Shown here piece after piece: positions 1 through 64,000 of a stretch of DNA of 64,000 nt. The notes under the pieces were generated by a model. The model made no database searches. It saw only the letters and a program-made list of their open reading frames with translations, and was not told where the DNA came from. Source of the stretch: Phormidesmis sp. (GTDB lineage Bacteria; Cyanobacteriota; Cyanobacteriia; Leptolyngbyales; Leptolyngbyaceae); contig CBDFJR010000005.1 in the NCBI GenBank assembly GCA_965248535.1, positions 1,920,001 through 1,984,000 of the forward strand. The letters are read 5' to 3'. Positions within the stretch are counted from its first letter, which is position 1, and the number at the start of each line of letters is the position of its first letter. The position numbers and the translations under genes were made by a program.

Positions 1-765
1 CATATCAATACAGGGTATGCAAGCTATATTTATAACCTTGTCAAGACTGTAGAAGTTTCCTTTCTTGAACAATTTGATGCAATCCTAACGTTTAATGAGG
101 ATGAAGCCCGTGTTTTAGAGAGCGCCTTACAAAAAAGTAGTAAAGGGGTCGAGATCATCACCTCTCCCTTTCCAGTACTTGACAGGGATTTTGTTGAACT
201 CGATCGCAGCGAGTTTCATCAGCCAGACAAACTAATTTTTGTAGGATCTGAGTATCATTTCCCCAATAAAGATGGAATCGAATGGTTTCTAGAAGAAACA
301 GCATTGCGAATTTTTAAGCAATTTGGCTTGCGGCTACATATTGTTAGCGGCTGGAGTCAAGAAACTATAGACAAATATAAGAACCACCCCAGCCAAGTGA
401 CTTTTACTGGCTACCTTGACAATTTATACCCATTGACTAAAAATAGCATTGCCATAGCTCCAATGAGAATTGGTGGAGGACTTAGAGCAAAGATTTTGTC
501 GTCTATGGCTCAAGGCACTCCAGTCATCTCTACCACGCACGCTTTATCAGGAATCAGTGCCAAGCATATGGAAAGTGTCATGATTGCCGATGACCCAACC
601 TCTTTTTGTTCTTCAGTAGATTATTTGCTCTCTGATGTAGACCGCACATTCAACCTTTGCAAAAATGCCCAAGAACTTATGCGCGCAAAGTACTCTCAGT
701 CTTATGCGTCTGATAGGCGATATAGCCTATATAAAAATCTTTTGGTTTGTGCCAATGAGAGTTAA
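1..765 (+). CDS. glycosyltransferase family 4 protein (5'-truncated by window edge)
   Basis: Frame open from base 1. FVGSEYHFPNKDGIEWF and IAPMRIGGGLRAKILSSMAQGTPVIST motifs are typical of the GT4 C-terminal domain. Confidence 0.85.
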   Translation, partial: HINTGYASYIYNLVKTVEVSFLEQFDAILTFNEDEARVLESALQKSSKGVEIITSPFPVLDRDFVELDRSEFHQPDKLIFVGSEYHFPNKDGIEWFLEETALRIFKQFGLRLHIVSGWSQETIDKYKNHPSQVTFTGYLDNLYPLTKNSIAIAPMRIGGGLRAKILSSMAQGTPVISTTHALSGISAKHMESVMIADDPTSFCSSVDYLLSDVDRTFNLCKNAQELMRAKYSQSYASDRRYSLYKNLLVCANES

Positions 766-997
766 TACAACGAATCTCGATTTGCCTTACAAAGCTCTGA
801 CATCAAAGCAATATACTGCGGTAATAGAAGTTACTCTTTAGATAAAAGCTCATGAAAACTGTCGCACTTGTTGGATTGAATGGGTGGGGTTACCAATCAG
901 TATCTTTCAAGTTCTCTAATACAACGCTGCTGCAATTTGGTTGCCAAGTCACGGCTCTATATCTAGAGCTTTCTGAGCCAAAGGAGGGAATTATTGA

Positions 998-2014
998 ATG
1001 GTTATAGTTCGTTTAGAAGGCGGTTTGGGTAACCAAATGTTTGAGTATGCAGCGGCGCGGCGGCTAGCTGAAAAACATTCATCTTCATTAAAAATAGACC
1101 TTTCGTGGCTTGAACATCAACAGCTTCGGAAGTATAAATTGCAGTGCTTCAACATTCGTGAAGAATTTGCCACGCCAAAAGAGATTGAGGCAATTATAGG
1201 TAACTACAGTATCGCTAAGTGGCTGACTTCAAAGACTGTCCGCAAACTTGGGCTTGACCAATCGTGGTCAGATCTAGAGATGGAGCGAGAGATTGCAGCA
1301 ATCATCAGTAGCCATAACTATAGTCTGGCAAAGTGGTGGGCTGCTAGGGTCAGACATAAGCTTGGCGCTTACCATTCAGGTAAGGGGCTGAATCAGAAAG
1401 GAAGATACGTTCGAGAAAAGCACCAGCATTTTGATCCAGATCTGTTGAATGCTTCTGACTATGTTTATCTAGATGGATTTTGGCAGTCGGAAAAATATTT
1501 TTCAGATATTGAAGAAATTCTCAGACAGGAGTTCACGTTAAAACTTCCTCAAAGTGCATTGTTTGATCAAATTTCAGAAGCGATCGCTAGCACTTGTCCT
1601 GTATCCTTGCATATACGGCGCGGCGATATGGCGAATAACCCGGAGACAAACCGATTGCACGGAACTTGCAGCTTAGATTACTACGATCGGGCTGTTCAGC
1701 ACATCGCCAAACATGTCAGTCAGCCGCATTTTTTCATTTTCTCTGATGATCCAATCTGGGTTAAAGAGCATCTAAATTTAAGCTTTCCTTCAACTTTAGT
1801 AAGCTATGGAAGCTCACTACATGACTATGAGGAGTTGCATCTGATGAGCCGATGTCATCATCACATTACTGCGAATAGCTCTTTCAGTTGGTGGGGAGCC
1901 TGGCTAAACCCCAAACCGGACAAAATTGTCATTACCCCTAAAAAGTGGTTTGGAGATTTTGCCGATGACCATGACACGAAGGATTTAATTCCTGATAACT
2001 GGCTCAGGCTCTAG
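998..2014 (+). CDS. alpha-1,2-fucosyltransferase (GT11)
   Basis: GGLGNQMF N-terminus, HIRRGD GDP-fucose motif, FSDD, ANSSFSWWGAWL; AGGAGG RBS. Confidence 0.93.
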   Translation: MVIVRLEGGLGNQMFEYAAARRLAEKHSSSLKIDLSWLEHQQLRKYKLQCFNIREEFATPKEIEAIIGNYSIAKWLTSKTVRKLGLDQSWSDLEMEREIAAIISSHNYSLAKWWAARVRHKLGAYHSGKGLNQKGRYVREKHQHFDPDLLNASDYVYLDGFWQSEKYFSDIEEILRQEFTLKLPQSALFDQISEAIASTCPVSLHIRRGDMANNPETNRLHGTCSLDYYDRAVQHIAKHVSQPHFFIFSDDPIWVKEHLNLSFPSTLVSYGSSLHDYEELHLMSRCHHHITANSSFSWWGAWLNPKPDKIVITPKKWFGDFADDHDTKDLIPDNWLRL

Positions 2015-2081
2015 ATGAAATAGAAAGCTAGCTCTCTTGAGATTATATTAACTATTCAAGCTGTTTTTGAGGCTCTCAATC

Positions 2082-3050
2082 ATGTCACTGTCCACAGCCG
2101 TAGGATTCATTATCTTCTCACGTTCTAATTTTGTAGAGCAAGTCTTTGAAGTCATTGCTCAAGCAAAGCCTAAAAAATTGTTTGTGATTCAAGATGCTCC
2201 CCGGTTAGATCGCCCCGGTGAAGCCGAAAAATGTGCAGCAGCTAGAGCCGTTATTCAAAAAGTTGACTGGGACTGCGAGGTATTCACCAACTTCTCAGAG
2301 GTGAATTTGGGGCCTGGGCGACGAATCGCAACTGGAATAGATTGGGTTTTTTCTCATGTTGAAGAAGCCATTTTTTTAGAAGAAGATGCATTACCTTCTC
2401 TTTCCTACTTTAGCTTTTGCGAAACGATGCTAGAGCGCTATCGTCATGACAAGCGGGTTATGTCTATTAATGGTTGCAATTATGTCAACCGAAATAGAAC
2501 AAGCGACAGCTATTATTTCTCAAAATATTTTGACTGTTGGGGATGGGCTTTGTGGAAAAGATCCTGGGACTACTATGACTACTATATGAAGAGTTGGCCT
2601 GAATTTCAGCAGTCAGGCTCGCTTGATCAGATCTTTGAAGATCCTTATGAGAAAGAGTATTGGAGAGGAGCATTTGAGCGAATGCACAGAGATCCTCAAG
2701 AAATCAATACCTGGGATATTCAATTGCAGTACGCCATTTGGTCGCAGTCTGGACTCATTGTTTCTCCCAACAAAAATTTGATTGGCAATATTGGTTGTAA
2801 CTTGGCTGATCGAGTTCATCCTTCCGAAACCCATGATCCCAGAGGAGATGTTCCTGTAGAAGACATTTGGGACATCAATCATCCGTCATTTGTAGTCAGG
2901 AACCGGGTTGCTGATCAGAACTTATTTGATGTGATTCATGGTGGAAGGGAAATCCGGCGACGAGATCAGCCTTTCATGAAAACGCTGCGATTCTTATCTT
3001 CACCAGTTCCACCCTCTATGAAAAAGCAACTTAAAGGATTGCTAAAGTAA
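2082..3050 (+). CDS. GT-A fold nucleotide-diphospho-sugar transferase (HlpA-like)
   Basis: PKKLFVIQDAPR, NLGPGRRIATGIDWVF, IFLEED, CWGWALW, WDIQ motifs; ATG at 2082. Confidence 0.8.
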   Translation: MSLSTAVGFIIFSRSNFVEQVFEVIAQAKPKKLFVIQDAPRLDRPGEAEKCAAARAVIQKVDWDCEVFTNFSEVNLGPGRRIATGIDWVFSHVEEAIFLEEDALPSLSYFSFCETMLERYRHDKRVMSINGCNYVNRNRTSDSYYFSKYFDCWGWALWKRSWDYYDYYMKSWPEFQQSGSLDQIFEDPYEKEYWRGAFERMHRDPQEINTWDIQLQYAIWSQSGLIVSPNKNLIGNIGCNLADRVHPSETHDPRGDVPVEDIWDINHPSFVVRNRVADQNLFDVIHGGREIRRRDQPFMKTLRFLSSPVPPSMKKQLKGLLK

Positions 3051-3383
3051 TACTAAGGTTCTGCGCTCTGGAGCGGGTTTTAAGAGAGAATATTGCATGA
3101 ATAGACAGAAGATAGTTTGCTTATTGATCGTCATTTTCTGCTCAGAAGACGGTCATCTAGTTAGAGAGGTATTAACGATCGCTGCGGGTTTCTCGGATCT
3201 AGGCTAGTCTATGAGATTACTGTCGTGACTGACTCTGAACTGACTATACACCTAGAAAAGTTAAGATTTTAGACAATTTTTCTGACATTGCCGTTGTCTA
3301 CGCTGATATTGGGCATTTTGATGGGGTTAATTGCATCTAATTGGTTAAATATATGCTTTTTACACCCCTCAAACGGAGTCCGT

Positions 3384-4268
3384 ATGCTGCCAGATATTGT
3401 TGAAAATACCTATAAAGAAAGTAATAACTATAAAATTACTATTGGTGATAACAAGGGCTGTAAAAGGTGCTTCATATTTTTTTCGGGAAATGGGCTTTAC
3501 TATCCTGAAACTGAAGAGGAGTTTTTGAAAACGATCGTGGTCAAAGATCGATATGAATGGAATAAGTATAGACCCAAGAACTTTAGCAAGCTAATTCAAC
3601 TTCGTGATGTTAAAAAAACTTGGTATCTAGATGGCATTAACCAGCATCTTAACACCATCGATAAAGTTGCCTCCTTTTTAAAGGAAGAAACAAAGGGGCT
3701 TGAAGTCATTTGTGTGGGTAGTTCTGCTGGGGGATACGCCGCAGTTTTGTTCGGCTCACTGTTGAGAGCATCCCATATTTTTACCTTTTCGGGGCAGTTT
3801 AGCCTATTTAATGTGCCTGATTCTTGGTCTGATGACTCATTTCGTCCTTGGTTAGGTGCTCCACTGCTCTCCAACTATAAAAATATCTATGAATATTCAA
3901 AGTTTTATGATCTGAGATCAATTATTCTTCAATCTAAAGTGCCAATTTTTTACTTCTATCCAGCATTTTTTAAAGAAGATACTGATCAACATGATCTTAT
4001 ACTGGACATTGACTGCATTAGAAGTCTTACATTTTCATCGAATAGTCATGGAGTGACCTGTTTACTAATTAACTATCCTGATTTATTTGACATGAACCTA
4101 TCAAAACTGGATAAATTATACCAAAGATATCAAGGAAAACTAATCGGTAGCTTCTTGTTTTCGCTACATATATCTGGATTATTAAAGACATCTAAATATT
4201 TATTTGATCCTAAAAATCGATACTTAGTTAATGATAAACTTAAGAAGTTTTTTAGAAATATTAATTAG
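3384..4268 (+). CDS. hypothetical alpha/beta-hydrolase-like protein
   Basis: GSSAGG nucleophile-elbow motif; GGAG RBS before ATG 3384; AT-rich. Confidence 0.6.
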   Translation: MLPDIVENTYKESNNYKITIGDNKGCKRCFIFFSGNGLYYPETEEEFLKTIVVKDRYEWNKYRPKNFSKLIQLRDVKKTWYLDGINQHLNTIDKVASFLKEETKGLEVICVGSSAGGYAAVLFGSLLRASHIFTFSGQFSLFNVPDSWSDDSFRPWLGAPLLSNYKNIYEYSKFYDLRSIILQSKVPIFYFYPAFFKEDTDQHDLILDIDCIRSLTFSSNSHGVTCLLINYPDLFDMNLSKLDKLYQRYQGKLIGSFLFSLHISGLLKTSKYLFDPKNRYLVNDKLKKFFRNIN

Positions 4269-4284
4269 ATCTGGAGGATCTAGA

Positions 4285-5136
4285 ATGCACAGTCAAGAAA
4301 GAATTCGGTTGTCGATCGTCATTCCCTGTTTTAATGACGGGCAGTTTATTAAAGAGGCACTGGCCAGCGCCGAGGCTTATCCAGACCCCATTTACGAAAT
4401 TATTATCGTGAATGATGGCTCTACAGACCCCGTTACGTGCCAGGTTTTCGATGAATTAAGAGGCCAGGGCTACAAGATTATTGATCAACCCAATCAGGGG
4501 CTTTCTGCTGCTAGAAACACTGGAATTAAACTAGCGCGTGGCGAATATATCTTGCCGCTAGATTCAGACAATCGTATTCGACCTGCCTACATCCATACAG
4601 GGATTGAGATTCTAGACAAATTTTCTGATGTTGCGGTTGTATATGGTGATGTCGAGCGGTTTGGGGAAGGAATCGACGATTTGCAGAAAATTCCAGACTT
4701 CAATTTGTCCTACGAAGATGTCAGTTTTGTAAATGGCTTTAGAGGAGTACAGAAAGTTCCAGATTTTAATCTGTCGTGGCTGGTCAATCACAATTATATT
4801 GATGCTTGTGCAGTTTTTCGCAAATCAGTGTGGGAAGAATGTGGGCCCTATGACATGAACATGCCATTCGGGTGCTATGAAGATTGGGATTTTTGGTTGA
4901 GTATTGCCAAAAAAGGATACAAGTTCCATCACGTCCCAGAAGTTTTATTCGATTACAGAGTTAGACCCATTTCACTCAGCACAGCCGCTCGTAGTGAAGA
5001 AAAATCTAAAGTCGTTTGTCGTTATATTGCGTCTAAACACGCGGCTTTATTTCCTAAGGAATATCGTTATTACTTTAACTTCTATCGGGGATGGCTCAAA
5101 GTCCAGCAAAAGTGGCATTCAATTCTTGGGGCTTAG
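4285..5136 (+). CDS. glycosyltransferase family 2 protein
   Basis: SIVIPCFN, IIVNDGSTD, NQGLSAARNTG, LDSD, EDWDFW; GGAGG RBS. Confidence 0.93.
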   Translation: MHSQERIRLSIVIPCFNDGQFIKEALASAEAYPDPIYEIIIVNDGSTDPVTCQVFDELRGQGYKIIDQPNQGLSAARNTGIKLARGEYILPLDSDNRIRPAYIHTGIEILDKFSDVAVVYGDVERFGEGIDDLQKIPDFNLSYEDVSFVNGFRGVQKVPDFNLSWLVNHNYIDACAVFRKSVWEECGPYDMNMPFGCYEDWDFWLSIAKKGYKFHHVPEVLFDYRVRPISLSTAARSEEKSKVVCRYIASKHAALFPKEYRYYFNFYRGWLKVQQKWHSILGA

Positions 5137-5153
5137 CTAACGTTCCTCCCTGG

Positions 5154-5927
5154 TCACGCAAAATTTGAGTAGGTGGCTTGGATCAATTTGGCGATCGCTT
5201 CAGGTGCTTCGATCGGCAGCAGATGTCCCGCATTGGGGACAACCACTAGCTGAACATCGGCGATCGTGTCCACAACTTCTCGCTGAAGCAACGACTGCGG
5301 AATGACTGCATCTTCGGCCCCCACGATCACTAAAACGGGAACTTTAATCGCAGCCATGGCGGCCGAAATATTCTGCTGACTGCCACATTCTAGCCAGGCT
5401 TGCCACGCTGCTTGAGACGTGCGGAGATTATCTTGAATGACTTGCTCAAACGCAGCCTCACTTAACGCTTGAGCCGTAATTTTGTGAGCCGTCTCTTCGG
5501 CTGCCGATCGATCGCCGTGAGTATTGAGCAACCGCGATCGCTCTGAGTCGGCGATCGGCTCCGGGGTTGGAGGCGAAGGAGCCAACAAAATCAAGGATTG
5601 CAGCCCTGGCGGTTGAGTGGCTGCTAATGCTAGCGCAACTTTGCCACCCATTGAGTGACCAATCAAACTATAACGCTGGAGATCAAGCTGGCGAATCATT
5701 TCTGCAATCACCCCGGCAACTGCTTCTATAGTGGGATCAGCGATCGGGTCTGAGTCGCCAAAACCGGGAAGATCAGGCGCGATGCAGTGAGCCGTTTCTT
5801 GAAGCTGAGACATCACATCAGACCATGAGGCTGATGATCCGGCAAAATAGTGCAAAAACAGGAGCGATGGAGTTCCTGTTCCGCGCTCGATTATAGTGAG
5901 CCGATGACTGCCTACAACGCGCTGCAT
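5154..5927 (-). CDS. alpha/beta fold hydrolase
   Basis: PDLPGFGDS, GHSMGG, GAED, AGHL catalytic-triad motifs. Confidence 0.9.
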   Translation of the reverse strand: MQRVVGSHRLTIIERGTGTPSLLFLHYFAGSSASWSDVMSQLQETAHCIAPDLPGFGDSDPIADPTIEAVAGVIAEMIRQLDLQRYSLIGHSMGGKVALALAATQPPGLQSLILLAPSPPTPEPIADSERSRLLNTHGDRSAAEETAHKITAQALSEAAFEQVIQDNLRTSQAAWQAWLECGSQQNISAAMAAIKVPVLVIVGAEDAVIPQSLLQREVVDTIADVQLVVVPNAGHLLPIEAPEAIAKLIQATYSNFA

Positions 5928-6154
5928 AGTTGCCCCCGTCTAACGGTGATTAATCGTAACAGATTGGGCGATCGTCGTTAAACCCCGATCGTGTGATCCA
6001 AATTAGAACCATCATTTCACCGTCGATTGAGATAAAAAGCTTGGGAACGATCGCATTGGCTGAGCAATCTCTGCCTTTTTGTAGATGTAGAAAATCTCAG
6101 AGACTACGCCTCTCATTAGCTCTTTTATCCTTTACAAAACTCTTTATTCTTTAC

Positions 6155-6180
6155 AAATCCAAAACAGATTTGTCCGCGTA
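6155..6180 (+). promoter_or_regulatory. putative ECF sigma-factor promoter (AAATCC-N15-GCGTA)
   Basis: Resembles SigK-type ATCC...CGAA/CGTA ECF promoters; about 110 bp upstream of the DUF4331 gene. Confidence 0.45.
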
Positions 6181-6287
6181 TATACCTGCGTGTGTCCCCT
6201 GAGAACAGCGACCATTTCTCTAAAAATGTTCTTAAAAGGCTGTTTCTGGGTTCACCTAAAGATGAAGCGTGTCAAATGAGGGTAACT

Positions 6288-7508
6288 ATGAGAATTAATG
6301 TCCGGGGTATGACTGATACCCTGACCCGTCAGTGTAGCTCTTTGTTTGAGCAACTGACTCAACGCTGGCTTCGCACCACTGGAATTTTGACGATCGTTTT
6401 ATTGACCGTGTTGGTTAACTTCGCCCTTCCTGCTAGGGCTTCAGATCACCAAGACACGACGTTTTTAGCCACGAAGCTAACCGCCGCCGATCTCACCGAT
6501 CTATTCGTGTTTGAGAGTCCTAGTGATCCCAGCAAGGTGGTCTTAGCAATGGATTTTGACCCCTTGATCACGAAAGGCGAAGTCAGACCCTTTGACCCTG
6601 CTGTTCTCTATCAATTTAAGATTGATAACACGGGTGACAGCGTTGAAGATCTCGTGCTGCAATTTCGGGTGAACGGCAGAGGGCGCGGTCAATCGGTTGC
6701 CGTGTCTGGCCCCAGTCGCCCCGGCAAGATTGGCACCGAGTCAGAACTGGTTCGCGCAACGGGTGTCGGTGGGATCAATCAGACGTTTTCGACTAACAAA
6801 GGGGTCAAAGTTTTTGTAGGAACGCGCAAAGATCCCTTCTTCTTTGATCTAGAGCAGTTCTTTAAGATTTTGCCCGATCGTAACTATCAGCTTCAGCCCA
6901 ACCCCAGCCCACCGCTAACCGTGGTTTCGTTTAGACCACCGGGTCAGGCTCAAGACACGCTGGCTCCGTTTAACGTGCACTCGATCGTGGCCGAGCTACC
7001 CCGATCGCTGTTAGGCAAGGGAAAAATTGGCGTGTGGATGACCACCAGCGTTCAAACTCCTAGAAGCAGAGACAGCTATGTTCAGATTGAGCGGTTAGCC
7101 GTCCCAGCGCTGAATGAACTGTTTATGGACTTTAAAGCTCACAACTTCAGCAACCTTCAGACCCCAACCCGTGACGCGGGCAATCAATCGAGCTTTATTC
7201 GGTCGTTTGTGAAAACGATCGGGCGGCCCCAGGGTATTGCAGATGCAGTCATTTCTGTCGCCATTCCTGATGTGATCAAAGCTGACTTGTCTAAACCAAC
7301 TGGGAGCTATTTTGGCACTCAGTTAGGTCAAAACTTTGGCGGCAGACGACCTAAAGATGATGTGATTGACGTGACAGCATCGGTTGTCTTTGGCAGTGCA
7401 GTGACTGGAATTACGGCGGGTGCGATTCCGGCTTTGACCACTGACAATGTGGCTGCCAATCCTGCCAATTTTCTGCCCGTGTTTCCCTATCTAGGCAAAC
7501 CCCTTTAG
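6288..7508 (+). CDS. DUF4331 domain-containing secreted protein
   Basis: Signal peptide ending ARA followed by SDHQD; DLTDLFVF, YQFKIDN, VFVGTRKDPFFFDL, QIERLAVP, GRRPKDDVID, FPYLGKP. Start codon uncertain (6276/6288/6309). Confidence 0.85.
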   Translation: MRINVRGMTDTLTRQCSSLFEQLTQRWLRTTGILTIVLLTVLVNFALPARASDHQDTTFLATKLTAADLTDLFVFESPSDPSKVVLAMDFDPLITKGEVRPFDPAVLYQFKIDNTGDSVEDLVLQFRVNGRGRGQSVAVSGPSRPGKIGTESELVRATGVGGINQTFSTNKGVKVFVGTRKDPFFFDLEQFFKILPDRNYQLQPNPSPPLTVVSFRPPGQAQDTLAPFNVHSIVAELPRSLLGKGKIGVWMTTSVQTPRSRDSYVQIERLAVPALNELFMDFKAHNFSNLQTPTRDAGNQSSFIRSFVKTIGRPQGIADAVISVAIPDVIKADLSKPTGSYFGTQLGQNFGGRRPKDDVIDVTASVVFGSAVTGITAGAIPALTTDNVAANPANFLPVFPYLGKPL

Positions 7509-7513
7509 AGATT

Positions 7514-8872
7514 ATGACTCGACGATCGTTAGGGCTGTTTTGGGGGCTGGTTAGCCTAATCGTTTTGCTGCTGTTAGGGCAGCCGTCTACTCTCGCGCTC
7601 GGCGAGGTGGGCAAAGAACCGTTTTCTGCCCCGCAGGTCGAACAGACCTCAGATCTCGTCTTTCCTGACTATCTAGAGCGCGATGGAATCATCAGCAACT
7701 ATGAGCAGCAGGTGCGTCAATCTCCTGACTCCTTTCTGCTGTTGCGATTGCTGGCTGATCACTATCTCAGACGCTTTCGAGAACGGGCCGACGTAGAAGA
7801 TCTGCTGCGGGCCGAACAGGCAGCCCAACGATCGTTAAAAATCCAACCCCTGCAAAATGGGGTGTCTTCGATGCTTTTGGCCTCAGCGCTGCTCTCTCAG
7901 CATCGGTTTCAAGAAGCTTTGCATGTCGTCACTGAGGCTCAAAAATCGACGTTGGGAGATGCTAGCCTTGCGTCTCTTAAAGCCTCGATTCAGATGGAGT
8001 TGGGTGATTATGAATCGGCCCACGAATTCTTGCAGACTCTACCGTCTGAATCGGACGAAAACTCAGGCTCTAGTGCGGTGCTGGCTCGATATTTAGAGTT
8101 AACTCACCACTTATCGTCAGCGCGGCAACGCATGGACTCAGCCATGCAGCAAATGGACAGGTTCTACACCAACCCAGCCGAGACTCGCGCTTGGTTTCAT
8201 GTGCGGGCGGGAGATTTGGCCTTTGCGGCAGGAGATTTCACCCAGTCTGAGCAGCGATATCGAGAAGCGATCGCCCTTTTTCCTGACGATGTGGCGGCGA
8301 TGACGGGGCTGGCTCGACTCTATGCCGCCCAGCATCGCTGGCCACAAGCTTTAGAAGTCGCCAATCAGGGCATCGATCGGGTGCCCTTAGTCGAAACCTT
8401 GGCTTATAAAGCAGACGCTCAACAAGCTCTAGGAGACTTGCAGGGAGCCGCCGACACCGCCGACTTGATCGAGGTGGTGGCCCGTCTGAGTCAGGTCAAA
8501 GGCATCTACGATCGCGCCCTGGCCGTTTATTATCTCGACCACCACATTCATTTACCCGAAGCCTTAGAGATTGCTCAACGAGAAGTAGCTCTGCGAGACG
8601 ATATCTATGCTGAAGACACGCTGGCTTGGGCGGCCGCCGCCAATGGGCAATGTCAGACAGCCCAACGGGCCATTCAGCAAGCGACGCGCTATGGCACCGA
8701 AGATGCGCTGCTGCGGTTTCATCACGGCATGATTGCGCTGCACTGCGGCGATCGTGAAACCGCCCTTCAACAGTTGAGTGAGGCCCTTCGTCTCAATCCT
8801 CAGTTTCATCACAAATATGCGGCTGAGGCACGTCAAGCTTTAGCCACCCTATCCCCCTCTGAAGTGGAGTAA
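7514..8872 (+). CDS. tetratricopeptide repeat protein, secreted
   Basis: N-terminal hydrophobic signal; repeated TPR-like helices (YREAIALFPDD, ALRLNPQF). Confidence 0.85.
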   Translation: MTRRSLGLFWGLVSLIVLLLLGQPSTLALGEVGKEPFSAPQVEQTSDLVFPDYLERDGIISNYEQQVRQSPDSFLLLRLLADHYLRRFRERADVEDLLRAEQAAQRSLKIQPLQNGVSSMLLASALLSQHRFQEALHVVTEAQKSTLGDASLASLKASIQMELGDYESAHEFLQTLPSESDENSGSSAVLARYLELTHHLSSARQRMDSAMQQMDRFYTNPAETRAWFHVRAGDLAFAAGDFTQSEQRYREAIALFPDDVAAMTGLARLYAAQHRWPQALEVANQGIDRVPLVETLAYKADAQQALGDLQGAADTADLIEVVARLSQVKGIYDRALAVYYLDHHIHLPEALEIAQREVALRDDIYAEDTLAWAAAANGQCQTAQRAIQQATRYGTEDALLRFHHGMIALHCGDRETALQQLSEALRLNPQFHHKYAAEARQALATLSPSEVE

Positions 8873-8874
8873 CG

Positions 8875-9219
8875 ATGCAACGACGTTTTTATGGGTTTAA
8901 TCGGCCGTCTGACGTTGCGGTGATTTTTAACGAAATTCAATCGATCGAGGATCTGTGGCAGCTAGAGTTTGACCTCAAAGTGTCAGGAACAACGCTCACT
9001 TATCTGATCCACAGTGCACCTGACGTATTTGTGCTGGATTGTTGGGCAGGCATTCACACAGAGCGATATGTGTTTATGACGACAAAAGCGAATGAACAAT
9101 ATGGGGGGCTGAGTGAGGCAGAACTGTCTAAGGTTAAGGGCTTTAAAGTGCTGACCGCCCCAAAGTCTGAGTTGCTGTTTAACGAGCCAAAGCGCGTTCA
9201 CTCATCTTTTCTCAACTAA
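8875..9219 (+). CDS. hypothetical protein
   Basis: 114-aa ORF with 2- and 5-nt gaps to its operon neighbours; GGAG upstream. Confidence 0.6.
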   Translation: MQRRFYGFNRPSDVAVIFNEIQSIEDLWQLEFDLKVSGTTLTYLIHSAPDVFVLDCWAGIHTERYVFMTTKANEQYGGLSEAELSKVKGFKVLTAPKSELLFNEPKRVHSSFLN

Positions 9220-9224
9220 CCTTT

Positions 9225-10763
9225 ATGAAAACTTTGCTGCATTGTCTGACCGCGATCGCTCTGGTTTTTCTGCTCTGGATGCCTTGTGCAAATGCTCATC
9301 CGCTCGGCAATTTCACCATCAATCACTATGCTGGACTTCAAATTGCACCCGATCGAGTAGAAATTGACTATGTTTTAGATATGGCTGAGATTCCAGCGTT
9401 TCAGGAGATTCGTCAGCTTGATGTCGATCGCAATCACAAAGCAGATGCGATCGAGACCGCTCACTATCCAGTCACCAAATGCCGTGAGATCAATTCTGCT
9501 CTCAGTCTGAGGCTCAACAAAAAGCCGCTATCTCTCTCTCTAAGTCGCTCTAGCGTTGAGTTTCCCCCCGGTGTAGGTGGGCTAGAAACGCTGCGGCTCA
9601 CCTGTGGGTTTGAGGGGGCGCTCTCTCAAACAGAACGGCTCAACTCTGCGTCACCGAGCACGATCGCGTTTGAAGACACCTCTTACCCGCAGCGTTTGGG
9701 CTGGCGTGAAATCACGGTGTCGGCTGAGGTTCCGGTGGAGGGCAACTTTATCGCGTCTAGTGTGAGCGATCGCCTGACAAACTATCCCTCTGATCTGTTG
9801 AGCAGCCCTCTAAATCAGCGTCAGGTGGCTTTGACGGTCAACCCATCTGGGCTGGGTGATCAATCCGTTGCGCGATCGCCTGATCTGCCCGCTAGCCAAG
9901 CGAGTCAGCCGTTGATTGGGCGAAGAAATGATGCCTTTACGCGACTGATCACGTTAGAGGATCGCAGCCTAACGGCGACTCTGGTGGCTCTAGCGATCGC
10001 GTTTGTGTGGGGTGGCTTACACGCATTGTCTCCGGGTCACGGTAAAACGATCGTGGGGGCTTATTTAGTCGGGTCTCGCAGTCAGGTTCATCATGCTCTG
10101 GTTTTAGGACTCACCGTAACGCTAACGCACACGATCGGCATTTTTGCGCTGGGGCTGGTGACGCTGGGCACGTCTCGGTTTGTTTTAACTGAAGAGTTGT
10201 ATCCCTGGCTGAACGTGATCTCTGGCGTGCTAGTGACCGGGATTGGATTGAATTTGTTGATTCAGCGATCGCGCATTGCTCAAATTTTGCCTAAATGGAT
10301 CTCGAAACCGCAGCATGATCATGGTCACGAACATCATCATGATCATCACCACAATCATAGTCATGATCATAATCACCATCATCACGATCACGATCATGAT
10401 TCTGAGCATGGACATTCCCATTTGCCGCCCGGTGCCGATGGCTCCCCGATCACCTGGTCGAGCATTTTAGCTCTTGGCATCTCAGGAGGATTGTTGCCCT
10501 GTCCTTCGGCGTTGGTGGTGCTGTTAAGCGCGATCGCCTTGGGTCGAGTCGGTTTTGGGCTGGCTCTAGTGTCTGCGTTTAGCCTAGGTCTAGCCGGAGT
10601 TTTAACCGGAATCGGACTAACGCTCGTCTATGCCAAAGACTGGTTTGAGCGGCTGCCCCTTCAGGCACCTAAAAGCAGACTGTTCCCGGCTATGAGTGCC
10701 TTGTTTATGACGCTGATTGGCTTGGGCATCACAACAAAAGCTCTTTTTGATCACACGCTGTAG
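9225..10763 (+). CDS. His-rich nickel/cobalt transporter (NicO/RcnA-like) with N-terminal periplasmic domain
   Basis: AHPLGNFTIN after a signal peptide, HALSPGHGK motif, poly-His loop, GLLPCPSA, multiple TM helices. Confidence 0.9.
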   Translation: MKTLLHCLTAIALVFLLWMPCANAHPLGNFTINHYAGLQIAPDRVEIDYVLDMAEIPAFQEIRQLDVDRNHKADAIETAHYPVTKCREINSALSLRLNKKPLSLSLSRSSVEFPPGVGGLETLRLTCGFEGALSQTERLNSASPSTIAFEDTSYPQRLGWREITVSAEVPVEGNFIASSVSDRLTNYPSDLLSSPLNQRQVALTVNPSGLGDQSVARSPDLPASQASQPLIGRRNDAFTRLITLEDRSLTATLVALAIAFVWGGLHALSPGHGKTIVGAYLVGSRSQVHHALVLGLTVTLTHTIGIFALGLVTLGTSRFVLTEELYPWLNVISGVLVTGIGLNLLIQRSRIAQILPKWISKPQHDHGHEHHHDHHHNHSHDHNHHHHDHDHDSEHGHSHLPPGADGSPITWSSILALGISGGLLPCPSALVVLLSAIALGRVGFGLALVSAFSLGLAGVLTGIGLTLVYAKDWFERLPLQAPKSRLFPAMSALFMTLIGLGITTKALFDHTL

Positions 10764-10830
10764 CAATCAAAAACCCGGTCAAACACGACGAGAGAATGAT
10801 GTTCATTCAGTCCTTTAGATAGAGTCAGTC

Positions 10831-11289
10831 ATGCTTAAAGTTGTTCTTGCATCTGCCGCGATCGTGCTGTTGGTTCCTCACCGCGCAATTTCCTCTGAGC
10901 CGCCCTCAGCGATCGCTCAAGACTCGCTGTGCTTTATGGTTAGCTCAACCCATCAAATAACAAATCTGACCCCTCTGTGCAATCTTGAAAACGGGGCGGA
11001 ACTGGCCCCGATCGTGGTGAGCAACCTCAGGTTAGACGTTCCCGATCAGGCGTTTTTGTCTTCCAGCGTTAAAGCCACCGTGACCAATCGCAGCAGTCGT
11101 CCCATTCAGGTCGAGGTTGTGCGGCTACAGGTTAATCGCGCTGATGAAAGGGTGACGATCGTCCCCATTTTTATGAACCAGACTCTAAACCCCGGCGAGT
11201 CAGTTCCGGCAAGCGGATTGTTTGACAAGGCTGAGTTGCGAGAGCAAAACCCTAGCGGACTCAGCCTCAGCTTTCAAAACTGGCAATAG
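10831..11289 (+). CDS. hypothetical secreted protein
   Basis: Signal peptide, CFM...NLTPLC motif, beta-rich C-terminus. Confidence 0.65.
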   Translation: MLKVVLASAAIVLLVPHRAISSEPPSAIAQDSLCFMVSSTHQITNLTPLCNLENGAELAPIVVSNLRLDVPDQAFLSSSVKATVTNRSSRPIQVEVVRLQVNRADERVTIVPIFMNQTLNPGESVPASGLFDKAELREQNPSGLSLSFQNWQ

Positions 11290-11331
11290 TCAACCCTTTT
11301 AGCCCCTAAAACTAGATTGAGACAATCAATT

Positions 11332-11442
11332 ATGAAGCGATTTAGCATCATCTTTCTGATCACTATTCTCTGCATTGTGGGTTACTTTGAAATCAGCCTG
11401 TCCCACTCTGAAGCCCTTTTTTGGCTAAATATCGGCTCGTAG
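11332..11442 (+). CDS. putative 36-aa membrane peptide
   Basis: MKRFSIIFLITILCIVGYFEISLSHSEALFWLNIGS read by hand; basic N-terminus plus hydrophobic helix. Confidence 0.35.
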   Translation: MKRFSIIFLITILCIVGYFEISLSHSEALFWLNIGS

Positions 11443-11463
11443 TTCCCAATGTGCGAATTTGGC

Positions 11464-11919
11464 TCAACGGGCGTTTGGCGTTTTTAGCACTTCATCTAAG
11501 AGGCTTCTGGCTGCCTGCGCTTTGGCCAGTGCGGTTTGATGATCGCTGTAGGCGCGCACTAGGCGAAACAGACCGCCCACTCCGGTTTTGAGGTGCTCTA
11601 AATCTTCGCCCGATACCAGTTCTCCATCTAGCATTCTCACAAGCAACGGTTTGATGTCGCCTACTTCTTGCCGCACTTTTTGAAGCTTTTCTACGGTGCT
11701 CAATAGGGTTTTGAGCGCGTTGAGGATGCTGTCAACACTTTGGGGATCTTCCGGTTCAGACAGGGTTTCGACTTCGGGTAAAGGTTCGACTTCGGGCTGG
11801 GGTTCGACTTCGGGTTCGGCGATCGCTACAGTGTCTTGAGGGTCTGACTGTTCAAGATCGGAGGTCACGGGCAATTCTGGTGTGGGCGTGGCAGTTTTAT
11901 CAGGGGTTGTGCGGGCCAT
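11464..11919 (-). CDS. hypothetical protein with acidic PEVEP repeats and helical C-terminus
   Basis: GAGGA RBS before ATG 11919; three 18-bp repeats near 11763-11818. Confidence 0.7.
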   Translation of the reverse strand: MARTTPDKTATPTPELPVTSDLEQSDPQDTVAIAEPEVEPQPEVEPLPEVETLSEPEDPQSVDSILNALKTLLSTVEKLQKVRQEVGDIKPLLVRMLDGELVSGEDLEHLKTGVGGLFRLVRAYSDHQTALAKAQAARSLLDEVLKTPNAR

Positions 11920-11996
11920 GAACGTTTCCTCAAGGGGCTTTTCTAGTGTACCGTGTCGATCTGGGCGTTTTGTAGGCATTTGGCGCGGCGCTGAGT

Positions 11997-13607
11997 TCAC
12001 CGACCCTCAGTTTTCAAAATATTGAGGGCGACGGCCTCGGCGATTTTGATGCCATCGATGCCCGCCGAGAGAATGCCCCCCGCATAGCCAGCCCCTTCGC
12101 CTGCGGGATAAAGTCCTTTGGTGTTGAGACTTTGACCATCGTCTTGACGCTTGATCCGAATCGGGGAAGACGTGCGAGTTTCAACGCCTGTCAACACCGC
12201 ATCATTCATCGCAAAGCCCTGGATCTGCTTGTCAAAAGCAGGTAGCGCTTCACGAATAGCGGCGATCGCATAGTCTGGCAAACTCGACCTCAAATCCCCC
12301 AGACGCACCCCCGGCGTATAAGACGGTCGCACGGTGCCTAAAATCTCGGAAGGACGATCAGCGATGAAATCTCCCACGAGTTGCCCCGGCGCTTCATAGG
12401 TGCCACCGCCTAACTCAAAGGCTCGCTCTTCTAAACGTCGTTGAAACTCAATGCCCGCTAGCGGATGACCGGGATAATCATCGGGCGTAATGCCGACCAC
12501 GATCGCGCTGTTGGCGTTGCGCTCATTGCGAGAATATTGGCTCATGCCATTGGTGACGACCCGCCCCGGCTCTGAGGTTGCCGCCACGACCAGCCCCCCC
12601 GGACACATACAAAAACTATAGACCGATCGCCCATTTGAGCAGTGGTGAACCAGCTTATAGTCAGCCGCCCCTAAAAGCCGATGCCCCGCCTGGTCACCAA
12701 ACCGACAGCGATCGATCAGGGCCTGCGGATGCTCGACTCGAAACCCGATCGAGAAGGGTTTGGCTTCGATATAAACGCCGCGATCGAACAACATCTCAAA
12801 GGTGTCTCTGGCACTGTGACCCACGGCGAGAACGATATGATCGCTGCGGAGATAGTCGCCGTTAGCGAGCGTAACTCCTCGCACCTGTCCCTGATCAATA
12901 TGCAGATCTTCGACGCGACTTTGAAAGTGGATTTCACCCCCCAAAGCTTCAATATTGGCGCGGATCTTTTCCACAATTCCTACTAGTTTAAAGGTGCCAA
13001 TGTGGGGTTTGTTGATATAGAGAATTTCTGGGGAGGCTCCGGCGTTAACCAGTTCAGTGAGCACTTTTCGCCCGTGATGCTGAGAGTCTTTGACCTGGCT
13101 GTAGAGTTTTCCATCTGAGAAGGTGCCTGCTCCGCCTTCGCCAAATTGGGCGTTAGACTCTGGGTTAAAGCCTTTTTTTCGCCAAAACCCAAAGGTGTCT
13201 GCGGTGCGCTCTTTGACGATTTTTCCGCGTTCGAGCACGATCGGGCAAAACCCCATTTGCGCCAACATCAAGGCCGCAAACAACCCACAAGGCCCCGTGC
13301 CAATCACGATCGGGCGAGTGGTCAAATGCTTTGGGGCTTGGGCAACCGGAGTGTAGCTCATGCTGGGCGTGACCCGCACATGAGGATCTTTTTTTAAGCG
13401 TTGCAGCAGCGACTTTTCGTGAGTCGTTTCTACATCTAGAATGTAAACCAGGACAATTTCTTCTTTTTTTCGCGCATCATAACTGCGCTTAAAAATTGAG
13501 TAGTTAGTTAACGCATTGGCTGGAATTTGTAGCTTTTTAAGAATGGCAGTCTTGATCTCGCTTTCAGGATGATCAAGGGGAAGTTTTACTTCGGTTAGTC
13601 GCAACAT
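11997..13607 (-). CDS. NAD(P)/FAD-dependent oxidoreductase
   Basis: GTGPCG, GEGGAGTFSDGKL, FCMCPGG, GVETRTSSP, GEGAGYAGGI motifs. Confidence 0.92.
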   Translation of the reverse strand: MLRLTEVKLPLDHPESEIKTAILKKLQIPANALTNYSIFKRSYDARKKEEIVLVYILDVETTHEKSLLQRLKKDPHVRVTPSMSYTPVAQAPKHLTTRPIVIGTGPCGLFAALMLAQMGFCPIVLERGKIVKERTADTFGFWRKKGFNPESNAQFGEGGAGTFSDGKLYSQVKDSQHHGRKVLTELVNAGASPEILYINKPHIGTFKLVGIVEKIRANIEALGGEIHFQSRVEDLHIDQGQVRGVTLANGDYLRSDHIVLAVGHSARDTFEMLFDRGVYIEAKPFSIGFRVEHPQALIDRCRFGDQAGHRLLGAADYKLVHHCSNGRSVYSFCMCPGGLVVAATSEPGRVVTNGMSQYSRNERNANSAIVVGITPDDYPGHPLAGIEFQRRLEERAFELGGGTYEAPGQLVGDFIADRPSEILGTVRPSYTPGVRLGDLRSSLPDYAIAAIREALPAFDKQIQGFAMNDAVLTGVETRTSSPIRIKRQDDGQSLNTKGLYPAGEGAGYAGGILSAGIDGIKIAEAVALNILKTEGR

Positions 13608-13745
13608 ACTCGATATCTTGAATGACCTCGACTAGGGCACGATCGGACGCGCTGGCAGCAGTCTTTCATTTTAGCTTGTGCGCCTAATCTTTCTAAAACA
13701 GAAACCCTGATCTATTATCGATCTTTAAACAGACCTAAACCTCTC

Positions 13746-15425
13746 ATGTCCTATTTCCCTGAGAATGCCTTAATTATTCAAAGCGATCGCTCTGTTCTCC
13801 TGGAAGTTCACTCGCCTAGAGCGAATGCGGCCCGAGAAGCGATCGCGCCCTTTACCGAACTCGTTAAAAGTCCTGAACACATTCACACTTATAAGATCAC
13901 GCCTCTCAGCGTGTGGAATGCACGAGCCGCCGGAATGCCCGTAGATGAGATGATCGCGGCTCTGCAAGATCACGCTAAATATCCCATGCCCGATGCCGTC
14001 ACCCAGGAAATTGAAGCTTTGGGCAAGCGGTATGGATTAACCGTGATTGAGCGATCGGACGATGAGATTCATCTCTTGCTGAGAACGGCTGATCTGCCCC
14101 TTGCGGAACTGTTGTCTCGCAACGATGATGTGGCTCCGCTGCTGGCAGAGCGTTTGAATGACTGCTTATTTCAAGTCGATGCCGGGTTTCGAGGGCTGCT
14201 CAAACAAGCGCTGTTAGCGGCAGGCTATCCGGCTGAAGATTTAGCGGGCTATGTGACGGGCGACGCTTTGACGATCGAGCTTCGGCGCGTTAGTCGATCG
14301 GGCGCACCGTTTGAGTTGCGCGATTATCAAGAAGCCGCCGCCGATGCGTTTTATCAGGCGGGTCGGGTGCAAGGTGGAAGCGGCGTGATCGTGCTGCCCT
14401 GCGGGGCTGGCAAGACGATGGTGGGCATGGCGGCGATGCTGGCGGTGCAAGAAAACACGCTGGTGCTGACGAGTAGCCTCACCTCGGTTCGGCAATGGCG
14501 ACGCGAATTGCTCGATAAAACCACGCTTTCAGAAGACTCGATCGCTGAATACAGTGGCGAGAGCAAAAACACGGCTCCGGTTACGCTAGCGACCTATCAG
14601 ATTCTCACCTATCGGTCTCAAAAAGATCAGCAGCAGCCTCACTTTGAGTTGTTCAACGCCCGATCGTGGGGCTTAATTATCTACGATGAAGTTCACCTAT
14701 TGCCTGCTCCGGTGTTTCGGGCTACGGCCGAGCTTCAAGCCCGTCGTCGGTTAGGATTGACTGCCACGCTGATCCGGGAAGATGGGCGAGAAGGAGACGT
14801 GTTTGCGCTGATCGGGCCAAAACGCTATGACGTGCCCTGGCGAGAATTGGAAGGACAGGGATTCATCGCCGCCGCCGAATGCACCGAGATTCGGGTGCCG
14901 CAGGATGCAGAAGAGCAAATGAATTATGCGATCGCGCCCAAACGCCAACAGTTTCGCATCGCCGCCGAAAATCCGCGCAAGTTGACAATGATTAAAGAGT
15001 TGCTAGAAAAAGAAGCCGGACATCGGATTTTGATCATTGGCGAATATATTGAACAATTAGAAAAAGTTGCCCACTTAACAAGATTGCCTTTGATCACGGG
15101 TAAAACTTCTCAACGGGAACGCGATCGCCGCTATGAACAGTTTCGCCATCAGCAAATTGATGGATTGATCCTGTCGCGAGTGGGCAACTTTGCGCTAGAT
15201 TTGCCCGATGCTGACGTGCTGATCCAAATATCTGGAAAGTATGGATCTCGTCAAGAAGAAGCCCAACGTTTGGGGCGAGTGTTGCGTCCCAAATCGGATG
15301 GTCGCGTTGCCCAGTTTTATTCGCTGGTGTCGCTGCGAACCTGTGAAGAAGAATTTGCCCGTCATCGGCAGCTATTTTTAGCCGAGCAAGGCTACAGTTA
15401 TCAGATTCAAGTTTTAGAAGAATAG
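13746..15425 (+). CDS. DNA repair helicase XPB (SF2)
   Basis: ELVKSPEHIHTY N-domain, LPCGAGKT, DEVH, GLTATL, QRLGRVLR. Confidence 0.92.
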   Translation: MSYFPENALIIQSDRSVLLEVHSPRANAAREAIAPFTELVKSPEHIHTYKITPLSVWNARAAGMPVDEMIAALQDHAKYPMPDAVTQEIEALGKRYGLTVIERSDDEIHLLLRTADLPLAELLSRNDDVAPLLAERLNDCLFQVDAGFRGLLKQALLAAGYPAEDLAGYVTGDALTIELRRVSRSGAPFELRDYQEAAADAFYQAGRVQGGSGVIVLPCGAGKTMVGMAAMLAVQENTLVLTSSLTSVRQWRRELLDKTTLSEDSIAEYSGESKNTAPVTLATYQILTYRSQKDQQQPHFELFNARSWGLIIYDEVHLLPAPVFRATAELQARRRLGLTATLIREDGREGDVFALIGPKRYDVPWRELEGQGFIAAAECTEIRVPQDAEEQMNYAIAPKRQQFRIAAENPRKLTMIKELLEKEAGHRILIIGEYIEQLEKVAHLTRLPLITGKTSQRERDRRYEQFRHQQIDGLILSRVGNFALDLPDADVLIQISGKYGSRQEEAQRLGRVLRPKSDGRVAQFYSLVSLRTCEEEFARHRQLFLAEQGYSYQIQVLEE

Positions 15426-15430
15426 TGGCA

Positions 15431-17083
15431 TCAAAACGGAGTCTCTAGAGTTAGCCGCAGTGCTTGTTTAGACTGCGGATGCTCAAAGCTCAGTTCTCTC
15501 GCGTGAAGACATAAGCGATCGCTACTCCCCTTTCCATAAAGACGATCGCCCACAATCGATACCCCCAAACCCGCTACTGCGTGGACTCGAATTTGATGCG
15601 TCCGTCCGGTGACTGGCGAGAATTCCATTCGCGTTAAATTTCCGGTTCGCACCAGCACTTTGAAGTGAGTCACGCTGGGCTTTCCGCGCTGACGATCGAC
15701 GGTTTGAACAGGTCGATTTTGCGGGTCTCCCCACAGGGGCAGGTCAATCACTCCCCGGTCTTGCGCCACCGCCCCGTTGAGCATTGCTTCGTAGATTTTG
15801 TGAACTTGACGCTGCTGAAATTGCTGACTGAGGTGGCGATAGGTTTGACGATCGCGGGCCAAGACCAAAATTCCAGAAGTGTCTTGATCGAGCCGATGCA
15901 CAGCCATCAGAGAGTCGCCATCCGGTAATAAATGCCGAAGCTGACTTAAAACGCTGTCTTGAGTATCCCGATAACGACCCGGAACTGAGAGCAATCCAGA
16001 GGGTTTGTTGACCACAATTAGCCATTGATCTTCATAGAGAATCGGTAGTGGTTGAGTGATGGGTACGATCGCTTCTTTTTGCGGCAATCCTGATAGCAAA
16101 AAGCCCATTAATGGCTGACAGCGCTCTAGACAAGCACCATAAAATTCTCCCTGAATCTTATGTTCACTGATTGAATCAGCCCCGTACCAAAACTCAGCCA
16201 TTGCTAACGGTTTGAGATGACAAGTTGCTGCATAATGCAACAGTTTTGGAGCACAGCAATCTCCGGTTCCCGTTGGCATTGAGCCGCTAGGCATTAACTG
16301 CTGAAGCGACAGAGATTTTCCAGCAAAATTAGTCAGTGAGTAATGGGCGTGCATCTGAGCTTGAAGTTGACGAGACACCTCTTTACGCTGTTGTTTTAAT
16401 TGCTGAATCCGGCTATCTGCTTGCTCAAGGAAAGATTTAAGCGGCTGCAATTCTGCATCTCGTTGACGTTTGAAGTGTCGGCGATCGCGGCCATCTTGAC
16501 GGCTTTGATCATCCAGTTTTTCAAGCTCTATTTCTAACATTTCTCCCGCAAGAAATTCTAGAAGCCTCTGACGTTGATGTTGTCGTTCCTCCTTGAGTTG
16601 ATGGTGCTGAAAAGTAATGTGCTGGAATTGAGTTTGAGATGCTTTTAGTTGCAATTCATAGCGCGATCGCTCCGGCAAGTTCTGTAAACCAATTAGTTCT
16701 TGCTTAATCGATTCTAAAATTGCTAAAGCATGAGCCTCTTCAAAAGCAACGCGATCGCGTCCTGGAATTGGCGGCACCCATCCCTCAACGATACCATTTC
16801 CGTTCAGCAACCCAGAAAACGCCTTGAGAACTCGCTGTTCGCCGCTAGAAGTCTCAACCAGCAGCACACCATACATTTTGCCTTCTTGAAACGTGTCCAG
16901 CGATCGCATCAAGCCTTTGGCGATCGCTTCTACAAACAAAGTGCGCGGCAGTCGCAATCGTTGACTACTTTGAGGGCAATTACCCTCATACCAATAAGTA
17001 GCTAAATCGTTGACTATGCAATTCTGTTCAACAAAATCTAAAGGAATATGAAGACTTACCTCATTAGATCCAGGGGTCATCAT
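15431..17083 (-). CDS. RluA-family pseudouridine synthase with long N-terminal extension
   Basis: NKPSGLLSVPG, HRLDQDTSG, PVTGRTHQIRVH, LHA motifs; N-terminal GKMYGVL and GDCCAPKLL. Confidence 0.92.
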   Translation of the reverse strand: MMTPGSNEVSLHIPLDFVEQNCIVNDLATYWYEGNCPQSSQRLRLPRTLFVEAIAKGLMRSLDTFQEGKMYGVLLVETSSGEQRVLKAFSGLLNGNGIVEGWVPPIPGRDRVAFEEAHALAILESIKQELIGLQNLPERSRYELQLKASQTQFQHITFQHHQLKEERQHQRQRLLEFLAGEMLEIELEKLDDQSRQDGRDRRHFKRQRDAELQPLKSFLEQADSRIQQLKQQRKEVSRQLQAQMHAHYSLTNFAGKSLSLQQLMPSGSMPTGTGDCCAPKLLHYAATCHLKPLAMAEFWYGADSISEHKIQGEFYGACLERCQPLMGFLLSGLPQKEAIVPITQPLPILYEDQWLIVVNKPSGLLSVPGRYRDTQDSVLSQLRHLLPDGDSLMAVHRLDQDTSGILVLARDRQTYRHLSQQFQQRQVHKIYEAMLNGAVAQDRGVIDLPLWGDPQNRPVQTVDRQRGKPSVTHFKVLVRTGNLTRMEFSPVTGRTHQIRVHAVAGLGVSIVGDRLYGKGSSDRLCLHARELSFEHPQSKQALRLTLETPF

Positions 17084-18035
17084 CGTCTTCTAAATCTTCA
17101 TCTTTCAAGGGTTGATTTTGAGAATTGGTGGATGGTTGAATAAGCGCCTCATTCTCCCGATCCTCTAATTTGTCAGTAGAAGATTGGACACTTATTTTAT
17201 CTACCACAGGTTGATCCTGAACATTCACCGTTGGCTGAATAAAATCTTCATCGTCCCAATCTTCTAGAGGGTCAAGTTCAGTTGATTCAGGAGGCTCGAT
17301 CGTGACTTTCGATTCATCCCATTGCTCAACCACATCATAGGTTCTTTCTTTGACTTGTTCCGCTAAAGCCTGAGCTTTTTCTCTGGCTTGTTCTGCCAAG
17401 ATCTGCGCCCGTTCTCTGGCGGTTCCTGTAGCAGTTTTAGCTTGGTTAAATAATGATCGTAGCTCTTGAGTCACCTGACTTTTTTCGTCTTGCAAGAAGT
17501 CCGTCATTTTCGTCAGCTTCTCTTGAATGCCTTCTCGATAAAGGGCAAACGATCGCACCGCCTCTTCAGACACTAACACTCGTCTATTTCCAATCTTCAA
17601 AACATAATTAGATGGCAATAAATAGGCGCTTCCGGTGATGCCACTCCAATCACTCGTGATGAATAAATAATGCTCAATTTCTCCGGTTCTCAGATTGAAC
17701 AAATAATCGATAATTTTCCCAGCTTTATTTCCGTCATCTGTCCAAACTTCCCAATTCACCAATGTCTCAAGCTGCCGAACTTTCTCAACATCGGTGTCAA
17801 CGGGTCTAGAGTTAACGAGAATGCCATTGCCCCCGATCGTGTGCAGTTGATCCAAATTAAACGCCGTTTTTTTCTGCCCTAGCCAGCCCGACTTGCAGAT
17901 AAACCCCAACACTCGATGCACTTTGGGATACATCCACAGCACTTCAACCTGCCCTAACTCCGCCATCGTGGAGCGATTGAGGACAAACTGATTCAACAAT
18001 TCACTCTGTCTAACAACCTCTGGTTGCTGCGCCAT
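17064..18035 (-). CDS. PRC-barrel domain protein
   Basis: Two PRC-barrel-like units (ELGQVEVLW; EVWTDDGNKAGKIIDY), coiled coil, acidic tail. Confidence 0.75.
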   Translation of the reverse strand: MAQQPEVVRQSELLNQFVLNRSTMAELGQVEVLWMYPKVHRVLGFICKSGWLGQKKTAFNLDQLHTIGGNGILVNSRPVDTDVEKVRQLETLVNWEVWTDDGNKAGKIIDYLFNLRTGEIEHYLFITSDWSGITGSAYLLPSNYVLKIGNRRVLVSEEAVRSFALYREGIQEKLTKMTDFLQDEKSQVTQELRSLFNQAKTATGTARERAQILAEQAREKAQALAEQVKERTYDVVEQWDESKVTIEPPESTELDPLEDWDDEDFIQPTVNVQDQPVVDKISVQSSTDKLEDRENEALIQPSTNSQNQPLKDEDLEDDDDPWI

Positions 18036-18113
18036 ACAAATTTAGACACCGTAAAGTCTTGCCTCTAGTGTATCTTGCCACCCCTAAAATTAAGACGCTA
18101 GATGTCAAAATGG

Positions 18114-18143
18114 TTGACAGAGCCTGTTCTGATTTGGCATACT
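18114..18143 (+). promoter_or_regulatory. sigma70-type promoter of rplU-rpmA
   Basis: TTGACA-N18-CATACT with extended TG. Confidence 0.55.
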
Positions 18144-18241
18144 AGTTGACTGGCTGTCTATCCCTGCTCGGATCAGGTCGGACACTCGAAAAGCGGGATT
18201 TTTCCGCTACCTGTACGGCAACTTTATCAAGGACAATTTTC

Positions 18242-18598
18242 ATGACTGCATACGCAATTATCGAAGCGAGTGGCACTCAGATGCGCGTAGAGCCAGGCCG
18301 GTTCTATGATGTCAATCGCCTCGCAGATGAAGTCGATTCACAACTGACGCTCGATCGGGTTCTGTTTATCAGAAACGAAGGCGACATCACCGTGGGCCAA
18401 CCTCTGGTGGAAGGTGCAACGGTTCAGGCAACGGTGCTCAGACATCTGCGAGGTCGCAAGATTATCGTCTACAAGATGCAGCCCAAGAAAAAGACCCGCA
18501 AAAAGCAAGGTCACCGTCAAGAACTGACTCGCATTATGATCGACTCCATCAGCCTCAACGGGGCGGTGGTTGATTCTAAAGAGCAACCCAGAGGCTAA
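18242..18598 (+). CDS. rplU: 50S ribosomal protein L21
   Basis: [10 protein letters not shown]...[22 protein letters not shown]. Confidence 0.97.
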
Positions 18599-18653
18599 AC
18601 CTCTCTGGGGTGAAGGCTTTTAACTGAAATCTACAGAAACTGTTGAGGAAATT

Positions 18654-18947
18654 ATGGCTCACAAGAAAGGTACAGGCAGTACTCGTAACGGTCGCGACTC
18701 TAACGCTCAACGTCTAGGAGTCAAGCGCTACGGCGGGCAAGTCGTTCTCGCGGGCAACATTCTAGTTCGTCAGCGTGGCACCAAAATTCATCCCGGCAAC
18801 AATGTCGGTCGCGGCAGCGATGACACCCTGTTTGCGCTCATCCCTGGCGTTGTCACCTTTGAACCGATGACCAAAGGTCGCAAAAAAGTCAGTGTCTACG
18901 CAAAAGTTGAAGCGGCTCAACCTGTTGAAGTGGCTCAACCTGTTTAA
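18654..18947 (+). CDS. rpmA: 50S ribosomal protein L27
   Basis: [24 protein letters not shown]. Confidence 0.98.
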
Positions 18948-18968
18948 TCGACTTCTAAATAGATTGAT

Positions 18969-18995
18969 AAGCTGCTCACAAGGGGCAGCTTTTTT
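18969..18995 (+). terminator. intrinsic terminator after rpmA
   Basis: AAGCTGCTC-ACAA-GGGGCAGCTT stem followed by a T-run. Confidence 0.75.
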
Positions 18996-19035
18996 ATGAG
19001 GTGACTGGCAGATTATTCTCCCAGAATTTAGTCAT

Positions 19036-19071
19036 CCTTTACAGTTCGTAATCACTCTAGTGAGCGATCGC
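19036..19071 (+). repeat. 36-bp direct repeat, left copy (ends in HIP1)
   Basis: CCTTTACAGTTCGTAATCACTCTAGTGAGCGATCGC, identical to 22894-22929. Confidence 0.95.
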
Positions 19072-19275
19072 TAGAGATGCTGCACTACGGTAGAGGACAA
19101 AACGAGTGGGTTCGGCATCAAGAATACTGGCGATTAAGGCGACAGCTTGGGTTTCTTGCTCAAAAGCTTGGCGCGCCAATTGTGTAGCCTTCTCTAGAGC
19201 ACCTCTTAAACGAGCGACTACTGCGGCTTCGGCTAAATCCATTGCTTGTTGGTGGAGCACTTGAATCTGGCTCAT
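19057..19275 (-). pseudogene. hypothetical helical protein, probably 3'-truncated at the HIP1/direct-repeat junction
   Basis: The frame runs into GCGATCGC (codons A-I-A) and stops inside the direct repeat. It resembles a longer family with EPTRSVLHRSAASLA (recalled, not searched). Confidence 0.5.
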
Positions 19276-19320
19276 TGGGGTATGCCATTTTGAACTCTTT
19301 GAGACATGGATTGAATGGCG

Positions 19321-20100
19321 ATCTAACGGCTAAAGTGAGCGGCGGCAAGAGGACTAGAACGAAGCGCAAAGGCTATGTATCGTCCGCTCCACTATGTGTC
19401 CGCCCAGCATGGGCGTGAACTAATGGGGTGAAAGTCCCCTGTCGGAGAACCAACGTCCAAAGGAACCCGAAAGTTCCGAGTGACGACAACGACTAGCTTA
19501 AGGCAAGGGCGTTTCCGCGAGGAAGGGTCTGAAGGAAGCTGGAGGCAAACCTGCGAACTGACGGACAGAAACGTCATAGAAGGCTAAGATTCCCGTGGCG
19601 AGTGAGCACAACATCACAAAGCCTTTTGGTTCAGGGAACATAGTAAATGACGCGGTTGTGCAGGGACATTCACGGTCTTATCTGGGGAGATCTGCTCAAA
19701 GGGCGGTTTGGGATTTTATGGGAGTCGGACTGAGGGCGATTTGGAAACGAATCGACAACCCACCGAACCCTACGGAAACCTAAGCAGCGCGTCTAGCGGC
19801 AACGCTAGAGGTAATTGAGCAGAAGTCAGCAGAAGCCATAGTAGCCAAATGCTCATCGTCATGGGTGAGACAGGGTGAAGGGCTGAACGTCAGAGAGCAG
19901 GGAGGAGCCGTAAAGCTCGACGGGGCGATGAACCCGGATGGGGGAGCTAACTTGTCGGCGCTTAATTGCGTCACCAGCCCTGGACATCAATTCTTTGGAG
20001 TTGAAGGGTCTAAACCTCTTTGAGGAAGCGCCCCGTGCGGAGCCGCACGCGGGGTGCTGTGGGAGCGGGGGGAGAAAATCCCCTTGCTACCCGATTAGAC
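19321..20100 (-). other. attC recombination site (about 82 nt) split by the group II intron
   Basis: With the intron removed, the minus strand reads GTCTAAC-ATA-GTGGAGCGGACG...CCGCCGCTCAC-TTTAGCC-GTTAGAT: RYYYAAC/GTTRRRY cores with paired arms and two extrahelical bases. Confidence 0.8.
19398..20095 (+). mobile_element. ORF-less group IIC intron (IIC-attC type)
   Basis: 5' end GTCCGCCCAGCATGGGCG; IIC DI hallmarks (GGGTGAAAGTCCC, TAGCTTAAGGCAAGG, TCTGAAGGAAGC, TCTTATCTGGGGAGATCTG); AGAAGTCAGCAGAAGCCATAGTAG; short DV GAAGCGCCCCGTGCGGAGCCGCACGCGGGGTGCTG with CGC triad; DVI ending CTACCCGAT; no RT ORF. Confidence 0.92.
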
Positions 20101-20149
20101 GCCGTCAGTTACGCAGAATTCCCTGAGTACATGCACGGTATTGGTGCTA

Positions 20150-20818
20150 TTAATCAATAATTACCCTAAAGGTCAAATTGATTCTCGGTTCTACCTTTCT
20201 AGATGTTTTTGGAATTTGATGCTGCCAGAAATGCTGAGTCTCACCAGCCATCAGAAGAAAACTACCATGTGTTAGCTCAACTTCCGCCTTCAGATCTTGG
20301 TCTTGCCTATGCCGAAACATAAATCTTCTTGCTCCTCCGAAACTGACAGAGCCAATTACAGGATTTTCACCTAATTCTGGCTCTGCATCTGTGTGCCAAG
20401 AGATACCATCATTTCCATGACGATAGAGATTCAGCAAAACGCTGTTGAACTCAACCTCTGAAACCTCTTCAATACGCTGCTTCACTTGCAGCAATGTTGG
20501 TGTCCAAGGTTCAGGATCGAGGTGAATACCTGAGAAGGTGTACGATTTATCCTGATCACCATACCAAGCAGTCTTTCGCGGCAAATTGATCTCTTTGCCA
20601 TAAAGCTTCATCTTGTCTTGCCGCCAGTTAATCTCATTCAGCAAGATCTGGAAAATTTCGTTGCTTCTTTGCGAGTCGAAAAAGTTTCGGTAGAAAATAA
20701 CCTTTGCGTCTGGCATAGGTAGGACTTCTCTGACTAATTCATCCTCGGCACTTGTGACCGACTCAAAACCGGAGAACAAGTCCCCTTGAGAAACATTTAC
20801 GGCAGACTTCCTTCTCAT
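20150..20818 (-). CDS. AlkB-family (ALKBH2/3-like) 2-oxoglutarate/Fe(II) dioxygenase
   Basis: LPRKTAWYGD, FNSVLLNLYR, WHTD, SVSFG, HQIPK, RINLTFR. Confidence 0.93.
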   Translation of the reverse strand: MRRKSAVNVSQGDLFSGFESVTSAEDELVREVLPMPDAKVIFYRNFFDSQRSNEIFQILLNEINWRQDKMKLYGKEINLPRKTAWYGDQDKSYTFSGIHLDPEPWTPTLLQVKQRIEEVSEVEFNSVLLNLYRHGNDGISWHTDAEPELGENPVIGSVSFGGARRFMFRHRQDQDLKAEVELTHGSFLLMAGETQHFWQHQIPKTSRKVEPRINLTFRVIID

Positions 20819-20830
20819 AAAGACTTTTCC

Positions 20831-21637
20831 TCAGCTTTGAATCAGGTTCACAGTGAATTGCCTCTCGCATACACCTATTCTACGCTCTTCATACCTTCCG
20901 GTTTTGAAGTAGAACACTTTTTTATAAATCGGCTCCTCAGAAACCACTGAGTTGTAAATTCGACCGGACTGCGAGAACAAGTCATAGAAGTTACTTAATC
21001 TATATCTACGATCGTTATCTGGACTTGTGCAGATAAATCGATTTAAGCCTCGAAAGGAACCAATTATCAACTCGTGTAATTCGTCTAAACTAAACGCTTC
21101 TACATCAATAATGTTTGAGAAAAGGTGAACCTTGATGCTATCCATATCAGAAATCAAATCGCTAGGTTGCAAGTCATCTATGTACTTACTAATTCTACGT
21201 ATGGTAGGAGTAGCATAGGCTTCAGATTGAAGCATTTGACAAGCGAGGTTGTAACCGCGCTCCAACGCTGTAAGCGAAGGCTCTACAAGCGTAATCGAGA
21301 CTACTTCGGGCTTGAGCTTACTCTCGATGAAGTAGTCAATCAAAACACAGGTCGCCAATGCTTGACCACATCCCCAGTCAATGATCTCCAATTTTTTGCC
21401 GTCAGTATAGTGAAAATTAGTTGAGGCAAAGGCTGCATAAAGTTTGTGAAAATGATGCCCACCGTAAAACGCTACATACTGGTCGCATTTTGCCTCGCTA
21501 TCCAACACTGCCGTACCATTAGCTAAAGCACTGAGAACATTTTGAACATTTTGTATATTCTTGCACTTTTCTATGCAGGGCTTGTAGATGCCATCGATAA
21601 ATCTCATGATCCCTTCTTCTGAGTTCGAGATGTTCAT
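20831..21637 (-). CDS. hypothetical class I SAM-dependent methyltransferase-like protein
   Basis: IIDWGCGQA motif I, LVEPS acidic motif II, HLFSNIIDV. Confidence 0.65.
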   Translation of the reverse strand: MNISNSEEGIMRFIDGIYKPCIEKCKNIQNVQNVLSALANGTAVLDSEAKCDQYVAFYGGHHFHKLYAAFASTNFHYTDGKKLEIIDWGCGQALATCVLIDYFIESKLKPEVVSITLVEPSLTALERGYNLACQMLQSEAYATPTIRRISKYIDDLQPSDLISDMDSIKVHLFSNIIDVEAFSLDELHELIIGSFRGLNRFICTSPDNDRRYRLSNFYDLFSQSGRIYNSVVSEEPIYKKVFYFKTGRYEERRIGVCERQFTVNLIQS

Positions 21638-21783
21638 GTAGAAGGCTCAAAAAATGTAAGACTTCTATCGGCTAGACTGCCCAAGCTACCTTCTAGATTA
21701 AACAATTACTTCAGTGATGGTTCTCCAGATTCTCAAATGTCAGGATTGCACAAGGCTGAAGTGGCAATCTCACCAACAACTCA

Positions 21784-21942
21784 GGCGTATAACTACTATT
21801 TCTGCCGTTTGAACTCCTATCAAACAGGATAAATGCCTCTCTCAGAGAAATTATGCCGTATGGAAACCGGATAACTCCCATTTTTTTAGGAATCATCCTG
21901 AATTCTCACAGGATAACTCTCCACTTTCGGGTAATTATACGG
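21784..21942 (-). other. attI-like site with phased inverted boxes (42-bp period)
   Basis: Minus-strand core GTTATACGCC complements the cassette's attC R'' (GGCGTCTAAC) at 9/10 nt; three C(A/C)GGATAA-N18-inverted-box units at 21825, 21867 and 21909. Confidence 0.6.
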
Positions 21943-22258
21943 AATGGCGCTCAGGTTTTTCGATTCTAAGGGAGCCGCGAGTAAATTGTCTCGTTCCGAT
22001 GAATCAGTCATGGCGCTGAGTCGATCGAGTCCCTGCCGTTGCTCGACTGGAACATAAATTAGGGAGAGTTTACGATCGCCCCCCCTCTTCCACAAAACCC
22101 GATCGCTTCCCTCCCCCACAAAAATCACCATTCCAAAAAACAAAAAACTCTAGTACAATACACCGCAGTGATGGAGTTATGCCCCGAAGCCTGATCTACC
22201 AAATCAGACTCCGAGGACTTCCATCCCTAGTTACCGACTAGTAACTTAGGAGGCGTTC

Positions 22259-22378
22259 ATGATTGTACACCGACAGCTTTGCTATGGGATCTTGAAAGGC
22301 TGGAATCAAGATCCTGCATACAGATTTCCCCCCAACCCAATGTCTGAGAGATCCGTGTTTTTGTCCTCTTTGAATTAA
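22259..22378 (+). CDS. putative 39-aa leader peptide
   Basis: AGGAGG 5 nt before ATG; stop lies in the loop of the hairpin covering the next RBS. Confidence 0.35.
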   Translation: MIVHRQLCYGILKGWNQDPAYRFPPNPMSERSVFLSSLN

Positions 22379-22394
22379 TCGAGAGGACAAAACT

Positions 22395-22766
22395 ATGGGA
22401 GTTAGGACGATCGTGCCTAGCTCGATTTCGTTCACCGTTGAGTTACGTTGCTCAATCGAAAAGCGTTATCGAGTCAGTGTTATTTTGGATTTGCAAGAGC
22501 GTTATATTTTCATTCCCTCTGGTGTTATCTCAGACATTAGTGATGTCATTGAAGAGTTTGTGTCTCAGTTAAGTGAGATCGCGTCTAATCAACTGGCATT
22601 CTTGAAATGGGACGGTACGAGTGATTTAACGACGGAGTATCAGATTGTTCGAGTGTTGCCGGGATATCAAGTTGAGCGATCGTTAGCAAAGTTCAACATT
22701 GTCATCGGCAGTGGTTCACTGATTCAAGTGGAGGAGTTGCACGACAAAATCATCATTCAACTCTAG
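22395..22766 (+). CDS. hypothetical protein
   Basis: 123-aa ORF with GAGAGGA RBS; no recognisable motif. Confidence 0.5.
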   Translation: MGVRTIVPSSISFTVELRCSIEKRYRVSVILDLQERYIFIPSGVISDISDVIEEFVSQLSEIASNQLAFLKWDGTSDLTTEYQIVRVLPGYQVERSLAKFNIVIGSGSLIQVEELHDKIIIQL

Positions 22767-22893
22767 ATAAAGGGAACGATCGCGAAATTACCTTTTTGAA
22801 GGCTGACCGAAATTAAGCGATCGTTCCTTAATCATCTGAAGGGCTAACATTTTAGATTGAATAGGATGAATCCTCGATCTCATTCCTAATCAC

Positions 22894-22929
22894 CCTTTAC
22901 AGTTCGTAATCACTCTAGTGAGCGATCGC
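22894..22929 (+). repeat. 36-bp direct repeat, right copy (ends in HIP1)
   Basis: Identical to 19036-19071. Confidence 0.95.
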
Positions 22930-22989
22930 ACTCCTGAAAGTTTTAGACTTTATAAGATATCGCCAACATTAGCCAGCTATATCAGCCCT

Positions 22990-23979
22990 ATGTTTCCAAC
23001 TCACCGCCCTCGCCGCCTGCGTGCTCATCCTCAACTGCGCCGGATGGTGCGTGAGACTGTGTTGACTACCAGTGACTTGATCTATCCCTTGTTTGCGGTT
23101 CCGGGTGAGGCGATCGCCAAAGAAGTTCGCTCAATGCCGGGGGTGTTTCAACTCTCGATCGACAAAATCGTTGAAGAAGCTAAAGAAGTCTACGATTTGG
23201 GCATTCCGTCAATTATTTTGTTTGGCATTCCGGCGGATAAAGACACGGATGCAACGGGTGCCTGGCACGATTGCGGCATGATTCAAAAAGCGGCAACGGC
23301 CGTGAAGGAAGCGGTTCCCGATCTGATCGTGATTGCAGACACTTGCCTGTGTGAATATACGCCCCACGGTCACTGTGGTTATCTCGAAGTCGGCGACTTA
23401 TCCGGGCGAGTGCTCAACGACCCAACGTTAGAACTGCTCAAAAAAACGGCGGTTTCTCAAGCCAAAGCAGGTGCTGATATCATTGCGCCTTCTGGCATGA
23501 TGGATGGCTTTGTGCAAGCGGTGCGACAGGGGCTAGACGAAGCAGGATTTCACGATACGCCGATCATGTCTTATGCGGCAAAATATGCGTCCGCCTATTA
23601 TGGGCCATTTCGAGATGCAGCCGAATCGGCTCCTCAGTTTGGCGATCGCCGCACCTACCAAATGGACCCCGGCAACGCTCGTGAAGCGATTAAAGAAATC
23701 GAACTCGATATTGCCGAAGGCGCAGATATGCTGATGGTCAAGCCAGCGCTGTCTTATATGGATGTGATTTATCGCGTCAAGGAAGCGACGAATTTGCCTG
23801 TCGCGGCCTATAACGTGTCGGGCGAATATGCGATGGTAAAGGCCGCTGCCCTCAACGGCTGGATCGATGAAGAGCGCATCGTTCTGGAAACGCTGACCAG
23901 CTTTAAACGGGCAGGTGCAGATTTAATTCTTACCTACCATGCTAAAGATGCGGCTCGTTGGTTGGCTGCTCAGGCTTAA
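22990..23979 (+). CDS. hemB: porphobilinogen synthase (ALA dehydratase)
   Basis: [43 protein letters not shown]. Confidence 0.97.
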
Positions 23980-24039
23980 ACGCTAAACTTTCAGACCTGA
24001 ACTCTCCAACAATTCTTTTTTGCTGGAGGGTTTCAGCTT

Positions 24040-24908
24040 CTAGCCTAGACCCAAATGTTGACGCAGAGCGTGGCGCATCGTCTCAACTGGGACAGACTGC
24101 TGTGTCCAGATCTTAAGAGCGATCGCCCCTTGTTGAATCAGCATTTCTAACCCGTCGATCGCGACTCCACCCCGATCGCTAACCTGCTTTAAAAACATTG
24201 TCGGGTTGGGCGTGTAGATCAAGTCATAGGCGATGATCCCCGGTTGATGGCTTTTAGCTGATCAACTTCCGACACCGTGAGGGGAGATTGATCAGCGTGA
24301 GGAGACATTCCGATCGGGGTCGCGTTCACCAATAAATCTGCACGGGGTAATAACTGGGGTAGTGTCTCCCAACCGTGAACGGTTAACCCTAGGGAAGCCT
24401 TCCAACTTTGCAAAAACGCGGCTAGCTTTTGGGCATCTCGCCCGACAATGTGAACTTCAGCACAGCCTAATTCTAGACATCCGGCGACAACGGCTCTAGC
24501 GGCTCCCCCGTTTCCTAAAATCACCGCGACCGATTGACTCCAATCTTGCTGCCGCGATCGCAGCGGCGCTAAAAATCCTTCCGCATCTGTATTGGTGCCG
24601 CTCCAGCCTTTTTGGGTTCGCCAAACCGTATTGACCGCCCCGATCGCCTGCGCTACGTCAGAGATTTCATCCAGCAGGGGCATAATCGTCTGCTTGTGGG
24701 GAATGGTGATGCTAAACCCCTGGATGCCGATCGCGGCAAATCCCTGAATCGCTTGGGCTAAATTTTCGGGCGCGATCGCAAAGGGCAGATATACAAAATC
24801 TGCGCCCATCTCCGCCAGAGCCGCATTGTGCATGATGGGCGAAAGCGAGTGCCCGATCGGGTGCCCAATCACGCCCAGCAGCTTCGTTTTTCCGGTGATT
24901 TGCGTCAT
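24040..24908 (-). CDS. aroE: shikimate dehydrogenase (one apparent frameshift near 24240-24255)
   Basis: HSLSPIMHN, TIPHK, GAVNT, NTD, GNGGAA, NATPIGM; the C-terminus YDLIY...DGLEMLIQQG is in another frame. Confidence 0.92.
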
Positions 24909-26218
24909 GGCTCCGGGTTCAAATAACCCCGGACTCGAAACATCACAGAGTTGGCGTGAGACGGTAACCCTTCAGCCTTGGCCAAAACATCGATCGCATT
25001 GGCGGCTTTTTGCAGCGCGATCGGAGAATATTGCACCAGACTAGAGTGTTTCAAAAAGGTCTCAACGCCCAGAGGTGAGGCATATCGAGCCGACCCCGAC
25101 GTGGGTAATGTGTGGTTAGGCCCTGCCAAATAATCGCCCACCGCTTCAGGAGTTGAGCTTCCTAAGAAGATCGCGCCTGCGTGACGAATATTTTGCAGCA
25201 ACGCCCAGGGATCATCCACTTCCAGTTCTAAATGTTCGGGGGCAAAGTCGTTTGAAAGCTCGGCGGCGGCTTCTAAAGAATCGACGATCGCCACCAAACC
25301 ATAGTGAGCGATCGATTTCTCAGTTAAAGTTCTTCGCGGATGATCCATCAACTGTCGCTCGACCTCATCCACCACTTTTCGCGCTAGCGCTGAGTCAGTC
25401 GTCAACAAAATAGCGGCGGCCATTGGATCGTGCTCTGCTTGCGCTAGCAAATCTGCCGCAATATAGACCGGGTTGGCGGTTTCATCGGCAATAATCAGCA
25501 CCTCAGACGGGCCTGCCAGCGAATCAATACCAACGGTTCCGTAGACCAGTTTTTTAGCCAGCGTCACATAGATGTTGCCGGGGCCCGTGATCACATCTAC
25601 TTTGGGAATGGTTTCTGTGCCATAGGCTAAAGCCGCGATCGCTTGGGCACCCCCGACTCGATAGATCTCGTGCACTCCTGCTTCTTGAGCCGCCACCAAA
25701 ACCGCCGCATTAATTGCCTTGTCTTTGCCGGGTGGGGTCACCATGACAATGCGAGGCACCTGAGCGACTTTGGCCGGAACGGCATTCATCAAGACCGTGC
25801 TGGGATAGCAGGCCAAACCACCGGGGACGTATAGCCCAGCCCGATCAACGGGCGTATAGCGCTTGCCCAAAACAATTTCGTCTTCACCGAAGTGAACCCA
25901 ACTTTTGGGCACTCGCTGTCGATGAAAGGCCTCAATTTGCTGCCGAGCTTGCTGAATGGCCATAAGAAGCTCTTTAGAGACCTGCTGATAAGCGGCATCA
26001 AGCTCAGAACCACTGACTCGCAGTTCTTCAGGCTTAATTTTTTGGTGATCGAACTCTAGGGTGTAATCTAACACCGCTCGATCTCCGAGTCGCTTAACCG
26101 CTTGCAGCACCTCCCGAACCGTCGCTTCTTTGTGAACAACCTGGTCGTCGTGAGTGCGATCGCAAATTCGTCGCAGTTCAGTTTTAGCCTCAGTCCACTG
26201 AGTGATGATTCGCAACAT
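24905..26218 (-). CDS. hisD: histidinol dehydrogenase
   Basis: YVPGG, GPGNIYV, AGPSEV, LLAQAEHD, APEHLE, GDYLAGPNHTLPT. Confidence 0.97.
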   Translation of the reverse strand: MLRIITQWTEAKTELRRICDRTHDDQVVHKEATVREVLQAVKRLGDRAVLDYTLEFDHQKIKPEELRVSGSELDAAYQQVSKELLMAIQQARQQIEAFHRQRVPKSWVHFGEDEIVLGKRYTPVDRAGLYVPGGLACYPSTVLMNAVPAKVAQVPRIVMVTPPGKDKAINAAVLVAAQEAGVHEIYRVGGAQAIAALAYGTETIPKVDVITGPGNIYVTLAKKLVYGTVGIDSLAGPSEVLIIADETANPVYIAADLLAQAEHDPMAAAILLTTDSALARKVVDEVERQLMDHPRRTLTEKSIAHYGLVAIVDSLEAAAELSNDFAPEHLELEVDDPWALLQNIRHAGAIFLGSSTPEAVGDYLAGPNHTLPTSGSARYASPLGVETFLKHSSLVQYSPIALQKAANAIDVLAKAEGLPSHANSVMFRVRGYLNPEP

Positions 26219-26432
26219 GGAGTGTAGAAGTGTCAGACTTGAGATAACCCGTCTAGAAAAAGGGCTTGAACCGTCCTAGCAACCTTGCCAATGCTAGATA
26301 AACCCTATCTTCGTTACTTTAGCTTAACCCGGATTTTTAGAGGTGTATGTGATCGTCCAGATGTTAATGCTATAGTAATTTGTCTAGCGATTCTTGTGTC
26401 CAATAATAGTTAAAGTTCTTCTAGGATTTACT

Positions 26433-26729
26433 GTGGCAAATATTAAATCCGCGATCAAACGCGTTGAAATTGCAGAACGGAACCGTCTCCGTAACAAAGC
26501 ATACAAGTCAGCCGTCCGGACGCTGATGAAAAAGTGCATGGCAGCCGCAGACACCTACGCGGCTAAACCGTCTCCAGAGACCTTAGCGGTGGTCAACACG
26601 ACTCTCTCTTCCGCCTTCAGCAAGATTGACAAAGCGGTGAAGCGTGGAGTCTTGCACCCAAACACGGGTGCCCGCCGAAAATCTCGTCTGTCTAGAGAAG
26701 TCAAAAAGCAAACGGCTCCCGTGTCCTAG
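26433..26729 (+). CDS. rpsT: 30S ribosomal protein S20
   Basis: GTG start; ANIKSAIKR...[22 protein letters not shown]. Confidence 0.97.
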
Positions 26730-26786
26730 CAGAGTTGCTAAAGCTCCACTGAGGTCGATGATTTTAGGTTTGTCTTGAAGGCGTTC

Positions 26787-27599
26787 ATGCAACTGATTGA
26801 CACCCATGTTCACATCAACTTTGAGGCGTTTAAGCCAGACTTAGAGGCGATCGCGGCTCGTTGGCGAGAAGCAGGACTTGTTCACCTTGTCCACTCTTGT
26901 GTCGAACCTGCCGAATTTGCTGAGATTCAGGCGCTTGCCGATCGCTTCCCTGAGCTTTCCTTCGCCGTGGGGTTACATCCCCTAGACGTTGAAGAAAAGT
27001 GGGTAGAAAGCTCTTCTCAGCAGATTCTTGACTTAGCCAAGTCTGATCCGCGAGTCGTGGCGATCGGGGAAATGGGCCTAGATTTCTTCAAGGCAGACAA
27101 CCGAGCGCAGCAGATCAAGGCGTTTGAGGCGCAGCTTGCGATCGCTCAACACCTCGACTTGCCAGTGATTATTCACTGTAGAGAGGCTGCAAAGCCGATG
27201 GCAGACTTGCTGCGTCGCTTCTGTCAGCAGGGCGGCTCAGTCCGAGGGGTGATGCACTGTTGGGGCGGCACTCCTGAAGAAACACAGTGGTTTCTAGATC
27301 TGGGTTTCTACATCAGTTTCAGTGGCACAGTGACGTTCAAAAAAGCTCTTCAGATTCAAGAATCTGCAAAAATGGTGCCCAGCGATCGTCTCCTGATCGA
27401 AACAGATTGCCCCTTTCTATCGCCCGTTCCCAAACGGGGTGAAAAGCGCAATGAGCCATCTTACGTGCAATACGTGGCTCAACAGGTGGCTCGATTAAGA
27501 GAAACTCCCGTTGAGCAACTAGCTGCCCAAACGACTCAAAACGCTTGCCAACTGTTTGGCTTGACGATTTCTCAGCCCTGTCTTTCTCCCTCAACCTAG
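26787..27599 (+). CDS. tatD: TatD family hydrolase
   Basis: [32 protein letters not shown]. Confidence 0.95.
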
Positions 27600-27936
27600 G
27601 TGAGCGAGGTTTGGATCTCACAAATTTGTTGATTCGTCAACCCACAAAACCAATTTGCTGCGCCATAATGTTAGAGAGTGCAAATCATGGCTCATGAACA
27701 GGACTTTCTACCAGGTTTTATGTTCCTCAGTAAAACTTGAATCTGTCAGACGCTCACCTAAATCACCCACCGATTGTTGGAAGAATTGGAAACGAAGCGA
27801 GCAACCAACAACTCACAATTAAATATCCAGGCTTTTGGATTCCTTTCAGGTTTCCAAACTTTTTTGCATTGACCTATTTGTGCAAATAGTATAAAATTCA
27901 GGGTTCGCGCTGGGCGTGACCCTTCTGAGGAGACGC

Positions 27937-30900
27937 ATGACTGAGCAGACATACACCACCCCCGCCTTTGTTTTGCCGGATCTGGTCGAAATTCAACGGG
28001 CTAGCTTTCGCTGGTTTCTTGAAGAAGGCTTGATCGAAGAACTCGACAGCTTTTCACCGATTACTGACTATACAGGCAAGCTTGAGCTTCACTTTTTAGG
28101 CAAAGACTTCAAGCTGAAGCGCCCTAAATATGACGTTGACGAGGCCAAGCGCCGCGACAGCACCTACGCCGTGCAAATGTATGTGCCCACTCGCCTGATC
28201 AATAAAGAGACGGGAGAAATCAAAGAGCAAGAAGTCTTTATTGGCGATTTGCCCCTGATGACCGATCGCGGCACCTTTATCATCAACGGTGCTGAACGAG
28301 TGATTGTCAATCAGATCGTTCGTAGCCCCGGTGTTTACTACAAGTCAGAAACCGACAAAAACGGACGACGCACCTATAATGCCAGCTTGATCCCTAACCG
28401 CGGTGCGTGGCTCAAGTTCGAGACCGATAAAAACGATCTGGTCTGGGTGCGGATTGATAAAACTCGCAAGCTCTCTGCTCAAGTTTTGCTGAAGGCCTTA
28501 GGGTTAAGTGATGGCGAGATTTTTGACGCGCTGCGTCACCCTGAATATTTTCAGAAAACGATCGAGAAAGAAGGTCAGTTTGGCGAAGAAGAAGCGCTGA
28601 TGGAGCTTTACCGCAAACTTCGTCCCGGTGAGCCTCCTACGGTCTCTGGCGGTGCTCAACTTCTAGAGTCTCGTTTCTTTGATCCCAAACGCTACGACTT
28701 GGGCAAAGTAGGACGCTATAAGCTGAACAAAAAGCTTCGCCTCAACGTTCCTGAAGGGGTGCGGGTGCTGACTCCGCAAGATATCTTGTCGGCAATCGAC
28801 TATTTGATCAACCTAGAGTTCGACACGGGAAGTATTGACGATATTGACCACTTAGGCAACCGTCGAGTGCGATCGGTGGGTGAGCTTTTGCAAAACCAGG
28901 TGCGAGTCGGTCTAAACCGCCTAGAGAGAATTATCCGAGAACGCATGACGGTCTCGGATGCTGACTCCCTAACTCCGGCTTCATTAGTCAACCCAAAACC
29001 ACTGGTAGCTGCAATCAAGGAGTTTTTTGGCTCTTCTCAGCTATCGCAGTTTATGGATCAGACCAACCCACTCGCAGAGTTAACCCACAAGCGGCGCATC
29101 AGTGCGCTTGGCCCGGGTGGTTTGACACGAGAACGGGCAGGCTTTGCAGTTCGAGACATTCACCCCTCTCACTACGGGCGAATCTGCCCCATTGAGACTC
29201 CTGAAGGCCCCAACGCAGGTCTGATTGGTTCGTTGGCCACTCACGCTCGTGTGAACGCCTACGGATTCATTGAGACCCCTTACTACGCTGTCGAAAACGG
29301 TCGGGTTGTAAAGGAGAATGCTCCAATCTACATGACGGCCGACGAGGAAGACGATCTGCGGGTTGCCGCAGGTGACATCACGATGGATGAAAACGGCTAC
29401 ATCATCAGCGAAGAGGTGGCCGTTCGCTATCGGCAAGACTTCACGGTTGCCACCCCTCAAGAGGTGGACTACGTAGCGATTTCTCCGGTGCAAATCATCT
29501 CGGTGGCAACGTCGCTGATTCCCTTTTTAGAGCACGATGACGCAAACCGAGCGCTCATGGGGTCAAACATGCAGCGTCAGGCGGTGCCTCTGCTGCGCCC
29601 TGAGCGTCCTTTAGTCGGAACTGGCTTAGAAGCGCAGGCGGCTCGTGACTCTGGGATGGTGGTTGTGAGCCGCACCGATGGCGAAGTCACCTTTGTTGAT
29701 GCCGATCGTATCCGGGTTCGCGATCCTCAAAGTGGCAAAGATATTAGCTACGCTTTGCAGAAATATCAGCGATCGAACCAAGATACTTGTCTAAACCAAC
29801 GCCCGATCGTATTTGTGGGCGACAAAGTGATCGCGGGTCAAATTCTAGCAGATGGCTCGGCCACTGAAAAAGGCGAACTGGCCCTCGGTCAAAACATTCT
29901 CGTGGCCTATATGCCGTGGGAAGGCTACAACTATGAGGACGCGATTCTGATCAGTGAACGCCTAGTTCAAGAAGACGTTTACACCTCCATCCACGTTGAA
30001 AAATTTGAAATTGAGGCCCGTCAAACCAAGCTAGGGCCCGAAGAAATCACCCGTGAAATTCCCAACGTTGGTGAAGATGCCCTGCGGCAGCTAGACGAGA
30101 CAGGCATTATTCGCATCGGGGCGTGGGTCGAGTCAGGTGACATTCTCGTCGGCAAAGTGACTCCCAAAGGAGAATCTGATCAGCCTCCTGAAGAGAAACT
30201 ACTGCGCGCCATTTTTGGTGAGAAAGCTAGAGACGTGCGAGACAATTCCCTGCGGGTGCCCAACGGTGAAAAAGGTCGGATTGTTGATGTGCGCGTGTTC
30301 ACTCGTGAGCAAGGCGACGAACTGCCGCCAGGCGCTAACATGGTCGTTCGCGTTTATGTGGCCCAGAAGCGCAAAATCCAGGTCGGAGACAAGATGGCGG
30401 GTCGTCACGGCAACAAAGGGATTATTTCTCGGATTTTGCCGATCGAAGACATGCCCTATCTCCCCGATGGCAAGCCCGTTGACATTGTGCTCAACCCGCT
30501 AGGGGTGCCGAGCCGGATGAACGTCGGTCAAGTCTATGAGTGTCTGTTAGGCTGGGCGGCTGAAAATCTGAACGTTCGCTTCAAGGTGGTGCCATTTGAC
30601 GAAATGCACGGGGAAGAGAAGTCTAGAGAAACCGTCCACGACAAGATCAGCGAGGCGCAAGACAAGCGGATTAAGTCAACGGGTGGGCAAGACGGCTACT
30701 GGCTGTTTAACCCCGACAACCCTGGCAAGATTCAGGTCTATGACGGGCGGACAGGAGAAGCCTTCGATCGTCCGGTGACCGTCGGCAAAGCCTATATGCT
30801 GAAGCTGGTTCACCTAGTTGACGACAAGATTCACGCTCGTTCGACGGGGCCTTATTCTCTGGTGACTCAGCAACCCTTGGGTGGCAAAGCTCAACAGGGT

Positions 30901-31260
30901 GGTCAGCGATTTGGAGAGATGGAAGTGTGGGCACTGGAGGCGTTTGGTGCTGCCTATACCCTGCAAGAATTGCTGACCGTCAAGTCAGACGATATGCAGG
31001 GACGAAACGAAGCGCTGAACGCGATCGTCAAAGGCAAAGCTATTCCTCGCCCTGGCACCCCAGAGTCCTTCAAGGTGTTGATGCGTGAGCTTCAGTCCCT
31101 CTGTCTTGATGTCGCAGTCCACAAGGTCGAAACCAAAGAAGACGGCAGCAGCAAGGATATGGAAGTTGACCTGATGGCCGACGTGAACAGCCGCCGCGCT
31201 CCGTCTAGACCGACTTACGAATCCATCTCTAGAGATGCGATGGACGACGAAGAAGACTAA
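27937..31260 (+). CDS. rpoB: RNA polymerase beta subunit
   Basis: [40 protein letters not shown]. Confidence 0.99.
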
Positions 31261-31365
31261 AGAGAGGGGTGGTGAGGGGTCAGACTTTCTCCCTTCGCCA
31301 CCTGGCTGATCTCTTGTTCTCGATACATTTTTCTAGCAGCAATTGAATAGAGGAACCAAGACGCG

Positions 31366-33240
31366 ATGCCCAAGCTAGAGCAGCGATTTGACTATGTAAA
31401 GATTGGTCTGGCATCTCCCGATCGTATCCGTCAGTGGGGAGAAAGAACCTTACCCAACGGGCAAGTCGTGGGTGAAGTCACCAAACCAGAAACCATTAAC
31501 TACCGCACCCTCAAGCCTGAAATGGATGGCTTATTCTGCGAACGAATCTTTGGGCCCGCCAAAGACTGGGAATGCCACTGCGGGAAATATAAGCGGGTGC
31601 GGCACCGCGGCATTGTTTGCGAGCGCTGCGGCGTAGAAGTGACCGAATCGCGAGTGCGTCGTCATCGCATGGGCTATATCAAACTCGCGGCCCCGGTGGC
31701 TCACGTTTGGTATTTGAAGGGCATTCCCAGCTATATGGCAATTTTGCTCGATATGCCCCTGCGGGATGTTGAGCAGATCGTCTACTTTAACGCCTATGTG
31801 GTGCTCAATGCGGGCAACGCAGAGCAGCTAACCTATAAGCAACTGCTCACCGAAGATCAGTGGATTGAAATTGAAGACGAACTCTACAGCGAAGACTCAA
31901 AGCTGTCGGGCATTGAGGTTGGCATCGGCGCAGAAGCGCTTCAGCGCCTGCTGCAAGATATTAAACTCGATAGCGAAGCCGAGCAACTGCGAGAAGACAT
32001 CGCGACTTCTAAAGGTCAAAAGCGCGCCAAGCTGATCAAGCGCCTGCGAGTGATGGATAACTTCATTGCGACAGGTTCTAGCCCTGACTGGATGGTGTTA
32101 GACGTGATTCCCGTCATTCCGCCTGATTTGCGCCCGATGGTGCAGTTAGACGGCGGACGGTTTGCGACCTCTGACTTAAATGACCTCTATCGGCGCGTCA
32201 TCAACCGCAACAATCGTCTGGCTCGACTTCAGGAGATTTTGGCTCCCGAAATCATTGTCCGCAACGAGAAGCGGATGCTGCAAGAAGCGGTCGATGCTTT
32301 GATTGATAACGGTCGTCGGGGTCGAACGGTGGTCGGTGCCAATAACCGCCCGCTTAAGTCTCTGTCAGACATCATTGAAGGCAAACAGGGTCGATTCCGT
32401 CAAAACCTCTTGGGTAAGCGGGTTGACTATTCTGGTCGATCGGTGATTGTGGTCGGGCCAAAACTGAAGATTCATCAGTGCGGGTTGCCGAGAGAAATGG
32501 CGATCGAGCTATTTCAACCCTTTGTGATTCACCGTCTGATTCGTCAGGGGTTGGTCAACAACATCAAAGCCGCCAAGAAGCTAATCCAGCGCAACGATCC
32601 CACCGTTTGGGATGTTTTAGAGGAAGTGATCGAAGGGCACCCCGTGTTCCTAAACCGAGCGCCGACGCTTCACCGTCTGGGCATCCAAGCCTTTGAGCCA
32701 ATTCTGGTCGAGGGTCGAGCCATTCAACTCCATCCCCTAGTCTGTCCCGCGTTTAACGCTGACTTTGACGGCGACCAAATGGCGGTTCACGTTCCCCTTT
32801 CTCTAGAAGCTCAGGCAGAAGCAAGATTGCTGATGCTGGCTTCTAACAACATCTTGTCTCCGGCAACAGGTCGCCCGATCATCACTCCTAGCCAAGATAT
32901 GGTGTTGGGCTGCTACTACTTGACGGCGGACAATCCAGCCGCTCAAGAAACCGCAGGGGGTTATTACGCCAACTTAGAAGATGCCATCAATGCCTATGAG
33001 CAGAAGCAAGTTGAGCTACACGCCTATGTCTGGGTGCGGTTTGATGGCGATGTCGATATGCCTGACATCGAAGAAGAGTTAGTGGAAGAAACTAAATCGC
33101 CCGATGGCATTGTCACCAAACTCTATAACTATCGGCGGACGCGAGAAGAAGCCGATGGCACCCTGATTTGTCAATATATCAAGACCACTCCGGGTCGCAT
33201 CATCTATAACAAGACCATTCAAGAAGCTTTAGCGTTTTAG
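31366..33240 (+). CDS. rpoC1: RNA polymerase gamma subunit
   Basis: Zn finger, NADFDGDQM; cyanobacterial split rpoC. Confidence 0.99.
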
Positions 33241-33288
33241 GATTTAACCTTCAAAATCCGAAACAGCAAGCGAGGGCAATTTGAGACG

Positions 33289-33343
33289 TTGGATTTTGGA
33301 TTGCCCATTTAAATCCAAAATCCAAACTCTAAAATCCAAAATC
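33289..33343. repeat. STRR-like heptamer repeats (AAATCCA) forming an inverted repeat
   Basis: TTGGATTTTGGATT...AAATCCAAAATCCAAACTCTAAAATCCAAAAT between rpoC1 and rpoC2. Confidence 0.6.
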
Positions 33344-33362
33344 AGCACAGGTGGCGCACACG

Positions 33363-37388
<4,026 letters not shown>

Positions 37389-37425
37389 CGGCTAATAGAA
37401 GGCCTTGTCCAAAAGTAGTTCTAAT

Positions 37426-37458
37426 ATCCTCCCTGTTATGAAATGGGGAGGATTTTTT
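37426..37458 (+). terminator. intrinsic terminator after rpoC2
   Basis: ATCCTCCC...GGGAGGAT stem followed by a T-run. Confidence 0.65.
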
Positions 37459-37516
37459 GTAGCTGACCGGAAGGCGAAACGCTATCATGGTGCGATCGCC
37501 GCTAGTAGTGCAATCT

Positions 37517-39286
37517 ATGAGCAATCACCTACTGACCATCCGAACCTTAGGTCTACAGCCCGGTCAAATTCCCGGCTATTTTGTGATCAGTACGGCTCCG
37601 ATTAACGTCGAAGATCGGTCAGAAACTGAGAATCAAACTGACCCAGAAATTTTAGTTCAACAAATTACTCAACACTTAAAAGATCACCCAGACGATGCCG
37701 AAGTGTTAGTGATGATCCATGGCTACAACACGGGGCAATCAGGTGCAGAATGGTGGTATAAAACGACTTGCGAATACATTTCTCAGCATTATCAAAAAGC
37801 GCCTAAAGGCTTATTAGTGATTGGTTATCGCTGGTCTTCAGAGAAGATTTCTGAAGATGAGTCTGGGAATTTTAACGATAAACTTAAATTTACTGAGCAG
37901 GCTTTACCCCGGCTGATGACTTTGATTTCAAAGCTAGGCATTGTCGGAATCATCGCGGGGTTAATCGGCACGATCGTCGGTTTCATTACCGCCCTCTCTC
38001 AAGTTTCTGGGTTAGAGATTTTATTGGGGTTTGTAATTCTATTAATTCTCTCTCTAGTGGCTATTTCGCCGATTTTAACGATCGCGGCGCTGAGAATCAC
38101 CGTTTACTTTCGAGATACGTTTCGGGCAAGCAACTATGGAGTCTCTGACTTAGTTGAATTCATTCGACAGTTAGATCAAGCTCTGGTGCCAAAGGCTAAA
38201 GATGGCGAACAAACCCAGTCTAAGCCTTGTTCCCAACGCCGCATTCCTCTGTCGTTTATCGGTCACAGCATGGGCGCTTTTGTCGTCACCAATGCCGTCC
38301 GAATTTTGTCAGATGTCTTCGATCCAGGATCGATCGGAAGTCTAGATGTCAACAATCGCAACAAACTGCCCTCATCTGACATTGGCGACGCATTTTGCCT
38401 AGGAAAACTGGTTTTAGTTGCGCCCGACATTCCCGCAGAAACCATCGTGTCGGGTCGAGCTAACACCCTACGATCGTCGCTGCGTCGATTTCAAGAAGCC
38501 TATCTTTTTTGCAATGAAGGAGACATGGCCCTCAAGCTGGCTTCGACTTCTGCTAACTACTTTAGCTTTCCGACCAAGACGCGTGACGGGGGCTATCGCT
38601 TGGGCAACGTTATGGTTAGAAATCGGTTATTCCGCAGCAACAAATCTCGGCAGGCTACGTCCACCATCGTCAATCAAGCTGAAGACGGGCTGTTAGTAAA
38701 TGCGAAGGGATCAAGCTTTTTGGATTATTTATTTATCCGTGAACAAAAGCCTTTATCTGAGCGACAGGCGCAAATCGGATTAGAAAAAAATCAGAAGTTG
38801 ATCGCTGAACTTTTTACCTACTTTGACTGTACAAATTACCAAGAAAAATATCTCGATCCCAAAACAGGTCAACAGAAAAAAGTTGGCATGGTGAGTCACG
38901 CTTTAGACAAGCCTTTTCTAAACTTTTGGGACTATGTTTCTCTGAGCTTAGATTTCTTTTCTGGAAAGATTGACACCCACGGCGGATACATTTTTGGTTC
39001 TAAAAATCGCCCTCAACCAGAGTTTAGCAAGCGGCTCATTTATGGGCTGAGTTGTCTGGGGTTTGATGGGTTTTTATCGACTCTCGCAACTGATGCTTTA
39101 TTTGAGCCATCGCTCGCTGAAGTTGAAGCGCTACACCCAGAGTTAACGGCCCTTCAGCAAGAAAAAATGGCTTTGCTGCAAGTTCTTTCTCACCTGTGCG
39201 GAGACAGAGGACTGCAAGTGCTGTTAGCCCCCGAACGCTACCAGGTGGATGTGATGGGAGAGCGGCGCGATCGTCAAGACTATTAA
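37517..39286 (+). CDS. membrane-associated alpha/beta hydrolase (DUF900-like)
   Basis: IHGYN, GYRWSSE, GHSMG, LVAPDIP; two TM helices. Confidence 0.75.
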   Translation: MSNHLLTIRTLGLQPGQIPGYFVISTAPINVEDRSETENQTDPEILVQQITQHLKDHPDDAEVLVMIHGYNTGQSGAEWWYKTTCEYISQHYQKAPKGLLVIGYRWSSEKISEDESGNFNDKLKFTEQALPRLMTLISKLGIVGIIAGLIGTIVGFITALSQVSGLEILLGFVILLILSLVAISPILTIAALRITVYFRDTFRASNYGVSDLVEFIRQLDQALVPKAKDGEQTQSKPCSQRRIPLSFIGHSMGAFVVTNAVRILSDVFDPGSIGSLDVNNRNKLPSSDIGDAFCLGKLVLVAPDIPAETIVSGRANTLRSSLRRFQEAYLFCNEGDMALKLASTSANYFSFPTKTRDGGYRLGNVMVRNRLFRSNKSRQATSTIVNQAEDGLLVNAKGSSFLDYLFIREQKPLSERQAQIGLEKNQKLIAELFTYFDCTNYQEKYLDPKTGQQKKVGMVSHALDKPFLNFWDYVSLSLDFFSGKIDTHGGYIFGSKNRPQPEFSKRLIYGLSCLGFDGFLSTLATDALFEPSLAEVEALHPELTALQQEKMALLQVLSHLCGDRGLQVLLAPERYQVDVMGERRDRQDY

Positions 39287-39308
39287 TCTTCAGCATCCAT
39301 TCAATCGC

Positions 39309-41111
39309 TTAGAGCGGCAGCGCAAACCAAACCGTGGTGCCACTACTCGGTGAACTAGTGACTCCAATTTGTCCGCCGTGGGCTGCCACAATTTGGTGAC
39401 AGATAAACAACCCCAACCCTAAGCCCGTGAGATTGCGATTATCAAATCCTTTGAGATAAGGTTTTTGAAACACTTGTTTGCACTGTTCTTGACTCATGCC
39501 AATGCCGTTATCGGCGATCGTGCAGTGCAGTTTTTCTGGGGTGGCTTTAGCGGCGATCGTAATCATCAACCCTGGATGGTTGTGTTTGCAAGCATTGACA
39601 ATTACCTGGTCTAAAACTCGTCTGATCTGCCCACCATCCGCCATCAGAGTCGGTAGGGAAGAGGGAATCAAATTCTCTAGTTTGACTTGATTTTCGGTCA
39701 AGATAGGAGTCAATTCCTGAAGCGTTGACTGCACTAACTCAGACAGTTGAAACGGCTTGCGGTTGAGAATCAGGGCGCGAGATTTATAAGTCTGGCTGTC
39801 TGACTGATCTTCTAGCAGAGAGCGAATTAAAATCAGTTGGCGATCGCAGCTTGCCATCATACTATCTACGATCGAGCGAGAAAGAACGATCGCTGAATCT
39901 GATCGACTTTGCAGTTGTCGCAAAACCATTAAGGTTCCTAAAAGGGGCGTTTGCAAATCGTGAGTCACGGCGTGCAGCAGCCGATCTTTTTCAAGGTTAA
40001 GGTCTTGAAGCTGCTCCATATTTTGCTGAAGCTGCAAGGTTCGTTCTTCGACTTGCTCTTCTAGATCACTCGCACACCTTTGTACCTGCTGATAGAGATC
40101 GCCTTGTTGAATCGCAATCTCGACTTGAGTAGCTAACTTGTCTAGCAACTCGACTTCAAAAGCCTGCCATTGTCGCGGAGATGAGCACTGATTGATGTTG
40201 AGAACGCCGAAAATTTGACCCGCTTTCCTAATAGGAGTTGCAAGACTTGCTTTAATCTGAAATAGCTGGTAGTAGCGACCTAAAAAAGAGGTTTTCTCTA
40301 CCTGCTCAGAGTCATGATTGACCCGAATTCGGGTGTGCTCAAAGATCTGCTCGATATCGTGAACGATTTTGATGGGCAGTTCATTGCCTAAGATCGATTG
40401 CCAATCTGAATCGACTGATTCTGCCACTGTTTTGGCATATCCCCGATCGTCGAACTGAAAGATATAAACCCGATCGGCGTTAAAGAAATTCCGCACTTCA
40501 GCAACGGTGGTGCTGAGAATTTCATCTACATCTAGCGATTGACGAATGCGATCGGTGATTTCTCTCAAGAGGCGATCGCGTTGGGCAACGTGTTGCTGCT
40601 CGGTCACGTCTTGCACGATGCCCAGAAGACGGGTGTCGCTGACTTCAACCTGCTCACTCAGCAGCCGCTCAGATCGATCAGACGACACAACTCGATAGAC
40701 CAATGAATAGGGCTTTCGATCAAAAATGGCTCCATTGAGACATTGCTGCACCTGATCTCGATCGTCGGGGTGAACCCTAAGCAAAAAATCTTTTTGGCTC
40801 GGCGCGATCGCGCTGGGTGAAAACCCCAATAGTCGATAGTGCTCGTCTGACCAAACCCAGCTATCTTGATGAGGGCAGTCTTTGACCGTCAGTTCCCAGG
40901 TGCCGACTTGAGTCTTGTGCTGCACGGCTGCTAGACTGGCGCTCTGTTTTTGCAACAAGGCTTGGGCCTGCTGTTTTTGAGTGATCGCGATCGCCAAGCC
41001 CACCAAGCTCAACGCTAACAGGATCGTCACCCCTACTAGAGTTTGTAAAATCGACGCAATTAGTGGAGGATTGTTGGCAATCTGTTCGATGAGAGAAGAA
41101 CTCAGAGCCAT
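39309..41111 (-). CDS. PAS/GAF sensor histidine kinase
   Basis: N-terminal TM helix, PAS (VHPDDR), GAF (IRQSLD...QCSSPRQW), H-box THDLQTPL, DNGIGM, GLGLGLFIC. Confidence 0.92.
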   Translation of the reverse strand: MALSSSLIEQIANNPPLIASILQTLVGVTILLALSLVGLAIAITQKQQAQALLQKQSASLAAVQHKTQVGTWELTVKDCPHQDSWVWSDEHYRLLGFSPSAIAPSQKDFLLRVHPDDRDQVQQCLNGAIFDRKPYSLVYRVVSSDRSERLLSEQVEVSDTRLLGIVQDVTEQQHVAQRDRLLREITDRIRQSLDVDEILSTTVAEVRNFFNADRVYIFQFDDRGYAKTVAESVDSDWQSILGNELPIKIVHDIEQIFEHTRIRVNHDSEQVEKTSFLGRYYQLFQIKASLATPIRKAGQIFGVLNINQCSSPRQWQAFEVELLDKLATQVEIAIQQGDLYQQVQRCASDLEEQVEERTLQLQQNMEQLQDLNLEKDRLLHAVTHDLQTPLLGTLMVLRQLQSRSDSAIVLSRSIVDSMMASCDRQLILIRSLLEDQSDSQTYKSRALILNRKPFQLSELVQSTLQELTPILTENQVKLENLIPSSLPTLMADGGQIRRVLDQVIVNACKHNHPGLMITIAAKATPEKLHCTIADNGIGMSQEQCKQVFQKPYLKGFDNRNLTGLGLGLFICHQIVAAHGGQIGVTSSPSSGTTVWFALPL

Positions 41112-41278
41112 AAAGAGTCAGACGATCGTAAAGTCTTAGAGTTATCAAGTCTGGAGAGTAGAGTAGAGCAATCAAGTTTTACAGTAAGAGGCTTGTTCGT
41201 AGATCGCCTTCCCCCGTTTGGGTGAGCAAGAGGTTTAATTGTCTGTGAGAAGCTTAAGATCTGGTCAGCCGAGGCAAA

Positions 41279-42034
41279 TTGGAGATGGATGTTAGCCCGA
41301 TCGCGGTTGAGTTTCGGCAGGTGGCTTATCGGTTGGGTCAGCGCTCGATCGTCCTCAATCTCACCTTTAGCATTGAGTCGGGCGAAACGCTAATTTTGCT
41401 GGGTCGAAGCGGCTGCGGCAAAACGACGACGCTGCGGCTGATCAATCGGTTGCTGACTCCGACTCAGGGCGAGGTAATGGTTGAGGGCGTTTCGACTCGC
41501 GACTGGAACCCGATTCAGCTACGGCGGCGGATTGGCTATGTGATTCAAGAAGTGGGGCTGTTTCCGCACTTTACGATCGCGCGCAATGTGGGAGTCGTGC
41601 CGTCTCTACTAGGCTGGGAGCCATCGCGAATTAAACAGCGGGTGATGGAGCTATTGGAGTTGGTAGGGCTAGACCCCGATCGCTTTGCTCAACGCTATCC
41701 TCATGAACTTTCTGGAGGGCAGCGGCAGCGGGTCGGAGTCGCGAGGGCCTTGGCTGCCGATCCGCCAATTTTATTGATGGATGAGCCATTTGGGGCGCTC
41801 GATCCGATCACTCGCGTTGAGCTTCAGCAAGAGTTTCGGCAGTTGCAGCAGCGATTGGGGAAGACGATCGTGTTGGTCACCCATGATATTCAAGAGGCGT
41901 TTACGCTGGGTTCGCGGATTGGGTTGATGCAGGCAGGGGAGTTTGTAGTGATGGCCAGGCCGGAGGAGTTTGTGAAATCGACCCATCCTGAAGCCGAGGC
42001 GTTTTTGAGGGTGAGAGGGGCATGGAATTCTTAA
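41279..42034 (+). CDS. osmoprotectant ABC transporter ATP-binding protein
   Basis: GRSGCGKT, LSGGQRQRVGVARALA, LLMDEPFGALDPITR. Confidence 0.92.
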   Translation: MEMDVSPIAVEFRQVAYRLGQRSIVLNLTFSIESGETLILLGRSGCGKTTTLRLINRLLTPTQGEVMVEGVSTRDWNPIQLRRRIGYVIQEVGLFPHFTIARNVGVVPSLLGWEPSRIKQRVMELLELVGLDPDRFAQRYPHELSGGQRQRVGVARALAADPPILLMDEPFGALDPITRVELQQEFRQLQQRLGKTIVLVTHDIQEAFTLGSRIGLMQAGEFVVMARPEEFVKSTHPEAEAFLRVRGAWNS

Positions 42035-42650
42035 ATCGCTATGGCGAAGAGATTTTGCAGCGGAGTGGGCAGCATTTGTTTTTAGTGGTTACCGCCATTA
42101 CGATCGCGGTTCTGATCGGCATTCCCTTAGGGAGTTTTGATCACTCGCAAGCCGAGGCTGAGTAAACCTGTGATTGGCTTGGCAAATGCGATTCAGACGA
42201 TGCCGAGTTTGGCGATTTTTGGGTTTTTGATTCCGGTGCCGTGGATTGGGGGGATTGGGGCGAGAACGGCGATCGTGGCTCTAGTTCTCTACTCACTATT
42301 GCCGATTATTCGCAACACTTATTTAGGAATTATGGGGGTTGACCCGGCGATTCGTGAGGCGGGCCGGGGGATGGGGCATGACCGATCGTCAGCTTTTGTT
42401 GCAGGTGGAGATGCCGCTGGCGCTGGGGGTGATTTTGGGTGGGGTGCGGTTGGCGACGGTGATTGGGGTGGGGTTGGCAACGATCGCCGCCGCGATCGGG
42501 GCTGGAGGCTTGGGGGAATTCATCTTTCGGGGGGTGGCGGTGGTTGATAGTCAATTGATTTTGGCGGGGGCAATTCCGGCTGCAATAATGGCGTTAACGG
42601 CTGATTTTGCTCTGGGTGTGCTCGAACGTCGTCTTACTCTGAAGAAATGA
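42022..42650 (+). CDS. osmoprotectant ABC transporter permease (two apparent +1 G frameshifts near 42130 and 42374)
   Basis: MEFLNRY...QTMPSLA...EAGRGMG/MTDRQLL...GAGGLGEFIF spread over three frames; both shifts fall in G runs. Confidence 0.88.
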
Positions 42651-43534
42651 ATTTAAAGCGATTTTTTGTATTTTTCTTGCTGGCGATCGCCCTGGTTGCC
42701 GGGATTTCTGCGTGTAATTCTGGGGGCGATCGTATTGTGATTGGCTCTAAAAATTTCACAGAGCAAATCATTTTAGGGGAGATTTTAGCCCAGCAGATTG
42801 AACGCAAAACAAACCTGAAGGTCGATCGCCGTTTTAATCTCGGCGGAACGCTGATCTGTCAGCAGGCGATCACGTCGGGAGATTTGGATATTTATCCTGA
42901 ATATACGGGCACGGCTTACACGACGATTTTGAAGTTTCCGGCGATCGGGGATGCCAAAAAGGTTTTTGAGCAACTCAAACAGGAATATCCAGCCCGCTAC
43001 AAGCTGGAGTGGACGGCTCCGTTTGGGTTTAACAACTCGTTTGCGATGGTGATCAGGGGCGATGATGCCAAAAAATATAATCTGCAAACGCTATCTCAAG
43101 CGGCGAAATATACTCCTCAGTGGCGGGCTGGGTTTGGGTTTGAGTTTCTCAATCGAGAAGATGGGTTTCCGGGGTTGTCAAAGGTTTATGGTCTCAAGTT
43201 TGCTGAGTCGCCCAAGGTGATGGATCTGGGGTTGCTCTATCGGGCGCTGACGGATAAGCAGGTCGATTTTGTGGCGGGCAACACGACAGATGGGGTGATT
43301 CCGACGTTAAATTTGGTGGTGCTAAAGGACGATCGTCACTATTTTCCGCCCTATGAAGCGGCGGCGATCGTGCGTCAAGAAACGCTCCGCAAGCATCCTG
43401 AGTTGAAGTCGGTGCTTGATCAGTTGGGTGGCATGATTTCTGAGCAAAAGATGCAGGAGTTGAATTATCGCGTCGATGGTAAAAAGGAGGATGTCAAACA
43501 GGTGGTTCGAGAGTTTTTGCAGTCAAAATCTTGA
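42647..43534 (+). CDS. glycine betaine/choline ABC transporter substrate-binding lipoprotein (OpuAC-like)
   Basis: Lipobox ISAC, GSKNFTEQ, IYPEYTGT, FPPY. Confidence 0.92.
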   Translation: MNLKRFFVFFLLAIALVAGISACNSGGDRIVIGSKNFTEQIILGEILAQQIERKTNLKVDRRFNLGGTLICQQAITSGDLDIYPEYTGTAYTTILKFPAIGDAKKVFEQLKQEYPARYKLEWTAPFGFNNSFAMVIRGDDAKKYNLQTLSQAAKYTPQWRAGFGFEFLNREDGFPGLSKVYGLKFAESPKVMDLGLLYRALTDKQVDFVAGNTTDGVIPTLNLVVLKDDRHYFPPYEAAAIVRQETLRKHPELKSVLDQLGGMISEQKMQELNYRVDGKKEDVKQVVREFLQSKS

Positions 43535-43536
43535 TT

Positions 43537-43568
43537 AGATCTCCGACTTCTAGAGAAGTCGGAGATCT
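43537..43568. repeat. perfect palindromic extragenic element
   Basis: AGATCTCCGACTTCT-AG-AGAAGTCGGAGATCT (15-bp arms) between convergent genes; resembles a cyanobacterial dispersed repeat. Confidence 0.85.
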
Positions 43569-43576
43569 GTACCCGA

Positions 43577-43798
43577 TCACCCTTCACGACTGTCTTCTGG
43601 GGTGGGGTCGGCATCGCCATCAAACATGACGATAAAGCTGCCGTCGGGCATGAGTTGGCGCAAGATTTGCAGGTAGCCGTCGGCATCTGAGCAGTTGCGA
43701 CACCGAGCGACGATGATGCGCTGCATATTGGGAAGCGATCGCACGACTAACCACCTATTGAGGCGGTCTCGATAGGGCATAATAATGGGTGTCTCCAT
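43577..43798 (-). CDS. small hypothetical protein (cyanobacterial family)
   Basis: YRDRLNRWLVVRSLPNMQRIIVAR...SDADGYL pattern; the start may be the internal ATG at 43780. Confidence 0.65.
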   Translation of the reverse strand: METPIIMPYRDRLNRWLVVRSLPNMQRIIVARCRNCSDADGYLQILRQLMPDGSFIVMFDGDADPTPEDSREG

Positions 43799-43962
43799 TG
43801 AGTTTGGAGCTTAAGCCAGTGCTGAACTTTCCACGGGACGCGCTGGCTTTTCGCTTGTTTGAATATTATCACGCTTATGCGGATCAGTGATCATCTTCAG
43901 GATAGAAATCACTAATCAGCATACGAGTAGTGATTCTAGTCCGAGATCATGTGCTTGAACCT

Positions 43963-44224
43963 ATGACAAAAAGAATCACCTTGCCACCATTAGGCGAACA
44001 TGATGACGACTGGATAACAATTCTCGCGTGGCTTTATAGCCGCAGCAGATCAAGTCAAGCGGCTGCGCTCATTAGTGTTGGAGTTGCAGAGCAAAAAGCT
44101 GAAGTTGCAACAGATGTTGGACTATATGGCTCAAAAGCGGGCTGTCACCGTTGATGAGCTAATTAAAAGTATTTTGGGTGGGACGATCGATGACGATCGT
44201 GATGACTCGATTGATGAAGAGTGA
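43963..44224 (+). CDS. small hypothetical protein, possibly DNA-binding (apparent frameshift near 44095-44110)
   Basis: MTKRITLPPLGEHD...; continues QQMLDYMAQKR...DDDRDDSIDEE* after removing one base from the A run. Confidence 0.55.
44189..44220 (+). repeat. 32-bp direct repeat, left copy
   Basis: GATGACGATCGTGATGACTCGATTGATGAAGA; one mismatch to 44990-45021. Confidence 0.9.
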
Positions 44225-44237
44225 GAATCGTCAAATT

Positions 44238-44666
44238 TCAGGCGGCTTGTAATTGTAAAAGCAAAGTTTCCGTTGTCCATGTGGGGCAACCACAGCCGAG
44301 AAAGTCACAATCTTGCGTCCAGATTGCAGCATTCGTTTGTAGCGCCAAAGCAACCGTCTGCCAATCGTCAGGATCTCTAGGAATGCGTTTTCTCGCTTCA
44401 AATTCAACATTTCCATAGACAGCAGGCATGATTTGAATGCTGCCTTCAAGTAAACTTTGAGCAACTGCAAAAAGTCGCTCTCCACGTTCCGCAGAAAACC
44501 GATTTTGTCTCACCATGACTCGGATTCGTTTCTGAAGCTCGTGGTCAGCTTCTTCTGCAACTTTTTCGCTAATCAGTAGCTCTAAAGCGGGATTGGCGAT
44601 CAGTGCCTGGCCTCTCAGCCTCAATAGTTCCCCCACCAAAATATTGGCATCAACAATCAGCTTCAT
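44238..44666 (-). CDS. PIN-domain toxin
   Basis: LIVDANIL N-terminus, RDPDDWQTVALAL, IWTQDCDF. Confidence 0.88.
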   Translation of the reverse strand: MKLIVDANILVGELLRLRGQALIANPALELLISEKVAEEADHELQKRIRVMVRQNRFSAERGERLFAVAQSLLEGSIQIMPAVYGNVEFEARKRIPRDPDDWQTVALALQTNAAIWTQDCDFLGCGCPTWTTETLLLQLQAA

Positions 44667-44925
44667 AGGGGAATGGTTTCTTCACGTCTAGAAGGTCGGC
44701 AAGTTCTTCTCTAGTCAAGCCAGAATCTGTTAAAAGGGCTTCGGTCGCTTGCTCAAATTCATCAAGCAGTTTGTCGAGTTCCTCCTTGTTCTTGCGCTTT
44801 TTGGGATAATAAGCGCCAATCACTTCACCGTTCTCTTCAATTTGAATCGGTTGATTGCTCAACAGATAGCGCTTAGGGTTTTGCTCAAAATCTTTGATGC
44901 TAACGTGTCTACTCGCTAGGTTCAT
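44650..44925 (-). CDS. putative antitoxin (Phd-like)
   Basis: Small ORF overlapping the PIN start; VSIKDFEQNPKRYL...PIQIEENGEVIG Phd-like pattern. Confidence 0.7.
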   Translation of the reverse strand: MNLASRHVSIKDFEQNPKRYLLSNQPIQIEENGEVIGAYYPKKRKNKEELDKLLDEFEQATEALLTDSGLTREELADLLDVKKPFPYEADC

Positions 44926-44989
44926 GACTGCATCGGCAATATGAAATATATTCTCATGGTAGTCCCGATCGCTCATTATCTGACTTGTT

Positions 44990-45021
44990 GATGACGATCG
45001 TGATGACTCGATCGATGAAGA
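44990..45021 (+). repeat. 32-bp direct repeat, right copy
   Basis: GATGACGATCGTGATGACTCGATCGATGAAGA. Confidence 0.9.
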
Positions 45022-45045
45022 ATAGGGCGCTACTCAACGATCGCT

Positions 45046-45094
45046 GTAGTGGTTCGAGCTTGAAGGAAGTCACGATCGCGACGCGTGTTGCCAA
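45046..45094 (-). pseudogene. Txe/YoeB toxin remnant (internal deletion)
   Basis: TTG-ATRVAI N-terminus joined at CGATCG to DRDFLQAR/HY, resembling the YoeB C-terminus; lies directly after a YefM-like gene. Confidence 0.45.
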
Positions 45095-45381
45095 GCAAAC
45101 TCCCGGCGCAAATCAGCAACGGTTCGAGGTTCAAAGGTTCGGGCTTTGGCGCGTTGTCGCTCGAGTAGACGTGCAGCGTTTTCGGGAGACTGGAATAAGT
45201 AAGCGGTTTCTTTGATGCTTTCTAGCTCGGCAGTGGGGATGACCGAAACGCTCTCGGAGCCTTCGCGGGTAATCTCGATCGCTTCACGGTGAGCGATCGC
45301 TTGTTCATGGGACGTCATGCAGAAGAACGTTGGTGGCGTCTGTATAAAGTCGTTTGAATCGTCCATTGTCTGTCTGATCAA
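45070..45381 (-). pseudogene. Phd/YefM antitoxin, apparently degenerate
   Basis: EAIEITREG...AELESIKETAYLFQSPENAARLL YefM signature; N-terminal helix shortened. Confidence 0.7.
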
Positions 45382-45400
45382 TCTGTTCTAACAGTAAACT

Positions 45401-47479
45401 CTACTCTCTGACTGTCACCATGCGGTCTTCAATGCCTGCCCAGGTTGTGGGCGACACTCGCACGGCGGCTTGTCTGCACTGCACCATCAGCCAGTTTGCA
45501 TAGAAATAGTTCTCTAAAGCTTTAGCTTCTGCTTCAGATAAATCGACTAGTTCTGGATTCAGATTAAGGGCGTTGTACCAGGTTTGCAGAACTTTATCAC
45601 GAAAGGCTCGGCGGACTTCGACAGGTTGAGTGTCGTCAGGAACTTTAGCTTTTAGGGCTTCTAGTCGCGCAACCAACACAGCGAAGTTTACAGATTTAAA
45701 GATTTTTATTTTTTCAAAAGCGCGGGCGAGGGCGAGGGCGCGGGCGAGGGCGAGGGCGAGGGCGAGGTCGAGGTCGAGGGCGAGGGCGAGGTCGAGGGCG
45801 AGGTCGAGGTCGTGGTCGAGGGCGCGGTCGAGGGCGAGGCGCGAGGGCGAGGCGAGGGCGAGGGCGAGGGCGCGGTCGAGGTCGAGGGCGAGAAAGAGTG
45901 CTGCCACTCGTTTAGCCGCAGGCTTAAAGTCTCCATCTGATCCTGCCGTTGCTTGGTCTGCCCACATTATTAACGCTTTTAGTTTGGGCGTGTTGAGGTA
46001 GGTCTGCGCTTCTTTCTCCATTAGCAACAGCAGGTCATCGGCTCCACCGCGCATCAGCCCCGCAACTAAGATAAAAACTTCCCTCCATCGGCTCTCGATC
46101 AGGTGTTCTGTTACCAATTTCTTAATCTGTCGCTGGTCGTCAATATGCTGCGCGGTCAAATATTCTTGCAGCGTCAAATGCGAAAACGAATAAATCCCGT
46201 CTGCCCGTTCTACCAATACGCCGTGCTGCACTTCAATACTTCGCAACACCTTCGAGCCCATCTACGCCCTTCTCATCCGGCAAGATTTCCTTTAACAGTT
46301 GCTCAATTTGGTCGGCAATTTCGCGACGAGTCGAGAACAATCGATTTTGCTCAAAGCTATCGTAGGCAATCTCTGCCAGCATCATCTCTTTGCGCTTGGT
46401 GTCTAGCCCTTTATAGAGGTCGTCTTGCGGAATGCCCTTCTCGGCCGCCCACTCCTCAAGCAACACTCGCAGCGCCCGTTCATAAAGCGTCGATCGGTTG
46501 GTGGGAAACTTGCGCGATCGTTCATACAACAAACAAACCAACGTCAGCAGCAACGGCGTTTGAGTCAGTTCTTTAGCGGCGGTGTGGTCGTCGCTGTTTA
46601 ATTTCTCCCAGCAATCTTAGCGATGTCGGGGTCTCGACGAAACCAGTTGTCAATAAACTGTTTGATCTGGACATCATCAAAATCAGCCATCGCCACATCG
46701 GTAAACAGCCGAAAGTTATGACGATAAGCCGCCACCCGACACGACGCAATATAGCGATTTTGCTTATGAGCATCGACAAAGTTTTGAATTTGGCTGATTG
46801 CTTCATTCATCCGATCGGTCGCCACCTCATCTAAGCCATCGAGCAAGACTAAAAGCTTGCCCTGCTGCAAAAGTTTCTGCGTCGATTCAACGGGCGACGG
46901 GAAGCCACAGATCCGAAACTCTTCGGCGATAATCTTCTCAAGGTTGATTTCCCCTTTGTTAAACAACTTCAGGTCAACAAACACCGGAATATAACCTGGC
47001 TGATAGGCTCCGCGCTTTCCCTTCAGCGCTTCTAAACCCATGCGCCGCAAAAAGGTCGATTTTCCGGCTCCCGGCCCGCCCAACACCATCAAATATTGCT
47101 TTTCATTTGCGACCTTTAGCCCTTCTTGCTTGGGGCAATCTCTTCTTTGAAAGCTGCGACCTGCCGCGAGTCGATAGGTTTCTTCGAGGGCCTCCACCGA
47201 TTCAAATCCTTGTAAGGCGCGATCGTCTAAAAACTGCACGGCTGCATACACGCTCTCCAGCGTCACAGGTTCCCGCATCCCCAACACTTTGAGAATGCCG
47301 TGACGTTTCTCATAATTCTCGACATATTTGTGAGAGGCTTGAAAGACTAGCTCTCTCTTCGCGCTATTCAAGCCTCCGCCCATCCAAGCAGCAGCTTTAC
47401 CTCCGCCTTCCCAGACACTTTTGATGACAATCTTGCCAATTTCTACAGCGATCGCAGAGGAAAACGGATCGGGAATCAT
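45401..47479 (-). CDS. NACHT-family NTPase (two apparent frameshifts near 46618 and 46259)
   Basis: Walker A GGPGAGKS, Walker B LLDGLDEV, SCR, TPLLLTLVC, YSFSHLTLQEYLTA, WREVF; C-terminal helical domain with LDLALA repeats. Confidence 0.88.
45720..45892 (-). repeat. hexanucleotide microsatellite (CNC-GNC) inside the NACHT gene
   Basis: About 28 GGCGAG/GTCGAG/GGCGCG units encoding L-A/L-D/R-A. Confidence 0.92.
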
Positions 47480-47570
47480 CGCAATATCCAAAAGCCTCTA
47501 GAGAATCACCACTAGCCTACTCTAGAGAAAAGGCAAGCGACCAGATCAAACCTTCTTTCAAGTTCAAAGC

Positions 47571-47880
47571 GTGACTATTTCTGCTTCCCCACCCAGACTC
47601 AGAGACTGGAACGCGACTGTTTTTGCTTTCCCATCCAGACTCCGAGATTGGAACGCGACTATTTCTGCTTCCCTATCCAGACTCAGAGACTAGAACGCGA
47701 CTGTTCCTGCTTCCCTATCCAGACTCCGAGGTTGGAGCACGACTATTTCTGCTTCCCTATCCAGACTCCGAGACTGGAACGCGACTGTTTTTGCTTCCCC
47801 ATCCAGACTCCGAGACTAGAACACGACTGTTTCTGCTTCTAACTCCAAGCTCCGAGGTCAAAACACGATCGTTCTTATTT
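47571..47880. repeat. 42-bp tandem repeat, 7 copies plus a partial copy
   Basis: Consensus GCGACTGTTTCTGCTTCCCTATCCAGACTCCGAGACTGGAAC at 47571, 47613, 47655, 47697, 47739, 47781 and 47823. Confidence 0.95.
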
Positions 47881-47909
47881 AGAACTAGATCGTTCCCCAC
47901 CTAAACCCC

Positions 47910-48926
47910 TTATTCGTGGACTCGACCATTGGGCATGATCGCTCCCGTCAGCAGCGCCCCCGTCAGCTTGACCATGATGCGATCGTCAGCCCCAACCTTA
48001 GCCCCGCGCAAATCAGCCCCGCGCAAATCAGCCCCACTCAAATCAGCCCCAATCAAATTTGCCTCCCGCAGATCAGCCTTATTGAGACTCGCCTGAAGCA
48101 AATTGGCTCTAAACAGGTTTGCCTTGTGCAAATTTGCCCCATCTAAATTGATCTTGTGCAAAAACGTATCGCTCAGATTGGCGTTGCTCAAGTTGGCATA
48201 GCTGAGATTGCGCCCCGACAAATCCTTTTCTTGAAGATTTTGCCCACTCAGGTCGGCCCCGCTTAGATCAGGAGTTTGCGGTCTAGGCGGCGTTTGGGCC
48301 CGCTGATGAGGCGGATAATAAGACGAATGAGGATAAGGAGTTGCAGGCGGCGGGCTGGGTTGGGGTCGCTGAGTTTGAGTCTGAGCCTGATGAGCCTGGT
48401 GAGGTTGCGGATCGGGCGATCGGTGATATTCTGCCCGATAGTGTGACTGCGTATAGTAGTTTTGATCTTTTGACTGCGCCTGCCCCCCATTGGCTTGATG
48501 ACCGTGGGCCCGATCGTGCGACTGCCCCGACTGAGCATGACCGTTTTGAGCGTGCCCATTACTCTGAGCATGACCGTTTTGAGCATGCCCATTACTCTGA
48601 GTGTGACCCGCACCCTGATAGCTCTGAGGGTTAGCCTGAGGCGGACGGTAATAATAGGACTGATAGTAGCTCGGAGTCTGCTTTGAAGTCGGTGCAGGCT
48701 GCGGTTTAGACACTTGAGGCTCCCGCGCCTGAGTTCTCACCGTGTCTCGTGCGTGATTGATTTCTTTGATTTTGTCTTCTGCTTTTTTGAGCAATCGCGG
48801 ATTGTCTTTGGGCACCCGATCGGGGTGCCAAACAAACACCAGGTCTTTATATGCCTGGTTCACGTCTTCAAGTGAGGCACCGGGTTCGAGTCCCAAAATT
48901 CGATAGCAACGGTCTAACTCACTCAT
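47910..48926 (-). CDS. DnaJ-domain / pentapeptide-repeat protein
   Basis: J domain with HPD, Q/H/P-rich linker, C-terminal A(N/D)LxG pentapeptides. Confidence 0.9.
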   Translation of the reverse strand: MSELDRCYRILGLEPGASLEDVNQAYKDLVFVWHPDRVPKDNPRLLKKAEDKIKEINHARDTVRTQAREPQVSKPQPAPTSKQTPSYYQSYYYRPPQANPQSYQGAGHTQSNGHAQNGHAQSNGHAQNGHAQSGQSHDRAHGHQANGGQAQSKDQNYYTQSHYRAEYHRSPDPQPHQAHQAQTQTQRPQPSPPPATPYPHSSYYPPHQRAQTPPRPQTPDLSGADLSGQNLQEKDLSGRNLSYANLSNANLSDTFLHKINLDGANLHKANLFRANLLQASLNKADLREANLIGADLSGADLRGADLRGAKVGADDRIMVKLTGALLTGAIMPNGRVHE

Positions 48927-49243
48927 ACGTCACCAAGATTGCTAGTCAACCATCTTTAGAAGATGCGTTTGCGAAGCAGATTGTTTAAGAAACCCCACAC
49001 GATGCCCACTCTCCCTAGTGAAGTAGAGGTTTTTTCTGATTTTTCAAAGTGTAGTCTTAACTCAAGCAATCGGCCAGAAAGTAAAGACTGATTTAATAGA
49101 GTGGGCAAATGGTTAACATAAGGGGCATTTATCATTAAGCCGTTTGCTCAAAAATTCCTACAGCGATCGTAGCGCAGACCCATGACCGATCGCTGAGATA
49201 GCCAGAGATTTGCCCTAAACCTACTCAACGTTTGATCCGCCGA

Positions 49244-50704
49244 TCAGCGAAAGATTGTGAAGATGTTCAAAAAGCCCGATAGCGGCCCAAAAACCGTTCC
49301 TAGTGTGTCGCCGATGCCCGCCAGCCCTGACTTGCCCACCACGATCGTATCGTTGTTTCGCAACGGCGGATTGCTCTGCTCATTGATGCCCTGATTAAAA
49401 TTAATGGCAATATCGCGCCGATCGACCGTTCCGTTAGGGTTGAGTCTGAGAAAGCTGACTTCTCGCTTTTTGGCGCGGGTATTAAAGCCGCCTGCTGCTA
49501 ACAGAGCCTGGTTAAGCGTCGTGTTGGGCGGAAGCTGCACCGCTCCGGGTTTAGCCACTTCTCCGACGACATTGACCACGATCGCATCGGGCGAAAAACT
49601 AGCACGAGCAAGAATCGTCGCATCGGCAGGCGAAAGCGTCGTCGCCGTGGGAACAATCACCCGATCGCCATCCTGCAATGAGATATCTTGCCGCGAGTCG
49701 CCCGCTTGCAGCAGTTGAAATAGATTGACCTTCATCACCTGATCGAACCCAGACTGGGTGCGTCTTCGCACTTCAATCTCACGAATATTGGCAGATTGGG
49801 TGATGCCTCCCGCAATTTGCAGCGCTCGTGTCACTGTCGGCACCTGCACTTTATTACCGATCGGGGGGTTAGTGCCGCTAGCTTGGGCTGAGGGCACCGA
49901 TTCACTTTTAATCGTGTGCGGGCCCGGACGGTTGACCTCACCTGCCACCACAATTTTCAACGGCTGATCGGTGCTGACCGCAAAGCTAGAAGACGCGATC
50001 AGATTGGCATCATCGACGTTCACAGCAGTTGCCGCCGGAACGACAATGCTATCCCCATCCCGCAGCGGCAAATCTTGACTGAGATCGCCTGTGCGCAGCA
50101 GTTGCCGCAGGTCAACCGTGCGCGTTTGCGGCGCGCTGCCCCTGCCCGATCGCCGCACCACCCGCACCTGCTGAAGATCGGCTGACTGGCTCATTCCCCC
50201 TGCCTGTTGCAGCATTTTAGTCAGAGTCGGAATGCCTCCCTCGATCAGCGTTGTAGTGTAAACACCAGGGCGAGTCACTTCACCCGACACCGCCACACTG
50301 ATCGGGCGCGATGCCATTAAGCTGACGGTGACGATCGGGCGAGTCAGCCATTCGCTAAACTTTTGAGAAATCGCCGCCGATGCCCCTTTGAGGGTCAGTC
50401 CATCTACAGTGACGCTGCCTGCTAGCGGCAAATTCAGCGTGCCATCGGCTAGCACCTGATAGTCACCGCTATACTCCGGCACGTTAAAAATATCGAGTTT
50501 GATCTTGTCGCCCGCCCCCAGCAAATAGCCCTGATCCACCGATAAAGGCGCAGAACTCCCTGCGGGTCGCGACACCAAAGGCTGCGATCGAGGCAATGGT
50601 GGAATTTGAGCCAAGCCGGGCGCTGCCAGACTCAGACTCGATAAAATCAGCAAAAGGCTTGATCGCTTCCCCATCGTTGCTCGCTTAAAAAATTGACCCG
50701 TCAT
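49244..50704 (-). CDS. polysaccharide export protein (Wza-like, SLBB repeats)
   Basis: YLLGAGD, DGTLNLPLAG, three GEVxxPG SLBB units. Confidence 0.9.
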   Translation of the reverse strand: MTGQFFKRATMGKRSSLLLILSSLSLAAPGLAQIPPLPRSQPLVSRPAGSSAPLSVDQGYLLGAGDKIKLDIFNVPEYSGDYQVLADGTLNLPLAGSVTVDGLTLKGASAAISQKFSEWLTRPIVTVSLMASRPISVAVSGEVTRPGVYTTTLIEGGIPTLTKMLQQAGGMSQSADLQQVRVVRRSGRGSAPQTRTVDLRQLLRTGDLSQDLPLRDGDSIVVPAATAVNVDDANLIASSSFAVSTDQPLKIVVAGEVNRPGPHTIKSESVPSAQASGTNPPIGNKVQVPTVTRALQIAGGITQSANIREIEVRRRTQSGFDQVMKVNLFQLLQAGDSRQDISLQDGDRVIVPTATTLSPADATILARASFSPDAIVVNVVGEVAKPGAVQLPPNTTLNQALLAAGGFNTRAKKREVSFLRLNPNGTVDRRDIAINFNQGINEQSNPPLRNNDTIVVGKSGLAGIGDTLGTVFGPLSGFLNIFTIFR

Positions 50705-50717
50705 AGACCAGAGCCTC

Positions 50718-51821
50718 CTATCGTCCCGATGCTGTCAGCAGTTTGCTGCGAGAAGCGCCTTGCAGAGCACCTTCATAAACAGCCAAGGTTTCTTGATGCA
50801 CCCGTCTCACTGATAGCCAGCCCAAGTTTTGCGGTGCCCGTTGTCTCCACACCTCTAACTGCCTTGGGCTAGAGAGCAATTGGATCAACGTTTTTGATAA
50901 AGCAGACACATCGTTAGGTGGCACTAACAATCCGGCTTTTCCTCCCTCCAAGACTTCAGGGATGCCGTCTACATGGGTGGCAACGATCGCACATCCGGCT
51001 TCTCGCGCTTCTGAAAGGACTAACCCAAACGGTTCACGCTCAGAGGCTAGCACAAAAATGTCTGTCGCCAGCAAATAGCGCTGCGGTTCGGGCTGAAAGC
51101 CCTCAAAATGAATGCGATCGCTCACCAGACTTTTTTGGGCGTGACGCTCAAACTCAGCCCGATCGTCGCCATCACCCACCAAATAGAGATGGGTTGAAAC
51201 CTCCGGCAGACGAGTCGCCATCTCGGTAAAGGCATCGATCAGCGTGGTGATGCCTTTGCGGTGAAACATGCCCGCAACCGTGGTGATCGCGGCCCGATGT
51301 AAGGGCAGCGGCTCAATCTCAGACAATGGGCGACAGCGAGGACTGCCCAGCGTGCCGTTAAACACCACTCGCAGTTTGCTCGGTGAAATGCCTCGCTGCT
51401 GCATCGACACCGCAACCGCGTGACTGATGGCGATGACGCGATCGGCCAATCCCATTAGAGTGGCACTGCGCTGAAACTCATTGTGAACTGTAGACACGAT
51501 CGTGTAATTTGCCCTTCCCCTCAGCAGTTTGGCCAAAACAACTCCAGTCATCATGTGAGTGTGAATAATTTCTGGCTCAAAGGTCTCGACGATCGCCCAA
51601 AATCGCGGCACGGCTCTAAGCAATGTCACCGGGCGGCGACGCTGCTCAAACTTAAAATGCTCAACTCCATAGTCAGCCAGCAGAGTCTCAAACTCGCCGC
51701 CCCCCGATGCAACCGCGACCTGATGACCCGCTTGGGCTTGAAGGCAAGCCAAATCGATCGCCACATTGACGATGCCGTTGCCGATTTTTTGAATGTGGTT
51801 GAGAACGTGAAGGATTCGCAT
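50718..51821 (-). CDS. glycosyltransferase family 4 protein
   Basis: EPFGLVLSEA (EX7E), VGDG. Confidence 0.9.
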   Translation of the reverse strand: MRILHVLNHIQKIGNGIVNVAIDLACLQAQAGHQVAVASGGGEFETLLADYGVEHFKFEQRRRPVTLLRAVPRFWAIVETFEPEIIHTHMMTGVVLAKLLRGRANYTIVSTVHNEFQRSATLMGLADRVIAISHAVAVSMQQRGISPSKLRVVFNGTLGSPRCRPLSEIEPLPLHRAAITTVAGMFHRKGITTLIDAFTEMATRLPEVSTHLYLVGDGDDRAEFERHAQKSLVSDRIHFEGFQPEPQRYLLATDIFVLASEREPFGLVLSEAREAGCAIVATHVDGIPEVLEGGKAGLLVPPNDVSALSKTLIQLLSSPRQLEVWRQRAPQNLGWLSVRRVHQETLAVYEGALQGASRSKLLTASGR

Positions 51822-51837
51822 TAGTTCAGGATTCGCA

Positions 51838-52992
51838 TTAGTTCAGGTGCGTCATTCTCTCTAGAACTTCCATGTATTGATCGATCACGCGATCGGTCGA
51901 AAACGCCAGCGATCGCCGCTTTAAAACCGCCGCTTGAATCGGATTATCCAAAGTGTCTAAAATGGCTTTGGCAAAGGCAGCCGGATCAGCGATCGGCGTT
52001 AACCTGCCATAGGTGCCATAGTCTAAAATCTCGGCTGGCCCACTGGGGCAATCTGTAGAGACGATCGGGGTTCCGGTTGCCATGGCCTCGGCAACGACGT
52101 TGCCAAACCCCTCAAACTTAGACGACAGCGCAAACACCGAAGCGTGAGCCATATAGGTATAGGGATTGTCTGCAAACCCTGGCAGTGAGACCTCAGATTC
52201 TAAATTCAAATCGCGAATCAGACGTTCTAGCTGAGGGCGTTGCTCACCTTCGCCTAAAATGATCAGCCGAGCCGGGCGCTGCCGCCGCACCAAGGCAAAC
52301 GCCTGAATCAGTGTGAAGAAATCTTTCTGGCCGACTAGCCGCCCAACCCCCAAAATCACGGGCGGTTCTCCGGGCAAAAACCAGGGATGATCCAGCGGTT
52401 CTCGGCTTTTTTCTAAAACTTCAGGCGTGACCACGGGATTGTAGATCACCCGAATTCGTTCTAGGGGCAGTGAGGTAATGTGGGCCAAGTCTTCGGCGGT
52501 GCCTTGAGAGGCGGCTACCAGATCGTCCGATTTTGGGTAGAGCCAGCGCACTAGCTGAGGACGGAGTTTTCCCATGGTGTGGGGCTGATGCTCTTGAAAT
52601 TGCCCAGATAGGTAGGTCTGGATGCACATCACCACACGGGTAGGCACTCGCGCACTCCACTTAGCCCAGAGCGCAGAACTGACAATATCCAACGCTGAAA
52701 ACAAAACGGTGGGTTGTTCTCGCTGCAAATGATGCTGCAAGGCTCTGGTCTTTGACAGCACTACCGGAAACTTGGATTTCAAATTGACCAGTCTGACGTT
52801 AGCTGGAACTTGCTTAAGATAGTCTCCTTCGGCTTCAGCGAGCACCAAATCTGTCTTTAAACCTCGATCGGCAAACCCCTGCGCCAAATGCAGCATTGCT
52901 CGCTCGGCACCGCCCCCCGCTAAAGCAGGCAGAAACACGCTTACAGAAGGATTATTCACTGTCATACTTGCCAGACTTACACTAGTCCTCAT
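51838..52992 (-). CDS. glycosyltransferase family 4 protein
   Basis: GGAERAM, GRLVGQKDF, EGFGNVVAEAM, DCPSGPAEIL. Confidence 0.92.
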   Translation of the reverse strand: MRTSVSLASMTVNNPSVSVFLPALAGGGAERAMLHLAQGFADRGLKTDLVLAEAEGDYLKQVPANVRLVNLKSKFPVVLSKTRALQHHLQREQPTVLFSALDIVSSALWAKWSARVPTRVVMCIQTYLSGQFQEHQPHTMGKLRPQLVRWLYPKSDDLVAASQGTAEDLAHITSLPLERIRVIYNPVVTPEVLEKSREPLDHPWFLPGEPPVILGVGRLVGQKDFFTLIQAFALVRRQRPARLIILGEGEQRPQLERLIRDLNLESEVSLPGFADNPYTYMAHASVFALSSKFEGFGNVVAEAMATGTPIVSTDCPSGPAEILDYGTYGRLTPIADPAAFAKAILDTLDNPIQAAVLKRRSLAFSTDRVIDQYMEVLERMTHLN

Positions 52993-53133
52993 GAGAATGA
53001 CGTGAGAACGGGGATATTTACCTCCCCCTGAAGTCAGAATCCTGCTCTAATGCTCACGATCGGGGCATCTATCCATCTAGCTATGACCCCTGTTTAAATG
53101 ACTGAGCAGATTGGCTGTAGGCGACACTGGCGT

Positions 53134-53331
53134 TCAGCTTTTTGCAGAGTCTAGCCAGTCATAGATCTGATCAAGCTGTTGCAGCGTCACTAGCCCATAT
53201 TGCCAAAGAATCATGGGCAGAGGGCCATTGTTTTGGTCGCGGTGTCTCAGGGCAAGCGAGATCGAAGAGTCAGAAATAGCTAACTCGTCTCGCAAAAAGC
53301 GAATGAATTTTGAATGGATCGTAGGTGCCAT
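53134..53331 (-). CDS. DUF2949 family protein
   Basis: FLRDELAIS...LPMILWQYGLVTLQQLDQIYDWL; GAGG RBS. Confidence 0.85.
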   Translation of the reverse strand: MAPTIHSKFIRFLRDELAISDSSISLALRHRDQNNGPLPMILWQYGLVTLQQLDQIYDWLDSAKS

Positions 53332-53638
53332 TTTGCTCTCACCTCTTGAGTGACCCTATCTTGAATGAGCAATCTACTTTTGAAGGGTGGTCAGTAGCCA
53401 CTCTCTGATCTGGCTGACTTGGACTATGAAACGGTCTATCCATCATCCAGACCGAACTTAAGGCTTCACCTCTACTGTGAACTGGCTTAAACGATCGCTG
53501 CTCCAACGGCTCTGGGTGAAGATGATTCAGGAAATACGACTCCAAATTACAGAGGATGAAACCAGGATGAATCCATCTAAAGATAGACTTCTAAAGGACT
53601 GCCCGCTCTCAGAGGCTCTCAGCGTTCTGCGTCAGCCA

Positions 53639-54208
53639 TCAGTTTTGACTGGCTCTGCCCACGTTAAGAAACTGAACAGGAATGCGATCGCCCACTTTTA
53701 AGCCTAAATCAGTCGATCGCTGTCCGCGTAGCTCAATCACCTGATCAATCGCGTCACGAGTCGAGCCATAGACCGCACAGGGATCAGAGGTGCAAGGCGG
53801 CGCATTTACCGCAATCGCTTTGACCACTCCCCGATAGATAAACACCATGTCCAGATTGATCAAGGTGTTTTTCATCCAAAACTGGGTGGGTCGGGCAGGG
53901 CTAAAGACAAACAGCATCCCCCGATCGTCTGCCAGACTCGTGCGACCCATAAGGCCAATTTCTTGCTCTTGGGGGGTTTTAGCCACCTCTAGCTGAATCG
54001 CTTTGCCAGCGATCGTAGCTTGGGCGGCAATCGGCAAACTCTGCCCCAACGCTTTGTTAGCTTGCAAAAAGGGCGACTCGATCGCGGGCGTTGCCGACAT
54101 CGAAGCCGATGGCGCAGGAGAGCAGCCCATGAGCAAGAGACCCCACCCCAACCCGACCCATTGAGCACGGCGACTGAACCCAGATTGAGCAAGCTTATCC
54201 ACTCTCAT
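53639..54208 (-). CDS. DUF192 family lipoprotein
   Basis: GLMGR, GMLFVF, FWMKNTLINLDMVF, VIEL; lipobox LMGC. Confidence 0.88.
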   Translation of the reverse strand: MRVDKLAQSGFSRRAQWVGLGWGLLLMGCSPAPSASMSATPAIESPFLQANKALGQSLPIAAQATIAGKAIQLEVAKTPQEQEIGLMGRTSLADDRGMLFVFSPARPTQFWMKNTLINLDMVFIYRGVVKAIAVNAPPCTSDPCAVYGSTRDAIDQVIELRGQRSTDLGLKVGDRIPVQFLNVGRASQN

Positions 54209-54218
54209 TTTCCTTTAC

Positions 54219-54914
54219 CTACGCTTCTCTCAGCACATATCCTACGCCACGCACGGTCTGAATCAACCGCTTCTCGCCTTCGTCTTCGATCTTTAACCGC
54301 AGATAGCGAATGTAAACTTCAATCACGTTTGACTCGCCTACAAAGTCATAGCCCCAAACGCTTTCTAAGATCTGTTCTCGCGTCAGCACCTCCCGTGGGT
54401 GCTCCATTAAGCACTTGAGCAACTCAAATTCCTTCATCGTCAGGTCGATCGCACGAGCATTTCGCAAGGCTTGCCGAGTCGCCAGATCCAATACAAGGTC
54501 TCCAAATCTCAACTGCTCTGCGCCAGGAGCATCAACCTTGAGATAGAGCTTCACTAACTTGAGAAAATCGTCGCTCCGATAGGGCTTGAGAAAGTAGTCA
54601 TCGGCTCCAGCCTCTAAACAAGCCACCCGATCGTCTACGGCATCTCGTGACATTAATAGCAAAACAGGGGTTCTCATTCCCGTGCCGCGCAAGTGGTTGC
54701 AAAACGTCAGCCCCGATTCGCCGGGCAGCATCCGATCGACCACAATTAAAGCCGGGTGTCGCTCAGTGGCCTGACGCAAACCACTCGCCGCATCGTGGGT
54801 AACGATCGTCTCATATCCAGACTCTTGCAGGTCAGAACTGACGCTCTGGGCCAGCGTTTCGTCGGTTTCGATGATCAAAACGCAGGGGTTGTGGTCAAGG
54901 GTAGCAATACTCAT
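54219..54914 (-). CDS. nblR: OmpR-family response regulator NblR
   Basis: Atypical receiver (ETDETLA, LLLMSRD) with winged helix (ESNVIEVYIRYLR); adjacent to the NAD kinase as expected. Confidence 0.8.
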   Translation of the reverse strand: MSIATLDHNPCVLIIETDETLAQSVSSDLQESGYETIVTHDAASGLRQATERHPALIVVDRMLPGESGLTFCNHLRGTGMRTPVLLLMSRDAVDDRVACLEAGADDYFLKPYRSDDFLKLVKLYLKVDAPGAEQLRFGDLVLDLATRQALRNARAIDLTMKEFELLKCLMEHPREVLTREQILESVWGYDFVGESNVIEVYIRYLRLKIEDEGEKRLIQTVRGVGYVLREA

Positions 54915-54981
54915 AAAACCTGGGGAATAAAGGGTTTTAATCTCAGCACTGTTTTAGCACGTCTGGCCATCAGCCGTTTGA

Positions 54982-55884
54982 TTAAGTGGGTTTTGCAATG
55001 TGAGGCAAGCCCCATCCCAGTTTTTCGCGCAGCAGATGAAAAAACTCCGGCGGGCGAAGGCGCACAAAACGGGCCAGGTAGGGCGATCGCTGCACGCGCA
55101 CGCAGTCATCGGGCAACACATAGCATCCAGCGTTGCCATCAGCCGTCATCACCAAACGATTAGGGTTAGCCGGAAAAATAGTCACAGGCTCACTGTTGGC
55201 AAAAACTAGGGCCCGCGAAGCCAGTGAATGCGGACAAATGGGCACCAAGATCATGACGGGAACCCCAGGCGTGATCACCGGGCCGCCTGCCGAGAGTGAA
55301 TAAGCCGTCGAGCCAGTGGGCGTAGACAAGATAATGCCATCGGCCGCGATGTCTACGCGAGTGTGCTTACCAATCTCAACCTCAAAGTGGCACATGCTGG
55401 TCAGCGGCTCTCGATGCAGCACCATCTCATTGAGGCAAAGCGCTTCCCAGAGAACGGTGTGTTCTCGAAAGACCTGCACTTGGAGCATAGTGCGCTCTTC
55501 GACCTCATAGTGACCTGCCAGAACGGACTCGATCGCGTCTGGCAAATGCTCTAGCAAGGTTTCTGTGAGAAACCCCATGTGCCCAGTATTGATGGCCAAA
55601 ATCGGCACACTGCAGGGAGCCACTTGCCGAAAGGCCGATAAAACAGTGCCATCGCCTCCCAAGACCACCGCAAAGCTCATCGCGTCATCAAACCCTGGCG
55701 GCGATAACCGATCGATAGGCGTGTGACAAACTGGACTGCCCGGAGTGGAGTAGCCCAAAATTCCTCCCGCTCCAGTGGCCAGAATGACTTCCCAGCCGCG
55801 TGAGGTCAGCTTGTCTTTTAGCTCCTCAGCCGTTTGACAAGCGATCGGTTTGTCGTCGTTGTAAATAATGCCAGCTTTAGGCAC
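54982..55884 (-). CDS. nadK: NAD(+) kinase
   Basis: [30 protein letters not shown]. Confidence 0.93.
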
Positions 55885-55995
55885 GCGCAAAAGTCCGTAT
55901 CAGAGCAGAAAAACGAATATTTGGGACTATAACACCCTCTGTGAGAGTGATGAGGTTTAAATTTGAGTAACTCAACGCTCACCACTCAAGGCGAC

Positions 55996-56988
55996 CTAAA
56001 ACCGTGGATAGGTTCGGCCGTCTTTGGCAGTTGGCTTTTTCTTGTTCTTGATTTGAGCCTGAGCGACTTCGACTTCTTTCAACTTTTTAAGAATTCGGCC
56101 GAAGTAGTCTTGCATGTAGGCTTCTAGCGTCGTCATCTCTGACGGGTCTAGTTGAAAGGTTTTATAAACCTCATCCATCGGGGCGTTGAGCGGCTTGCCC
56201 GTGGCCACAACTTCTGTAAAAGAGAGGCGATCGGCGATATTCCACGTCCACTGAAAGAAGCGGGCGAACCCTGCAAAAGCTCGCAGCAAGCCGATCGGCA
56301 TCCGCGAAACTCTTGCCTGCTTGCCAGACATGCGCTCACACAGACGAATAATCTCGTAGGCACCCCAGGCTCTTGACCCCACCACCGGAAAGGATTGCTG
56401 CTCAGTTTCAGGAATTTTGAGCGCTTGCACCGCAAACTTAGCGATGTCTTGCGTATCCATATAGGCGATCGGAGAGGTGTCACCCATCACCCAAACCGCT
56501 TGCCCTTCTAAAATCGGAATGGCGTATTGACCGATTAAACCCTGCAAAAACCCGCAGGGACGCAGGATGGTGTAATTTAACCCTGACTCTGCTAACAGCT
56601 TTTCGGTGCAGGCTTTGATCTCCATCAGCGGCACTTTGGGAAACTTTTCAGCATCCAAAATCGAGAAGAAAATGTAGCGATCGATGCCAGCAGTTTTAGC
56701 GGCTCGAATCAGATTTCCTTTGCCTTCCCAATCTACTTGTCTAATGCTGAGAGAATCGGTGGCGCGGGCGGTTGCCGCATCAATAATAGCCGTCACGCCT
56801 TCTAGGACTGACGGCAGGCTCTCAGGGTCACAAATATTGCCCGTTACTAACTCTGCGCCCCACTCCTTCAAGAAGGCAGCTTTCTTAAGACTCCGCACCA
56901 AACACCGCACCTCGTACCCCTCATCTAGGGCCCGACGAGTCACCTGTCTTCCTAAAGTGCCAGTGGCACCCACAATTAATAAACTCAT
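55996..56988 (-). CDS. ycf39: Ycf39 SDR/NmrA-like protein
   Basis: MSLLIVGATGTLGRQV, FLKEWGAEL, NIADRLSF. Confidence 0.88.
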   Translation of the reverse strand: MSLLIVGATGTLGRQVTRRALDEGYEVRCLVRSLKKAAFLKEWGAELVTGNICDPESLPSVLEGVTAIIDAATARATDSLSIRQVDWEGKGNLIRAAKTAGIDRYIFFSILDAEKFPKVPLMEIKACTEKLLAESGLNYTILRPCGFLQGLIGQYAIPILEGQAVWVMGDTSPIAYMDTQDIAKFAVQALKIPETEQQSFPVVGSRAWGAYEIIRLCERMSGKQARVSRMPIGLLRAFAGFARFFQWTWNIADRLSFTEVVATGKPLNAPMDEVYKTFQLDPSEMTTLEAYMQDYFGRILKKLKEVEVAQAQIKNKKKPTAKDGRTYPRF

Positions 56989-57214
56989 GAGGAATTCGTG
57001 ACGAATTGTTAACTTTTTGTCAGATTCTATCAGAAATTTTGACCAAACGGCGAAACTTTCCGATTCAGAGGAGTTTCTCAAGGGTGGGCAGCGATCGCCC
57101 CTAAGAAACCCAGGCGATCGGTCAAACCTGGATTGCCACACGGTCTGGTAAGCTACCCTAAAAGCAGTCTTAGCTCTGCCCGATCGCTTAAGTGATTTAG
57201 CTTATCGCCCTATT

Positions 57215-57631
57215 ATGAGTCACTCAAATGCCACTCCTGCCAGTGATCGAGTTGATCAAAGCCAACCCTCTGAGAATCTGAGTTGCACCATTCAGCATCC
57301 GGTTGATCTGAGTCAGGTGCGCCAGTTGCACCGAGATCTGATCAGCGTCGAAAAAGCCCAGCGAATGGCAGAGTTTTTTGCACTGCTAGGAGATGCCAAT
57401 CGGTTGCGAATCTTGTCAGCTCTGGCTGCTCAAGAACTGTGCATCTGTGATCTCGCTGCCGTCGTCAAAATGACTGAATCGGCCGTGTCTCATCAACTGC
57501 GATCGCTCAGAGCCATGCGTTTAGTGGGCCATCGCAAGCAAGGACGCAATGTTTTTTATTCTCTAAAAGATCATCATGTGGTTAACCTCTATCGAGAAGT
57601 GGCCGAACATCTGGATGAGTCAGACGACTGA
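57215..57631 (+). CDS. ArsR/SmtB-family metal-sensing repressor
   Basis: [18 protein letters not shown], alpha5 site [17 protein letters not shown]. Confidence 0.9.
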
Positions 57632-57687
57632 GCCAGGGCAAAGGGTCAAAGCAAAAGTGTCTCGCTTTTCCCCTTTTCTCTCTGCTT

Positions 57688-57792
57688 TTATTCTTCGCCA
57701 CCCTGAATTTTGAGCAGCAAAAACCCCAGGGCTAACCCGAAGGGAATCAAAGTGAACGCTAGAATAGCAGCGTTGAAGATCTCTCCAGACAT
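57688..57792 (-). CDS. petM: cytochrome b6f subunit 7 (PetM); absent from the ORF track
   Basis: MSGEIFNAAILAFTLIPFGLALGFLLLKIQGGEE read by hand; GGAGG RBS. Confidence 0.93.
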   Translation of the reverse strand: MSGEIFNAAILAFTLIPFGLALGFLLLKIQGGEE

Positions 57793-57985
57793 TGATCGAA
57801 TCCTCCTAACTTGAATTTTATGGGTCGATCGCTCTGACCCTCGGCTTGTCAGCAGATGTGGTTACTGAATCAGTAGACCTGCAAAAAGCATTGTAAACCA
57901 GTTCAGTAGCGGGTTCTCTGCAAAGGGCCGAGATGGAGAAGTTTTGAGCTTGTCTGATGGCGCTGTCCTTTAGGGTTTCGTCTTT

Positions 57986-59020
57986 ATGAATCGTGTTCGT
58001 TTGGTGATTCCGGTCGGTGACCCGGCTGGCATCGGCGCAGAAGTGACCTTAAAAGCGTTGGCTGATGCATCGGTGAGTGATGGCGCTGAGGTGACCCTCG
58101 TTGGCAGTCAGGCTCATCTGCAAGAGACCTACGATCGCTTGGTGGCAACGTGTGACCTAGCTAATCCTGAGTGGCTCACTGTGTTGGATGTTCCCTTAGA
58201 GCAACCCGTTAGTTTAGGGATGGGCAATGCCGCAAGCGGAGCGGCAAGCTTTCAGTATTTAGACACGGCGATCGCTCACACGTTAGCCGGACAGTTTGAG
58301 GCGATTGTGACGGGCCCGATCGCTAAGTCTGCCTGGAAAGCTGCCGGACATCTCTATCCAGGACAGACCGAGTTGCTGGCAGAACGGGCTAATGTGAAGC
58401 GGTTTGGGATGTTGTTTGTGGCCCGATCGCCTCACACAGGCTGGTGGCTGCGAACGCTGTTGGCAACGACTCATATTCCGCTACGGCAGGTGGCTGACGC
58501 GCTCACGCCAGACTTAATGACTCTCAAGCTAGACCTGCTGATTGACTGCCTAGAGCAGGCGTTTGGCATTGAGCACCCGCACATTGCGATCGCCGGGCTA
58601 AACCCCCACAGTGGCGAACAAGGGCAACTCGGACGAGAAGAACATGATTGGCTGCTCGGCTGGTTAGAGCAGATGCGCGATCGCTTCCCTCAAGCCCGAC
58701 TTGATGGGCTGATTCCACCCGACACGCTGTGGGTAAAACCAGGGCAGGCCTGGTATGGGGCAAACCCGCCCGTGGTGGCTCACGATGGATATCTAGCGCT
58801 CTATCATGACCAAGGGTTAATTCCGGTTAAGCTGATGGCTTTCGATCGGGCGGTCAACACCTCGATCGGGCTACCGTTTGTTCGCACGTCTCCTGATCAC
58901 GGAACCGCTTTTGACATTGCTGAAAAAGGGGTTGCTGATGCCGCCAGCATGAAGGCAGCGATTCAGCTTGCGATCGCTCTGTCCAAGCAAAAAAGAGGGC
59001 TTGCACCCCTTCAGGCTTAA
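57986..59020 (+). CDS. pdxA: 4-hydroxythreonine-4-phosphate dehydrogenase
   Basis: [40 protein letters not shown]. Confidence 0.96.
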
Positions 59021-59133
59021 ACTAGTTTTCTCTGTCTGATAGAGTCCCTGTCTAAAAAGTTAGCACTTGATGACATTTGAAACAGTTCTTAATATAATCG
59101 AGAAGAGTTCACCGCGAAAATAGAAATTATTCA

Positions 59134-59147
59134 GTATAGGTCACTAC
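59134..59147. promoter_or_regulatory. possible NtcA box (GTA-N8-TAC)
   Basis: GTATAGGTCACTAC about 90 bp upstream of the DUF4327 gene; spacing to TATACT is non-canonical (27 nt). Confidence 0.3.
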
Positions 59148-59234
59148 AAAGCGCGATTGTAACAGCCATATGACTATACTTTTCTGACATTTTTAAGGTT
59201 TGGTTCAATTTACGTCACTCGTTGCAGGAGGACA

Positions 59235-59459
59235 ATGATGGTTCAACTAGCACAATACTCTCTAACCATGATTCAAGATGAGGTTCGCCAACTCGTAGAA
59301 AAAGGAGTGGTCAACCGCCAGCAGCCAATCTACAGTCTTTGCAAGCACATTCCGTCTCGCGAATGGGTTTGCATGGAGTGTGAGCTAGAAAAATGTGACT
59401 TTTTGCTGCGCGATCGCATTGGCGATCTCATGGGTCACGAAATTTGGGACAACGACTAG
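59235..59459 (+). CDS. DUF4327 family protein
   Basis: IQDEVRQLV...QPIYSLC...LLRDRIGDL...WDND; AGGAGG RBS. Confidence 0.8.
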   Translation: MMVQLAQYSLTMIQDEVRQLVEKGVVNRQQPIYSLCKHIPSREWVCMECELEKCDFLLRDRIGDLMGHEIWDND

Positions 59460-59486
59460 AAGGGTTTGAGGGCCGTCGCTCAACCC

Positions 59487-60338
59487 TCAAACTTCCTCTA
59501 AGCTGCCTGAAAACACTCGCGCTGCTGGGCCCGTCATCTCAATTCGCCCATCGGCTGCCCACTCAATGTCTAGACAGCCACCCGGTAGCTCGATCGTAGC
59601 CCGTCGATCGCACCTGCCCGTCAGCACCCCCGCCACGAGCGATGCACAGGCCCCCGTACCGCACGCTAAGGTAATGCCAGCGCCTCGCTCCCACACGCGC
59701 ATTTTGAGATAGTCCGATCGCACCACCTGAATAAACTCAGTGTTGATGCGCTGCGGAAAAGCAGGATGATGCTCAAACTGTGGCCCAATCTGCTCTAAAG
59801 AGATGGCCGAGACATCCTCCACAAACGTGATGCAGTGCGGGTTTCCCATGCTGACACACGTCACTTGCCAGGTTTGACCTGCCACCGCTAGAGATTGGTC
59901 AATAACCTTATGATCCGCGTCGGTTAGAGTGGTCGGAATTTCTGCGGCTAAAAGGCGCGGCGCGCCCATGTCAACCGTGACCTGCCCGCTGCCTGCTAGC
60001 TTGAGCGTGATCACCCCTGCCAGAGTGTGAATCAGATAAGTCTGCTTTGCCACCCCCGTCTCTGCGGCCTCAAGCTCTGCCAAAAACCGACCTAGGCAGC
60101 GAATGCCATTGCCACACATTTCTGGCTCTGACCCATCAGAGTTAAAAATTCGCATCGTGTAGTCGGTGCCTGCTTGCCCAGCTAAAGCAAAGATCACGCC
60201 ATCTGCGCCGATGCCAAAGTGGCGATCGCAGAGCTTAACCGCTTGCTCTGGAGTCAAACAAGGCTCAGTGTCCGCACGATGATCGACCAAAATAAAATCG
60301 TTGCCGAGTCCGTGATATTTGACAAATTCGAGGCGCAT
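59487..60338 (-). CDS. dapF: diaminopimelate epimerase
   Basis: [36 protein letters not shown]. Confidence 0.97.
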
Positions 60339-60458
60339 AAGATCGATCCGCAGAATGTATAGAGTGATGGCCGTTGTGGAACTATAAAGATGAGGTCAGC
60401 AGATGATACTCTCACTGCTAGCGCTGATTAGTTTAAGAAAGGAAGCAAGGAACTTAGC

Positions 60459-60674
60459 ATGACTATTGAACTAGACACAGGACTGCCCAGCATTCGTCAA
60501 ATTCAAACTGCTATTCGTGAAGAAAAAGAAGTCGAGATGAAACTCGTCACGGGCGATTTGCTAACCGGAAAATTGCGCTGGCAAGACCACCATTGTATCT
60601 GTGTGTTGGATCAGTATGACCAGCCTGTGATCGTCTGGCGACAAGCGATCGTTTATGTCAAACCTAAAGCCTAA
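60459..60674 (+). CDS. hfq: cyanobacterial Hfq
   Basis: TGLPSIRQIQ...GKLRWQD...WRQAIVYVKP; divergent from dapF. Confidence 0.9.
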   Translation: MTIELDTGLPSIRQIQTAIREEKEVEMKLVTGDLLTGKLRWQDHHCICVLDQYDQPVIVWRQAIVYVKPKA

Positions 60675-60678
60675 AGTG

Positions 60679-62991
60679 CTAGGAGTCTTCTAGCGCTTCG
60701 CTGCTTTGAGAAACTACCGAAATGGGTAAGATCGAAAGTTCAAGCTTGGGTGAAAGTGAAGTCGTCGCCTGATTTAGAGCGTGAAAACTTCCGCACAGCA
60801 GCAAGCGATCGCCCATTTGCACCTCTATATCATCTTCAGGAAACCGCAAGAATTTGTTTTCTCGCCGGATGGCCTGAATCTGAATTCCATATTGCCGCCG
60901 CCAGTCTAACTCAGCCAGGGTTTTGCAGACGATCGCGCTCCCTTCGAGCACCTGTATCCACTGACACGAAGCATTTTCAGCCGGAACCGCCGCTTCTCCT
61001 TTGGCTAACTCATCAAAGGCGGCTAACTCGTTCGGTTCGCCTACAATCAGCAAGCGATCGCCCTGCTCTAGTGTCGTGGTGGCATCGGGGTAGTCTAACT
61101 CAGCCCCACCCGCCCGCCGAATGGCCATCAACGTCACCCCCGTTAACCGTCGGATATCTGTTTCTTCTAGCGTCATTTCTGTGAGCGGAGATTCTTCAGG
61201 CAGCGGATACCATTTGCTATTCATCTCCTCGGTGGCAGCTTTTAACTCGCGAGAGATCTCAGCAGACGGGCGCTCTGGGCGAAATTCCAAATAGTGCGAG
61301 TTGCGAATTTGCTGCACCTCTCGCTGAATAGCAGGCAACGGCAGCCCTACCCCATTCAGCAGATGGGCCGATAATTCTAAACTGGCTTCAAATTCTGGAT
61401 GGACGACTTCTCTAGCGCCCAACTGATAGAGCAATTCAATATCTTTACCCTGATTGGCCCGAACGACAATATCTAGATCGGGGGCGATTTCTAGAGCACG
61501 TTTGAGGCAGAGACGAGTGCTCATCGGGTCGGGCAGGGCGATCGCCATTCCCAGCGCGTGGGCAACGCCCGCTTTTTCTAAAACATGGAGACTGGCTGCA
61601 TTGCCATAAATATAAGGCAGCCCAGCCTCTCTAACTTGCTGAATTCGGCTCTCAGACTGGTCAACGACCACCACGGGATAGTTGCGATCCTGCAAGAGGC
61701 GCACGATATTTCGTCCAATTTGCCCATAGCCACAGACCACCACATGATTTTGGGTGGGCAGGTCGTCGGCGATCGCCAGGGGCACATCGCTTTCTTCGAG
61801 ATATTTTTTGAGAAATGGCAGCGACTCCGCCCAGGTAAACAGTCGAGGCACCAATCGCAGCACAAAAGGGGTCAGCACTAAAGTCACTGCCGTGGTGCCT
61901 AAAATCAGCAGATAGACGCGGCGAGAAACCAGCCCTAAAGACTGTCCTTCACTGGCTAACACAAACGAAAACTCTCCGATCTGAGCCAGCCCCAGCCCAG
62001 CCATCAGCGCGGTTTTAAGAGGATATCGAAACAGCCTCACCAAGGGAGTGATCAGCAGGAATTTGCCGATAAAGACAATCGTTACCAACCCTAAAATCAA
62101 CTCCAGATTATTCCAGAGAAAGAAGGGATCGATCAGCATCCCGATCGACGCAAAAAACAGTGACGCAAAAATGTCGCGCAGTGGCTCCACATAGGTGAGA
62201 GTCTGATCGGCATATTCCGCTTCTGAGATCATTAACCCGGCGACGAAAGCACCCATCTCGATCGACAGTCCTAGATGCTCGGTTAGCAGCGCAATGCCCA
62301 AACAGATTGCTACAACGCCTAGCAAAAATAGCTCCCGGCTCTCAGTTTTGGCCAGCAGTCTCAGCAGGGGCGGAATCACCCAAATTCCAGCCGCTACGGC
62401 TCCGAGGGCAAAAAGCCCGGTCTGCATCAAGGCCCAACCAACCGCCAGCCCGATCTCTCCTACAGGTTTGTCAAGCGCCGGAAGCACTGCCAGCATCAGA
62501 CCCAAGGCTAAGTCTTGCACCACCAGAATTCCTAGCATCACCTGTCCGTGAGGGGTGCCCGTCTCGTTGCGCTCCATTAAACATTTCAGCACAACCGCAG
62601 TCGAAGACAGAGAGAGAATCGCCCCCAAGAAAACGCCCTGAGCCGGAGACGTAACCCAGCCCAGTCCAAGGGATACTAGTGCTGTCACCAAAATCGTCAG
62701 CGTGATCTGAAGTCCGCCGCCCCCCAAGCTGATGGCCTTAACTTTTTTTAACTCTGAAAAAGAAAACTCAACCCCCAGTGCAAACAGCAGAAAGGCAACT
62801 CCAAACTGCGCCAGGGTTTCGACTTGCACAATTTCTTTGATCAGCCCTAGCCCTGTGGGGCCAACCACCACCCCTGCCAGCAGATAGCCTAATAGAACAG
62901 GTTGCTTGAGCAATGCAGCCAGCAAGCCTCCTGCGGCAGCAGCAGCCAAGACCGAGACGAGATCGACAATTAGCCGGAAATCTTCTTGCAC
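60679..62991 (-). CDS. cation:proton antiporter (CPA2) with TrkA-N and two TrkA-C domains
   Basis: SSTAVV, VVQD, QIGEFSFV, GYGQIG RCK motif. Confidence 0.9.
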   Translation of the reverse strand: MQEDFRLIVDLVSVLAAAAAGGLLAALLKQPVLLGYLLAGVVVGPTGLGLIKEIVQVETLAQFGVAFLLFALGVEFSFSELKKVKAISLGGGGLQITLTILVTALVSLGLGWVTSPAQGVFLGAILSLSSTAVVLKCLMERNETGTPHGQVMLGILVVQDLALGLMLAVLPALDKPVGEIGLAVGWALMQTGLFALGAVAAGIWVIPPLLRLLAKTESRELFLLGVVAICLGIALLTEHLGLSIEMGAFVAGLMISEAEYADQTLTYVEPLRDIFASLFFASIGMLIDPFFLWNNLELILGLVTIVFIGKFLLITPLVRLFRYPLKTALMAGLGLAQIGEFSFVLASEGQSLGLVSRRVYLLILGTTAVTLVLTPFVLRLVPRLFTWAESLPFLKKYLEESDVPLAIADDLPTQNHVVVCGYGQIGRNIVRLLQDRNYPVVVVDQSESRIQQVREAGLPYIYGNAASLHVLEKAGVAHALGMAIALPDPMSTRLCLKRALEIAPDLDIVVRANQGKDIELLYQLGAREVVHPEFEASLELSAHLLNGVGLPLPAIQREVQQIRNSHYLEFRPERPSAEISRELKAATEEMNSKWYPLPEESPLTEMTLEETDIRRLTGVTLMAIRRAGGAELDYPDATTTLEQGDRLLIVGEPNELAAFDELAKGEAAVPAENASCQWIQVLEGSAIVCKTLAELDWRRQYGIQIQAIRRENKFLRFPEDDIEVQMGDRLLLCGSFHALNQATTSLSPKLELSILPISVVSQSSEALEDS

Positions 62992-63233
62992 GGGTTCCCT
63001 AAAGATTAGAAGAAATATTACAGTTTATAAATTTTAGAATACTAAGTTTTCAGGGAGTTTGTTAAGGGAATCATAAAACAGAGGGTAATCTCTCGACGAT
63101 CGCGACCCCCTTGCACAAACTGCATAACTTTTTATGATTCTGCATACCTGACGTGTTGTTTGACACAGAATCTAGGGCAGAATGGTTCGGGGGTTGTCTA
63201 TTCAAACTGCTGCTTGGAGTTTACAAAGGCGCT

Positions 63234-63779
63234 ATGAGCATAGTAAAAATTGTTGAACAAGCCTTACAAGACGGCTATTTGACACCAGCTATGGAAGCTG
63301 AGGTGGGGCGCATTTGTGATGCAGCCTCAGAACTGTTGATCGAAGAGTATATGGCTTTAGATCGATTGATGGGAGCGCTGCTCACAGGCGAGGTGGTAGC
63401 AGTTCCCCGGAAGCAATTTATCAACGTGATGGAAGAATTAGTGTTGACGGAGGCGATCGCCCGCGTGGCGGAGATCGAAGCGACGAGCGATCGCACCTTA
63501 GATCTCGGCGATATTGCCGCTTATGCACTCAATCGCTTATTGCCCCTCTATGCCACGACAGAAGAAGGTGCGGTCTATCAGCGTCAACGAGCCAAAGAAG
63601 AACTGCAAGGGTTAATTGCTCAACAGGTCGGTGAGGCGATCGCCCGCAACCTCGATCGTCCCGAATTCTTTCCTGAGCGGCAAGCGATCGGCAAAAGCTC
63701 AAAAGACGAAATCTTGTCGCAAGTCAGCACGTTGCTGCAAGCGTATGCGCCTAGCTTTGAGTCGGAGCCAACTCGATAG
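63234..63779 (+). CDS. comFB: ComFB-family protein
   Basis: NVMEELV...DIAAYALNRLLPLYATTEEG. Confidence 0.82.
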   Translation: MSIVKIVEQALQDGYLTPAMEAEVGRICDAASELLIEEYMALDRLMGALLTGEVVAVPRKQFINVMEELVLTEAIARVAEIEATSDRTLDLGDIAAYALNRLLPLYATTEEGAVYQRQRAKEELQGLIAQQVGEAIARNLDRPEFFPERQAIGKSSKDEILSQVSTLLQAYAPSFESEPTR

Positions 63780-63803
63780 TCAACCGTTTTGTCTATGCAT
63801 CCT

Positions 63804-63833
63804 GAAGATGGGGGCTTAAGCCCCTTCTTTTTT
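63804..63833 (+). terminator. probable terminator between convergent genes
   Basis: GGGGC-TTAA-GCCCC stem with GAAGA/TCTT flanks and a T-run. Confidence 0.6.
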
Positions 63834-63851
63834 GCATTTTTTAAGGATCAG

Positions 63852-64000
63852 CTACGGCCTTACCGTGACGGGGGTTCCGGTAGAGATTTGCCTGTATAGT
63901 TTGCCAATATCCGAGTTTCTCATTCTCAAGCAACCATGAGAGACGGGTTGCCCAACCAGTTGTTCGTCGTCGGTGCCATGAAAGCCAATGAGCAGGTTTC
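63852..64000 (-). CDS. L,D-transpeptidase C-terminus (partial, runs off window)
   Basis: IGFHGT...SHGCLRM...GTPVTVRP* read by hand. Confidence 0.85.
   Translation of the reverse strand, partial: NLLIGFHGTDDEQLVGQPVSHGCLRMRNSDIGKLYRQISTGTPVTVRP

Follow-up and report, generated by a model that had tools for sequence, protein, structure and literature searches.

The window, by which we mean the whole 64,000-nucleotide stretch of DNA analysed here, carries between rpmA and hemB an island holding cassette genes and an attC recombination site, the latter split by an ORF-less group II intron. The features of the locus are as follows.

19029..22929, no strand: island (about 3.86 kb) that separates rpmA from hemB, contains the intron, its attC and the cassette genes, and is bounded by repeats
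19029-19071 and 22887-22929: the 43-bp direct repeats bounding the island
19057..19275, - strand: 72-aa ORF, downstream of the attC in the cassette direction (ORF list)
19321..19397, + strand: 5' part of the attC site in bottom-strand reading (sequence, DNA fold, leave-out HMM)
19321-19327, + strand: R' core, ATCTAAC
19334-19345, + strand: L' arm
19381-19393, + strand: L'' arm, with bulged T19383 and C19389
19396-19397, + strand: GT, with which R'' begins; IBS1 is the ATGT that closes the 19321..19397 segment
19398..20095, + strand: ORF-less group IIC-attC intron of 698 nt, 5' GUCCG to AU 3' (Rfam, copy register, consensus fold)
19403..19686, + strand: domain I, containing the EBS1 hairpin
19606-19613, + strand: EBS1 loop GCACAACA, whose ACAA is complementary to the TTGT target
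19687..19883, + strand: domains II and III (Rfam D1D4-1 match, consensus helices 14-20, comparison with the G018 intron)
19888..20025, + strand: domain IV, 138 nt, without an ORF (aligned to the RT-gene-carrying G018 and G000 introns)
19927-19946, + strand: block GATGAACCCGGATGGGGGAG in domain IV, start region of the lost reverse-transcriptase (RT) gene
20027..20058, + strand: domain V (Rfam alignment, consensus helix 31)
20060..20093, + strand: domain VI (consensus helix 32)
20096..20103, + strand: 3' remainder of the attC; TAGAC completes R'' (GT/TAGAC) and its first T is IBS3
20150..20818, - strand: cassette gene to which the split attC belongs, for a 222-aa AlkB-like 2OG-Fe(II) oxygenase (Pfam PF13532, E 9.8e-38)

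The NCBIfam AlkB models matched the 222-aa protein weakly, far under their cut-offs. Neither Pfam nor NCBIfam returned a match for the neighbouring 72-aa, 268-aa and 123-aa proteins, and a protein atlas search with the 123-aa protein yielded no usable match. There is no complete integron at the window: intI is absent, both integrase-family matches lie on contig C2 while the window is on C5, and one attC-like site was found in the 64,000 nt. Therefore, the attC stands alone, in an island that has no integrase. The empty form of the locus was found in four relatives (G001, G003, G006 and G007), in which rplU-rpmA directly abuts hemB, and the repeat core is single-copy in G006 and G007. An intron-free allele of the attC, which the initial annotation had proposed to seek in relatives, was not found, which counts against our main reading; these four genomes miss the entire island and are therefore uninformative on the attC at 19321-20103.

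To define the intron we scanned the whole window against Rfam with cmscan. On the + strand three models exceeded their gathering scores: group-II-D1D4-3 (RF02001) at 19511-19677, with 124 bits against a gathering score of 32 (E 5e-25); group-II-D1D4-1 (RF01998) at 19788-19883, with 60.2 bits against 35; and Intron_gpII (RF00029), which covers domains V and VI, at 20026-20095, with 49.3 bits against 40. Seven further copies of the same genome, aligned in register with it, set its ends at 19398 and 20095. The longest ORFs between these ends encode 52-64 aa, and a reverse-transcriptase gene is absent.

The fold of the intron is well conserved. The consensus fold of the ORF-less copies comprises 214 pairs, 49 of them with compensatory changes in which both sides have changed, as compared to a mean of 20.8 after shuffling (0 of 500 shuffles reached 49) and to 3-13 when the partners in the consensus fold were slid out of register. 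Similarly, 96.1% of cells are paired in the six-domain fold, versus 36-46% with partners slid. The window intron itself mispairs at 4 of the 214 consensus pairs, the same count as in a recently multiplied copy (copy 'a'), and its domains V and VI and its EBS1 loop are unchanged. That loop is invariant in all five aligned copies while its stem covaries (GUGA/UCAC versus GUUG/CAAC). In comparison with the G018 intron, the distal hairpin of domain III is about 30 nt longer in the window intron than in its RT-gene-carrying relatives. Domain IV retains a Shine-Dalgarno-like GGGAGGAG, and its block GATGAACCCGGATGGGGGAG, nearly invariant in five of five ORF-less copies and common to the RT-gene-carrying intron of the genome, is presumed, by analogy with other group II introns, to be a docking site for the RT protein. 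Domain V contains the catalytic triad CGC (20029-20031), the G of which sits in a G-U wobble, and a two-base AC bulge; in domain VI the unpaired A20089, the seventh base from the 3' end (consensus column 760, unpaired), is a candidate branch point. Judged by its domain V, the window intron is class IIC. For the intact 444-aa enzyme of the G018 sister intron, the nearest relatives are solved IIC reverse transcriptases (GsI-IIC, 465 bits; 7uim, 347 bits), as compared to 143 bits for LtrA and 117 bits for the IIB enzyme 6me0. Indeed, the Rfam group II models, the compensatory pairs and the domain V hallmarks all bear out the initial description of a 698-nt group IIC ribozyme at 19398-20095, and the short internal ORFs agree with its statement that no RT ORF is present.

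The intron begins with GUCCG and ends with AU. In this respect the initial annotation read the 5' end (GTCCG) correctly but measured it against GTGYG, which is the wrong comparator: GUACG opens 39 of 42 informative relatives, all 14 other copies of another comparison, and two introns of class 1 integrons. On these alignments GUACG is the norm of the lineage, from which the window intron departs at position 3 only; this A-to-C change was found in no other copy examined and counts against the main reading. Position 65 is also distinctive, being G in the window copy alone and T in 14 of 14 others. A compensating epsilon-epsilon' pair between the C at position 3 and the G at position 65 was considered; the G also merely lengthens a local hairpin, in a region that is unalignable in more distant relatives.

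When the intron is removed, 19321-19397 and 20096-20100 are rejoined as an attC of 82 nt, within the 50-150 nt range of the class, and the expected ligated-exon joint reads CACTATGT/TAGACGCC. The cores ATCTAAC and GTTAGAC pair at six of seven positions, and T19383 and C19389 form two extrahelical bases on the 3' arm. Uninterrupted sites carry TTGTTAGAC or TTGTTATGC at the place of the 3' remainder. The DNA fold of the rejoined site has an energy of -15.2 kcal/mol, against -10.8 +/- 2.3 kcal/mol for shuffles (z -1.9), a modest difference that counts against our main reading; for the nine rejoined sites of the genome z runs from +0.3 to -5.0, with six at -1.8 or lower. Since these energies only modestly beat the shuffles, the fold test is weak on its own. 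The stronger result came from an HMM trained only on attC-like sites of this genome that no intron interrupts (19 in all), which matched the rejoined site across its junction with 46.5 bits (E 7.9e-12), whereas the best of 200 shuffles reached 7.3 bits. Homology, and not fold energy, is here the decisive test of attC identity. The predicted attC of about 82 nt was thus recovered, with paired cores and two bulged bases; of the two checks proposed for the rejoined flanks, scoring came out strongly and folding only modestly.

The position and strand of the insertion match those of a known class. Introns of the IIC-attC type are described in PMC7923331 and PMC3001079 as targeting TTGT/T (IBS1/IBS3) within the R'' box on the bottom strand of attC and as lying antisense to the cassettes. 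The window intron is inserted at ATGT/T within GT/TAGAC of R'', again on the attC bottom strand, and thus lies at the canonical xTGT/T position, as had been claimed. Its IBS1 (ATGT) pairs with EBS1 at only three of four positions, which counts against the main reading. Within its own genome seven of nine copies read TTGT at the junction; the window copy reads ATGT, and a degraded copy lacks the first base, so that its flank ends in TTG. Among the relatives all 16 informative junctions end in GT, 12 of them in TTGT. The cassette ORFs are on the - strand and the intron is on the +, so the antisense orientation also holds. In both complete integrons of the genome the attC model, taken in the sense of the intron, matches the strand opposite the cassettes and has the same orientation relative to intI, and arrays of homologous attC sites adjoin both intI genes (C2:161487 and C2:1131581).

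The genome search suggested at the outset revealed a family of further copies and a relative that carries an RT gene. Six sister copies, 100% identical over 700 nt, occupy six different attC sites; one degraded copy and one relative with an enzyme gene were also found. All are at the same attC position, and therefore about 8 of 27 good attC sites, or roughly 30%, are occupied. The sister copies have multiplied recently. Similarly, genome G010 holds nine ORF-less copies in nine sites, with 0-4 nt differences. The window copy, in turn, is the sole member of its subfamily in its genome save for a 132-nt fragment, a point against the main reading, and a close relative of this subfamily (95% identity) is present at a different attC in G007. 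No genomic neighbour or promoter is conserved among the copies. When 401 genomes sampled from the phylum were scanned for the domain IV segment that marks the ORF-less form, three contained it, one of these with a weak match; the scan scored two candidates per genome, and copy numbers are not readable from it. The same deletion form in several genera, the longer domain III and the retained RT start region together point to an old ORF-less lineage.

The enzyme genes present a different picture. Across the genome we obtained two RVT_1 matches and one GIIM match and no more, all on a contig other than that of the window. The RT-gene-carrying related intron lies at C2:1673018-1675015. An imperfect duplication of about 80 nt breaks its RT gene, the sole cognate one of an assembly that is 99.8% complete, into ORFs of 172 aa and 325 aa; a single further RT is present and is retron-like. 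Therefore, no working helper is visible, which counts against the main reading. G010 likewise shows no working helper, since an insertion of about 8 kb interrupts its cognate enzyme gene, which has a TGA as well, and the enzyme genes of relatives bear independent nonsense mutations. Complete, uninterrupted ORF-less copies are present in four genomes, none of which has an intact cognate enzyme, and in two relatives with an intact enzyme gene no ORF-less copy was seen. In an IEP tree of 46 rows, a clade of 39 rows (SH-aLRT 99) unites the cyanobacterial clade with introns from two class 1 integrons (dfrA14/arr-2 and blaIMP-38/qacG2) and leaves out Paenibacillus and four other rows; this tree came from a quick search with a long-branch outgroup, and it covers the RT-carrying relatives, the window intron having no enzyme. 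The proposal that the intron is non-autonomous and depends on an RT in trans fits the retained domain IV block and the RT-carrying relative; however, the RT gene of that relative is disrupted in this assembly, so that no helper for the window copy is visible at present.

Environmental RNA libraries contained related sequences. One assembled contig (404 nt, depth 30.6, about 95% like the window copy) joins 20094/5 to 19397/8 head-to-tail, going back 698 nt; the joint was absent from two runs of the other type and from the other RNA run (X19). Such a joint speaks for excision. Against the main reading, the joint was seen in one assembled contig, which derives from a different organism, and DNA may be present in RNA libraries as well. 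RNA-run depth ends at the ends of the intron; because the reads come from other organisms with different flanks, this stop is no evidence on transcription of the locus. In run X1, loose ends at 19397 lead into other attC sites and not into that of the window.

Taken as a whole, the locus is probably best explained by a non-autonomous member of the IIC-attC introns that was mobilized in trans by an RT, that has probably disabled its attC, and that is now probably stranded. In this model the RNA of an ancestral intron would have recognized the folded attC hairpin of the integron bottom strand, its EBS1 (ACAA) pairing with xTGT at the hairpin end. Reverse splicing would then have occurred between the second and third bases of R'' (GT/T), followed by DNA copying by an RT supplied in trans from a related RT-encoding intron, and the RT start region would have been kept in domain IV, presumably for protein docking. 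Since five of the seven R'' bases now sit 698 bp away, a complete recombination site should no longer be able to fold, and the intron has probably immobilized the AlkB-like cassette. The broken state of the sole cognate RT gene of the genome likewise implies that the window copy is probably stranded at present; its ribozyme fold is no more damaged than those of recently multiplied copies, and it may still be capable of splicing. A crude scan of 18900-20300 for the sigma-70 consensus returned 0 sites against 1.0 expected and therefore lends no support to an outward promoter like that of S.ma.I2, a further point against this reading.

We consider it unlikely that the intron is instead an inert relic, once non-autonomous but no longer active either as a ribozyme or as a mobile element, that persists because it has not been removed. 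Such decay would fit its unique GUCCG, set against the GUACG of 14 of 14 other copies and 39 of 42 relatives, as well as the IBS1 mismatch, its solitary place in its subfamily, the want of an intact helper gene, and a host site that is a lone attC on a contig without an integrase. However, no more than 4 of 214 consensus pairs are broken, as in a recently multiplied copy, the EBS1 loop is unaltered, as are domains V and VI, and close kin of its subfamily are found at another attC in G007 and in the environmental RNA contig with the head-to-tail joint.

Still less probable is a domesticated ribozyme that is retained not as a selfish retroelement but for work it does without protein, for instance the hydrolytic cleavage of single-stranded attC hairpins or of other nucleic acids. 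Here the precedent is provided by HYERs, which according to PMC11754743 and PMC12990946 are ORF-less class IIC introns that hydrolyze DNA and RNA. The ORF-less lineage is also old, structurally constrained across genera and endowed with its own domain III extension, and it thrives amid enzyme decay, with an intact cognate enzyme in 0 of the 4 genomes that have complete ORF-less copies. Yet every copy occupies precisely the position to which the lineage retrohomes, each in a different attC; bursts of identical copies are the behavior of a parasite; the retention of the enzyme start region in domain IV is hard to explain without a protein; and the copies share no neighbour or promoter. We give similarly slight odds to a lineage that is independent of its cognate RT altogether, either by unaided reverse splicing into single-stranded, folded attC bottom strands with fixation by host enzymes or as a HYER-like nuclease, an idea that arises because the near-complete genomes G000 (that of the window) and G010 hold six and nine identical or near-identical copies beside a broken cognate enzyme while the two relatives with an intact enzyme show no ORF-less copy. 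Were the nuclease route true, it would mean control of integron recombination via attC hairpins. Finally, that the flanks are an unrelated terminator or palindrome and the intron an ordinary terminator-targeting IIC element is scarcely credible: IIC introns usually insert after terminator hairpins (PMC4424553), the fold z of the rejoined site is weak and the window lacks an integrase gene and holds no other attC, but the leave-out HMM (19 sites) separates the site from every shuffle (46.5 versus 7.3 bits), members of its family are arrayed next to each of the two intI genes and are oriented as expected, the sites all keep the paired cores and the two bulged bases, and a terminator scan found only the rpmA terminator (18969-18991), with no T run past the attC hairpin.

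The family is an old, structurally conserved, gene-less branch of attC-homing introns, and at least two cyanobacterial genomes have seen it multiply very recently. Occupancy of some 30% of the recognizable attC sites of this genome should disable those sites and may help explain its scattered, static integron remnants. Enzyme genes that decay independently in several genomes while gene-less copies persist offer a clear example in nature of one parasite exploiting another. The family thereby offers a testable system for IIC mobilization in trans, or wholly without protein.

Several known systems resemble this family in part. The IIC intron of Oceanobacillus iheyensis has the same CGC triad, G-U wobble and AC bulge in domain V (PMC3669008), a likeness of description and not a sequence comparison, and unlike the window family it targets a terminator-type hairpin. 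HYERs (Liu et al. 2024, as cited in PMC11754743 and PMC12990946) are alike in being ORF-less and class IIC, in their similar size (637 nt for HYER1) and in having a short target-recognition sequence; the window family, by contrast, behaves as an attC-homing retroelement, and it is likened to HYERs by description and not by sequence. Our literature search returned no paper on ORF-less IIC-attC introns or on cyanobacterial IIC-attC introns, and the HYER paper may bear on this point.

The ORF-less group II introns of cyanobacteria that are acted on in trans we take to be of the chloroplast-like (IIB) class and to home by long base-pairing, whereas the window family is class IIC, relies on recognition of a DNA hairpin and has mostly broken helper genes. 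The two are alike in that gene-less copies multiply beside enzyme-carrying relatives. PMC4424553 cites a cyanobacterial example of such trans action, and PMC8919778 cites Mohr et al. 2010 on Thermosynechococcus.

In target the family resembles the IIC-attC introns themselves, exemplified by S.ma.I2 and by the ltrA-bearing introns of class 1 integrons on IncC plasmids, which, like the window family, are found at TTGT/T in R''. The window intron differs from them in having no enzyme gene, in its length (698 nt versus about 1.9-2.0 kb), in its longer domain III, in the C at position 3 and in that an outward promoter was undetected; the window family differs in being multi-copy in a cyanobacterial chromosome. 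Two introns of plasmid class 1 integrons nevertheless show TTGT/GTACGCCCAGCATGGGC, with the same 5' sequence as the window family, and in the quick IEP tree the sister-intron enzyme falls in the same clade as the plasmid IIC-attC enzymes, to which it is about 52% identical.

We ran the Rfam covariance models on the window, and three matches on the + strand scored over their gathering scores:

19511-19677, +, group-II-D1D4-3 (Rfam, 124 bits, E 5e-25)
19788-19883, +, group-II-D1D4-1 (Rfam, 60 bits)
20026-20095, +, Intron_gpII, domains V and VI (Rfam, 49 bits)

The ends of the element, 19398 and 20095, were set by aligning the copies from the same genome in register; all of them start after ...TGT and finish ...ACCCGAT, followed by T. 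ORFs within these ends measure 52-64 aa, and the matches to reverse transcriptase (RT) models in this genome (RVT_1 twice, GIIM once) all fall on a contig other than the window's. Therefore, the element is a 698-nt group II intron without an enzyme gene, and the description in the initial annotation, which had proposed an ORF-less intron and a check against Rfam group II models, is accurate. Its placement in class IIC held as well. The domain V triad is CGC (20029-20031), with the G in a G-U wobble pair, followed by a two-base AC bulge, and the crystallised IIC intron of O. iheyensis has the same triad, wobble and bulge (PMC3669008). In addition, the intact 444-aa enzyme of a related intron in a relative's genome (G018) is closest to the IIC enzymes.

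Scores of the G018 enzyme against solved enzymes
GsI-IIC, class IIC: 465 bits
7uim, class IIC: 347 bits
5hhj, class IIC: 256 bits
LtrA, class IIA: 143 bits
6me0, class IIB: 117 bits

When the flanks 19321-19397 and 20096-20100 are rejoined they give an 82-nt site with the cores ATCTAAC at one end and GT/TAGAC at the other, the slash marking the insertion point. Its L box, AGTGAGCGGCGG, pairs with CCG-T-CCGCT-C-CACT, leaving T19383 and C19389 bulged on the 3' arm. In fold energy this site improves on shuffles only slightly (z -1.9), and among the genome's nine rejoined sites z runs from +0.3 to -5.0, with values of -1.8 or lower in six. The assignment as a putative attC could not rest on thermodynamics alone; homology between sites carries it. 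Indeed, a profile of rejoined sites picked out numerous uninterrupted relatives throughout the genome (67 hits, E up to 10), and a second profile, built solely from the 19 uninterrupted sites with E below 1e-5, gave the rejoined window site 46.5 bits (E 7.9e-12) in a match spanning the junction, as compared to 7.3 bits for the best of 200 shuffles; the left flank by itself scored 43.5 bits. The rejoined flanks are thus an attC, as had been proposed, and in uninterrupted sites the intron position reads TTGTTAGAC or TTGTTATGC. Two integron integrase genes, scoring 467.9 and 466 bits against an NCBIfam cut-off of 265, were found on another contig (C2):

C2:161487-162425, +, integron integrase gene (NCBIfam, over cut-off)
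C2:1131581-1132513, -, integron integrase gene (NCBIfam, over cut-off)

An array of the attC-like sites adjoins each gene, on the bottom strand relative to the cassettes, and the intron's strand is therefore the bottom strand. The cassette genes of the window lie on the - strand and the intron on the +, so that the antisense orientation first described agrees with the arrays beside both integrases. The split site belongs to a cassette gene for an AlkB-like 2OG-Fe(II) oxygenase (PF13532, E 9.8e-38). Because five of the seven bases of R'' have been shifted by 698 bp, the DNA hairpin cannot form the R box, and it is reasonable to infer that recombination at this attC has been lost.

A 5' profile matched 48 of 79 loci, and the junction was readable in 42 of these; 26 read TTGT/, 37 end in GT/ and 39 open with GTACG. 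Among plasmids, the full-length matches of the G018 enzyme at about 52% identity are ltrA genes, and the two such introns we examined sit antisense between class 1 integron cassettes (dfrA14 and arr-2; blaIMP-38 and qacG2), both with the 5' junction TTGT/GTACGCCCAGCATGGGC. We also built a quick maximum-likelihood tree of 46 enzymes, comprising 43 of the 79 loci, picked because their open frames were nearly full length, at 380 aa or more, together with the two plasmid introns and G018, with a chloroplast-like enzyme from G007 as outgroup. Both plasmid introns and an 8-row cyanobacterial clade (SH-aLRT 99) fall within a 39-row clade (99) that leaves out two Paenibacillus rows and four others; given the long outgroup branch and short search, the tree counts as support, not proof. 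One 2-kb contig titled as a Bacteroidales MAG (L047) encodes an enzyme 88% identical to a cyanobacterial one and nested in the cyanobacterial clade, and is probably wrongly binned. By the published definition, IIC-attC introns insert into the bottom strand, at TTGT/T in R'', and are oriented against cassette transcription (PMC7923331, PMC3001079). Junctions, strand and position in this family agree with it, and the canonical IIC-attC position claimed for the window copy, at TGT/T of the bottom-strand R'', stands.

Is the ribozyme under constraint? We aligned five ORF-less copies from four genomes (the window copy and one identical-group sister, 'a', from its own genome, and copies from G010, G014 and G035), and their consensus fold has 214 pairs. 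Changes on both sides occur in 49 of these, against a shuffled mean of 20.8 and with none of 500 shuffles reaching 49; when partners were slid by one to three columns, merely 3-13 pairs had two-sided changes. Four consensus pairs are broken in the window copy, the same number as in 'a', and 8-20 in the other aligned copies. The ribozyme is thus under constraint, and the window copy looks intact. The EBS1 hairpin loop, GCACAACA, is invariant in all five copies while its stem covaries, and its ACAA is complementary to TTGT; the target of the window copy is ATGT, costing one of the four EBS1 pairs. The variant GTCCG 5' end is present as first described, but the norm from which it departs is GUACG in this lineage (39/42 junctions), not GUGYG. 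Intron position 3 (19400) is C in the window copy alone and A in 14/14 other copies. Similarly, position 65 (19462) is G only in the window copy and T in the 14 others; C3 and G65 may compensate for each other as a tertiary pair, or may coincide by chance.

A search for further copies and an RT-encoding parent had been suggested, and in the window's genome it revealed further copies and a related intron that carries the RT gene. The intron sequence matched in ten places, the window copy included.

Other matches to 19398-20095 in the window's genome
Six copies: full length, 85% identity
Degraded copy: positions 4-698, 84% identity
RT-carrying relative: positions 1-447 only, 76% identity
C2:378130-378261, 132-nt fragment (L010): positions 443-574, 96% identity

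The six full-length sisters (copies a-f) share a single 700-nt sequence (100% identity) but sit in six different attC sites. Similarly, G010 (100% complete, three contigs) has nine 698-nt copies differing pairwise by 0-4 nt at nine different sites. In the window's genome the intron occupies 8 of 27 good attC sites, the other 19 being uninterrupted, and a ninth, degraded copy lies in a decayed site. The L010 fragment comprises domain III and the start of domain IV between unrelated flanks, about 0.9 kb from an uninterrupted attC. One ORF-less copy (C2:1133221-1133920) and the RT copy (C2:1673018-1675015) lie in related attC sites whose 3' flanks hardly differ over 100 nt or more; by this likeness they point to a putative duplicated cassette, which fits recombination or duplication of intron-bearing cassettes. 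Elsewhere, L045 (G007:C509:1-2886) is a twintron: another group II intron, about 2.16 kb long, has entered a copy with 95% identity to the window intron just past its domain V. The inner intron has GTGCG at its start and codes for an enzyme of 537 aa that ends in an HNH-type endonuclease tail, and is thus of a different class.

All five aligned ORF-less copies share a domain IV of about 138 nt. It retains a Shine-Dalgarno-like GGGAGGAG and a block, GATGAACCCGGATGGGGGAG (19927-19946), matching the start region of the enzyme gene in RT-carrying introns, and keeps none of the remaining 430 or so codons. In other group II introns the enzyme binds with high affinity to this start region, which suggests that the ORF-less copies may be mobilised in trans. 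Their domain III hairpin is about 30 nt longer than in RT-carrying introns, to which domains I-III are merely 76-79% identical; both features argue further for age, and the ORF-less form is by these comparisons an old lineage rather than a fresh deletion. The intron was matched in 18 of 41 genomes (40 relatives and the window's own), including 15 of 24 within the same family, and the ORF-less domain IV was found in 3 of 401 sampled genomes of the phylum, in one weakly. Where the genomes with the closest enzymes are named, they belong to Leptolyngbyaceae-type filamentous cyanobacteria.

The sole cognate enzyme gene of the window's genome lies in the RT-carrying intron of about 2 kb (C2:1673018-1675015), at TTGT/T of another attC, and is disrupted: a tandem duplication of about 80 nt, imperfect in sequence, leaves one ORF of 172 aa and another of 325 aa (L013, C2:1673018-1676239; near 1673.80-1673.95 kb). 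Some 0.7 kb downstream of the intron there is a transposase gene of IS5 type. The only other RT of this genome (L015, C2:2381100-2382221, 373 aa) is retron-like, its best NCBIfam matches being retron families, all under their cut-offs. We read the status of the cognate gene across the 41 genomes.

Cognate enzyme gene in relatives' genomes
G018, G016: open, full length
G002, G004, G010: a single TGA in each, the codon differing among the three
G010: additionally split by about 8 kb
G014, G020, G021, G040: fragments with stops

In this search G018 and G016, with the intact gene, yielded no full-length ORF-less copy, and G000 (the window's genome), G010, G014 and G035, with complete uninterrupted ORF-less copies, yielded no intact cognate gene; several of the assemblies are drafts, so neither absence is shown. 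Most simply read, these patterns mean that non-autonomous copies persist longer than their helpers and exceed them in number; a bolder, less likely reading is that ORF-less copies are mobile without the cognate enzyme.

Contigs of four public runs were aligned to 19000-20900 at 85% likeness. One contig from an ice RNA library (404 nt, depth 30.6, 22 differences) spans 19810 to 20094/5 and continues directly at 19397/8, joining the full-length intron's 3' end to its 5' end, as an intron circle would give. Read-through of a lariat at branch A20089 would step back 692, against the 698 seen. The joint was missing in the other three runs (one RNA, two of unrecorded type). The evidence is one assembled contig whose source is a relative with about 95% likeness to the window copy, and an RNA library may contain DNA, so the joint is no more than a hint of excision in nature.

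Between rpmA and hemB, an island of about 3.86 kb carries the attC, the intron and the cassette and is flanked by 43-bp direct repeats (19029-19071 and 22887-22929, 95% identical). In four same-genus genomes the island is missing and hemB directly abuts rplU-rpmA; the repeat core is single-copy in the two examined (G006 and G007), and in G002 the repeat module adjoins hemB. Immediately upstream of the right-hand repeat, the sequence is similar to the ancestral spacer, so that this is not a simple target-site duplication. No integrase was found on the window's contig and no second attC within the window, so the site is a solitary attC, in an island without an integrase, rather than a component of a working integron. 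A two-part repeat (21787-22766) consists of about 310 non-coding nt with several GGATAAnT motifs and then about 650 nt whose last codon is the stop of an ORF of 123 aa (22395-22766, +), for which no family matched. It has 19 further matches in this genome (81-93% identity, joining into about 17 copies) and many in relatives; in this genome the copies adjoin loci of attC sites or introns, and one of them (C2:1130917-1131579) directly meets intI at its 3' end. The repeat may represent a conserved end of the lineage's integron platform. The palindrome GCGATCGC, which we take to be the HIP1 repeat typical of cyanobacteria and which fits the named relatives, recurs in spacers, including 19064-19071 and 22922-22929.

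IIC-attC introns have been described since 2002-2010. Our literature search (group IIC or ORF-less with attC, integron or cyanobacteria) returned no description of ORF-less IIC-attC introns, nor of IIC-attC introns in cyanobacteria. Bacterial group II introns that lack an ORF have been described as rare and for the most part immobile in one account (PMC4424553), the name HYER was given in 2024 to ORF-less IIC introns as a group, as related in citing papers, and cyanobacterial group II introns are mostly of chloroplast-like type in one survey (PMC8919778). Beside these known systems, the novelty lies at the level of the family: the ORF-less branch is old, its bursts are recent, the helper genes are decaying and many attC sites are occupied.

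Follow-up and report, generated by a model that had tools for sequence, protein, structure and literature searches.

A probable attI recombination region with phased inverted boxes in a degenerate chromosomal integron of Phormidesmis sp.

Gene content and organization of the locus

The window, the whole 64,000-nucleotide stretch of Phormidesmis sp. DNA that was analysed, contains an inserted block with an attC site split by a group II intron, a two-gene cassette, a module of inverted boxes, the remnant of an integron integrase gene (intI) and a gene for a 123-aa protein, ORF123 (Table 1). In four other genomes (G007, G006, G003 and G001) rpmA lies directly beside hemB, and in G002 the block's hemB-side end adjoins hemB as it does in the window, at a contig start. 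Most of the integron remnant lies between two copies of a 43-bp direct repeat (19029-19071 and 22887-22929, 95% identical), of which four congeners have a single copy. At the left end of the block no recognisable att site was found at 19071/19072 or 18997/18998, which counts against an integron reading. The right end reads ...GGGCTAAC at 22841-22848, and most other copies of the unit described below end in GTTAGGGAG...CTCCCTAAC. An attC would have the geometry 5'-RYYYAAC...GTTRRRY-3', with L boxes and extrahelical bases. The 3' inverted repeat, which in the other copies reads 5'-GTTAGGGAG...CTCCCTAAC-3' with GTT/AAC at the open stem end, was tried as an attC site and rejected; the attC model did not match it.

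Table 1. Coordinates of features of the integron remnant in the window.
Feature	Position	Strand	Remarks
attC of cassette 1	19314..19408	+	R''-type GGCGATCTAAC at 19317-19327, L'', L', GT at 19396-19397
ORF-less group II intron	19398..20095	+	Rfam RF02001, RF01998, RF00029; at GT/T of attC; boundary ±2 nt
Cassette 1 body	20096..21792	-	two genes; attC R'' starts at 20103
attI core / R box (predicted)	21784..21793	-	minus strand reads GTTATACGCC; homology of 22 copies begins right of TAAC
L box TTCTGCCG (predicted)	21800..21807	+	with R box forms head-to-head simple site, 6-7 bp spacer
Three 42-bp units	21825..21942	.	each a head-to-head (G/A)TTATNCNG box pair with 18 bp between; candidate accessory integrase sites
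intI upstream region and leader	21943..21998	+	aligns with the bases immediately 5' of the intI ATG in L022/L023
intI remnant	21999..22074	+	ATG and ~25 codons, ends at deletion junction; aligns with codons 1-~28 of L023/L022 IntI
ORF123 upstream part	22075..22394	+	promoter-like TTCCAA-N17-TACAAT (22131-22159), ~230-nt leader
ORF123	22395..22766	+	123-aa protein
3' inverted repeat and block right end	22767..22848	+	repeat 22770-22783 / 22817-22829

Read on the minus strand, the order is that of a classical integron: intI, boxes, G/TTA and variable DNA. The module lies 5' of intI, between intI and the array, and the cassette genes read in the other direction. The array runs leftwards on the minus strand, with one two-gene cassette followed by the intron-bearing attC. 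The locus is not a complete integron: an intact intI is absent beside the array, and about 25 codons are left, with an in-frame TGA at 22017-22019 (codon 7). The initial annotation had found no integrase gene adjacent and allowed for its loss; the intact gene is indeed lost, but the adjoining remnant at 21999-22074 had been overlooked.

Cassette 1 encodes a 268-aa ORF (20831-21637) and an AlkB-like 2OG-Fe(II) oxygenase (20150-20818), 12 bp apart on the minus strand. The oxygenase matches PF13532 at 1e-37, and the 268-aa protein has only a sub-threshold methyltransferase match (E 0.016). A two-gene cassette is unusual and counts against the attI and integron reading. As a separate observation, the two gene products could work as a pair in modifying and repairing nucleic acids. 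The cassette starts with TTATACGCC, which is complementary at 9/10 positions to its attC R'', GGCGTCTAAC; in the cassette at C5:43604, the first bases are complementary to the cassette's own attC R'' at all ten positions. The 9/10 complementarity between core and R'' had been reported in the initial annotation and holds for the core GTTATACGCC, but GGCGTCTAAC is absent from the raw window. On the minus strand, 20103-20094 is GGCGTCTAAT; the decamer appears only after removal of the group II intron (~19398-20095).

This intron, of about 700 nt and antisense to the cassette genes, splits the cassette 1 attC, of which the last bases, TAGAC, lie at 20096-20100. At gathering thresholds, Rfam matched only a group II intron in the window. 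At least eight copies are present in the genome, and all eight full-length copies split an attC at TTGT/TA, in sites of the form GCGGCATAAC-6 nt-cAGCGGCGGCAGA-loop-CGTCCGCTCC-5 nt-TTGT-intron-TATGC.

A covariance model (R1), built from eleven uninterrupted, well-aligned attC sites, has a single match in the window, at 19314-19408 (42.2 bits, E 6e-9), which aligns with seven other intron-split attC sites and has the R''-L''...L'-R' structure. The attC fold has a 19-pair stem with two single-base bulges and eight pairs with compensatory changes. Genome-wide, the model finds 45 distinct sites. By a tally of coordinates, in which a long copy, a short copy, a solo module or an intI gene counts as a platform, 33 of them lie beside platforms, on the TAAC side and on the same strand. 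On the TAAC side of all eight long copies, of the solo module and of both intact intI genes there are attC sites with a common orientation; in each of the eight long copies such a site is 0.3-5.6 kb from the TAAC junction. Platforms of the genome other than that of the window carry 2-5 attC. The remaining 12 orphan sites lie away from platforms, for example those at C2:1280542 and C2:1282021, 1.5 kb apart, and may represent small clusters without an integrase, or cassettes at secondary sites.

Copies of the module, the integrase genes and ORF123

The box module is a discrete element of about 190 bp (21794 to ~21985). Twenty-two copies were aligned, nine from the same genome and the rest from eight other genomes. 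All 22 diverge directly after TAAC (G/TTA on the minus strand), at 21793, where TAAC adjoins TAYTATTTCTGCCG; a weak G-Y-M consensus precedes TAAC. Beyond this GTT-type core lie cassette sequences that differ between copies. We infer that the crossover G/TT falls between 21793 and 21792 and that everything to its left is cassette DNA. Among 81 genomes of the family, the module (query 21786-21965) was found in 11, belonging to 4 of 27 genera, with 69-81% identity outside the genome under study.

A search of the genome itself with 21640-22394 gave 21 matches, and BLAST of 21400-23300 delimited a unit from ~21790 to 22766 that is present as eight long copies, nine short copies and one solo copy. 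The short copies begin near 22044-22148, and the solo copy comprises the first ~150 bp. All nine left ends read ...TAAC followed by TACTATTTCTGCCG... and are unrelated further left. The initial annotation had recognised the site as attI-like and overlooked its membership in a multi-copy unit. One cassette, ending in ...GGGCTGGCGGCATAAC at the junction, comes first at two platforms with the window's type of module (module A) and also at a different attI type, upstream of the intI gene at C2:1131581-1132534, joined at the same TAAC. Contigs of two sequencing runs diverge at 21789, and a contig of an independent run has the ...GGGCTGGCGGCATAAC flank adjoining module A. For an empty-site comparison at a second platform, C5:43604, the flank proved poorly conserved in congeners, with only partial matches of 70-78%.

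In G004 (locus L022) and in G084 (locus L023, another genus), the module lies about 56 nt upstream of an intact 319-aa intI ORF on the same strand. The encoded proteins have Phage_integrase and SAM_4 domains and score 438-440 bits on the NCBIfam integron integrase model TIGR02249, for which the cut-off is 265. The initial annotation had tied its reading to divergence of copies exactly at the core and to a neighbourhood of attC cassettes or a tyrosine recombinase. All of these were borne out: by the breakpoint at 21793 in 22 of 22 copies, by the attC at 19314-19408 together with the 33 of 45 genomic attC beside platforms, and by the intact integron integrase in G004 and G084 and the intI remnant in the window.

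In the window, a deletion joins the intI remnant to the ORF123 unit, and the same junction is found in all eight long copies and in G003 and G004. The genome retains two intact intI genes, both on contig C2 (161475-162425 and 1131581-1132534), whose proteins are only 56-58% identical to the IntI found beside module A elsewhere. At these two loci (L049 8560-8990, minus strand, and L050 9075-9470), the outer ~170 bp following ...GCATAAC/GATTGAGTTGAACCGC are shared and the inner repeat arrays differ, with four repeats of ~40 bp around ATACGGAAAGTTTCCGTAT at one and a CCGCCTAAGATCCC-type repeat at the other.

ORF123 is intact in 16 of its 17 copies, has a protein identity well above its DNA identity, and is under purifying selection; its ~230-nt leader is more conserved than the gene itself. 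It has 407 homologues, all named ones being from Phormidesmis, and it directly follows intI in six loci of five Phormidesmis genomes. ORF123 is a conserved gene tied to intI and of no known family: no Pfam or NCBIfam family and no usable ESM-atlas match were found, and only 15 representatives were recovered as relatives at E ≤ 0.001. The predicted structure has a pLDDT of 88. Foldseek on the PDB returned no match at E ≤ 0.001 (best 0.14), a wide structural scan (VIA) reached a best Z of 4.4, and the model contains no recognisable DNA-binding fold. A distant match, P0131, looks like a low-complexity artefact. In a second distant protein, P0128 (2642 aa, Pfam uninformative), nine stretches match the C-terminal half of ORF123 (E 1e-10, 27% identity), and the ORF123 fold may recur there as a repeat in a giant protein.

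Inverted boxes and competing readings of the array

The four motif pairs and the exact 42-bp period given in the initial annotation were confirmed. They comprise a tight pair, GCGTATAA-N7-TTCTGCCG, at 21785-21807, and three units starting at 21825, 21867 and 21909: CAGGATAA-N18-TTATGCCG (21825-21858), CCGGATAA-N18-TCATCCTG (21867-21900) and CAGGATAA-N18-TTATACGG (21909-21942). By sequence, the tight pair has the two inversely oriented integrase boxes of a simple site, GCGTATAAC-N6-TTCTGCCG, and flanks at the core fit GTTRRRY loosely (for example GTTAGAC, GTTATGC and GTTAGGC). Each of the eight boxes, taken on the strand that reads 5'-TTAT, fits (G/A/T)TTAT(C/G/A)C(C/T/G)G. The (G/A)TTATNCNG box motif is the R-box of the genome's own attC sites, and the boxes resemble the core as well. 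Box B2 (ATTATGCCG) is one base off the commonest attC R box, GTTATGCCG, and the L box, the best conserved of all (mean identity 0.94), is an imperfect inverted copy of it.

A degenerate form of the pattern matches the three units and nothing else in the 64 kb, compared with 0 in 100 shuffles; this count proves little alone, because the units themselves served as the template for the pattern. The bare hexamer GGATAA shows no enrichment in the window (22 found, 23.4 expected). Independent support for the boxes comes from their conservation across genomes, from their being better conserved than the spacers, and from enrichment and phasing upstream of other intI genes. Other genomes share the box region at 69-81% identity, and mean column identity over 18 non-redundant rows is 0.84-0.94 in the boxes versus 0.56-0.81 in the spacers.

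TIGR02249 scores above its cut-off in 46 of the 81 family genomes and in none of 14 control genomes. The 500 nt upstream of 32 family intI genes hold 71 boxes in 14.5 kb (4.9/kb), against a background of 0.25/kb over the whole genome and 0.50/kb elsewhere in these loci. Across this cyanobacterial family, boxes upstream of intI are thus about 10-20-fold enriched and phased at 40-42 bp. Of the 32 regions, 13 have boxes spaced 39-43 bp apart on the same strand, versus 5 of 5000 random windows, and one locus has five boxes at a 41-bp period. In a second set, drawn from named records, 17 cyanobacterial regions have 5.0 boxes/kb (four regions phased) and 55 regions from other phyla have 0.87/kb (two phased). 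Boxes upstream of intI occur in at least 21 genera; a phased pair of the strict motif is absent from 19 of the 32 family regions and from 13 of the 17 wider cyanobacterial regions. The two phased non-cyanobacterial regions are from Anaerolineales (L137 and L138), with TTATNCNG-type boxes 41 bp apart, and the phased architecture may extend beyond cyanobacteria.

We conclude that 21784 to ~21985 is very probably the attI recombination region of a degenerate chromosomal integron, with the cassette insertion point on one side and the integrase gene on the other. The claim of a cassette-receiving site made in the initial annotation is supported by the breakpoint at 21793, the intI neighbourhood, the association with attC and the likeness of the boxes. 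The reading of the 42-bp units is less firm. While the core at 21785-21807 would still be an attI simple site, the units could be an operator for a transcription factor, either a host regulator or ORF123, that controls divergent intI and cassette promoters. The units do occupy the stretch from the crossover to the intI start codon, in which both promoters must fall, and the boxes contain TATAAT-like hexamers. A promoter-like minus-strand site (TCGAAA-18-TATAAT, 21963-21934) overlaps box D2, but the number of promoter-like matches in the region does not exceed chance (three found, 2.2 expected). The other intI genes of the genome carry different arrays at the same place, as exchangeable operators would, and ORF123 keeps its place beside intI in the six loci. 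An operator is nevertheless rather unlikely, given that the boxes share their motif with the attC R box and the core itself, and that boxes accompany intI in at least 21 genera whereas ORF123 is confined to one genus. A LexA-type box is absent from 21600-22400, and the predicted ORF123 model, lacking a recognisable DNA-binding fold, does not suggest a DNA-binding regulator.

Every unit is also an inverted repeat, and the module lies upstream of intI on the same strand, so that the boxes might pair into nucleic-acid stems: the intI mRNA could form hairpins in its 5' leader, or the attI could fold as a single strand and recombine in the manner of an attC. Such stems are highly improbable. RNAalifold predicted 0 pairs on the 22 sequences, and no compensatory pairing was found among the boxes. 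Under both box-pairing schemes pairing is high and compensatory change is missing; in the within-unit scheme no helix between boxes has changed on both of its sides, and variation in a box usually loses the pair (columns 82/110: 4 paired, 18 unpaired). Covariation of two hand-made structures did not exceed that of shuffles (36/500 and 84/500), whereas attC sites of the same genome covary clearly, and a conserved RNA or single-stranded DNA structure of the module was rejected on these results. Also in favour of a fold is a small 4-bp stem in the spacer of unit B, which changes on both sides in 4/4 pairs. With no structural covariation, and with pairs lost on variation, the boxes behave as sequence-specific sites in duplex DNA. 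Least probable of all is a transposon-like element with no relation to integrons, such as one of IS200/IS605 type inserting 3' of TAAC; its left end would be the present region, with the boxes as transposase sites or subterminal hairpins. A multi-copy unit with sharp ends, both beside TAAC, and a 3' hairpin would fit such an element, but the module lies upstream of intact intI genes, an intI remnant sits inside the unit, and attC arrays are always on the TAAC side. Terminal inverted repeats are absent, and GTTA...TAAC hairpins are not enriched (16, versus 3-43 for 11 control tetranucleotides). An IS200/IS605-like or REP-like unit was likewise rejected, GTTAGGGAG...CTCCCTAAC hairpins being found only at the unit's own ends and intI having been found.

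Comparison with known systems and a proposed mechanism

To our knowledge, attI sites have been described for few integron classes only, and a literature search, with subscription journals outside its coverage, returned no title or abstract on a cyanobacterial attI or a phased multi-unit attI. For the chromosomal integrons of cyanobacteria, the region described here offers an attI that is defined by sequence and has its crossover point mapped. Head-to-head (G/A)TTATNCNG boxes at a 40-42-bp period could serve as an annotation signature for attI in this family. According to PMC8946536, attI1 carries the sites L, R, DR1 and DR2 and is recognised in its double-stranded form. The window attI resembles it in lying between intI and the first cassette, in a GTT-type core at the crossover, in an imperfect inverted L/R pair, and in extra integrase-type boxes on the intI side with a sequence recognised, as the box variation suggests, in duplex DNA (PMC8946536). 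Unlike attI1, which has two extra boxes, it has six candidates, in three head-to-head pairs that have 18 bp between their members and recur every 42 bp exactly; the array spans ~150 bp versus ~65 bp, and its sequence shows no similarity to attI1.

What the window contains is a classical integron from which intI has been deleted and not a new kind of platform. The phylum is already known for integrons: PMC4889954 describes Cyanobacteria with integrons and with cassette clusters that lack an integrase. The initial annotation's claim of an unrecognised platform is therefore not upheld. The new points are the phased multi-unit attI, the eight dispersed copies with one intI deletion, and the 123-aa gene downstream of intI. 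PMC4889954 lists intI loss as one origin of CALIN arrays. Like CALIN arrays and integrons with an intI pseudogene, the window has an array without a nearby intact intI in a genome that also holds complete integrons (PMC4889954). Unlike a CALIN, for which at least two attC without a nearby intI are needed, the window has a single attC (searched at E up to 10), keeps its attI and an intI remnant, and represents one deletion derivative found in eight copies with different cassettes. This derivative, integrase-less at eight sites with different cassettes, bears both on the reach of integrase action in trans and on the origin of integrase-less cassette clusters.

The attI-ΔintI-ORF123 unit, which may have been moved by integrase, resembles the ΔattI-type cassettes of mobile integrons in that an attI travels in a unit bounded by integrase crossover points (PMC12901181). 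The ΔattI-type cassettes described there consist of short pieces of attI on the flanks of resistance genes in clinical class 1 and class 2 integrons (PMC12901181), whereas in Phormidesmis a whole attI, an intI remnant and a conserved gene are dispersed around a cyanobacterial chromosome. The window intron, in turn, is like the group IIC-attC introns (e.g., S.ma.I2), which PMC3001079 places in attC sites and antisense to cassette genes, and it likewise lies beside the GTT of the R' box (PMC3001079). The likeness is one of insertion site and orientation; in contrast to the S.ma.I2 type, the introns of this genome are ORF-less, ~700 nt long and present in at least eight copies.

In the mechanism that we propose, an integron integrase encoded by one of the two intact C2 intI genes would act in trans on the window attI. 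It would bind the simple site, made up of the R box GTTATACGC (minus strand) and the L box TTCTGCCG, cut G/TT between 21793 and 21792, and insert folded attC cassettes. The six (G/A)TTATNCNG boxes would bind further integrase molecules, comparable to DR1 and DR2 of attI1. Their three head-to-head pairs, at a period of 42 bp or four helical turns, would lie on one face of the helix, and the resulting higher-order complex may favour attI x attC synapsis, control the divergent promoters, or both. Likeness of motif is what points to IntI as the protein that binds the boxes, and on balance we lean towards regarding the six as accessory integrase-binding sites that build such a complex.

The case for action in trans comes from the attI-ΔintI-ORF123 unit, of which the eight copies in this genome share one deletion junction and are each joined to different cassette DNA at TAAC. 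All eight long copies descend from one deletion event. One deletion with different cassettes at the core means that cassettes were inserted after the loss of intI, or that the unit itself moved, and each of these needs integrase in trans. The genome's own IntI proteins may act in trans on a module-A attI; counting against this, they are only 56-58% identical to the IntI found beside module A elsewhere, and their own upstream arrays differ.

More speculatively, and with considerable doubt on our part, the attI-ΔintI-ORF123 unit may be a 'satellite' integron platform on which integrases from other loci of the genome act. It may itself move as a large attI-type cassette through its GTTA/TAAC ends, and ORF123 may act together with the phased box array as an accessory or regulatory factor specific to integrons. 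A circular form of the unit would have the predicted junction ...CTCCCTAAC/TACTATTTC... If this is true, the satellite unit seeds new cassette-capture sites, at least eight of the module-A type and at least two of a second type. Two short copies, C5:797958 and C2:1670292, represent a second, independent intI deletion, from the attI type of the genome's own intact intI genes. The short ORF123 copy at C5:1266469 adjoins what by appearance is a tRNA-gene-like sequence (...GTTAGCTCAGTTGGTAGAGCG...GGTTCGATTCCCC...).
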